A DNA stretch of 64,000 bases from Gekko japonicus (Eukaryota): NCBI RefSeq assembly GCF_001447785.1, contig NW_015163615.1:705433-769432 (forward strand), in the 5' to 3' direction. Each line of letters opens with the position of its first letter. Position 1 is the stretch's first letter. The notes under the pieces were generated by a model that saw nothing but the letters and a program-made list of their open reading frames with translations, ran no database searches and was not told the DNA's origin. This document shows, in pieces, positions 1 through 64,000 of this stretch. Both the position numbers and the translations under genes were made by a program.

Positions 1-49
1 GGCAGTTTCAGCCTTTGTTACTTAATAACCCATTAAATAGATAAAGATG

Positions 50-213
50 GGTAGCCACGCTAATCTCTCAGTAGCAGTGGAAAAGAGCAAGAGTCCAGTA
101 GCACCTTAAAAACTAACACAATTTGTGGCAAGATATGAGCTTTCACGAGGTCACCGTTCATACCTTGCCACACATGTTGTTAGTCTTTAAAGTGCTACCG
201 GACTTTTGCTCTT
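50..213. mobile_element. Palindromic Penelope-derived repeat, central ribozyme core deleted
   Basis: Arms AAGAGCAAGAGTCCAGTAGCACCTTAAAAACTAACAC / GTTAGTCTTTAAAGTGCTACCGGACTTTTGCTCTT are inverted copies; same family as 26565, 42713 and 53377. Confidence 0.6.
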
Positions 214-404
214 AACCAGTTAAATGTATTCCTGCTTCTTGCAGAGGACATAAGTCTTACTGGACCCTCCTGATGCTACAATCTGTGGCCTGGACAGCAT
301 ACATGAAAAAGGCTAGTGGCCTGTACATCAGAGACAGCTCTGGCTACCAAATGCAGTATCAATGCTACTGACACAGGACTGGGGCCCTCTGGTACTCCAC
401 CCCA

Positions 405-612
405 TGGTTGCCAATCTCCGTGGCAGTTGAAGATTTCCTAGAATTACAACTGATCTCCAGTTGACAGAGATCAGTTCACCTGGAGAAAATGGCCGCTTTG
501 GAAGGTACACTCTGTGGCATTATGCCCCACTGAAGTCCCTCCCCAAATCCCACCTTCTTCAGGCTCCATCCCCCATCCTCTGAGTATGTCCCAACCAAGA
601 GCTGCCAACCCT
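405..612. mobile_element. ~210-bp MITE-like non-autonomous DNA element (GGTTGCCAA...GGCAACCCT ends)
   Basis: Short terminal inverted repeats; related copies at ~8965-9121 and 9652-9846/11493-11512. Confidence 0.6.
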
Positions 613-1158
613 ATTCCACCCCCATCTCTATAGTATTTCTTAGAGCCCAGATGTGTTGGAAATGTATGTGTTTGCAAGGTCTCACAATCCAGTCATTGTA
701 AGGTTAACTTGTTTACCTTGTATGCTATTATTTAGACTGACCTGGAAGGGAAACCTGGCAGACAGCCAATGTAGAGAAAGCCCACAAATCTGAGTGTTTT
801 TACAAACAATGATTGGTTAGTGTTTTCAGGTGACTTCTTTCTAGGGGTCGAGAAGAAGGAGAGATTCTCCATTACTGTTTAGAAGTTCTGTAACCATGCT
901 TTGAGAAGTAAGATGTTAGAAATGTAGCTGTTAGATATGTTTATTATTTTATAGGCTTCCTGTGTACCTTTACCCTTAGAAATAAAGTTTTTAAATCAGA
1001 AAGAAAAGTCTCCTCATTCAGTGAAGAAAGATCTATCGCAACCTCTGAATATTTAAGCATTTTTACTATTATTACCAACAAGATGCTCCCTGCAAAATGT
1101 CCTCCAAACATAATAAAAGACTGCCTCTGTAGTTTCTTCATATACTTCCTCTACTCAC

Positions 1159-4100
1159 CTTCAGGACCTCCTGGGCAGCTACCGCTCCAAAGAAGGCAGT
1201 AATAGGATTCAGGTCAGCAGTACATCCATATGCAAATGTCCGTACCAGATCGTCAGCCAGTGGCTCCTGAACTGTAGCTAGTGTCCATGCTAGCTTCACC
1301 ATGTCCTCTGCATCTGCCTGCCAATAAATATTGATAGATGAGTCTGGGCAAGATATCTTGCTAAGGACAACCATAAAGGTTATTTGAAGGAATAACGTAA
1401 TTTGCAGGAGGAAGCAACATTCTGTAGAAAAGCTCAGGGTCTGAGGAAATGGTGCAAAGTGGAAAAAGGACATGAGTTGCCAGAGAGGGGGGGGGGTCGT
1501 CTAGAGAATCTTGCCTGATTCCGAGGCTTAGGCAGTCGCTTCATTTTGCTCTGGAATAAATGGAGTGCCCAGAAGGCCATGTGAAGAGTGTGATAGCGAG
1601 ACATTTTCCCTGCATCAGGAGTCTTGATCTTGGGACTTCTCATGGAGACACGCAAGGAATCCTGGCAATACAAAGATAAATGAACAGAAGTACCTAGCTC
1701 ATGCCCCTTCCTATAAGGAAGCAATCTCAGGAACACTGAATTCCTTCCTCTATTCCATAGTTTTCTGTAACTGGTCCTTATCTCAGATAACCAGGCTGAG
1801 GCTCTAGAACATATTTCCAATTAGCCTTTCCTGTGAAGTGGAGTTCTAGGCCTCAGGTGATTCGTCCAGCTAAAAAGCACTGTCAGAATGGTAAGACTAC
1901 TCAGGCCCCATCAGGCCCTGTGTGAAGGCCTGAATCCTCTATGAAGTAGCTTGAAAGGGATAACCTTGTTTTCCCAGCCCCTGAAATCCCTCATGTTTTG
2001 AAACTAGTACATACAAACGAGTGCTGTTGAGGCATCTTGACTTGGGTGACGATCCCACCACTTTTATATGGAGAAAAGGAAGATGTGTCTCCAATTTCCA
2101 AGCTGTACTGTCCTAGATAAAGAGCACAAAAAGAATATGATCCCATTGTGTTTTCTGAGTAGGTCAACAGGACTGGAGTTAAATAAAAGCAAACAATCCA
2201 TTTGCTACTAATGCAGCCTTCGCAACACAGGTCTCCCTATTTTGTCTGAAGTCATCTTCATCTACCATACATATTAATCTCTCCTGAAATCCTCCAGCAT
2301 CCATCTGATATGAAAATAATGATGAAGCCTTCTGTACACATAGTACCCAACCATCTTTTTGTCAACGTCTTCCTTCATAAACCATTCCTTCCTATTATTG
2401 CCCTATTCCCCTCATCACACTTTCTTCTGTGAGCTGACATGAACTACCCATGCAGATATGTGGAAAAGGAAGTCGAGATCACATTACCAGCCACATGGAT
2501 TGGATGGGGCTCAAGGGTGTTAAGTTCAGTCATCCCTTCCACCTCTTTGAATGTCACCCAGTCGCCATTCTCAAACTGATGCCCTCGTCCCTGCTCATTC
2601 TCGGAGGCCACGGTCAACACGCCAGGGTAACCCTTTGAAGAAAAGATACAGGGGGAAATGTTTACTCCTGGATCAAAAGCTAATGGTCTTCATGGAAATA
2701 TATAGACTGGAAGTGGGACATGGGCAGGACAACAAAAGTCACTAGGTGCCGCCAGAGGAACGTAACTACCTGGGTTATGTGCTGAATGACAGCAGAAACA
2801 GGTTCAGCCTCAGAAGCATCATATACCACAAAGTGTTCTCCAAAATCACAGAAGAGCTGCCTAGAGTTTGGAGGAAAGGCAAAAGAGGTCATACGGCTTT
2901 CCCATAGGGGGTGCACTCTATTACCGCATCCTGCTCAAGCTGCCCCTTCACTATCATGAAAAGCCTCTTTTCACAGAGGCCCTCCCACCCTACGGTGTCC
3001 CCCAGTACTACACGGAATGCATATATGAGAGTTTCTCTCTACCGGGCTATTACTCCACCCACCATTGAAATACCCCTTCCTGGCACAAGACAGCACTCAC
3101 TTAGCACATACCCAGCCAGGCCCTTTGTGTCAGCAAGGACAAAGCAAATGTTGTTGGCATGGCAAAAATCACTGATACGCAGCTGCTCCTCCAAGGGGGA
3201 GTTGGTCAGGACCACCACCTGCAGTGAAAGTTGTAGTTTAGTGCTGGATGGGGTGAGGCTGGATGCAAGGGCCATCTACTCACAGACAGCCACAAGAAAC
3301 AGCACAGCAGAGGCACTTCCCAAACAGCTGCTCGGTATACATCCAGTATCAGACAAAGCAAGCCATGGCCGTGGCTATCCCATCCTCCTGTGCTGCTGGT
3401 GGCTGGGAGCAAGCTGAGTCTTCGCAGCATGGTTTTGGCTTGGATCCAGCTTCTGGCGAAACAGATCCAGGAGGTGCTGACAGGCAGGGGGTGCAGCCAT
3501 TACCTCCTCCCACACCACCAGCAGCCACAAGAAAGCTGAGCCCCTGCGGCACATCAGCACCCTCCTCATTGTGTTGCCTCTACCAACCGCTTGGGTGGGC
3601 TTGGGTGGAGAACCAGCCGTGACACCACAGAGCATAACACAGCTAGTCCAGCCCTCCACTGCCACGTGTGCTGAGTAGTCAGATTTTGACTCGGTGTTTC
3701 GGGTGCAGCTTTAGAACAGAATAGTTACTAGCTCTGAAGGATAACTAATCCTCGTACTGCCACTGACAAAACACTTGGCCACAGGCCTATAGCTTTGTTT
3801 GCAACTGCGGTGCAAGAAGCAGAAGCCGCCTTACTGGGCTTGGATAAAGTCCTGTGTAAACACCAGAAACTGGAAGAAGTTCCTCCAGCCTTAGAAACCT
3901 TTCTCTACCTTCATTTGGATGAAGGTGGAAGAAGGTTCTTTAGGCTGGAGGAAGACCTCAACATTTTCTAAGTGCAGCACTAGGGATGCATGCTACTGTG
4001 ATGCCCTTCAGAAGAGTCACCAAAACGGCTTCCTCTCTTCCATTGTAGGATGATGTATGGCATGAAACACACAGCTCTGTCCCTACCTGGAAGGCAGACA

Positions 4101-7100
4101 AGAAGCACTCAGACAGCCCTTGAGTATAGGCCAGCACAGGCACATAGCGGTTCAGTTCTTTAAGACGGTGCTGTGAAACCACAGCTCGATTCTGCCCCAC
4201 ATCTTCTTCGGACAGGAAGAACTGAAGAGAGACAGCAATGTTTAGAAGTGGGGTGAATCTATGGTGCTGTTACAGGCATGCCTGACACCATTTCACAGCA
4301 GAGGAAAAGTAAGAAATTTACTCTTTGTTGCTTGTCCTCTTCCCAGACTCAGTACGTTGCCTGAGGTCAGACACAAGATTTGGCTGATAGTTCCATTCCC
4401 AGACTTTATGCACCATCGAAGATATTAAAAACAGGGTGTGCCAATTGCTGAACCAGCAGAATATTGCCAGGGTTGTTTACATTCTTTGATTGCACCATGA
4501 AAGTGTGAAATTTGGTACTGGGAGTAGTAAGCAGCATCCTGAATTTATCAGCATTCATTTACTTTATAAAAACAGTTTCTGTCCCTTGTGACTGAAAAGA
4601 TAGGCTTGATAATATGTGGGCAATGCAATGCCTGAGGAAATCTCAGAAGTCAAAGTGGAGCATGGCAGTGATCAGGAGGCTTGACTTCCGTAACCTGCAG
4701 TGCCCTCCTAAGCAAAGTTGCAGCCGTTTCAGTGAACTGGGATCCATCATGAGTTTGGAAAGGAGTCGTTCTGCTCTGGACTGCACAGCTGTTATATAGG
4801 TTTTACCACCTCCCATAGCTAGAAGAAACAGAAGTATGCATAGTATTGTTACATAGTTTGTTATTAATAGGATAATGTGTTAATTTATCCAGATCCATTT
4901 CAAAATACTCTTAGCAGCGAATACATGTTCTTAACACTGGCATTGCAAAAACACTGCTCTGGTTAATGAAGACGGGTTATATATAGAAGGTATTGTTAAA
5001 AATGAGAGTACCAGGTTATGAATTTGAAGATGACCCATTAAGAAATTTAGGGTCCAATATGATAGCTAAAAAAAACCCCACTTGCAAAGTGCTGAAGTAT
5101 TACCTAACTACATAAGAAGACAGAAACTCCTGAAATGTTAATTAAATCAGCAGGCTATCACATGACAGCTTTGAAGGGGGAGGGATATGTGCCGCATTGC
5201 GGAGGAGGCAGTGATTTCACTCACTTTCCACACTTTGTGGTGGGGTGTTTTGTTTTTGGTTGCTAATGAGCTGAACTGGTGGCATATTACCATTTCATTT
5301 AGACTATTTTTAATAGCAATATAAACTGACTCATCAGACTTCACAAATTGTGCAACCTCATTTGAATTTATGGCCTAGATTACATCATAGCTCATGAAAG
5401 CAGCTAAACTATGAACAGTTATTAGTAACTGTTGTCCAACAGTAGCAGAACAGAATAAGAGCCATGCTGGATCAGACCAATGGTTCATCTAGTCTAGCAT
5501 CCTGTCTCTCACAGTGGCTAACCAGTTGCCCTGGGAGGCCCAACAACAGGGCATAGTGGCCAAGGCTTTCTCTTGATGTTGCCTCCTGCCACTGGGATTC
5601 AGAGCTTGACTGCCTCTGAATATGGAGGTTCCCCTCAGTCACTATGGCTATAAAGGCAATAGGACCAGTCAAGATGACTTGTTATGATGTAACTGGAGAT
5701 CTTGGAACACGAAATATGTCTGAAGTATAATTTGTATAAATTAACAAAATGCAGGCTTTCTTGGTACAGATTAAGGATTTTAAAAAGGTGTGTGTGGGGG
5801 GGGGACCCAAAATGTATATTACCTTAAAGCATACATTAAGAAAGTGGAAAGAAGGAACAGTACCCCTACAGCCTTTGTGAGGCAAAATATGAGAGATCCC
5901 CCCCTCCAGGATGTGGGTATAGTGCCAATAGAGGATGGGGGCTTTGCCACATGCCTGGCACTTGTGCTCCCACAAGCATACCTGTGAGGAGAGGTCACTC
6001 CACTGAGCATCATGCTGGTCATGGACAGTGACAGATTTCACTCCTGCAAGAACGATGTTCTTGGCGATCTCCACACCTAGCCCCTTCATGCCAGAGACCA
6101 GCACAGCAGCTGTAGCTATCTTCTGCATGGCCTCATAGCCCAGAACATAGCTAGAAAAAGGCACACCAGAAGAGAACCTGATTTTGTAATATGGCACATG
6201 CTTTCATTTTTTAAAAAAACATTTTTATTTTACTGTTTAAGGGGATACAAAATGAAAAAGGAGAAAGGGAAAGGTGAAGGTGAAGCATAAAACATTTGTT
6301 AAACACATTTTAAGGACATTACATAATAAAGGAATATAAGACATGAAAGAGTATGTTCGCAAAAGACTATCATAATAAATCAAAATATAGTAAAACAATC
6401 AATACTTCAACATAATATATTTCCATGTATATTTCCATTATTTCCTATCTGTAGCGCTAGGTAGGAAAACAAACAAACAAGAAACATAAAAGGTTAATAC
6501 TATCATGTAATAACTAGTAAATATGTAACTATAAAAGATTAATGATATAAGTACGAGAATATAATTATATGGTTTAGAGTATAAATCAATTTCAGTTTCT
6601 TTATAACTCCTCTATCAGCGTCTAATCTATGTAGTTTGTCTGTAGTAATTATAAAAGGCTCTCCACTTATTCTCAAATTCAGTGATTGGTTTTTTGTTTA
6701 TATAGTTCGTCATTTTCGAAATATGGCATATGCTTTCTCCAAACTTTACACCCACTTTTTCCCTGTGATTTTGTTGCCTAACATGGTTTTCCTGCCCTCA
6801 TGCCATATCAGAGCCCAACATGCCCCTTAGTCTCATCTTTAACTGTCACATAGTGCAATCCTAAACCATGTATTGAGAGGGCTTAGGATGGTGACTAAGC
6901 CTATGGTGCAAAATCCTGGAGATACTCTGTAGCCAGCCCCACCAGCATCACGCCAATGCCACACCAATGTGACCATTATGCCTGTGTAGAACTGTGTAGA
7001 ACTCTCCCTTTTCTCTCCCTTTCCCAGCATCTCTCTCTCCCTTTTCTCCTCAGAACTCCCCCCCCCCAAGGACTCTTCTATGGTTCTCTCTCAGGGCCAA

Positions 7101-8219
7101 ATACCTTTCCCCCAAATTCCAATAAACGGCCATACCCACAGGGTTTTGTAAGCATGTTATCATGGCCAATGTTGGGCACAGAATACAGTGTTTCCCTTGC
7201 CTGGTGCTTCCATGTCCTACATTGACTAGGATCTGAACCCTTGACAGAAGCACTCTGTAGTGGTTGCCCTCGATGAGCTATGGGAGTGTAGGAATGCTGT
7301 GCTGGATTAAAGGGTTGCCAGAAAAATTGAGGAAAATATCCTGTCCCATTAACAGAGACTTAATAAGGTGTTATTTACCAGGTGGTTATTTACCTCCATG
7401 CACTGAAAAGCTTCAACTGCTGATTTCTATACACTAAGCCTCTGTTAATGGGACCTTCGGCATGCAAAGTAGATATCTTCCACTGTGCCATGGCCCTTCC
7501 CTGTGGGTGGCAGCTGTGTGATATCAAGGGGCTGTGGCTATATCAGTGAGTGGCAGTTGACTGCATCCAAGATTGCCACTTACGGGAGCATTGGCACTGG
7601 CAGTACACTGCTTTGTGATTGGTGGATGTTGTTGGGGTTGCTATAGACTCTGGTTTACTCATCATGCAGTCAGATACTTGTCAAAGGGTGCTTGTGTCAT
7701 TTATTTCTCCTCTAGGGAATGGTCATATGATACTGAATAGCAGCACCACATTGTGAGTGCACCACCAGTACCAGGGTCTTAGGGCAGGGCTTCCTTTCTC
7801 CCAGCCTTCCTCCAAAATAATATATCTTCCTGTAGTGAATCTGTCTGCCCTGGCCCCTAGAACCATTACCCTATTAGTCCATCTAGGTGTTTTTTTTAGT
7901 TTCAAAACTTTATTGAAATTGATAAACAAGTACAGATTAAACAAAGAAGTAATTTCAACAATCAGTTATAAATAAGCAATTGTAACAGTAGTATAACCAA
8001 GAGTAAACTACATCGAAGGAAGAAAGATGTAACATATGCTGCTTTAGAACTAACAGAGGTCAATCAAACCAATACACAACGTTTATAGCTTCAAGAATAG
8101 ATTAAAATTCCTTTTGTTTAGCTAGCATACCTCTGCCAGCACATTTTTAATCACAAAACTCACAGTTGGCGCGAGTACAGTCCTTCGTCGATCTCTGGAA
8201 GGTTCTCTGAGGTGCTCAT
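1159..8219 (-). CDS. UBA7: Ubiquitin-like modifier-activating enzyme 7 (ISG15 E1), 5' part; the gene continues beyond the left window edge
   Basis: Nine coding exons in one continuous frame (1107 nt): 8164-8219 ([19 protein letters not shown]), 5982-6150 ([33 protein letters not shown]), 4087-4221, 3112-3218, 2770-2860, 2488-2632, 2015-2112, 1515-1661, 1159-1317 (..AAQEVLK). E1-family motifs are clear. The short N-terminus, divergence from UBA1, 3p21-type neighbours and an upstream ISRE favour UBA7 over UBA1. Confidence 0.88.
5450..5655 (-). mobile_element. CR1-type LINE 3' UTR fragment
   Basis: Resembles the reverse complement of the CR1 3' end at 34150-34320 (ctggatcagaccaatggttcatctagtctagcatcctgtctctcacagtggc). 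Confidence 0.55.
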
Positions 8220-9651
8220 TTTGCTCCTATCCATCAGACAGAAGGGAATCAGTAAATTCCTTAAGGCAAACTTCTTCCCCTTTTTCTTGTTAAGGATTTA
8301 GGAGGCCATTTAAGCTCCAAGGCTAGACTCTGACTTTTTATCATATCCCATTTGTAAATATATCAAGTTACCGCTTGTCCTTTTAAAGTACACCCTGTGG
8401 GTAGTGTGGAAGTTTCATAAATCCACATTACACATTGCCTCCATATGACACGCTGCTGCTTTAACCCCAACCACCATATAGGACACTGTTCATTATTTTG
8501 TCTGAGCATGTCCACCTTTCTGTTTCTCTCTCTTCCTCCTTTTTCTTTTACCCTCTCCTTAAAAAATTGCTTTAAAAGACAGCTGTAAATGGCAAACGTA
8601 CAATTGAAGTGAACCACCATAGATTTGGGTGCCAGCTTGTCAGCTGAAGACCAGTGTTTTGGATTTTGCTGGGAATCTCATTTCTAAAAGGATGACTTGA
8701 AAACAGAGAGTTGCCACCTGGGGTCTTTGGTGCATACATGTACAATTCAATTATGTTCTACTAAGAATAAGGCCCATTGTGGAAATAAATACAATGAGCT
8801 CTAAGAAAGAGGCTCTGGGTGGGTGCCCTGACCTTGAGCACTCAGCATCAATTTCCTGTGGCAACCTCAGCAGGGTATAATGACACATAGTCCACCGTTT
8901 TCTCCAGAGGGACTGATCTCTGCCATCTGAAGAGCAGTTGTAATCTTCAGCCCTCATCTGGAGATTGGCAACAATAGTTCCCCAGAAGGAACTGGCTGGT
9001 TTGGAGGATGGACTCTATGGCATTCTATTCAGCTGAGACCTCTCCCCTCCTCTAACTCTGGCTTCTGTAGACTCCACCGTAAAATCTCCAGGAATTTCCC
9101 GACCTGGAGCTGGCAATCCTAGTCAGGACTGGCCCCAATGAGTTCCCCACAAAGGCCAAAGTAGGCCTGGATTGGGCCTCTTGCCTTTTCCTTTTTACTG
9201 ACAGAACCAAGCTTGGTTGCCTAGCAACAGCCACTGAGGGAAAAGTTAGCCCCACAGGAGCCAAGCAGGAGAAGCATCTTCATCAGGAGAGACAGCCGTT
9301 TTGGCCATTTATTCTGTCAGGGAAGTGGCCAGGCTGGCAGTGGGCGAGTGAGAAAATCAGACCTAGCACCCAACCAATGGCACATGAGAACTCTTGAGTG
9401 GCAGCTGATGGGCCAATGGCTGATGGAGCACACAGCAGAGCCAATGGGAGAGCTGGAAAGTGCCAATACATTAGGGCTTTTATATATATCAGATTCTATC
9501 TGAGCATTGAATGAACCCATTACATATCTCAAGCAATCCACACCTTAGCTTAGCACTCACCTGACTAGACAACAAGAAAATAACCCTAAAAACCCAACAG
9601 AAAGGTGCACAGCTAACTGGGGATAGGACCCTAAAGTACACTGTATTTAAA

Positions 9652-9846
9652 TAGTTACCAACCTCCAGGTGGCACCTGGAGATCTCCCACGATTACAGCT
9701 GATCTCCAGATGACCAAGATCAGTTTCCCTGGATAAAATGACTACTTCGGAGGGCGGACTCTATGGCATTATACTCTGCTGAACTCTCTCCCCTCCTCCA
9801 CACCCCCTCCTCAGGCTCCACCCACAAAATTTCCAGGTATTTCCCA
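9652..9846. mobile_element. MITE of the 405-612 family, split by the ORF1-only element; its end resumes at 11493-11512
   Basis: Shared internal sequence with 405-612; the terminal ctggcaacccta lies after the second TSD. Confidence 0.65.
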
Positions 9847-11477
9847 TCTTCCGGTCGACGGAACAGCGATGGCGGACGCTCTCCTCACAACGGAGGAGGG
9901 CAAATCGCACACCAGCGGTCTGGAGAGGTGCCACCTCAAGTGACACCCCCGTGGAGCCTTTGTGATAGGCTCCAGGCCAGGGGGCTTTTGAGGGGTAGCC
10001 TCTTCAATAGCGTAATGCTGGAGAATTAAGGCTCCACTCCGCCCCGATGGTCCAGTCACTGAGTGGCCTTCGGGCACAAGCTGGACTGACCGGGACAAGC
10101 GCCGGAGATCAAGCGGAATGGCGTAAAACTGAGCGTGGTCAGATAAACTGGCCGATAATGAATGTGAGTTTTAAATAAAACGGAGTAGTTTGAAAAGCGA
10201 TCCCCCCCCCGCAATCGGAAACAGAGATTGAAAACAGGGACGCCTCTTTTGAGAATGAGTGGTTAACGGACACGAAGGGGGAGAGGGGAGGAAGTAAACC
10301 AAAAGTGTTTTGAGAAATTTATCTGAATTGCGAAGTCCTTTGGCAAGTTTTCCAAGTTATGTGGGAGCGGTAGAAACTGTAAACAAAACGGGAAAGATGG
10401 CGGTCCAGCAGAGAAAGTTTAAAACAAAACCGGGCAGTCAGAGTCCGAGACCGGAAGAGGGAGCAGATGTCCTCAAACTCCTGGCGGATATGCTTAAGCC
10501 GGTGATGGAACAACTCGATGGTATTAACCAGCAATTGACTGTGATGAATAAAAATTTTGCAGCACAGCAGCTCCAGCTTAAAACAGAGAAAAAAGTGGAG
10601 CAGGCAAATGAGAAAATTAAAGAGATAGACACCACAAGCAAGAAGTTGAAGAAAAGGATGGGAGAGGTGGAAACGAAGCAGAATTGCCAAGAGAACCGAG
10701 TCTTACAGCTAAATAACACCGGATGAACTTGTAAATGAAATGGAGGTAGCCTATAGGGCATACTCCAATTACATTAAAAAAAATAGCCTACCTGGAGAAA
10801 TAGTGGTCAAGTTTGCAAGAAGACAAACTAGGGACACCATTTTAAAAGCAACTTCAGCAACTCCACTGAAAATGGGAAATGTAACCATCAAAACTTTAAA
10901 GGACATTCCATTTGAAATTAGACAAAAGAGGAAAAATTACAAGGACCTAATTTCTTTTCTTCAAACAAATGGGATATCGTACAGATGGGCAGTTCCGGAA
11001 GGTGTCATCTTTAAGATCAACGATAGTGGGAAGCAGTAGTCTCTCAGGGTTCATAGGAGACTTCCAGACAATACATCCTCCTCCTGCACATCTGTAGCAA
11101 TAAGCATTTCAGCACAGGCAGAACAGCAGAGATAGGAATGCAATAGCAACTACCAAGACACAGAATGAACTCCCCAACCCCCATGGCAGCATAGCTGACA
11201 ATGGCCTTTTGAAGAGAAGAATAGAAGATGATCAGAGATTTCTCTCATAACAACTAATAAAATAACATATGAACAGTGAACTGTTATAAGCAAGAACTCT
11301 ACAAGTATATTGTGATATTAACACTAACAGTACTAACAGTGAAAGCATCTCCTCCTCTTGGGGTTTTAGTTTAGTGTGGTTTGCTTTCCTTTCTCCTTAG
11401 TTGTAGTCCCTTTCCTAATATTTCTTTGTAGTTTTGCAAAATAAAAAATATCCCTCCGGGGACTTAAAAAATAATAA
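9847..11477 (+). mobile_element. ORF1-only L1-clade retroelement (HAL1-like or internally deleted L1)
   Basis: 15-bp TSD TCCAGGTATTTCCCA at 9832-9846 and 11478-11492. CpG-rich 5' UTR; ORF1 coiled coil from ATG 10397; ORF1 RRM/CTD 10740-11039 (IVVKF..RDTILK..KDIP..RQKR..YRWAVP); no ORF2; A-rich tail. Confidence 0.8.
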
Positions 11478-11664
11478 TCCAGGTATTTCCCAACCCGTAG
11501 CTGGCAACCCTATATCTGAATTCAACATGTGGAATGGCATAAATGCCAACAAGAGGCACAGTACCCACAAGCAGGATAGCCCCATAGAGCGTCAGCCCCA
11601 AGGTCTGTCTGAAGATGTGTAAATCTTCTGACTCTTTCCTGCAGGGGGGAATTAAAAATCTTAC

Positions 11665-11760
11665 CTAAGCTGAGAGCTGCCTCCGCTATCTGTTCTATCC
11701 AATACGTACTTGTGATGCCAAGAACACCACAGCGCTAAGGATTCGCTAGAAAACACCCGG
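11665..11760 (-). other. UBA7: Putative non-coding first exon of UBA7
   Basis: Strong minus-strand donor AG|GTAAGA with the exon end at 11665, in a CpG-rich region just downstream of an ISRE. The first coding exon has an acceptor at 8227-8228. The 5' end is approximate. Confidence 0.5.
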
Positions 11761-11775
11761 GTTTTCGTTCCCTGG

Positions 11776-11792
11776 TAAACGAAAGTGAAACT
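11776..11792. promoter_or_regulatory. Interferon-stimulated response element (ISRE/IRF-E)
   Basis: TAAACGAAAGTGAAACT contains the consensus GAAANNGAAACT at 11781-11792, immediately upstream of the putative UBA7 exon 1. Confidence 0.75.
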
Positions 11793-12020
11793 AAAGGACA
11801 ATAGGTAGGCGGACGCGCAACTCCGTTTCTGCAACTCTGTGTACAAGTAAACGCGTTTGAGAGAGCTGCTCAATAACCATTGCCCGCACGACACACACGG
11901 TTATTTTTGCTATGTTCCGCTACGAACTTAGCTAAACGAATTCTGCGGCTTTTTTTTCCGGGTAGCACACAAAACCCAGTTCGCGGCACCTGCTCCTCAA
12001 AACCCGCAGTATAGGGTTTT

Positions 12021-12057
12021 TGTCTGAAGAAGTGTGTTTTGCACACGAAAGCTTACA
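12021..12057 (+). ncRNA. Minimal type I hammerhead ribozyme motif (Penelope-associated)
   Basis: TGT-CTGAAGA-A-GTGTG-TTTTG-CACAC-GAAA-GCTT-ACA: stem I TGT/ACA, CUGANGA core, stem II GTGTG/CACAC, GAAA, palindromic AGCU helix III. Followed by the family arm (aaactttgttggtctt). Confidence 0.6.
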
Positions 12058-12166
12058 CTTTGACTAAAACTTTGTTGGTCTTGACTCATATTTGTTCTCC
12101 CGCCCCATAGGATATAACTTTAGGTACAGCCTTGCTGAGGGGGCGGGGGCCGTCTCTTCAGGGCTC

Positions 12167-12668
12167 TGATTGCCATTAGAAGCCTGCTCCACTCTCCCAG
12201 CCTACAACCGAACGCCTCCTGCCGGTTGCTGCGGGTGTGCGCGCGTCCCCACAGTCGGAAAGGCTAAAGAAGCCTTTGGACGCGTCGTCAGACATCCTCA
12301 GGAAAACGAACGTCGACATTTTAATAGGGTTGGTGCTGAGTGGGACAAGCTGTCACGCGGGCAGTCCTGGGCAAACTGCGCAAGTCAATCGTGTGCAGAT
12401 TTACTCGAGTCCCTTTTTAATTAAATGATTGCCATTAGAAGCGTGCTCCACTCTCCCAGCCTACAACCAAACGCCTCCTGCCGGTTGCTGCGGGTGCGCG
12501 CGCGTCCCCACAGTCGGAAAGGCTAGAGAAGCCTTTGGACGTGTCGTCAGAAATCCTCAGGAAAACGAACGTCGACATTTTAATAGGCTTCGTGCTGAGT
12601 GAGACAAGCTGTCACGCGGGCAGTCCTGGGCAAACTGCGCAATTCAATCGTGTGCAGATTTACTCGAG
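12167..12668. repeat. Tandem duplication, two ~243-bp copies (period 259)
   Basis: 12167-12409 and 12426-12668 are near-identical (TGATTGCCATTAGAAGC...GATTTACTCGAG). Confidence 0.95.
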
Positions 12669-12809
12669 GATGTGGCTGAATGCAGTGGGCATCACTTCAG
12701 AGTAAATACTCTTTAGGCTGCGTTGGGAATTGACTGTCCGGCATGAACTTTTGGTCGAGAGGTGGGGGTATTTAAATAACAAGCCGGCGGCAGACTGGAG
12801 GGAAACGCG

Positions 12810-12850
12810 GCTGTGGGGGCGGGGCTTGCGTTTCCTTGCGCGCATGCGCC
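12810..12850 (+). promoter_or_regulatory. TCTA CpG-island promoter with GC box and NRF1 site
   Basis: GGGGGCGGGGC at about 12815-12825 and GCGCATGCGC at 12840-12849, about 115 bp upstream of the TCTA ATG. Confidence 0.6.
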
Positions 12851-12962
12851 GCCGTGCGATTTCCCTGCGCCTGCCTCCTTGTTTGCGCAGCAGGAGTTCT
12901 AGAGGGGCCGGCCGGGCAGAGCTCCCGCTTCCCTCCCCTTGCGCGGGGTCCGGGTGGGGAGG

Positions 12963-15900
12963 ATGGCGGCTGCTGCCGGTGAGTGGGAGGCTCCGTCGCG
13001 GGCGCTGAGGGCGCTGACCTGGCTCGGGCAAGAGTTCATGTCGGACTGGGAAGCCCAGGACTTGCGGGCCGCCCTCTTCCAGCTGCTCTTGCTCTGGCTG
13101 CTTGTGAGCTTGCTGGGTATCCAGGTGGCCTGGCGAGTCTATGGGAATACTGTCACCGGCCTCTACTACCGGCAAGGTAAGCCTCTCTTCTCGCTCGGTG
13201 CTCTGCTCCGCCACTCTTCTCCCGACCGTGGAGCCGGCTGTACGCATACAGGGTGGTCTTGGCATTGTCTCTCTCTTACCGCTGGCATCTGTTTGCATTG
13301 TCTTTCCTGCCTCCTCCTCTGTATTCTCAGTCCTGTTCGTGTCTCTCAAAGCCTTCAGGCCTCGGCCTCTGTTTTATAGTAGTAAATCTGGAGCCTGTCT
13401 TCTGCCAGAGATCAGTGGCTGGAGTCCTAAACTAAATAAAGTATTAACTGGCCAGAGGCAGGTGGCTGTGGAAGCAGGGTTGAGTCTTGATGTTGACTTA
13501 TGCCTTTGGTGGCAGTTCACTTTGGAAGATGGGGGCAGGCCGGCCCTCATTGTTTCTGTGCTTTTCATAAAACTAGTTGCTGCTGTCCTGACCTGGGTCG
13601 CTCAGGCAAGCCTGATCTCGTCAGATCAGGGAAGCTAAGCAGGGCTGATTCTGACAAGTACTTGGGAAGGCGACCTCCAAGGAATACCAGGGCTGGGACA
13701 CACAATGCCCTAGCACTACTAGGGGTCGCCAGAAGTCACCATAACTTCCAGGCTCGCAAACACGCACACACACACACACGATCCTCACCAGAAAAAGAAA
13801 ACTAGTTGCTGCCTTGGGCTGTACTTTCTGTTGTCAGGCCCTGTTGACTTTGATGCCTTGACCTTGTTGGACTGAACAGCCAGCACAATGCAAAATAATT
13901 CTCCACTCCCTAATCTCACCCCTGTCCAAGACTACGCAGTAGTCTGGTACTGGGTTAGGTAGGTGTTGCAATGGCAGCTGTTTCCATAGTGACATTGTGA
14001 GTAAACATCTTTTGAGAGTGAAGCATCTTTAAAGAAAGCTAATTTGCAGTACAATCTAGACTGGAATAGCTCTGCAGGGGAAGGTACTGTTGGAGTAGCC
14101 ATGTCAGACAGGGGAGACCTGGGTTCAGATCCCCCACATAACTATGAAGCTTATGGATTGACCTTGAGCCTGTTTGTCTGTCTCTCTCTCTGCCTTGCTG
14201 GGTTTTTGCAAGAGGAAAAGTTGAAAAGAGAGCCTTATGTGTTGCCCTGTGATAGGTTAGACTAGCTTTTGAAACTTGGTGCTTGCCAAGCCTCTCTCGT
14301 GTGTTCTGCTTTTATAATATTTTTTCATGACATTCTTGGGGTCACTTAACTGAATACATTGGGGACTGAACTCTACTAAAGCAAGACAAAGTATCTGCTC
14401 TGCCACTGAGCCACAGCCCCCTTTATGGCCCTTCTCCTTCTGTGCATGAATTGTACATCAGAGTCAACAGAATCCAAATGAGACATCAAGGGATCTGCAT
14501 CTGCTGAACTTTTTCTCCTTTGGATACCTAATTTCCTGAAAGCTGAGATATTTGATGTTGTTGCCTGAGGACCGGAAAGATTATTCAGCCTTGCTGGAAT
14601 GGTGCCTAAGAACAGTGAGTCCTTGAAAGGCTAACTGATTAACTTTGGCGTGAACCAAGACTACTTTCTAATGACACCACTGACTGCTATGGGCCAAACT
14701 AGACGTGAAGGCATCCTTAAAATTCTGGCCCACTGACATCAGCCCAACAGAATGTGTCATATTGCAGGAATCAGGCAATGTTTCGGGGTGGGAGACCAGA
14801 AGTACCTTCTGCCGCAGTTGGTGCTGTCTAATGTTTCGGATTTGATGTTAGTTACTTTGATTAACATTAGTAGGATTGTTGAGGCCTAGGTTTTTAAGCA
14901 TCTAGAATGACTTGCTTAGTGTTACTGATACCAGGACACAACATGCTATTTGTAAAGATTTTTAATTATGTCTTGATGGCAGCCATACTAGTGACAGCTA
15001 GACACTAGAAAACAGAAGCCCTCCTCTAGAAAAGCCAGTGACCTAACAAAGTCAGGCGTGTCTTAGCCATGGAAAACCTATCCACTGGATTAAGCTGGGT
15101 TGACTAGTCCATCTGATTTCTTAACGGCTTGTTTCCTTTTCCTGCAGTCTGTCGTGATCTGTCTCAGGCCCTGTAAATATTTTTTTTACCAACTCATATT
15201 TAGAAAGGATTTTGATACTTTCTTCTATTAAGTATCAAAACCCCTTAATACAACAATTCACAATCCTTAAAGTGCACAGTTCAGCTCTATTATTTGATTT
15301 CAACTTGGGAGAGCTCCTGGGGGTTGTATTGTTACGTTTAATTGTTTTGTTATTTCTTAATGCTTCTTACTTAAAGAATAAAAATAGTTTAAAATGGTAG
15401 TTTAAAATGGTTTGTGTGGAAATACCTTACCTCTCATTTTCTGTCAGCTACATAACAGTAGTGTCTTCATTTTTTTGTTTTTAAGATTATTGGGTCTAAA
15501 AGTGATCAAGAATATATATGGCCATTTTATTTCTTTCAATCACATTAGTTTCCAGATAAATCATCCTGTAATTTCTGGGACTAATGTTTTAGTTGAGCAC
15601 ATAGGAGGCTTTCTTTTTTTTTTTTTGGATTACTGAGATCCTCTCTCAGATGCCTTTCTACAGTTTGTTTATATAAAATATTTTCCAAAGGATCCAAAGT
15701 TCCCAGTTTCCTAGTTTTTGGGCATTATTTGCTGCCTTATATTCCAACCTCAGCACAAGCATTGTCTGCTTGGTTATACTGATTTGTTATAATGCATCAC
15801 TCTTCTGAAAAGTTCCTCTAAATTGGAGTGATCAAAGAGACTGTGAGAGGAACAGGCTTGTTCAGTATCCCAAAGAGGAATGGAAGCTGTGCAAAAAATA

Positions 15901-16480
15901 GGTGCTAAATAAGCGTTACTGCAGAACTCACTTTAGGAAGAAATCTTTCATCTGACCCAATCATTTGCTGATAGCTGCCAAAATTTTCCTATCAGAATAG
16001 CCTTTTGTGCTACATTTGACCAGTCTATTCTGAAGGACAGAGAGAAATCCAGGGGCAGTTGCTGTCTCCCTCCCCAGTCGGTGAGTTGTGCGGCAATATT
16101 AAATAGAATTAAAGTTATTTTTCCCTATTCCATTTTTTTTCCTTAATCCCATTGTGAGAAACTTTGGTAGTTCTTCCCGGAGTGGAACAGTTTCAGAGGA
16201 AACGTTTGCCTGACTGTTTTCTATTCCTCTCCAGGTCCTGGAGGACAGAATGGAGGAACACCAGATGGATCCTCCCACTTCTCAATGTGGTGAGTGTCTT
16301 AGACTGCTGACTTGGAGCACCCCCCCCCTCCCCGTGGTGAAATCAGTGACAGTCTGGATATCTCATGCTGGAGAAAGCGGGATGATTTCTCTCAGAAGCC
16401 TCTGATTTACTAATGTGTTGTATCTGATTTTCCTTAGGGAGAGCGTAAGAAATGAAACTATGAAAACTCATCGGGAATGA
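12963..16480 (+). CDS. TCTA: T-cell leukemia translocation-altered gene protein homolog (103 aa)
   Basis: Exons 12963-13176, 16235-16289 and 16438-16480 (312 nt, GT-AG). Peptides [73 protein letters not shown] match TCTA. Confidence 0.95.
13586..13780 (+). mobile_element. 5S rRNA-derived SINE (5S-Sauria-like)
   Basis: cctgatctcgtcagatcagggaagctaagcaggg..agtacttgg..gacc..ggaatacc aligns with the 5S rRNA internal region; followed by a ggggtcgcca RTE-like 3' end and a (CA)n tail. Confidence 0.65.
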
Positions 16481-18403
16481 CGATAGGAGCTGACAAAACC
16501 AAACTGTTGCAAAACCAGGAGCACAGAGGATGCCTGTCGGGCCAGAGGCCTTGGCCCTTAAGGGCTGAGGAAATTGCAGCCGTACTTGCCCTTTCTCCTG
16601 CCCTGTGGCCTGGCTGCTGGCCGACACTGGTGCTGTAAGGATTGCTCACCTGTGACCACTCCTGTCCATCCTGTTATCAAGTGTGGAGTGTCTCAGGGTT
16701 GCTCTGCTCAGGTTGGGGAAGCTAACGTTTCCCTCCTTTAGGTTGTTTGCATTCTTCCTTTTACTATAGTGCTAATCATTTTGCAAACCATCCTTGGGTC
16801 TCTGTTTAGTGTCAAGCTAAGCCCATTGGGTTGGTTGGGCCCCACTTTTCTTTCTGCAGTTGCGTTTTGATTTCTCTTGGCTTGAAACAACCTCAGCTCA
16901 AATGGGAAGCAAATTTCAAGGATGAGAAGAACACTGATGTTGCGGAAAGCCCCAGATTTTAGTTTACAGGTTAAGCCATCCTTGCAAGTATCAGATAAGT
17001 CTTTGGGATGCTGTGGTGGCCTAGTCCAAGAAATTTGAAATCTTTCCTGTTTCTCTGCCGCAATCAGTCTTTGCACGGTGTGTCTCCACTGCGATCATTG
17101 AGCTCACCAGCTTCCACAGATGTTCGCTTTCCAAAGCATAGTTCTTGGTGCTCATGCCCTGGAGGAGTAATGTAGGATGTGCTCTGCAGCTGTGTGGTAT
17201 TAGAGGTGCTGACGTGTCACTTCATTCTGCCAACTGCTCCCTCCTGGTTGGTTGTGTATAATGTACAGATTATAAAGACATAATGGACAAAGCAAACCAT
17301 GCGTTTCTTATTGCAGTTGCTGATGCTGTTAGTACTTCATGAACGCTTCTAGACATGAAGTCACTTAAGCATAGGCTCCTTTCTAGGCATTTTTCACAGC
17401 CCAAAGTAGCACCTTCAAGTTCTACCTTGTGAATTTTCTAGACCAAAAAGAAATGGGGGGATTCATCTAAGCTGAAGAATTGCTGAGAATGCTGCTTCTT
17501 TCAAATTCTGGATTGCCAATTCAGTGTTTCTAGAACAGGACCTCTTTAGAAAAACAGTTGTCTGCCTTAGGTAAAAAGGAATTTGTGTGCCTAATCAGAA
17601 AGAAGAGAATGAAACTAGCCAAGAAGTCACTTAGTGCAGTGAATGAAGCCAAGTCCATTCTTGGCCTGCCCGTATCTCAGATCTTGTTTGTAGGTCAGCA
17701 TCCTCTTTGAGACTAGAAGTCCTGTTACCAATAATGTAAGTTTCATATTGATATTTGTTTGAGATGGTGGAACTGTGAATGGTGGACTCCAGTTTCTTAC
17801 AGGGACCACCTGGAGACGATATCTCACATCTTTTACCCAAGGGAATAAAAGCTGGGATCAAAAGAAACATGTTTGTTAAGGTCGCCATGACTTCCAGGCA
17901 TGGGCATGGGCGCACACACGAACCCCAATAGCTCTGATGCTGACACATATCAAGGGGACAAACCAGTGAGATTACTTCTTCCTCCTGTAAGAGCAGGAAC
18001 AATCAGCAAGGCTGTCAAATTTACTAGCTGAACACAGATCAGATCAGGGCATATTGCCTATGACTGCATTTCAAATAACTAGACGGCAGCAGAGAAGTTC
18101 AGGGCACTTTTTATTTTTTCATTAAATTACAGAAACCAGTCCAGAACTAGGCAGGCTCTGTGCAGGGACTGGGGCAGCTCCAGTTATTGCTATGTCAGTG
18201 CTAGTTTAAAGGAGCAAGCCACCTGGGACTAGTCTATGCTGTCCTTTTTAGTTACTAAGGCAGTTTCTTCAGCAGTTGAAGCTGATCTTCCTCTTTCTTT
18301 ATTGATTGGTTTTAGCAGCTACCATTCCTAAAGGATGTGTCCATGGCCCTCTGCTTCCCTATAGGTTGACAGAGTACAAAAAAGAATCTGTGCCAGCAGT
18401 TAC

Positions 18404-21400
18404 TCATTTCACTGTGTAGTAGTGGGTGGGTACAAAGGGCATCTTGGTCACTTGAGCTGGGTAGCTCTTCTTCCTCACTTCTACCATGATGGCTGTATTC
18501 AGTTTGCTGTGTTCACTCTCCACGTAGCCCATGGCAATGTTCTTCTGCAGACAGGGTGAGGGACAGCCACTGGTAACCTCACCTTGTACAAGAAGGAAAG
18601 GCAGATTAATGAGAAACATATAACCTCTACCAAATTTCTATAAGTAGGGAAACTCACCGCCCTTAATGGCCCTAGCTTTGCTTGAGTGTGACCTTGTAGC
18701 TATAGACTGAGTAGTTTGATAACCTATGGAAGGGATGCACAGTCAAGCAGTTGGCGGCTGCTCTTGGTATCCAGCAGAGTTCTTCAAATGTTATTTGCAA
18801 TAGCTGAACTGCTAGGATGTGCTGCATTAGAAGTTGACTAGGAGCTACTTTGAAACAATTAAAATTCTAAAATACCAGAAGCGCTTTAAAGACAAAATTG
18901 ATTCAGCATAAATGTTTCATAAACTTGTGTACTTGATATGTTCATAAAGCTCACTGGGCGATCTTGGGACAGTTATTCTCATTGAAGCTGGAATGAATTT
19001 TGTTAGTCTCTAAGGTGCCACTGGACTTTCAGGCACTCACCCAGAGTAACCGGGGTGGGGGACCATTCAGAACTGCTGTTCTACCTACCAATGATTTTGT
19101 CTTCTGGACCAAGGATTGGCATGTGCTGACGGATAGGAGGCCCCGTGGAAATCAGTCCTACACGTTTCCTCTTTGGCTTTTCTTTGATTTGAGCCAAAAT
19201 GATATGCGCACCAGGAAAATCCATGGCAATACGGCGGCGTTTCCCTGGGAACCAGTCAGAAGGAAAGTGTTATTGCTAGTATTCAGATTAGGAATTCCAC
19301 TGCTGTGGTCCAAATGACCCTGCAATTGTGGGCAAATATATATTACGTAGCCTTTCAGCCATGCTGTTGAACAACTCTTACAGCTTCCTTCTCCTTGCCA
19401 ATATATTGTTTTTGTGTTTTTCCTGCTCAGCATGCCCTGGACCGTGGAATACCCTGTTTTCCTGAAAAGAAGACTAGGTTTTTGCTGACAGCCTATCTTA
19501 AATTTGCATTGAAGTTACAGTTACCTACAGTAATAACCTTTTGTGAATAATATTTTTAGAGGGATAGTCTTACATCCAGGGTTGTCTTCCTTTTGGGTTG
19601 ATTTTGATGGAGGGTAGGAGCTTGATCAAGTTCTGCATTCAGCCAGGAAAACAAGGGGAAGGCACAAATCCAAAGATGCCGCAAACACCTACCCAGAGTC
19701 CATGTCAGACTGGCCTCCACAGGAGTCGTGCTCTCCTCAATGTCGTTCCCGTAGAGACAGAGCCCTGCCTCCAAGCGCAAACTATCTCGAGCAGCGAGTC
19801 CAGCCAGCCACACAGTTGGATCCCTGAGCAGTAGCTCAGCCAGCTCCACTGCTCGGCTTGCAGGGACAGAGATCTGGGCAGGGGAAAACATTTATTTGGT
19901 CAGTGGGCTTTTTACCCTTGCTTCCCAGTTTGTTACTCCCTCACCTTACCCACTCGTGACCCGCCTGATGATATTCACGTGGCCTGACTCCTCAGCCCCA
20001 ACCAGCTGTATTTGGTGTGCGGTTCCTTCTCTCTCTCCCCTCCCCCAACCTGAAATAACTGTTCCCTTCTCAGGTCTTCGCCTTGCAATCTGACATCATC
20101 AGACCACATCAACTCTGCTGTCACATTACCCCATCCCCTTTAATCCTTTGGGTGAGCTGACTGCATGGTACCTCTACGCCATCTTCGCCTGTGTAGCCAC
20201 AGCGTGTGACCCTGCAGCCTTGCACTCCAAATACACCCATCACCGCACTGCTCATGAAGGGCAGCTTAGCCAGATTGTCTGACACCCCAGCCTGCAGCAC
20301 ACGGGCCATGGCAGGACCTGGTAGAGGGAGGAGGAAGCAGAATAACAAGCTGAAAGCCTGCAAGCGGTTGTTAGTTCTTTGGATTCCCCCAAGACAAGTC
20401 CCAATTGAGTGCGGGAAGAATTGCATATTTCAGCTTTAGACTGTGTTTCACCCACATAATGAACACAATCTTCCTTCTCTTAGCCTAAGTCAGTGTTCCC
20501 TCTAAGCTGAGTTAGGGTGAGCTAGCTCACAGTTTTTTAGCCTCCGGCTCACACATCTTTGCCTTACCTCAGGAAGGAGGGCTCCAGAGCAAACTGATTT
20601 ATGCAGTAGCCAAATAGCTTGCTCACAACTTTAATGCCAGGAGCTCACAAAGTAGAATTCTTGCTCACAAGATTCCACAGCTTAGAGGGAACATTGGTCT
20701 AAGTATGTTTTGATTAGAGGTCAAGTGTAGAGAGGAGCATAGAACTGGGTACCAGCGTGTAATGAGCTTTTGATTTCAGGCCCAAGGCCAGTTGATATCC
20801 CCAAGAACTGGTCTTGCGGGACCCAAGGGAGCCTAACACAGCAAACCCAGGAGAATGTTTTAGATGGGAGCACAGGGAATGCAACAGAACAAAAGGAGCA
20901 GCTTGGAGCTAGCCAAGGGGGGGTGAGCAGGAACATTGCTTTGGCTTTGGAAATGCAGAGAAATGGGCACTGAAACAGTTCAGTGCATTCTTTTACAAGG
21001 TGGGGGCCTGGCCCTGTTACAGGTATACATGTTTCTTTAGTTTTGCAAAAGTGCGATTTACCTTGCAGAGCAAGCAAAGCATTGTCTGAGACCTCCAAAT
21101 CCACATCGCATCCAGCGGCTTTCATTTCTTTTGCCTTGTTCTGTGAGAAGAAACAAAGGTGACTGAAAGATCATGATGCACTAGGGACAGCCTCCCTTTG
21201 TCCATCCCATCCTTCCTGTAATGGGATTCAACAACCAGTGCAAGAGAGAGACTGATCAAGTCACCAAGAATAGCAGAAGTACTCGCCATCCCCGTTTCTT
21301 GTGTCGCCTCCTCCCCAGGGTGATCCTGGCTGGAAACATACCTGCATGAGGGCTAAATCTTTGTACATGCAGCCTGCATTGGAGACCACATAGAGGTGCT

Positions 21401-24400
21401 GCTCTGAGGTGCTGGTCACAATCAAGTCATCTATGATGCCTCCTTTTTCATGTGTGAACAGAGAGAGAGTGCCCTGGAAATAAAGCTGTGCTCAGCCTGA
21501 CTCCAGTGATCGATCTCTTAAGCTGACTGCAAAGAGGTTATTGCAATAGCCTGTTGTCGCAAAACAAAGGTCTACTGGCATTTTAAAGACTAAAAACAAG
21601 AGTAAAGCTCATTGAAACAGACACTGTTAGTCCTGAAGGTGCCACTGGACGTAAGTTACCAGGCAAAAGAAGACAGACTGAGCAATCTGGCTATAAGTTT
21701 GGGTAGAAATTAAATAATAAAGGATCAGGGTTAGGGGTAAGAAAGGCAGTCATTGGCCTCAATGGTGTTGGTGATTGCTGTGTGGAGGATAAATGTCCAA
21801 GAATTGCAGGCGCACCTATTAATGATGGACTGTGACATCAACTCCCCCCCAATGCCTACATAGATATTTTTTAGATACCTGCAATACTTGCGTGATTCAA
21901 AGCCACCAACACTATTGTGTTTTGTTAAGTGAGACAAAGAACTATAAGGTTGTTCTGTGACCCTTTTAACAATTTGCTTTGGGGTACTGGGTACTAAATC
22001 TCTGTGCCATCCATCCTGGGGACAGATGTACTACAAACTAGTACAGCTGTCCCCAGTAGCAAGACTGCTTCCACCCCACTCCTTATCCAGTACTTGGGAT
22101 ATGGTGCTGGATTACAGCTTGCAAAAAATAATGAAGTATGCTTCAGGCACATTGTATTTGTTCATAATTAAAAATCTATGCATTTTATTTATATTCATAA
22201 TTAAAAATCCGTGCATTACTTTTATTTATATTTGTTTCCCTGTCCTTTCTCAAGGGCTCAGGGAAAGTTCTCAGCCACCCTGTGAGCAGTCAGACTAAGG
22301 ACCAAACCAGTCACAACACTGTCAGCTCCGTGAACAGAGCCCCAAACATTTCTTTTTCTTTAAAGAGCGGGTGCCAGGGGCACAGTTGGGAGTGGGACTC
22401 CCCATACTGTTTATCTGAACTGAAATTACTACATGGAGCTGGTATTTGCCCTGGTGGCATACAGACATGTACCTGCATTGCATTTGCCCTGATGTGGCAA
22501 GTTGTTAGGTCCATGTGGCTATTTCAGGTCAGAAAAGTGGTATGAGGAAGGAGGCTGAAACCTCCCTCCCCTTGCACCACAGTCCTAATCTGAATTGGGC
22601 CCCTGCCCCTTAAAGCAAGGGAAATGCTGGGACCTCCATCCCATAACTTCCAGCAACATGCCCAACTGGGCTGTAACAGACTTAACTAAAAAAACCTAGT
22701 CAAGTAGGAATGTGGCTCTGGGAGTCCCATATCTAATCCCAACATGTTGTCCACTGGATCACATCTGTGTCTAACTCAAAGGCCTCCAACATACCTGATC
22801 AGGCTTCAGCTCTGCAATGTCCCCAACTACTAGGCTCTCCAGGAATTTCACCCGGTCTCTGCCAAACACTCTAGTCTGTGAAAGACAATAAATTCACATT
22901 GCCCACATTTTATGTAGTATTCAGGACACAATGAGGCTCCAGAGCTGGTCATGGCACCACTTTCCCAGCCAACAGCTGCATGGTTTGGTGCAGCTGAGTT
23001 GTACGATGTGACCAGAATTACCAGAAAAGAGTCCAGTATCGGGTTGCATCCCATGAAAGATTTCCGCTGATGGAAGGGGGGTGATTTTTGCCTGTCCCCC
23101 TTGTTGCTGCACTCCTCTGACTTCCCCCCCTCTTATGCTGTTCCTAGGGGTCCCCACTCCCCATCTCCCCGGAGCAGTATTGAGGGGGGGGGATTTTGAG
23201 GTGGAGCAGAAGGTAGCAGGTAAGAATATCACACTCTGCTGATAGAATTCCCTTCCATCAGCAGAAATTACTGCTCGATCTCTCAAGAGATCTCTCAAGA
23301 CCAGAAGGCATCATCATCATCATCACTGGCTAATGATACAAATATGAACTGATTTCCAATCCAAGCCAGATTTTAGAGATCTCTCAAGATCAGAAGGCAT
23401 CATCATCATCGGCTAATGATACAAATATGAACTGATTTCCATAAATTCGCGAAGGAGTTCATGCAGCAGGTCCTTGTGATAGGGAAATGTACTCTTTCAC
23501 AGCAGAAGCAGTACTGAGAGTTCTTAATTGGCGAAGGAGTTCATGCAGCAGGGAAATGTACTCTTTCACAGCAGAAGCAGTACTGAGTTCTAGAAAAAAG
23601 TGGCACCAATTGCATATAACCATAGGAGCCTGGCAATATCTTTAAAATTACAGAGAATTCTTTATCCTACTAAGAGCTTCCATGAAGAGCAGAGACAGTG
23701 TTACAAATTACTGACACAATGCAACACTCTGCTGTCTAAATTAAATGCCTGCTTCTGCATACATGGATTATGCCAGAGAGCTTATGCTACCAACCATGAG
23801 CTAAGTAATCACATTCAGTCTTTGGCATCAACCATCACTCCCCTAGCTCTGTAAATCCTTATAAATCAGCTCAGACCTTTCACATTGCTCTGCCCCTATA
23901 ATTCCCCCAAAGCATTTGAGACTAATTAAAAAAAACTGTTCCACATAGTGGGGGGAAACCAGGACCATTAGGATCACCGCTTATTAAAAAGTATTTGTGG
24001 TAAACATTCCATGGGGGGCTGCAGTTGGTCAAAGCTCCCTGGCTCATTTTCTAATAGTGTTGGGGAAAAACACACTTGCGCCTGGTGGAAGTGCAGAGGG
24101 CCACCATCTTGTCCTGTTCATCAAAACAGTCTTGTGTTTTTTTAGGGTACAAAAGCACCTGGCCTCTGTCAGATTGTCCCAGAAAGATCAACATTTGCCA
24201 GTTCTAACAGTGCCCACTAGGAGTGTATTTGGAGATGAAACTTCCAGTTTCCATTGAGGACAAGAGAAGCTACAGCAGTAATGCAGGGTCTTTCCTCTGT
24301 GGCCAGCTGCCCTCTCAGACCTTACCTGTAGCATGTGAGACACGTCAAAGAGTGAGCAGTGCTGACGTGTGTGCAGGTGGGATTCCAAGTGGCTGTGTGT

Positions 24401-27259
24401 GTACTGTACAGGTAGGCTCCAGCCTGCAAAGCCCACCATCTTCCCACCATGGTGTCGGTGAAAGTCATAGAGAGGTGTTTGCTTCAGACTGTCCTATAGA
24501 GGAAGGAAATGAGTGCCATTGATCAGCAACCTACATGTGACCATCAGAGTCCAGCAAACTTGTCCAGCTACATCACAACCACTCCCAAACTGGCCCACCT
24601 CAGTCCTATTCGAGGAACACACAGAAAATAATTCCTCCCTTCCCCAAATTAGAGCTGTACTGACCACTCTCCGTGCAGCCCTTGGTTCCTCCTAGAGGCT
24701 TATAATGCTGATTTCTTGCTGTCCCAAAGAATTCGCACACCCACACAGGAAACTTTATGGTTCCCAGTTCACCAGCCCTTGAGAAAGGTAATCATGAGGA
24801 CCAAGGGGTGCGTGTCAGAAAGAAGTCACCCCCCAAAAGATTCAACTGGGCTAAAAAAAGGAGCAGGATGCAAATAGTGACTGCCTGCCAACAAGTTTTT
24901 GTACTCCTTTATGGCCTGAATTGATTCTGGGTATGATCTTGACACGTGGCTTTCCATCAGGCTTCCATTCTACTATCTTACATAACTAAAGCATTCTATC
25001 ATAATATGCAAAATGAAGCTCTAGAGTTCTTCAGCATACAGTGAATGAGCAAATGATGGAAAGGGCTATGCTAACTTTCTCCATACATGGGTTTGTTTTT
25101 TTAATTGTCAGGAATGTTATTTAAAAATGACCCATACATGTGCAGCCTCAAGTAATACAATCCAGAAGCCTATTTATCTTATTCCACCCAGATAAGGTGC
25201 AGCATAAGTATCTACCCATGCATCCACCTCTATCCTCAGAAAGATGCTGAAATAAGTTATAACCTTTTGGCATTACAGCATTTGAAGAGGGTGGAAGGAT
25301 GGCCACATCTGACCACCTCATATGTTTTATAATGAATTATACTAAAGACCAACCTTGGTATTATTTCATTAGAAAGAGTACTTTGGGGTCAGGGGGTAAA
25401 TCTTGTCTATCTGAATGCCTCTGACCTTTGTAATGAGGTTTGTTTGCTTACTGCTTTATCACAAGCCCAACGTCAAGAGGAAAAAGACTGTTCGCCCTTT
25501 GGACCCCCCCATAGGTATGCAAGTCTCCTCTGTGTCACTTTCTCACCCCGTTAAGATCTTAGCTATATGTTTATGGCTGAAAGTTGTCATGATTATCTCC
25601 AGATAAATCCCATTTTCAGTTTTCCTCAGTGTAGTAGGTAATGACAACTACCTGTGCTTAAAAGTATTTCTTACAGCAGCACCATTCATGGTTAAAAAAA
25701 ATAATAACTGGAGAGCAGTTGGTATTTGAAAGAATGGACAGTGTAGATCTATACTTCCACAAGACAGACCACCAGCCATGTGAAGTGACCTATCTCTGTG
25801 CTCATCCCTAATATTCTCTGACAACAGCAGTGGGAAATAGCAATTTTATAACTACTGACTAATAGGGATAGTTTGGATGTTTCTATTGCAGGCTACCAGC
25901 TGTCCTTCCTAGTTGGGCCCATACTTGAAAGGCTTCTCTTTGTTCACAGTGGTATTTTCTTCAGTTGCACCCTATAAATATTTTGTTCAGCCATGCTATA
26001 GATTCTGCATCACTGAACAAAATATTTCTTAATAGAACATACCCCTTGGGCAGATGTAAATAGCTACTCCCTCCAATATTGTAAGGCTAAGAGAACAATG
26101 GCTTTCCCTGTTGTGGCCTGATTCACACATTATATATCCTGCATGTATGTATGCCTGTTTGTAAGAAAGAGACGTGTTCAAATGAACCAGAGACCAGTAC
26201 CTGGATAAATGTGGGGTTTAAATCAGGTTTAGCTGTACCTGAATAGGATTACTCAATGGACCTATTAAAAAAATCAAGTGTACACCGTATACAGATTGTA
26301 CATGTGTTCACTGTAACTTGTAAACAGGCTACAAGTAAGGAGTGGGATTGTTTGATTCTTGGAGTTTGCAGCGTTTTTACCATCAGGGAAAGACTCCTTG
26401 GTCAGATATCTAATTCCCAGTTCAAAAGACATCAGCATTCTCAGCAACATCTCAGGAAACTCGCACAAAACAGCAGTCAGTTTCTGAGAAGTTGGGAGTT
26501 CTTTTCCCTGCAGGGGAAGTTGCCAGGGCCGGTTGCAGTTTGTCAGTGTGAAAGAAAAATCAAGGTAGGTAGCTGTGTTAGTCTGTCTGTAGCAGTAGAA
26601 AAGAGTAAGAGCCCAGTAACACTTTAAAGACTAACAAAACTTGTGGTGGGGTATGAGCTTTAGTGAGCCACTGCTCGTGACTCGCGAAAGCTCATACCAT
26701 AAATTTTGTTAGTCTTTAAGATGCTACAAGACTCTCTTCTAGTGTGAAAGCAAAGCTCTCTGTCCAGGAGCGCCTTCCCGTTTTCAATTATCCAGTGATT
26801 CAACTGGACTTCCTAATGGCTAAAAGATCACCCAAATTAAAATTCAGCCGTGGCCAAGAACATATTTATTTATATTTAAAACATGTGAATTTATAGTCCC
26901 TTCGAAGTTTTCTCAGCCGAAATTCCCCTTTTATCTCCAGCACAAAGGATTGACCGCTTCGTGCCCTGCTGTAGACACAGGACCATTCCGCTACCGCTGC
27001 TTTAGGCATGTTTATTTTAAACAAACAAACCTCCTTTTATTCAGCGGTGCTTACGCCCTGCCAAGTGTTCTTAGGCTTGTAGCCTAACGCGCCTCTTTGT
27101 CCCAGAAGCAAGCAGCAACCCTGCACAAGATTCCTCTCTCCCCCAAGGGGTGTGTGTGTCCCTGCTCACCTGCCCAGCAGCGTAGCCCCGCTTCGCACAT
27201 AGGGTAGGCTCACCGAACCCCAAACGCGGAGACACAAGCCGCACCGCAGCCCGCAGCAT
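18404..27259 (-). CDS. AMT: Aminomethyltransferase, mitochondrial (glycine cleavage system T protein), 403 aa
   Basis: Nine exons: 27170-27259, 24326-24493, 22795-22875, 21342-21473, 21062-21140, 20172-20317, 19693-19873, 19089-19244, 18404-18582 (1212 nt). Motifs [64 protein letters not shown]. Arg-rich N-terminal presequence. Confidence 0.97.
20491..20696. mobile_element. hAT-like MITE
   Basis: TIRs CAGTGTTCCCTCTAAGCTG / CAGCTTAGAGGGAACATTG; 8-bp TSD GCCTAAGT/GTCTAAGT. Confidence 0.8.
23276..23592. repeat. Cluster of adjacent local tandem duplications in AMT intron 2
   Basis: GATCTCTCAAGA x3; a ~70-bp unit (..gaaggcatcatcatc..ggctaatgatacaaatatgaactgatttcca) x2; a second unit (gcgaaggagttcatgcagcagg..gggaaatgtactctttcacagcagaagcagtactgag) x2. 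Confidence 0.85.
26565..26740. mobile_element. Palindromic Penelope-derived repeat with partially deleted hammerhead core
   Basis: Inverted arms aaagactaacaaaa..gtatgagcttt / gaaagctcatacc..ttttgttagtcttt. Confidence 0.6.
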
Positions 27260-27364
27260 TTTCCTAGCCACCAAGCGCCCCTACGACATAGCTGGACAAC
27301 ACTTTACTATCTTTTCTCCCTCCCAGCCAGACACTGCCCCCTGAGCTCGATCACCCGGAGGAGT

Positions 27365-27380
27365 CTGGGAACTGTAGTCC
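27365..27380 (-). promoter_or_regulatory. ACTACAnnTCCCAG motif (ZNF143/THAP11 type) in the AMT promoter
   Basis: Minus strand GGACTACAGTTCCCAG about 106 bp upstream of the AMT ATG. Confidence 0.6.
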
Positions 27381-28817
27381 CGGCCCCGGCCACCGATCAA
27401 AGTGCTCTCTCACCCTGCACGAACGAGGAGGCACCCACACACTTCTAAAGAGTAACCACGCAGTTGTTGCAGCCGCAAGGGTGTAGACTTTCCAATTTCC
27501 GGGGGGGGGGGGGGCTAGGGCTGGGCCAGAGGCATTGCTTTGCTAGGAGCAAGGGTGGCTCCCGGGGGAGGCTGAGCACCTTCCTGAAAATTACGAAGAT
27601 TAAGCCTATTCATGTGGTCGGGTCCAGAGACCATCCCCATGAGAGCTGAAAAAAGACAAATTACACCCCGCCAGACCGTGTTGTCACTCGAAGAACGGAT
27701 GAAACTGCTTTTATTTAGACTATTTTATTTAGTATTGGTCCGTCTAGATCATTGTGTCAGCATTCCTGAGATCCTTTTAACTAGAAATGCCAGCGACCCA
27801 GCTGTTCTTTTAAGATGTGCTCTGCTACTGAGCTGTGACTTCGTTCAACAGACTCCAGGCAAGACCAGGCAGAAGAATCTTAAATACCATTAAAAGCACA
27901 AGAGAACAGGAAAGACTTTGCCAGGTGTTAACAGAGGTGCAACTGGATGAAGATGCCCAGTGCAATAGCCTGTGCACTTCCACAGAAGAGGTCCTCTCTC
28001 TGGGAGAAACCCACTTTGCCTCCATAGTTCACACACAGTGAAGGATCTGAGTTGTTCTTAACTGCTAGGCAGGTTCAAGAGCTAAAAGATGAACCTGGAG
28101 GAGCACCAGTCCCAGGACATTTGGTGTTAAAAGGTTCGATTTCAACTGAGCCTAGGAACATCGGAACATGAAGACTGGTCAAGACTGGGTAGGTAGGCTT
28201 GTGGTTCTCACTACCAAGTAACCCCCACTTTCTCTGTTGCTAAATGATAGAGGAGGGAGGTAGAGACCACACTCCTTACCTTAGAAGGCCCCAGTTGAAT
28301 AAGGAAACATGAACAATTTATGCTACATTGCTCTGTTGAAACTTTATGCCTGCTGGCTTAGAAGCCCTTAATTTCAATGCACAAGGTCCTCAATTTGTTA
28401 TCTGCAGTACCTGATATCCTACATAGAGCTTCTAGTTTCTTATTCAGTACAGCCAAAGCTGTTTTGCTCCACTAAAGCTAGTATTACTCTGAAATTTCAG
28501 TAAGCATTACCTGCATGCTGTTTTCAGATTTTTTCCATCTTTTTGAGCCAAAATGAACAGAACTATGTATTTTTAAAAGGAAAGGTTCTCCGGATGCTAG
28601 AGTATGTTGCAAACTGCTTTCCACAGATGCAACTGACTGCAGAACAACCACCAGCCTGCTCATTACAATACAATATTTGAATTGTTTAAGGCATCAGGAA
28701 TGAGTCACTACCTGAAGCAACTAAAATATTTGCATCAGTAAGTTTATACTACATAATGTAGAGAACGTGTTTCTTTTGCTGGAACTTTGAAAGTGAACTT
28801 CAAAAGCCTTGTACACT

Positions 28818-29096
28818 TGTTGTTGTTCAGTCACACAGTCGAGTCCGACTCTTCGCGACCCCATGGACCAGATCACGCCAGGCCCTCCTGTCTTCCGCCG
28901 TCCTCTGAAGTTGGCTCAGTTTCATGTTCGTTGCGTCGATGACACTGTCTAACCATCTCTTCTTTTGCCGTCCCCGTCTTCTTTGACCTTCAATCTTTCC
29001 CAGCATCAGGGTCTTCTCCATTGAGTGCTCCCTTCTCATTTGGTGGCCAAAGTATTTGAGCTTCAGTTTCATTATCTGGCCTTCCAGGGAACAGTT
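28818..29096 (-). mobile_element. RTE-BovB LINE, 5'-truncated 3' end
   Basis: Encodes LKLKYFGHQMRREHSMEKTLMLGKIEGQRRRGRQKKRWLDSV..WRDLVHGVAKSRTRL, the BovB C-terminus, with a (CAA)n tail. Confidence 0.9.
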
Positions 29097-31786
29097 ATAC
29101 TTACAGCAACACAAACTAGGGCTATACAGGTCACAAATTCATTCTGAAATGTGGCAAATTTCAGACAGGAACAGATCAAGTACAGCCATTTGGCCCATGT
29201 ATTTTACGGTCTATAACCAGGCTGTAGAATACTGTGGTAAAATGCCAGCATGGTTACAGCAGTTAGCACATCACACTAGGATCTAGGGAAGCATTCATAG
29301 CGTGCTTGGCAGGAAGATGGCCCTCATCATTACTTGAGCATACACAATAAACACAGAGACAATTTCCATATATCATGAGGACAAGCCTCACTTAAATTTC
29401 ATATTCTGTTTCAGGCTGCCACTTAAAAACTAATTTCAAAAACCTGGATAGATTCCATCCTAATGAACCTTTTACATCAGAAGAATCTTCATAAAATCAA
29501 TATGTAAATAATGGAGTATATATTGCAGCATCAGCTTGGAAGACAACAGCAAGGAGAGCACTTTATAGGGAGTATGGCTAATTTGATCAAAAGCCCCAGA
29601 GGATACTACAACCAATTAGAGGCCTTTGAAATATTTACTCTTCACATAGCCAGGGACTATGAAATAACAGAAAGTAGCACTAGAAGTAAGGCTTTGAATC
29701 TAGAATTATGAAGGGTCAGTTCTTACGTGGAACATTACAACACATCATATGGATTCAGGGAGAAGAAGAAATCAAACTCTGTACAGAAGAGGCAGCAACC
29801 AAAAGCAAAGTGGACTGGATAACTGGAAGAGATATTGATATTCTTCCTTCTTCTGCAGATGTTCTCCAGAATGGGCTATTGGCTGTCAGCACCTTCATCT
29901 TGATTACACTCTGCACCCTCCATTTTGAATTCTCCTTATTTGCATTTAGTTACCTCAACGAATCAAGAGCTTGACAATACATTTGTGACCCCATTCACAA
30001 TGGACAAGCAGCACATGGAAAAGCCTACCCCTGCCATGTAGCCTGGAAGTCTTCTCTTCTGGCTCGTGATAGATTTTATAAGTCAACCTAAACAAGGCTT
30101 CACTAATGGCACAGGCAGAACTACTGTTTTGCAGAGTGTTTATTCCCTCTTCTTCCCCCAATAAACACAATACAAGGCGGTGAAGCCATTTGAACTAGAT
30201 CAACATCTATTGAGAAAGATTTGGTAACCAAATCTGGTTCAGTGCAATGGGATAAAGGCCACCAGGCCCCCTTCCAACTATAAATAACATAAGTAGTTCA
30301 CAATAAATAAGAAGGGAGTTATCTAGAGGTACAGGAAACATTACAAAGGCTGCTCCCAACAACAGACACCAAATTTCATCTATACATCCAACACCAACAA
30401 TTCATGTCATTCTACACCCTCCTCTGTCTGATGGCTACCAATCATGCATGTACTGCTAGAAGTACCCTAACCACAAGGAAGACATATGTGCAGAAGCCAT
30501 GTGGCTTTAGGCCATTCAGATACATAAATATCACACAGTGTGCCCCAAAGGTGAGGTGCTTAGGTATTCTTTGTAACTATCACTTCATAACAGCCTCCTC
30601 AGGGTGTAATTTCAAACTCACTTTGCAAATGGGGAATTAAGATGGAAAACGATTTCCCAAAAGGCAGCCAAGTCTGTTCTTGGTATACCACGAATGTCAT
30701 TTGTTCTCTCAAGTGCTCCATCAGCAACCCCTGAGGGCAGGAAGTGGCAATTAACAGCTACAGCTATGCAAGAGTAAACTGAAGAGCAGAGACAGAAACA
30801 AACAAGAAAATATCTAGGAATGCATAGATGACAGCAAGTAAGGAGAGGTGCAACTGTGTTTTCTAGAAGGTAAACCCACTGCACAGCTGAGCTTAAGCTT
30901 TCCAGTATAATGCAATCTTTGTACCCTGAAGCCTCTAAGCACGGTGCCTGCTGAATGTGGCAGGGTACTTCAGCAATCAACTGAAACCACGTACTGCTAG
31001 TTTTATTATGCACAGCACAGAGCTACATCATGAGTGCAGATTACTTCCTTCTGGGCACATCATGTTCACTGCCTTGTAGGCACAGCCAGCTCCAGCGTGG
31101 TGTCAGGGATAGCCCTGCATAATCACCAAGGGAGCTATTCACATTCCTCCAGAGAGGAAAACAGACTTGTAAAGAGGCGGCCTCTTGAAAACTTATCCAC
31201 ATATCCTTTTCTTTTCCTACTCAGGCATTAAAAAAAAACACCCCAAAACCTACATAGCTTCTTGTGAGGTAGCCACATCTGTAACTGAACTCTGCTTTCA
31301 AATTCCATAACCTGCTGTTGGGGACAGAGCACCCTCTGACTGGCCATTTCCAAACATCTCAGGCCATCCTCATGCCAGAGACAGATTCTGAATGAAAAAG
31401 AATGCTTCCCTTTGCTCTCAGTGGGGAACATGCAGCAGAGAATAGAGCTTGGAAAAGAAGATTAGGAGACTGAACAAATTCCCAAATTCAACACCTGCAG
31501 TTTGGGGAAGAGGAACCCAACTTTCCGAGTGCCAGTGCAAAATGCAGAGTTATGAGAATGTTCTCCACACAGGACTCAGGGGTGTGTGGGATGGGGAGAA
31601 AGGACAGAACAGAACCCATTTTGAAGAACGGCCTAGAAAGGCCACCCCAAAACAGCAGGGAGGAGAAGGGTCAGGACATGAAGGCAGCAGACTTGGTCCA
31701 TTTCTTCCTGCCTCAAGCCAATTCAATAAGGCAGGGATGGGATCTAGTGAATCCAGCTCGAGAACCTTGTCAGCTTTCAACCCAGC

Positions 31787-34700
31787 TCAAGTGTAGGAAA
31801 GCAGGTTGAGATCATAGCAGCCATCCACCTAAAACAGACACAAACAATTATTTTTCGTAAAAGCACAGCAAGCTGAGGGGGGGGATTGCCCCCCATTGGT
31901 TCAATTTAGATGTAAAGGGAAACCACAATTTGGCACTATGTGAATGAATCCAAGGTCATCCTTATGCTCATGTAATGACCCTGTGTGTGGCCAGCTAATA
32001 AATTATTTCTAGTTTTGCTGCAAAGCAGTTTGCAATCACATCTAAACTGACCTTCCCTGAAAACCCAGATTCCAAACACTGGAGTCTCATACTTGCATGC
32101 TGGGACTTAATCCATATTACACCTGAACTGAGCCACTACTCCTGTCCTCCTAACCACTATATTTGGAGATACACAGTGGGTTAATAAATGTAGTACTGGG
32201 CCAAGACGAGCTGGCTTCTAATTTCCACCCAGCCCTGAAGGTTGGCCTTGAATTAGTTGCTTTCTCCCAGCTAATCTCCTTTGAGTTAATAGGAAGATAT
32301 CATGCAACGCATCCCAAGATCCTTGGAAGAATGAATGCAAATACAATAAATCTTAAAAGAAGTTCCACTAACTGGAGACTCCCTTCATCTAGGGTGTTCC
32401 CTCATCAGGGCACCAGACTATTTACTGCTGAAAACAGGATGATGAACTAGAGAGGACTTTTGGTCTGATCCAGGAGAGTTGATCTTCATAGAGAGGCCCT
32501 ACGAGCATCTATTTCTTTCAATGAAGCCTAGGCATACAGCTAAAAGGACCTGTGAATTGGAAGGGACACCACTTTTAACCACACTTTCAGTGTTTGGATT
32601 CTGACTGGAGTGCAATGAAGGGACCCCTTGCCACCAAGTACTGAGCATAAGCAAGCGATAACTAACATCAAAACGTCCAATCTCTGCTGCTGGCTGGCTG
32701 GCTTGGAGCATCTCCGTTAGAACCCACATTTGCTGCACTTCAGAAGACACTTTGTCAGCATCAGGGAGTCCCTGAAAGCAAAGAACAGTTCTTCAGATCA
32801 GTAGCTTCTCCCTTGCTTTTGTTGATCCAACACCACATCCAATAGATGGAGGGGGTAGCAGTATGACAATAATAATTACAATAGAATTACTGCAAAACGT
32901 GCAAATATTATAGAATCCAATATAACATGCAGTCAAAATGTAATCAGTCCATTGTTTTAATCTCTTTTCAACAGTGAAGACGTCAAAGATGAAAAGTGAA
33001 GACGTCAATGAAGAAAGAATGGATGAACTTCCCCGGAGTTACCACTTGTTTCGAATTTTCTTTTTCATACATAAGATCTCCTATACATTCATATCTAACA
33101 ACTGACCTGTTTTCTTACATGAACTGTTCTTACATGAACTGTTTGTATATACCAATTATCCTTTGATGGTCGGTTGTTAGATATGTAGTTAAATGCACAG
33201 TATGTTGGCAACATCGTTACAAGAGACACCTCAGTAGTAATATAAGGTTTGGAACGAAATACAATGGCTAAGGCTGATCAGCCCGGGTTAGATATATTGG
33301 CTAAGAGCCTGATGTGAGTTACTTTTGAAGTATTTAGGGTAAGAATTCATTTTTATCTATGTGTTATGCAAAATTTGAATAAAACAACAAGTAATGAATG
33401 TAATATTATTTTTATTTATAGAACTAGAAAGAGTCCAATTTGGAAACCTTGTGATTATGTGGATGCAGAGCTGTATGTATGCTTGGAAATTTATTGTCAT
33501 AATGTATTGTGGCTGGGATGACTTCCTGTTTTGAGTAATGGATATGTTTCTTGATAGGAGATCTTATGTATGAAAAAGAAAATTCGAAACGAGTGGTAAC
33601 TCCGGGGAAGTTCATCCATTCTTTCTTCATTGACGTCTTCACTTTTCATCTTTGACGCCAACACCACATCCACCTGGAAGCTACTCCCCACCAAGAGCTG
33701 AACATACACCAACCCCAGACAAATGGTATCTAAGGTGTCATGCTTCTGATTAGCCATACACAGCACCTTGTTCTCACTCATTTTCTGCCCTTCCCTACTG
33801 TGCTGGCTAAAGGAGAGGAAGGGAGACTAATCTGCCATTGCACCCCCACCCTACTATACAGTAATATGTCCAACAGCCCTTCCAAAACAAGTTGAAGCAA
33901 GAGATATTAAAAGGAAATAAACAGTTGATTGCTCAGAATAGCGCTCAATGAAACTGCTGAGCAGTCGGGTTAGATCAAATAAAAGGAAGTACTTCTTCAC
34001 CCAAAGGGTGATTAACATATGGAATTCACTGCCACAGGAGGTGGTGGCGGCTTCAAGCATGGACGGATTCAAGAGGGAATTGGATAAACAAATGGAGCAG
34101 AGGTCCATCAGTGGCTATTAGCCACGTGGTATAGATAGGAATTCTCAGTCTGGGGCAAGGGATGCACTGTATTCTTGGTGCTTTGAGGGGGGGCAACAGT
34201 GGGAGGGCTTCTCGTGTCCTGGCCCCACTGATGGACCTCCTGATGGCACCTGGTATTTTTGGCCACTGTGTGACAGAGTGTTGGACTGGATGGTCTGATC
34301 CGACACTGGCTTGTCTTGTGTTCTAAACCCCAGATGCTCCACGGGCAATGTGAGGATGGCATGTCTGGGTGGGGCAGAGCTGATGGCATCAGGGTTTGCA
34401 GATACGAGAAACCAGAGAAAAGGAGTCAACTTCTCCATCCAAGACTAGGACCGGCCTGAAATGCACTGGCTGCCCCAGTTTCCCATTAGCAATCCCAAAT
34501 GGTAGGCAGGGACCCAAATTCCTGAGGGATTAGTGGGGTATATCCTTGTGGTGGCAGGCCCTGGTCTCAGTGACAGTACTCACATCATGCAGGCTGGCCG
34601 GCCGTTCCTGAGATGGGCATGAAAGCCAGGCTGGAAAGCCTTTCTGTGGACTCTAGAAGACAAAACAGCCCCAGATTCAGGTTGACGCAAGGCTTGCACT

Positions 34701-37700
34701 TGCACACTTGTGAGTACACAAACACACATACACAGCCCAGCATGCTAAGCCACCTCCCCCAGTTTAGTATTTCACTCTGTCTCTCAGAACAGGCTACGCA
34801 CAGAAAGGCAAAAGGTCATGAGGGACCTCTATAAATATTTGCCTCAACTGTTCCCAAGGAGATATCGAATTTATTTTTAGATGCACATTCCAGAAACAAC
34901 CTAGTATCTCATACAATTTGCTGGACAGAGGTCTTTGGGCATGGGGAGGGGGAAGGATATTGGCTTCAGAAAAGGACAGCTGCATCTCAAAGAAAGCTCA
35001 GGCCAAGCAGTTGAATAAGTAACATTCAAGTATCAGTAATGGCTTGAGCTGAAAGGTGCAGTGTAGGCAGTCATGACGACTTAACCCCACAGAAGCAGAA
35101 TAATATCAGAACAGGCATGGCACCTTTGAATCAGTGGAAAATATTTAGGTATAGCGTCCTCTCAAATTTAGAATGAGGGTAAATTCAAGTGACAGAGCCT
35201 AAAAGCAGCTAATCATGCAAAAAGAACCAGTGTGTTTTAGTGGTTAGTGTTGGATCTGGGAGATCCTTCAAAATGTCACTCTATTATGGAAGCCTGAGAG
35301 ACCTCGGGCCAGTCACGCACGCTCAACCCAACCTACCTCACAGGATGTGGTGAGGATAATATGGAGGACAGGAGAACAATCTAAGCTCTTTTGGGTTCCC
35401 AGTGGAACAACCAAGCAAGATTCTGGACCTCCTTCTAATGAAGTCTTCCCCTGACCCCGTAACTCAGTAAGCCATCCTAAGACCCAACAAGGATGAAAAT
35501 AATGGCTATGTAAGGGAAAGGTGCCTTGACAAGGGGCTGCGCATGCACCTTCTGATTCCCAGGGAAGAGTTGTAGCTCCTCGATGCTGAAATGCAGCCAC
35601 ACTGGAGAAGGCTGACGTAGGATCAGACGTATGGCAGCCACCCGGTCCATATCACAAAGCATCTAGCAAAACAGCAAGGGAAGCATAAGTGAATGCAACT
35701 GCAGGAGGAAGTAGATGGTAACAGAGCTGAAGCACTTGTTGATCACAGAAGGTGGAAAGGTACAGAAGTTACTGTGTTACAGCTATAAAAGTGGGGTGCA
35801 CTAGTTAACTTTTGATGGAGCTGGTACAGTTCACTAGGATAGGATAGGCAGATGATTACTGCAGTGCTGGCGTCAATAAATTATGGGTGCAAAGGCTCTG
35901 TTCCTTTTAGAGACAGGGCTGGAAACCTTTTCACAAGGGAGCTCCTTTTACCTACAGAACTGTGTTTCTAATAAATTCTTCCTTGAAGAGCACGCTAAAT
36001 TGTCATTCACAATCCCAGAGGGCTAGCATTACCCAAGTAACTACACAGTCTACCACTCACAGCACTACTAAGAAAAAACTCAGGATACGAAAAATATAAA
36101 AAGATTCCAAATGGGCAACACCATCAAAAGTTCTAAGAATAAAGGCCAAGTTGTGGTTCAGAAAAACAGAATTGTTCAATACATGGACACTGAAGGTTTG
36201 GTCAACTCTTGGCTCAACCACAGACTTGCTGGGCAGACTCTGACAAAATTTTTTAAGGCATTTAGACACCTCATTTTTCTTCCAATACTGTCAGGACTCA
36301 GGGCAGGTAACAGCAGATATTATACAACAATACACATCAGAGACCACACCTATAGTCTTAAAGCTGCCCCAGAAGCTCTCTTAAATAGCTGTTTTACAAG
36401 CTTGCTGGATAGTACCTGCCTTACTCCTTCTGAGAAGCGATAGTACAGTGGCAGTGCAGAAACAGAAAAGGCCCTGGCCATAACAGATCATGACCTTGCA
36501 AGACAAGGCACTAGTAGGAGATCCTGTTGCAAGGAACACAACTGCCACATAGGTTCCCATCAGGGAGTAACAGTCCTTCAGTAACCATGTTGCCAGCTCT
36601 CCACTTCAGCTTGCCCATTTCCTCAGTTAAAGGAACTATAATGACCTACCTCAAAGAGAGGCTTGCAAGGGTAGAAACAGATCCCTTGCACAGTAACAAT
36701 GCTACATAAATGAACATTCATTTTAAAAAAGTGCACACCCATCATAACTGTTCGACTTGCTCAATTTATCTACCAGTAAGCCAACTCCAAGGCAAGACGG
36801 TGAGGAGTAACAAAGCTCACCGAAATGTCAAGAGTATAAAATGGAGTTTGGCTATCTTTCCCAACATTAATAATTTGCTTTTTATAAGTGGTTATCTGCA
36901 CAAAGAAGAGAAGATGAAGAAGAGATTGGATTTATACCCCGTCCTTCACTTGGAGTCTCAGAGCGGCTTACAAACTCCTCTCCCTTCCCCTCCCCACAAC
37001 AGACACCCTGTGAGGTGGGTGGGGCTGAGAGAACTCTGACACAAACTGCTCTTTTTCAAGGACAGCTGTGCCAGAGCTTGCGACTGACCCAAGGTCACAT
37101 CAGCAGGTGCAAGTGGAGGAGTGGGGAATCAAACCCGGTTCTCCCAGATTAGAGTCCGCACACTTAACCACTACACCAAACTGGCTTTCTGCATTTCCCT
37201 AGAGAATGAACTCTCACTGGCTGCAACCCCTAAGGAGCCAAACAGCAGCCTGAGTACAACCAAAACGGGGAGAAAAACACAACCCTGCACAAGAAAGGTA
37301 ATCAAAATGTTAAAAAAAGAAGACAGTAAAATATAACTATGCACGTGGTGCAAATATACAGAATATAATATAACATTTAAAAATACAATCACGAGTGCTA
37401 AAATATAATTTAAAAACAGCAACCCTATGGTTAAGCATATAAGCACCTAATCCCAATATAAAGAGAGGTGTCCACTCATACAAATACAGGTTAGGTACAT
37501 AATGTCTCCATATGCAAAAACTAATACCAAGCATGTTTCAGCAATAAGCCTTCCTCAGTGGTATAATTCAAACTGAGCACTCTATTAATTTAACAAAGTT
37601 ATACATAAAACTGATCATACACAGAATGGACCTTTCACACTGAGATGTTCATACGTGGAGTAAGGGGTGTCAAATATTCTTGAGATACAACATGGGCAAC

Positions 37701-40268
37701 TCATCAAGATGTAAAATATTTCATAAGCCAGTGGATCTTCTTAGGTCCAATCTTGCAATGCTCAAAGCTCCAACGGCCTGTATTTATATGAATGGACATT
37801 TGTCTTTATATTGGGATTAGGTACTTACATGCTTAAGCACAGGACTGTTGTTTTTAAATGATACTTTATCACTCGTGATTGTATTGTTAAACTATATATT
37901 ACATTTTGTACACTATGTGCATGGTTATATTTTACTTTCTTTGTCTTTGTTTCAACCTTTTTGGTTATCAAGCGGCAGCTTGGCCAGAACAGCCTCATGA
38001 ATGACTTGAGCTGAAAGGTGCACTGTGGGCAGTTAGAACAGGGACCTACAACATTCACCGAGTGATATTTATGCCATGCTGTAGGAAAAATAAGGACACT
38101 GCGTAGAGCACAGGCTGGGATGTCAGGCAGGAAACACCTTACAAGATAGTAGGGAGGATCAAATATCAGCATAGGTGAAATACCAAACGAAGCTGAAATC
38201 CTGACCTGATGCCTAGAAACAGAGAAGTAGTCCTGTGAGCCTTCCTCTGTGTGCGGGTGAGGCATCAAGCAATAGTTTCGCAGACAGGTAACCCACTTGG
38301 AAGGACTTTCATCTCCACCACCTGTGGAACTTTGGCGCAGCACCCGCAGGCTCAAAAAAGCTGTGTAATAGTTCTTGAATACAATTTCCTGCAACTGAAA
38401 TGAAGACCAGAAATAGAATATCCGGGGGGAAAAGCAATTTATGGAGGCCCTGCCCATTCCATCCTCTGCAGTGTAATGGGAACACCTAAACTTCAAGGGC
38501 TCAAGAACGCCTGCCTCAGACCAAGTCAGAACTTGGCTAAGGAATCAAAAGCCTTAAAGATTACAGCTGAGAAAAGGAAGATTTGTAGCTGAAAAAAGGC
38601 TCCTGTGTCAAAAAGGGGAAGTTGTGAAGTTGAGGTTAAGAATACGACAGAGCCAGTGACCAAACAACCCTCTGGTCAATGTTTGGAAGCAAGAGAAAAA
38701 GAGAAGTTAAGCAATCTGTGGTTAACCTAGCTAAAGTGACCAGAAGAGTCTCTGGAACAAATGTCTGGAAAACCAGGGTACACCTTATGCAAAGCATTTA
38801 GAATAGAACACTGCTTCTTCAAGCAACATACAAAGACGGGAGAAGGATGGAACAGGAGTAACTACATCTTGTTAAAGCCTTTTCTTCAAGTTCACATGTA
38901 CATGTGAAAACATGTTTACCTTAGACAAAATGTGGTCAGAATATGCTCAAAAGTAATAGCCACAAGGGGAAGGTATAATTGAACGTTTAATCTCTCCATT
39001 AAAAGGAACAGAAACATTTCTCTTTAAAAGTTGACGATCTAGTCAATGGAAGTACAGAGCAATCCAGGGAAAGAAGCATAGACAGAAAGATGCAGTCCCA
39101 AGACATTGTTTCTACACTCTGAAACCACAGCAGCAGCAAAGCTAAGGACAACTGTACATGCTAAGCTTCCTCCCTGCCATCCCTGAGAAGACCAGACTTT
39201 CCGCCTCTGAACTGACTAGCGAGGCCACCATGTAGCTTCAGTTGGTAACCTTAATTCCCATGGGTGAAGTAATGACGTGTTCTGTATATTTTTACTTTAT
39301 TAATTGCTGATTGCTAGTGTAGCATGCTATTGTGCTTCATAAACCTGTTTGATTCATAAATCTAAACTCACGTGTGTATAGTGGTCTTGGTCTTCTTAGA
39401 ATTCCAAAAAGCAACCTACAGCACTGCAGCCCACTCAGCAGAGTTAAGCTGAGTGCAACAGAAGTATATCAAGCACTGTTTGGGACCAGCATATATTAAG
39501 GACGGCCTACTCCCATACAAACCTACCAGCAGTTATGGTAATCTTCTGAGACCCTGTTTTGGATGCCCTCGCCTTCTGAGGCTAGATGAATGGCAACCAA
39601 AGAGAGGGCCTTCTTTGTCAACACCAAAATTATGGAACTCCCTGTTTAGGTTTATTGTCTGTTCCCTTCTATCACAGTCTTCCATCAGCAGGTGAAGACT
39701 TTTTTGTTTCACCTCGTACTTCCTCAGTGTATTCCTGCTCTTTTCAGTTGTAATCTATACAATTATGTCTACTGTCCACTGAAATATCAATGATATGCAT
39801 GTGTGATTGCCTCTTAATGACTGTAAAGAGTTAAATTTCAAGAGGTATATTAGTGAACCAACAAGCTGTGTAGTAAATATGTATAAACTAATAACAGTCA
39901 AAGGTGAAATTAGAACTTGCCAGTACATAGCTGCTAGCAACTTCTCATTCAATTGCTGATCAATAAACAAATCTTTTCAGGCAGAAACTGACTGGTCTTA
40001 CGTTATTCTTTTAATGCAGAGATGAGATCTGAAGCATAAAATGCACTGATCAAACTCTTACAGTGCAATCCAATGTGTAATCACAGGTTTATGATTACAC
40101 CACAATGTATTCATTGCTCATACTCACATCAATGGTCTGAGAGTGTGGTAGTATCACATCAATCACCGCAACACCTGGCCGGCCTAGCTCAGTCCTCATG
40201 TCACCCACTTGCAGCATGACTGGGCTTTTGATGGTGCATGGTGAGGGCTCAAGGGCCATCGTCCCCAT
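31787..40268 (-). CDS. NICN1: Nicolin-1 (tubulin polyglutamylase complex subunit)
   Basis: Exons 40128-40268 (alternative ATG at 40259), 38206-38394 (LQEIVFKNYYTAFLSLRV..), 35549-35662 (MLCDM..LILRQPSP), 34584-34652, 32667-32771 (VSSEVQQMWVLTEM), 31787-31828 (VDGCYDLNLLSYT*). All splice sites GT-AG and phase-consistent. Confidence 0.95.
32842..33657. mobile_element. 816-bp AT-rich insertion with internal inverted repeat (probable Penelope-like element)
   Basis: 15-bp TSD CCAACACCACATCCA at 32827-32841 and 33658-33672; inverted repeat 32981-33084 / 33554-33657 (103 of 104 matching). Confidence 0.7.
33940..34322 (+). mobile_element. CR1 LINE 3' end
   Basis: Encodes ..KRKYFFTQRVINIWNSLPQEVVAASSMDGFKRELDKQME, the typical CR1 ORF2 C-terminus, followed by the 3' UTR. 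Confidence 0.85.
36903..37186 (-). mobile_element. tRNA-derived SINE (Squam3-like)
   Basis: Head AGCCAGTTTGGTGTAGTGGTTAAGTGTGCGGACTCTAATCTGGGAGAACCGGGTTTGATTCCC (A/B boxes) and (TCT)n tail; closely similar to copies at 56636 and 57405. Confidence 0.85.
37253..37968. mobile_element. Older Penelope-like element: ~200-bp degenerate inverted repeat enclosing a hammerhead motif
   Basis: Arms ~37297-37492 and ~37771-37967 are diverged inverted copies. Minus-strand ATACCA-CTGAGGA-AGGC..GCT-GAAA-CATGCT-TGGTAT at 37524-37564. Confidence 0.6.
38472..39420. mobile_element. Possible solo LTR
   Basis: Begins TGTA and ends TACA, flanked by GCAG/GCAC; purine-rich U3-like body; CATAAA motifs near the 3' end. 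Confidence 0.35.
39470..39730 (+). mobile_element. L2-type LINE 3' fragment
   Basis: Degenerate L2 C-terminal motifs (LGPAYIKDGLLPYKP; KLWNSL; gaagactttttgttt). Confidence 0.55.
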
Positions 40269-40989
40269 ACTGGAAAAGAACCACAGGCTCAGTTCAGCGA
40301 CACATAATACTTACATCCACACTCCAGAACACAAGAAATTCCATTTTACTAAGTACCATAAACAGGGGGGGGGGCACTACGAACGCAGAGAGTTTCACAG
40401 GCCAACTTGTAACCTGGTAGCTAATGGAAGTCCTGCTGCAGTAGATGGAAGCACAGGCTCCAATAACCGAGTAACGTCAGATCTATTCAACATTACTCAG
40501 GAGTAAACCCCACAAAACCGGGTGTCACACACTTCCTGGCAAACATGCACAGAAACGCAATCGGAAATGCTGCAGAACGTTGGGAGCTTTGAACTCTCGA
40601 AAGGTTATACTCTGGAACTCTTATTGGCCTCTAAGGTGCTACTGGACTCGAATCTAACCCTATTTGGGGCAATTTATAAACGATGTTCCGCGCTCAGCAC
40701 TACAGTCCCCGCGTGTAGTTGGCAAAGGAAAGCGCCAAAGGGGAGCTACCCATACCAAGAGACAGACCACCCGGCCAAACAGGGGGCGGAGAAGGTAAGC
40801 GTACAATGGCCCCACCTAGAGCGACTGCTGACCCTGGCATATGACTCGCCTGCTCCTGGCACAGCTGCGGCTCTCCAGTCCTTCTTCCGCTGTCAGCTAA
40901 GGAAGGAGACACCGCTTCACGCCACAAATGCCATCCAGCACCAACAAGACTTCTACAAGAATGGCAGCATCGCGTAACACAAATGGTGC

Positions 40990-41400
40990 CGCTACGGAAC
41001 GAAGCTTTCCCACAGGGAAACCTTTGTTGCTAGGGGGTAGCGTCATAGCGCACACTGATTACGTCACAAGTCTCAAATTAGGAGGCGGCGCTTAGAAGGG
41101 CGGGGCTTATACTTTAAAACGTGTGCGCCGCTTCATGGTACAGAGAGAGACGTGTCCACTAGGGTAATTCTGGCGCTTTTGAATGACGACACCGGCGCCT
41201 TTTTGTTGTTTCCGTGTTGCTGCGGCAACGCGAAAGTTTGCACCTGATTGGCCGGCAAATCCGGTGAATCTCAGTAACCATTGGTTCCCTGGATAGCTAG
41301 GACACGTTGCGTCCCCTGATTGGTCAATTAGTTCGAACGGGAGATTGACGGAAATGTTCTGGAGGCCGAATCTTTCTCGCTGGGTGGGGAGGAGCCTCTG
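40990..41400. promoter_or_regulatory. Bidirectional CpG-island promoter shared by NICN1 and GMPPB
   Basis: CpG-rich interval between head-to-head genes, with CRE-like TTACGTCA (~41059), GC box GGGCGGGG (~41098) and three ATTGG/CCAAT boxes (~41247, ~41280, ~41319). Confidence 0.65.
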
Positions 41401-41420
41401 GGCTGGGTCGGGAGCGGCAG
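41350..41420 (+). other. GMPPB: Putative non-coding first exon of GMPPB
   Basis: Donor CAG|GTGAGA at 41420/41421; acceptor cctctag at 41637 just before the ATG exon. The 5' end is approximate. Confidence 0.55.
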
Positions 41421-41637
41421 GTGAGAATCCGGAGTGGGTGGGGGGCAGGATCCGGCTGAACTTGAGTAGGCAGGATCCGGCGTCTAGACCCGGTGCAAGG
41501 CCAAGGGCTTGAAGTTCCTCTGGCAAGTCCTGTGTATCTGAGCGGGACAAGGAAGCAAGGAGGAGTGTGGACAGCGAGGCTGGAGAAAGAGCCTCTGGCC
41601 TGGCGTACCTTCTGACGCCTTCTTTCCAATCCTCTAG

Positions 41638-48226
<6,589 letters not shown>

Positions 48227-49843
48227 CCATTCTGGGATTTTAGTGCGGGACTAGCGCCCCCACCCCCCAAGGCCCTGCCTATACTGGGGCCATCCCCACC
48301 CTGTGCCTTGGCAGCAGGGGGATCTCTGATTTCCGAATTCAAGTATTTACTTTGCCTCTGCTGCTGAACTCCTAAGCCCTTTGTTGGGGTCCTGTAGAGA
48401 TGTACGGGAGGACCAGGATCTGCACAAGGTGTTTCAGACAACTCAGATGCATTGCTTGGGAAGAGGACAAATCAGGAAGACCTGGGCTAGCTCTGCACTC
48501 GTCCTGCTGCAAAGGCTAGGACCCATGGAAAGTGGCCCTGAGCAAGAGATGGCCCCCGCTACAACAGCAAGCAAGTGGGAATGGCAGTGATTAGACTGCA
48601 AAGGAACTGACCCAGGTTCAGCCTGTGGAGGAGAATGAGTGGCATGCTGTGCTGTTATGGCTCTTGCTGCTGAGGAGGAAGTCTGAATGCAGTCTTCTTT
48701 CAGTACCTCTTTGGAACTCGACTGCCTTACAGAGACTGAAACCCGCCACCTCCCTATGGCCAATCATCACAAATGGTATTATTCCAAGTAGGTGCAGGGT
48801 GCTGTCAGCTACTGGAAACAAACACAAATTATATGGTAATGAACAATAAGAACTGATGTGTGTCTCATGTTTTCTTTTGGTATGTTTGGCAGATGGGACA
48901 GTCCTTAAGAGCAGCTCCCTTTCTTCTAAATATTCCTGACGCTTCCAGGCCCAACACTGACTGGTACTTTTGTTTTTACAAATTAGACCCTAGCTCCAAG
49001 ATGGTGTTCCATAATCGTGAAAAAGAATACACAGCACACCTGTAAGGAATAATAATTTAATAATAATCCATTGTATGGAAGTAACACTCCCTTGGGTGGG
49101 TGGGGGGAAGGAGAAACAATTGTAGATGCACATAAGTTAAATTCCTTGCTCCAAGCACACTGTTTGCTGCCCTCCCCAGTGCTTCTGGTTACAAATCACA
49201 CAGTAAATTAAAAAAAGCTGCACCACTTGGGGAAATCACTTGTTTGGAATATTCCCTATGTCGCAATCTCCCTCTGTATTAAAAGCTAACACAGCAGGTG
49301 GTAGGCACATAGGTTACTGCACTGTATGCCCACCTAAATATCTGATCCACACATACACTGTCAAGCGGCAAAGCGCTGCAGTAGCAGCAGCACAGCAGCA
49401 AGAACACACTTGGCTAGTAGGCAGCAGGCCTCACAAGAGAAGACTGGCTGTGGGAGAGCACCACGCAGATGAGGATGTGTCCCAGCAGCAGCATGAGACA
49501 GGCTTCCTGGGCCAGATGCAGGAAAAGGAGCTACAGATTCAGGCTGAGGTAGAAAACCTGAGCTCGTTCGGCCCCCTTGTATATACCCCCATGGGGACAG
49601 TCCAACACCTGCTGGCTTGGAGCCAATGACAGCCACAGGAAGTGTACCTAAATTCAGGGGGAACTGAGGGGTATGGTGTGGCCTAGGTAGTGCATACAGC
49701 ACTGCCTGGTCTGTAAGAGATGTTATAAATAAAGCTGAGCTGAACTGCAGCTGTCTTTGAATGGAGGTCCTCTTGGAGCAGGGGGAGTCCACGGTGTGGT
49801 GAAGCTGCCCAGGCATGTGGCCCTGCCCTGCAGGGTCCAGGCA

Positions 49844-52800
49844 CTAGGAGGTGGCTGGTTTAATGTAATCATCCACACCCGTAATGGTGGCTTTGCAGAA
49901 GAAACAGTCCTTGTTGTTCATCAGGTGCTGGTTGATACAGGCTCTAGAAAGACAAGAGTAACAGCCCTTATACATTTGCCCACAGTTACAATTCATAACC
50001 CTGGCCCTACATGGTGACGTCGTCTCTGCCACTGCTAAGGATGGGGGCTAGGATATATCTGGTCCAAATATATACCTGAGAAACACCTTACCAGTATTTT
50101 TCAGGTATCTGAATGATATTCAGGATTCTTAGGATTACCAGTATCTAGGTTATGAATATTTCTAGAAATACTCAGATATATCCAGGACTGGTATTTTAAG
50201 GATTTCAGGCCAGAGTGTTTTCCTCCCCTATTCAACTGGTTTCCTGAGCAACAGGAGGGAAGGAGGTGACACAACTCTCCTAGGAAAATGGGATCACAGG
50301 GGAATCTCTGTCTATCCAGTCACAGTCACTCTCTCATACGTAGTGCACACCTTTCTGAGCATGGGCAAAATGGATAAAAGGTAGGCCTGGAGGCAGCTTG
50401 TCTCGACTTCAAGGTGAGATTTTTCGAAAGGGCTGGTGTGTCTGCCTCTGTCTGCTGTCTGCTTTGGATTAGTTCTGCTGCCTGCCTGGGAAGGCCCCCT
50501 TCTTGTTTTGTGCCAGAACTGGCTTACCATACACTTTGTTTTAAAGTATTATTTAAAACACTGTTTCAAGACTTTCTGTTTTTAAATTTTTGCCTGGTGC
50601 ACTGTAGCTTGTGTGAGGCTCTTTATGGTTCTTTTAAAATAGTTTCTTTGGTTTTAAGTGTGTGCTGTTTTGTTCGGGACTTTTCTCAGCTAGAATTTTT
50701 AACTGATTAGCATTTTAATTTTAAAGAAGTGCTTTTGGGGGGGGGGGGATTTTCCAGGTTGTTGATGTTTTTAAAAGTTTACCTGTCAGTATTCATCTGG
50801 TTCTCATTTTACATCTGTGTTTTTTGGAGAGAGGATGGCTACGTAGAAGTGCGTCTTGCAGGACTAGAATGTGCAACACTTGATAAAAATTCTGCATTTT
50901 ATATATTTTATGCAAATTAAACACGGATAAGCTGGTCACACCTGCGAATTTTCATTCTTAGTGGTTCCAAGGAAAGGCAATCTTGACTAACAGTAATGGC
51001 AGCTCCCTGGTCAGCCAGGTTGCAGGATTTCAATGTTGATATACCCTCTTTATGCAGTCTTTCAGCTACCTGAGAAAAACTCCTGCCCACATGGAAGTCT
51101 GCCTAAGATCAGTCAGTCAGGCATTTATTATGGCAACACTGCCTAAGATCAGTCAATCAGGCAGGCATTTATTATGGCAACAAGCCATAGAACACACATG
51201 CCTAAATGACATGAAAAGGGCTTCCACCTATCAAGACTCCTTAGATTCCTTAAAGGTAGAAGCTGAGCTCTTCTCATGTCAAAGGTGGGCTCCTGCTTTT
51301 CTCTGGGGTACGCATGATTTACATGGAAGGAAGAATTAAGAATCAATCTTTAGAAAAGGGCAGGCTATGTCCTGAATCCTATCCTCACACAATTTCTTAT
51401 TTATTGAGACAGCATTAAGTTCCATGATCTTGAATCCCTACTAGAAAACTATTATTTTGAATGACAACTCTACATGGGTATGCACTGAGTGGCTCAAAAG
51501 ATGATCTAGTCAGGGCTGACAGTACCACTAAGTAGGGAATCTGAATTTGAGGAGGATTGATGACTCTGTCTGGAATCTACTAATGTGGTAGGTGTACAAA
51601 AGAGACCTGCCCTTTCTGTGGGCAAGAATGTGAGACAAAGCCAATACCAGTCTCTTCATCCTGTCAATATTCAGGTCCTTATCAAGGCCACCTTGAAAAA
51701 ACTCTAGAAGAGAACGGACATCGGTAGCCATTGGTTCAATCCCCTGGTTGTCATATTGGGGGGGGGGTTTATATGGCCTGTTGGTGGCTTGACTATGCAA
51801 AGATATTTGAGTGGTTTGAAACTGTCAGTGTAACCTAATTTGCTATTGGACGTCCAGGCTACGAGTTGTAACAGGTCTAAAGATGCTCACCAGCCCCTAA
51901 GTAGCCATGTTTGGCTGGGCTGACAACTCATAGTAGGTGAAACACATTCCTCTAGGCCAGAGTAGGGCAATCAGGATAGCCGCCACCGTATGCTTCAGTG
52001 TCTTCTTATGAACCTGGAGATCAGGTGAGAGAGGAGAAAAGGCCTGCATTGGATCATCCGGCTAATTCTGAGCCAAGGCAGTGTGGATGCCCTGGCTCTA
52101 GACACTGAAGCTATGCAAAGAGCTTGAAGAATTGATAACTCTCCAGAGCTGTGAACAAGGCCCACCCAGATCATCTTGAACCTCTTAGTGTTGAATGATC
52201 TCCAGATACAGATGCCATTCTGTCTGGCCCAAGGTTCTTCTGCTGAGCCAGTCTGCTGTCATGGTTGACTCCCCAGCAATGTATTGTGACAGTTCACCAG
52301 ATCAACACCCCCCAGACTTAATTGTGGAGGTTTCTTCACCTTGTGGCATCTTTCCTGTTTGTATGAGTTTTAGAACATACACTGACTGTGGATCACCATA
52401 TACTTGCCTATGGTCTGATCTCAAAAGGTATTCAGCATGAGTTATATCAGTATAAGTACCAACCAGTGTATGCTCCCCATGCAGTCAACATTGAACCAGT
52501 TTCTTTGAGCCATCTGTCCTGGAGATGAACTCTCCGACCTGTTGGACTGGCATTTGTCCTGATTAGCTGATTCCTGAATAAGGGACCCTGAGGCTAAGTG
52601 ACAAGTGGTCAACCACCACTAAAATTCTTTGTGCTTCTTTGCTGGAAAAAGCTTTTGCTGGCAACCCCAAAGCACAGCTTTTGAAAGGGCAGCAGCAACC
52701 TGTTAAACTCCCTGTGTATGAATGGATGTCCATGGAATCATATCCCAGGACAAAAGCAGTGTGCCCCAAAGTCATGATGAAGTCATGTGATCAGCTTGAT

Positions 52801-55800
52801 GGCCATTCTACTGTGTGGTATAGCAAGTTCTGGATCTGTCTATAATAAGGAAATCTTGTTAACTTGGGTGACTATGTTCACATCCAGATGTACAGTGTTC
52901 TGGCTTCAAAGGTGCTTTTGGCTCTGTTGCCAGTGAACCCATGGTCTTCAAGACAGGAAAAGGTTTTCAGGTACTACATCCCTTGTTGGAAGTGGTGTGA
53001 TTTGATGAGGATGTAATCCAGAGAGACTAGCAAACTCTAGACATGATGGCATGCCACTAGAGCCACCAGCACCTTTGGTGCTGACAAAATGAGAGTGCTC
53101 ATGGCAGTGGTTCTCTGTATATACAGCATAGGAAAGTCATTTTATAGCTGCTGAACATGCAGGTCATTAAAAGGCAGCAAGTCCTTGTGTATGATTAAAG
53201 CAATTATACATAAAGGGCCCTTGTCCTTACGTGTTGTTTTTCATGTGATTGAAACACTTCAGCGCCTGGATGGTCTGCATTTTTATTCTTTTGGGGTATG
53301 GTAAAAATCTGAATTAAACTTGTTAATGAACCTGGTTTGGAAGAAGAAGTTTAATGGCTTCAGGTGCATAGCCATGTTGAATCCATTGGCACCTTTCAGA
53401 CTAACAAAATTTAATTCTGGGTATAAGCTTTTGTGTGCCTGCACACTTCATCAGATATCTGATGAAGTGTGCATGTACACAAAAGCTTATACCCAGAATT
53501 AAACTTTGTTAGTCTTAAAGGTGCCAATGGACTCAAAGTTTAATGGCTGTAAGAGAAGCTGGTGGTTGATGGGACATGTAGGTTTGGATGATGCTAAGCA
53601 GAATTTACACAGGTGAAAGGAGGGGTAATTTTGCTGTGAGTTTTCTAATTGCAGGGTATATATACCCTTGAAGGGCAACTCCACAGTATCTGAAGGTTGA
53701 AAGATAACCTCTCTCATGACCTGGCAAAGTGCTGGATGTGGCTCCCTATCTTGATAGTACAGACAGCTTCCATGACAGCGAGGCTGTGTGTGACTTCTTG
53801 TCTCTTCAGAATCTGGACAAGGGTGTTCTTGTGAACACCTGTAAGTTCAGAGTGCTGCCATTTAGCTTTGTAGTTCCTGAAGTTCCCAGGTTGACTGGAA
53901 GAGTTAGTATCACAAAAGGATCAAAGCTATTTTTGTTTTTCATTCTTCCTTTTTTAGGGTAGTATCAGCTGGGCAAGCTTGTTCCTATCTTTGGTTTCCA
54001 CCAATATGGCACATAAGGAGCCTCCATACAAACTGGACCTCCCATAGATCTTTCGCACTCCTGAAGTGGTAAATGCTGTGAGTCTTCCCTACCAGGGAAA
54101 AATGGGCTGTCAAGAGACTAGGTCTTTTTGGTTGTCTCTTGTCAAAACGCAAACAATGGTTCAGGTTGAAACCTAGAAAACCATGGAGGTTTTCTTCTCC
54201 CTATGAATTCAAGGTCGAGTGACCGTGGTGTCAGAGAGAGAGCAATAATGAGATGGAAGGGCTTCACAGGTGCTGAGTAGATCCTCTGGCCTAGCAGTTT
54301 GAAGGGCACCAGAGTGGGACTATGCATTCCATTTTATTTGTGTCAGGACTTTGCTTAATTGGACCCTATACAGCTGCAAGGTATCTGGTCTAACTGACAA
54401 ACACACCTGATAGGTTGAGTTTCCTGGTCAATAACACAGATCATTGGCCAAGCTACATCATTAGCTTATACATTTGGTTGGTCAATCAGAATCATGCCAA
54501 TGCAGGTCGCTGAGCATAAAGAAAGATTCTTCAGTTTAGTTTCTGCCCTTTGTCTGGATTACAACTAACTTTGGGACATCTTTTGACTCTAGGTGGGCCA
54601 GGCTAGCTGGAAACCTGTTTGACTCAGACTTTGAAGCTTTATTAGACTCAGCCTTGTAAAGGTAACATCTGGATTAGAACTGATACTTGCAAAAGGGATT
54701 AGGTTAGATATATAGCTTTATTATTTTATCCTCACAGCTCATTGCTCTTTTGTCTATTCCTGCAAAATCTTTTAATAAATCCCTTTAATTATATCTTGTG
54801 CTGTTCCTGGGTTTGGGGCTTCAATCTGAATCCAGTACTTTAGTTCATATTGGTAACTGTTTTCTGGAACCTTCTAAGCATCCTACATTGCAGGGCTGAC
54901 TTTCTTGTTCTTTGACCCAGGAGGTCTAGAGGTTTAGATCCTTGGTCTTTGGCTGATGGGTAAGTAAGGAGACCGGTGGTAGCGATACCCGGGGGGAGGG
55001 GGGGTGGATTCATACTTCAGCTCTTCTGGCTTGTCTTGACCAATCTGTCGCCCTTAAGCAGGGCCTTGGCTTTAAGTGGCAAGGGGCCAGGAGGAGATAG
55101 TGCATGAAACTGGAAGGGATGCTAACAGGGCCTGGTCTTTCTTCCTGAGGCCTCCTGCCACAGACTTCTGTTCCCACCCTGGACCTAACAGTGGCTTAGT
55201 CTAGACAATGCAGGAATTATGGGGACACTCCTCCCTTCATGGGACACATTACGTTCATTTAGAAGACTCACTGTATGCATTTACCACCCTCAGGAATCCA
55301 CCTCAACAATTCTATGGTGGTTTCCCTATTTTTGTAGCTTGTGGTAATTAGAACATTTCAGCTGGTCACTGAGTTTTGATTCTAAACAGTTTGAAATAAT
55401 GTCTAGCTCACTAACTATCTCTGCCTATGGTTCTCCTTTCCAAGCACTGACTTCTACAACTTCTGTTAGCAAGCTTGCCTTGTCTTATGGGATAAGACCA
55501 AAGAATTTTTAAAAATATTTTGTACCATGCAATGCAGATTAACATTTGCAGTGATCAACACTCATGGCAAGTACTCTTGCCAGACATCATGTCACCAGTC
55601 AGAAATGTGAGTGTATCATCTAGCTGTAGTCAATTCTGCATGTAAAAAATGGGAAGAAGAGAAGCACTTGTGTTTTTAAAGCTGATGTTATCTTTAAAAA
55701 ATCACAAGCTTTGCTTACTACTAACCAGGCTGGCCTGGCCTGGGAGCTGAAGGGATGCCCTCTTGGAGTCATTTGCAGTGTGATCGTGCAAAATCCCACT

Positions 55801-58800
55801 TCCTGGAACTGCCTGCAGATTTGCTTATTATGTTCCTGTGGGACAGGGCGATGGAAGGCATTGATGCACCATCACCTTAGTGCTGGAAAATGTGCTAAGC
55901 CTCCCTCCTCCTTGGCCTTCTGAGATTTCTCCAGGAACTGGCCAAACACTTTGTAGCCTCTGAGGGTTAAAAAACTTTTTTTGAACAAGAGAAAGTGGAG
56001 GATCTCCAGATGCCAGATTTCAGCTTTGGCGCCAAACTACATGCTTTCAGTGTCATCACATCACACGCATGGCTGTGTATAGAAGAACTATTTCCCTGAT
56101 ACCTCAATCATCCATCCAGGTACCTCCCAACTAGAGAAACTCATGAAAGGGAAATCCCACTTAGAAACTTCAAGGGATTCAAGTGGACAAAGCTAAATCA
56201 GGTTGGTTAAAGTCTATCACTCCTGCCATCCAATCAGTAGCCAAAGATAAAGAACAGCTCACTCCCCCCACAGGGTTACTCACTTGCAGGACTTGTGGGA
56301 GCATGGCTTGAACACAGCAGAAATTGGATGCGCATAGCAGATTGGGCATAGGTCCTCCTCACTGGTGGGCTGCAGAAAGAACAACACTCAACATATCAGC
56401 GGCAGCCAGGATTAGCCTACATCAAGTTTAAGTGCAAAGTGACTCATAATGAGAATGCTTTAAGAACAGAGCAACAGGCCTTTACAGTCCATGGAACAAA
56501 GTTCTGCAATTCAACCCTCAAGAGTGGAGTTGCTGGGCAGGTTTGTACTCTCTAGGTTTTAGGGTTCAGACAGAAACCACAATGCCAAAGATCAAGCCAA
56601 GTTGGTTGCTTCACTGCCCCTATCCAGAAGCTCTTGAAGAGAGAAGAAGAGAGAAGACATTGGATTTATACCCCGCCCTTCACTACCCAAAGGTGTCTCA
56701 GAGCGGCTTACAAACTCCTTTCCCTTCCCCTCCCCACCACAGACACCCTGTGCGGTAGGTGGGGCTGAGAGAACTCTGACAGAAACTGCTCTTTTTCAAG
56801 AACAGCTCTTATCAGAACTATGGCTTGCCCAAGGTCATCCAGCCAGGTGCAAGTGGAGGAGTGGGGAATCAAACCCGGTTCTCCCAGATTAGAGTCCGCG
56901 CACTCAACCACTACACCAAACTGGCTTGAGATCAGAGGTGGGTCCCAGTAGGTGAAGAACGCATCCTCCTGTTCTAAGGTACATGAAAATCAGAGCTGTT
57001 TCCACTGGGGTGACTGGGCAGGACATTTCCAGACTTGGGGCCTGAGAGGGCACATTGTCTTCTATGCTGGTTTCTGCTCTACTCTGTGTCTGACTGGTGT
57101 AATTTGGTGAGTAGAGATTTAATTCTACTATTGAGGGAGGAACTGGCAGATAATGCTGCACTGAACAGGCCCAGTTGTCTATACCTGAGGTGGTGATGGG
57201 CCCCCTCCCTCTATTTTGGTACAAATAATTATGGGAACATTAATGGTAAAATCAACTTCTCCCACTGCCATGGGGAAGGGAGAAGGTCTGACAATGCAGG
57301 GTTACAGTCCAGGGTTACAAACCCTTACCAATCCTGTCATAATGAAGTTTGAGTCCAGAGGCAACTTTAAGACCAACAAAGCTTTATTCTGGGTATAAGC
57401 TTTTGGAGCCAGTTTGGTGTAGTGGTTAAGTGCGCGGACTCTAATCTGGGAGAACCGGGTTTGATTCCCCACTCCTCCACTTGCACCTGGCTGGATGACC
57501 TTGGGCAAGCCGTAGTTCTGGTACAGGTGTTCTTGAAAAAGAGCAGTTTCTGTCAGAGCTCTCTCAGTCCCACCTCACAGGGTTTCTGTTGTGGGGAGGG
57601 GAAGGGAAAGGAGTTTGTAAGCCGCTCTGAGACTCAGTTGGGTAATGAAGGGTGGGATATAAACCCAATTTTTTCTTCTTCTTCTTTTGTGTGCATGCAC
57701 ACTTCCTCAGATACAACAATCCTATCATGTAATTTGGGAGGAAGAAAAAGATTCCCCATAATTCTATTTCTTCTTTTACCAGGAATTCCATGACTGGCTC
57801 TGCTGTCCATGGTTCAGAAGAGCTGATTTGGGAATACAGGAGTACATTATGTCATAAACAAGGGGGGGGGAACCCCTGTCTGTGGCCAAGAGGAAGAGCA
57901 ATCCCAGTGGGCATGCTGCCCTACAGCCACCAGGAGGGGGAGGGGCTGAAATACAGCCAAAAAAAGACTTACAAGATATAAATAAAAAACCTCAAGTCTT
58001 ATGAATCACCCCCTTGGTGCAGGGACAAGAGAATACGTACACTTGACTATTCAGCATGCTGTCCTTTAACTTTGATGCTGGGAGAGTTTGTAAGAGTCAA
58101 GTCATGCTTGCTTAGGCCTCCCTGGCTTCACTAACTCTTCACACTGAAAGTACAGTGGACTCAGCCTAGCTTGAGGTTTTTTAGTAAGGTTCACTTTCAG
58201 CCTCCAGATGGGCCTTCACTCTGACACTGGATTTCCCCAAGTGCCAGGGTGGAGCTTTCACATCCACCCCCTGCCTCTGCTCTCCTACTGCAGCAGCCTT
58301 CATGCAGCTCTGAGCCGCAACTGGAAAGCGAGCAGCCACATTAATAATTCAGATCCAGCCAGGATCATGTTTTTTGCTGGATCACGGTTACCTTTCAGAG
58401 GTCACTCAGACACAATCACACGTACAGGGAGCACTTCAGCTCCCAAAATCTCCCTGAGCAGCCACTATTCTACTCTTATGCCCTTTGTCCCACGATGCTT
58501 TCTACACCACATCTCCCATCCCAAAATCAAAGGACACACAATTCTACAGCTTTAATTGATGCACGTTTATCAAGCCTGTTTTGTGTTTATTTTGCATTGC
58601 TGAGTCTTTGTCTTAGATTCAGATCCTAAGACCTAAGGATTCTTTGTTTTAGAGAATCCAGAACTTTTAAAGCAAACATTGGGGAAGAATGGGTTTGAAA
58701 AGGGAGATAATGTGAATTGTAAGGGCACAGCCAAAGATTTAACATTATATGGGACCTAATTTCACCAAAAGCAATGGATTTCTGCGCCATTAGGACATCT

Positions 58801-59253
58801 GCTTGCTCTTCAGTTGTCAGTGACTGAAAGAGAAGGAAAAGGACTAGGCATGGCGGCCCTCACTTCTTCTGAGGCTCAGACTTAGACCTACAGCATGGAG
58901 GCCCACTGCCATGTAGCCTTGACGCATAGGCATCTGAGACGATATTAAGCTAAGCCACACAGCTATCCAGGAAACAAAGAGACATCCAGCACTGAGCCGC
59001 TTCGGCGGGAGGGCGGGATAAAAATTAAATAAATAAATAAAATAAAATAAATAAATAACACTCTTGGTAGCTGCACAGCACTGGCAGATCTCATGGTGAG
59101 AGCCTTCATGCAATTGTGGTTATAATATGCCAAGAATAAAGAGCATTGGGGCACTCACCAAGGTGGAAGCTGCAGCCTGCTTGGACTGTTCACTCAGATG
59201 ACCCAGCATTTGCTCCACTTTAGCTAGCTCATCCTGGCTAATATAGTCAGTGT
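49844..59253 (-). CDS. RNF123: E3 ubiquitin-protein ligase RNF123 (KPC1), last three coding exons including the RING finger; the gene continues beyond the right edge
   Basis: Exons 59159-59253 ([31 protein letters not shown]), 56284-56369 ([29 protein letters not shown]), 49844-49943 ([20 protein letters not shown]). Tail-to-tail with GMPPB as in human. Confidence 0.93.
50900..54330 (-). mobile_element. Highly decayed retrotransposon remnant, possibly DIRS-like, in the last RNF123 intron
   Basis: Scattered minus-strand traces resembling DIRS gag (LPFQ..FG near 52670-52690) and RNase H (GW..HL near 51880-51900). No intact ORF; boundaries uncertain. Confidence 0.35.
53377..53536. mobile_element. 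160-bp near-perfect palindrome of two back-to-back hammerhead-type Penelope units
   Basis: Symmetry axis at TCAGAT|ATCTGA (53456/53457); each half reads TAT-CTGATGA-AGTGTGCA..CAC-AAAA-GCTT-ATA. Confidence 0.75.
56636..56926 (-). mobile_element. tRNA-derived SINE (Squam3-like)
   Basis: Same family as 36903-37186. Confidence 0.85.
57405..57685 (+). mobile_element. tRNA-derived SINE (Squam3-like) nested in a hammerhead-type Penelope unit (57345-57404 and 57686-57714)
   Basis: The host reads ..gggtataagctttt[SINE]ttttgtgtgcatgcacacttcctcagatac. Confidence 0.85.
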
Positions 59254-59617
59254 CTGTGAGGAAAAACAAAGAACAATGACAAACAGGTGTATGTGTGTAC
59301 AGCTTCTGATAGTGAAAGAGGAGGAGGGTGTCTATCCCATATTTCTTTGCTCAGTCCCCTCCCATTTATGAAATTAAACTGACGCTGCAATAGTGAGGAA
59401 TGGCCACATGGTGGCATAACTAGCATGACCTCTGTTAACCCCATAAAACACAAACAAAAGTCTCCAGATTAAGCTCAACATCACCAATGTACTGTGTGCA
59501 GCAGTGACATGTGGCGTGGAGAAGACAAGTGTAGAGTTTTCTTAAGCCAGCAGAGAACAGCCTGTATGCTAGGGTATCTTCTCAGGGTACAGAGCCGTGA
59601 TAGTTCCATGCGGCTTT

Positions 59618-62600
59618 CTTTTCTTTTTTAATTTAAATTTTTATTGTCTCAGTACAGTACAACAGTGAGCTTTCAGATAAATAACACAGTGATTTGGTTA
59701 ACTAAGGTTTAGCCATGGCATTAACAAAACATACAGCCTACAAATACTATTTCACCATTCTAATCTTAAGGGTCTACCTCTGTAGCTCAGAAATACAATA
59801 ACTCCTGGTACTGTTTATTTTTTGTGGTAATTCCTCCCTCTGCAAGGTATTGAACCACTGGGAACCATATTCCTTGAAATGTTTTCTGATAGGAATTAGC
59901 GTTCCAATACATTTGTCGGTTAACTATTTTACAATAAACAAAATGTTCCCATATTTTATTTTGCCAACATGACAAGGTAGGAGTAGCTTTTTCTTTCCAT
60001 TTTTGTGCAAGTGTTATTCTGGCTATTGCTAGTAATGTAGATATTAATATAATTGAGGTGTTTCTTTTACAGGCTTCCGGGAAGCAGAGGTCATTTCGGG
60101 GGTGAACGCGGGGGAACACAGTTCCCCCGGGTGAGGTGCAGGGGGGCGGGGCACATGACAAAGCCCCACCCCCTGCTTCCGGCCGCCCCGCTTCCAGCCC
60201 TCATTCAGCCAGGAGGAGGCAGGAGAAGAGGGGAGGGTAAGTTGCTTCCTCCCCGCCTCTCCCCACCCCTGCCTGCCTGGGGCCAGGGAGGGCCTTGGTG
60301 GGGCTTCCTCGCACTCCCGCTGGCCTTGCAGGTGCACCGTCGGGCCCCTGATGTCAGGGGGTGTGGCATATGCTAATGAGTTATGCTAATTAGTTCCCCT
60401 AGCTCTTTTTCTACAAAATGACCCCTGCCGGGAAGACATCTAGCAAAACTGTCTCGGGTAATGCAGGTAAGTTGTATCCTGTGATAATTGAGATTTGTAA
60501 AAGGATTTGGGTCCAGAACTGCTGAACATGTGGACAAGACCACCAACAGTGCAGGAAGCCGCCTAACTGGTCACAGTTCTTCCAGCAGTATTTTCGGGTT
60601 AATCCTGTTTAATCGTGCTGGTGTAAGGTACCAATGGTTTAGTGTTTTAAAAGTATTCAGTCTGATGCAGAAGATCTTTGAGGATAAACTAGGTGAACGC
60701 CGGATTTCAGTCCAGTTTTCTGGTTGTATCCTGTTTTGGCAATCTTCCTGCCACTGGAGTTGTGAATTCAGGGCGTTTTATTTCTAGTTTGTGTTCAAAG
60801 GATTAATCTACAATATTTTAATGTCACAATTTCTGTCTTTAATTAGCAGTTTAAAATCTGAAAAAGGTGGCAAGTGTCTCGCTGGAAAGCCAATTTTGTA
60901 GTAGGTGTTGAACTTGAAAATATTGGAACCATGGAATCTGCTCTCCGATTTTCTCTTCCAAAGCCGCTTTAGTAAGTGAAATACCTTTGTCAGTGAGATT
61001 TATTTATTTATTTATCTTTGGATTTATATCCCGCCCTACCCTGAAGGCTCATTAAGAAGATCTATTAAATGGGTAAGCCCAGCTAGTTTCCATCTCTGAA
61101 AGGCTCTCTCTTCCTTTCCCAGGGGAAACCATTCTTGGTTGAGATATGACGTTAGTTGTCAGTTACCAACAATGCCTTGCGCCTATCCCAGATCTCTAGG
61201 GCTGCAGTAAAATAAGGGTTTAGCGTGGAATTCGTTTGTCCTTCTCTGGGTTGTCGCCAAATTAAGTCAGATAGTGGTATTGAGCCACTTTTGGTTTCTT
61301 TTATATGTTGCCACGTAGTCTGTCATTAATATTCTTACTATAGAGGATGGTTGTATGGCCTCATAATATAGGGACAGGTCTGGAAAATCCAATCCTCCTG
61401 TCTTTGTTGAGCATTTCAAAGTTGTAAATTTGATTCTAGGTTTCTTGTAGCTCCAAAAGAATTGAAGAAGAGCATTTTGCCCATTTTGTTAAGTCTTTCT
61501 TTGTTATTTGTACAGGTAGTGCTCTTAAAATGAATAAGAAAAACGGCAGTATCAAGCTTTTAATGATGCTTATCCTGACAGCCCAGGAGAGTCCCATAGA
61601 ATTCCACTGTTTCATCTGATTTTTTGCCCCTTGGAAAGTTGTTTGTAAATTGCAAAGGACTATATATTTCAAATACGGAGGGATCTGAATCTCTAAGCAT
61701 CTCCAAGGAGAGTATGACCATTTATATGGGGACTGTGTTTGAATATTTTGCTTTGTGTTTGCGTTGATATTAATAGGAATTATTTTTGATTTTCCTAAAT
61801 TAACTTTTAGACCAAATAAAGCTTGGGTCTTTGAAAAGATGTTCTGTAACTCTAGCAAAGATGATTTCGGATCAGAAAGAAAAATGACTACGTTGTCGGC
61901 ATATAGGCTAACTGTATGGGAGGTGTTGTTAATTTGTATGCCTGTGATATTAGGATTATCTCTTATCGCCTTAGCCATTGGTTCGATTGCTAAGGCGAAA
62001 AGCAAAGGCGACAGTGGGCAGCCTTGTCTTGCGCCCCGTTGCATGGAGATAACTCTGCCTAAGATATTATTAGTTTGTATCCTTGCTATTGGGTTAGCAT
62101 ATAAAGCTCTGATAGTGGTTAGGAATTTATCTCCAAAGTTCATTGCCTTCAACAATTGCTTTAAGTACGTTATCTCTAAGCTATCAAACACTTTCTCTAA
62201 GTCGATTGTTAACAGTAGTGATTCTTCCTTTTGTTCTTTACAATGAGCGATTAGGTTCAAAGTGCAACGGATGTTGTCCATCATTGTTCTTTTGGGAATA
62301 AACCCAGTCTGGTCAGGGGTTATACAATCTAGGATGATTTTTTGTAATCTGTTTGCCAGGATTTTTGCAAATATCTTTGCATCACAGTTCAATAATGCTA
62401 TAGGCGGAGGGGGAATCTCGGTTGTTATTGTCTTTAGGAATAGTTATTATATGGGATTCCCTCCAAGAGGGTGGCATTTTCCGTGTATCCAAAAGATGAT
62501 TGCATGTTCTTGCTAGGTGATCTGCAAGTAGTGTGTTAAATGTTTTGTAAAACAGGGGACCAAAGCCATCACTGCCAGGAGCCGTGTTTGGTTTTGTTTG

Positions 62601-64000
62601 TTTCAAAGCGTCCAGCACTTCTTTACTTGAGATAGGTTGGTCTAAGCTCTGACGATATTCTGGTTTTAGTTCATTTATTAAACTATTTTTATACAGAAAT
62701 TCTTGAATCTCTTCCAATCTGGGATTAGTTGTGCTGTATAGTTTTTCATAAAATTGGGTAAAGCATTCACTTATTTCCAGAGGATTTGTAAGTATAGAAT
62801 TGTTTATATTTTTATAGAGAAGATTTTCCGATCTGCTTGGGTTTTTTTCACTCGCCATACCAGCAGTTTAACACTCTTAGTGTTTTTTGCCAATATAATT
62901 GTTTTGAATACAAAATGTTTTTTTTTTTGTATTTGGTGTACTTCAATAGTTTCCAGAATTTTTCGTGTAGCCAGAAGTTCTTTAATAGATCTTCTTACTT
63001 CCTGTTTTTTTGTGCATAGTTTCTAAGTTTTGTATTTTTTCCAGTAGAGTTTTAACTTCTTGTTCTCTTTCTTTTTTTCATTTTAGAGGCCACTGCAATC
63101 AATTTTCCTCTGGTCAATGCTTTGAAAGCATTCCAGATGATGTGATCTTCTACTTCTCCATTGATGTTTTCTTTGAAATAAAGTTTTATCGTTTGAGTTA
63201 TTTCTTCCTTGTACCGATCATGTAATAAAATAGAATTATTTAATCTCCAGGTTTGTTGTGTATTTATTATATTGTGTTTTCTAAGATGCATTTCGACATA
63301 AGCATGATCAGACCACATAAATGGGCCAATGAGTGTGGTTTCAACATTATTTAAGAGAGAATCTGCAACAATTAAGTAATCTATGCGAGTATAGGTTTCA
63401 AACCTCGGGGAGAAATATGTGTAGTCTCTTTCACCTTTCTGAGTTTCTCTCCAGGAATCATAAAGATGGTATCGTTCTAGAATGTCATGTAACTTTCTGT
63501 ATCTTTTATGATGTCATTTTTTCTGTAGTTTGCCAGATGGTCAACAATTAAATCAAGATGGTGGTTCAACAATTAAATTAAAATCACCGCCGATGATAAC
63601 TTGTCCCTCTTTGAAATTATTAAGCTTTAGTAAAGTCTCATCTAAGAACTGTCCTTGATTAGCAACGTATACTTTCCCAGATGGAAGCCATCTATATTTT
63701 TGCTTTAGCTTCTGCAATTTAGCTGTAGTTGGTTTCAAGCTTCTCCGAATAGCGATTGCTACTTTATGGATATCAAGAAATATTTGCAAATGTTCTCCTT
63801 TGTGTTGAAAAGTTCTCGGTTGTTTGGCTGCTTCCAAAATCGTCCGGCGCACTCTTGCATCTGGTATAGTGATTATTACATTTCTTGGAGTTGGACGGCT
63901 ATTCTTTGGAATGGGTCCCAAGCGGGATGCATATGTAAGTACAGGAAGAACACCCTCCTCCAGCTGTAAAGATTTTGCAATGAGCTGGGCCATCAAGCTG
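59618..64000 (-). mobile_element. L1-clade LINE, decayed (ORF1 C-terminus, endonuclease, reverse transcriptase, 3' end)
   Basis: RT 61436-62392 (NCDAKIFAKILANRL, DQTGFIPKR, GARQGCPLSPLLFALAIEP, SLYADN); APGSDGF; endonuclease IIGGDFN, WSDHA, WRLNN; ORF1 at 63700-64000; frameshifts; A-rich tail near 59620-59645. Confidence 0.93.
60085..60427. mobile_element. GC-rich hAT-like MITE nested in the L1
   Basis: TIRs CAGAGGTCATTT / AAATGACCCCTG; perfect 8-bp TSD CCGGGAAG at 60077-60084 and 60428-60435. Confidence 0.85.

What the first reader, a model, noticed from the sequence alone, without database searches (positions are those of the whole stretch)
12021..12090. Intact-looking minimal hammerhead ribozyme between the UBA7 and TCTA promoters
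Seen: UGU-CUGAAGA-A-GUGUG-uuuug-CACAC-GAAA-GCUU-ACA keeps the CUGANGA and GAAA cores together, whereas the copies at 42.8, 53.4 and 57.7 kb have CACGAAA decayed to CACAAAA. Known: Penelope-like elements carry minimal type I hammerheads with a palindromic helix III that are thought to cleave as dimers. Inference: the unmethylated CpG island protected the catalytic G, so + strand promoter-upstream transcripts from the UBA7 promoter could self-cleave here, possibly insulating TCTA. Stem I is only 3 bp, so activity may be weak.
Basis: partly seen in the sequence, partly recalled or inferred. Interest (0 to 1): 0.7.

Follow-up and report, generated by a model that had tools for sequence, protein, structure and literature searches.

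The report
Penelope retrotransposon stub in a promoter
The self-cutting-RNA motif is real, but it is an 82-base leftover of a very common Penelope-type jumping gene, with over a thousand similarly intact cores in the same genome, and it is predicted to fold poorly here, so it is likely an ordinary inert passenger in this promoter.

Summary
The minimal type I hammerhead at 12021-12057 is real, and its predicted cut lies after 12054. It sits in a 5'-truncated terminal-repeat stub (12017-12098) of a GIY-YIG Penelope-like element, flanked by a decayed 13-bp target duplication. It is not special. A strict intact-core pattern matches 1,071 places in the genome (control 0), and 33 places carry the same 34-base core. 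Of 30 such copies fetched, only this one has a flanking CpG ratio of 0.6 or more. The other 29 resemble decayed copies (p=0.39), so the island is not needed to keep the catalytic G. The stub lacks the distal helix I arm of longer copies. With its flanks, helix I forms with predicted probability 0.03-0.17, versus 0.9 or more in several longer copies. No intact partner for a dimer lies within the window. Published relatives do not cut as monomers or need the element's protein. RNA coverage was too thin and unstranded to test transcription. Ribozyme cuts leave a 5'-OH that XRN2 does not degrade, which weakens the insulator idea. The scan found similar stubs before on other gecko DNA. Verdict: ordinary passenger.

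The parts
12017..12098 (+). 5'-truncated terminal-repeat (pLTR) stub of a GIY-YIG Penelope-like element, with a 13-nt internal deletion between 12082 and 12083
12021..12057 (+). Minimal type I hammerhead: helix I 12021-23/12055-57 (3 bp), CUGAAGA 12024-30, extra A 12031, helix II 12032-37/12041-46, GAAA 12047-50, AGCU palindrome 12050-53, predicted cut after 12054
   Evidence: sequence; descriptor hit; covariation between subfamilies
12030..12060 (+). Competing hairpin (AAGUGU 12030-35 with ACACUU 12055-60), predicted to displace helices I and II
12003..12015 (+). Left copy of a probable decayed 13-bp target-site duplication
   Evidence: 10 of 13 match with 12099-12111; the only such match among 1,595 positions tested
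12099..12111 (+). Right copy of the probable target-site duplication, abutting the element's 3' end
11600..13300 (.). CpG island of the divergent UBA7-like / TCTA promoter region
11781..11792 (.). ISRE-like motif, the only one in the window; likely part of the UBA7 promoter (consensus recalled, not from a call)
8163..8234 (-). Predicted first coding exon of the UBA7-like E1 gene (next exon about 5982-6149)
12963..13178 (+). TCTA first coding exon
   Evidence: Pfam PF15128, E 6.7e-23; reads break off at 13178

Best explanation
This is a short, 5'-truncated copy of the terminal repeat of a Penelope-like retrotransposon lying in the UBA7/TCTA CpG island; it keeps the element's hammerhead core, is predicted to misfold, and is likely an inert passenger with no host role. 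Shown: the motif, its family, the family's position downstream of GIY-YIG reading frames, the copy numbers, and the loss of the distal helix I arm. Inferred: a target-primed insertion that stopped after about 95 nt and left a 13-bp duplication; neutral decay since, with the core intact by chance (roughly 2-3% of copies); little or no cleavage in vivo.
For: 1,071 strict intact cores in the genome; identical 34-nt core in state CG 33, TG 55, CA 38. Flanking CpG ratio of intact copies has median 0.26, vs 0.22 (TG) and 0.26 (CA); Mann-Whitney p=0.39 without the window copy (30 of 33, 30 of 55 and 30 of 38 loci). About 33 intact cores would fall in CpG-island-like DNA at random. The motif family lies downstream of GIY-YIG frames in 26 of 30 and 16 of 20 loci (4 of the 16 are tail-only hits at the frame's end). 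A copy of this exact subfamily (L032) aligns with a GIY-YIG element's frame end and 3' UTR, 86.6% over 464 nt. With flanks, P(helix I) is 0.03-0.17 and the cleavage-ready ensemble 0.3-2%. No second descriptor hit in 64 kb. A Schistosoma minimal hammerhead was inactive as a monomer and weak as a dimer (PMC4209133). The anole element's hammerhead does not cut without the element's protein, and no RNA-seq ends map to its cut site (PMC11167929).
Against: The copy is the only one of 90 fetched that lies in a CpG island, though it was selected for attention. Its 37-nt motif equals the subfamily's common form, while its tail is more decayed than average: 4 substitutions and 1 gap in 37 sites, vs a median of 8%; 4 of 29 other intact copies are as decayed. 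The duplication also has 3 mismatches in 13. This is a weak hint of selective retention, and the changes are clustered. The isolated 37-mer folds helix II at 0.99 and helix I at 0.56, so co-transcriptional folding could briefly favour it. A few locus-specific RNA reads cover about 11880-12046 in one run. No reverse transcriptase frame was found for this clade.
Confidence: 0.88

Rival explanations
1. Neutral passenger with marginal activity: rare plus-strand promoter-upstream RNAs are occasionally cut after 12054, helped by a trans partner or the element's protein, with no effect on the host.
For: All core nucleotides are present; the cleavage-ready fold is only 1.9-3.6 kcal/mol above the ensemble. 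Family RNAs are abundant in RNA runs. Protein-assisted cleavage is shown for the anole element.
Against: The predicted 37-mer dimer swaps helix II rather than forming the AGCU helix III. The anole protein's RNA-binding part lies in the first 172 nt of the frame, just downstream of the hammerhead; the equivalent region here would be cut short and carries a deletion (inference). No pile-up of read ends was seen, at very low depth.
Confidence: 0.08
2. Exapted cis-element: the hammerhead cuts plus-strand RNA from the interferon-responsive UBA7 promoter and so shields TCTA.
For: Position between an ISRE-like motif (11781-92) and the TCTA 5' region; intact core beside a decayed tail; both junctions present in DNA run X1 and the left one in X2.
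Against: Poor predicted fold and no partner. A ribozyme cut leaves a 5'-OH product that is not degraded and is used to report read-through (PMC6938672; PMC2702688), so it would not be expected to stop the polymerase. An intact core is expected by chance in dozens of islands. Strand of transcription is unknown; on a minus-strand RNA the motif cannot cut.
Confidence: 0.03
3. Chance match to a hammerhead descriptor, unrelated to any ribozyme.
For: No Rfam hammerhead hit; fold z-score -0.32.
Against: Compensatory changes between subfamilies: helix I pair 2 is G-C in 109 and A-U in 35 of 168 copies; helix II pair 4 is U-A in 133 and A-U in 28 (few independent events). Fixed position in the element's terminal repeat.
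Confidence: 0.01

Closest known systems
Minimal type I hammerheads in pLTRs of metazoan Penelope-like elements (Cervera and de la Pena 2014, PMC4209133; parts 1-2 of 4 read, supplements not read)
   Same: CUGANGA and GAAA cores, extra base before G10.1-C11.1, long helix II, short helix I, palindromic 15.2-16.2, no helix III; mostly single dispersed copies from truncated elements; reported in turtle and snakes.
   Different: Helix I is 3 bp here (4-5 bp in their Schistosoma families). Longer copies of this subfamily have a predicted 8-bp distal helix I that this copy lacks.
PAc / Poseidon_Ac of Anolis carolinensis (Frangieh et al. 2024, PMC11167929; parts 1-2 of 4 read)
   Same: Squamate element with C-terminal GIY-YIG, a hammerhead in the terminal repeat, and a short tail that ends genomic copies.
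   Different: Here only an 82-nt stub with no frame. Clade membership was not tested by a tree, and no reverse transcriptase was recovered for this family.
Animal non-LTR retrozymes (10.64898/2026.07.22.740005; part 1 of 5 and keyword passages read)
   Same: Derived from Penelope pLTRs, with a type I hammerhead.
   Different: Retrozymes are tandem arrays with an intact hammerhead in at least two units; this is a solo fragment.

Membership tests
Minimal type I hammerhead (PLE type) | CUGANGA and GAAA cores, G10.1-C11.1, NUH triplet | tested here: met
   triplet CUU, with U17 in 130 of 168 family copies
Minimal type I hammerhead (PLE type) | Helices I and II supported by compensatory changes | tested here: met
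   subfamily-level changes, so few independent events
Minimal type I hammerhead (PLE type) | Palindromic 15.1-16.1 segment for a dimer | tested here: met
   AGCU at 12050-12053
Minimal type I hammerhead (PLE type) | Active fold favoured in native context | tested here: not met
   predicted P(helix I) 0.03-0.17 with flanks; prediction only
Minimal type I hammerhead (PLE type) | Second intact motif nearby for a cis dimer | tested here: not met
   only one descriptor hit in the 64-kb window
Minimal type I hammerhead (PLE type) | Self-cleavage activity | not testable with these tools
   needs a bench assay; RNA depth too low
EN+ Penelope-like element | Motif lies in the repeat downstream of a C-terminal GIY-YIG frame | tested here: met
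   (shown for relatives; the window copy has no frame)
EN+ Penelope-like element | Reverse transcriptase upstream of GIY-YIG in the same family | tested here: inconclusive
   no RT motif in 20 decayed loci; the RT+GIY-YIG frame L231 has no hit to this motif family
EN+ Penelope-like element | 5' truncation, shared 3' end, inverted pairs | tested here: met
   (45 of 90 copies reach the same 3' motif); inverted pairs at 42.8 and 53.4 kb
Penelope/Poseidon clade | Placement by RT phylogeny | not tested
   clade name inferred from architecture and from earlier scan notes
Non-LTR retrozyme | Tandem units, at least two with an intact hammerhead | tested here: not met
   solo fragment; definition
Exapted conserved host hammerhead | Orthologous conservation across species | not testable with these tools
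   no relatives held; all listed runs are organism A

The most novel reading that the evidence does not exclude
A Penelope stub has been domesticated as a conditional RNA cutter in an interferon-responsive bidirectional promoter: when UBA7 is induced, its plus-strand upstream RNA is cut after 12054, which destabilises it before it reaches TCTA. The intact core beside a decayed tail and duplication would be the mark of selection.
Probability: 0.03. Interest if true: 0.7.

Novelty: new member of a known kind. Interest (0 to 1): 0.1.

Why it matters
As found, it matters little: it is one of more than 1,000 intact-core copies of a known kind of element. Its value is as a control case. An intact ribozyme core in a CpG-island promoter is expected dozens of times by chance in such genomes, so position plus intactness is not evidence of function. 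If the unlikely reading held, it would be a retrotransposon ribozyme recruited to manage promoter RNAs of an innate-immunity gene. One literature search (4 papers, listing only) showed no such case.

Tried and rejected
Rfam scan: no hammerhead model hit. CpG-island protection as the cause of intactness: no association among 89 other copies or in the unbiased sample (9 CG vs 14 decayed, p=0.79; 34 of 66 hits could not be classed and 9 had other letters). Family-wide selection for the catalytic G: TG 55 vs CA 38, p=0.097, and 5 vs 9 in the sample, so no signal. Expression: no RNA holder on record was listed. The raw RNA runs look unstranded (TCTA exon 12.3 vs 12.4 in X22), and reads over the motif come almost all from other copies (12064 C>A, family loose ends); no end pile-up. 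This is inconclusive and not counted as evidence against. Family-wide target duplications: 26 of 90 vs 13 of 90 in a control, weak. Search for an RT frame of this clade: none. The bacterial promoter/terminator scan is not relevant. Earlier scan notes near this place or like this sequence: none. Cross-species conservation could not be examined.

Full report
Observation. The motif is in the sequence as described: helix I UGU/ACA (12021-23, 12055-57), CUGAAGA (12024-30), an extra A, a six-pair helix II, GAAA (12047-50), the AGCU palindrome and U17 at 12054. It is the only full descriptor hit in the window. Rfam has no hammerhead hit at E<=10. The copies at 42.8, 53.4 and 57.7 kb read CACAAAA but belong to another subfamily. 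The site lies in a CpG island. TCTA is on the plus strand (Pfam). A UBA1/UBA7-family gene is on the minus strand; another paralog matches UBA1 better, so UBA7 is likely.

What it is. A DNA search of the genome returned 1,990 candidates, the best 94-98% identical. Against these, the window copy spans 12017-12098, is 5'-truncated and has a 13-nt deletion in its tail. It is flanked by a probable decayed 13-bp duplication with 10 of 13 matches, the only such match among 1,595 positions. An earlier scan note gave the lead for this test. The motif family lies on the same strand downstream of GIY-YIG frames in 4 of the 30 best Pfam loci, and in 26 of 30 and 16 of 20 loci found with one of those frames (4 of the 16 are tail-only hits). 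Two of three such frames tested pass Pfam's GIY-YIG cut-off. A copy of this exact subfamily, L032, aligns with the frame end and 3' UTR of L274 (86.6% over 464 nt). So the stub is the terminal repeat of an endonuclease-bearing Penelope-like element. I did not recover a reverse transcriptase for this family, and the Poseidon label is inferred. Compensatory changes between subfamilies in helix I and helix II (168 copies, mostly one subfamily, few independent events) indicate selection on the structure in the active ancestors.

How unusual. In 80 blocks of 10 kb from nine large contigs (771 kb without N), there were 66 family fragments, and 2 met the full descriptor. That extrapolates to about 213,000 fragments and about 6,500 intact motifs (95% interval 780-23,000). 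A strict pattern gives 1,071 exact matches, control 0. The identical 34-nt core occurs 33 times with CG, 55 with TG and 38 with CA. Flanking CpG ratios do not differ: medians 0.26, 0.22 and 0.26 in 30 loci each; p=0.39 without the window copy (two pairs of loci overlap). Only the window copy among the 30 intact ones reaches 0.6. Island-like DNA was 23 of 757 kb, so about 33 of the 1,071 cores would sit in such DNA at random. Methylation protection may have helped here, but it is not needed. Mean tail divergence of 7% implies a subfamily of about 1,350 copies, of which 33 are perfect, as neutral decay would give (this estimate is built on the same counts).

Against this reading: the window copy's tail is more decayed than average (4 substitutions and 1 gap in 37 sites; 4 of 29 other intact copies are as decayed) while its core is unchanged. 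The changes are clustered and the copy was picked for its intact core, so I give this little weight.

Would it cut? In longer copies an upstream arm pairs with a downstream A-rich arm to extend helix I; 37 to 49 of 90 copies keep it, by strict or relaxed pattern. Copies such as L006, L009, L097, L115 and L117 have predicted helix I probabilities of 0.90-0.94. The window copy lacks the upstream arm and has a substitution in the other. With 5-150 nt of flank its helix I probability is 0.03-0.17 and helix II 0.21-0.41, because a competing hairpin forms. The bare 37-mer does better (0.56 and 0.99). The predicted 37-mer dimer swaps helix II instead of forming helix III, and no intact partner lies in the window. 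In PMC4209133 (parts 1-2 of 4 read) a single minimal hammerhead showed no cleavage and dimers only low cleavage. In PMC11167929 (parts 1-2 of 4 read) the anole element's hammerhead cut only with the element's protein, was dispensable for insertion in vitro, and left no read ends in RNA-seq. PMC8557442 (passages) calls the function of these motifs unclear. Supplements were not read; those of PMC4209133 may list a closer reptile motif.

Insulation. Passages of PMC6938672 and PMC2702688 state that ribozyme cleavage leaves a 5'-OH product that XRN2 does not readily degrade; it is used to report read-through. Cleavage would therefore not be expected to stop polymerase before TCTA (inference).

RNA. 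Three raw RNA runs and one contig set were laid on 8000-14000, and two DNA and two RNA runs on 11600-12500. The libraries look unstranded. Reads over the motif carry other copies' letters and flanks. A few reads with locus alleles cover about 11880-12046 in X22, and none covers 12096-12219 in X21 or X22. No end pile-up was seen, and UBA7 exon coverage was near zero. This cannot decide transcription. DNA run X1 shows both junctions and X2 the left one; no empty site was listed, and one of these runs may be the assembly's own source.

Verdict. A real Penelope-type minimal hammerhead in a truncated stub, most likely inert (0.88). Marginal neutral activity 0.08, exaptation 0.03, chance match 0.01. 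The scan had noted similar stubs on other gecko DNA. Interest 0.1.

Noticed in passing
window 11781-11792: ISRE-like motif (consensus recalled), the only one in 64 kb, upstream of the UBA7-like gene; fits an interferon-inducible promoter. UBA7 induction by poly(I:C) in human cells is stated in passages of PMC13664870.
   Followed up: partly
window 12167-12409 and 12425-12668: Tandem duplication of about 245 bp in the TCTA promoter/5' region. A contig of DNA run X1 leaves the stretch at 12409, and an X3 contig carries first-unit letters at second-unit positions. It is likely polymorphic, or two haplotypes assembled in tandem.
   Followed up: partly
L006, L009, L097, L115, L117 (cores near position 1500): Longer copies of this subfamily have a predicted 8-bp distal helix I beyond an internal loop, which out-competes an inhibitory hairpin. 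5' truncation would switch the ribozyme off. Minimal descriptors ignore this part.
   Followed up: partly
L032, L088, L108, upstream of the core: The 3' UTR of this subfamily seems to hold a degenerate internal repeat of about 290 bp with a broken earlier hammerhead, suggesting an old tandem duplication of the terminal repeat.
   Followed up: no
window 42720-42865, 53386-53528, 26610-26733: Inverted (fold-back) pairs of Penelope terminal repeats that give spurious sub-threshold miRNA hits in Rfam.
   Followed up: partly
window 57369-57720 (minus strand): A Penelope terminal repeat split inside its core by an insertion of about 280 bp of another repeat.
   Followed up: no
L231:1550-3838, L236, L237, L239: A second Penelope-like clade with long open frames (760-780 codons; RT and GIY-YIG shown for L231), possibly young; no hit to this hammerhead family nearby.
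   Followed up: partly
window 8200-13200: UBA7-like gene head-to-head with TCTA; in human, TCTA is head-to-head with RHOA (recalled, not from a call), so gene order may differ here.
   Followed up: no
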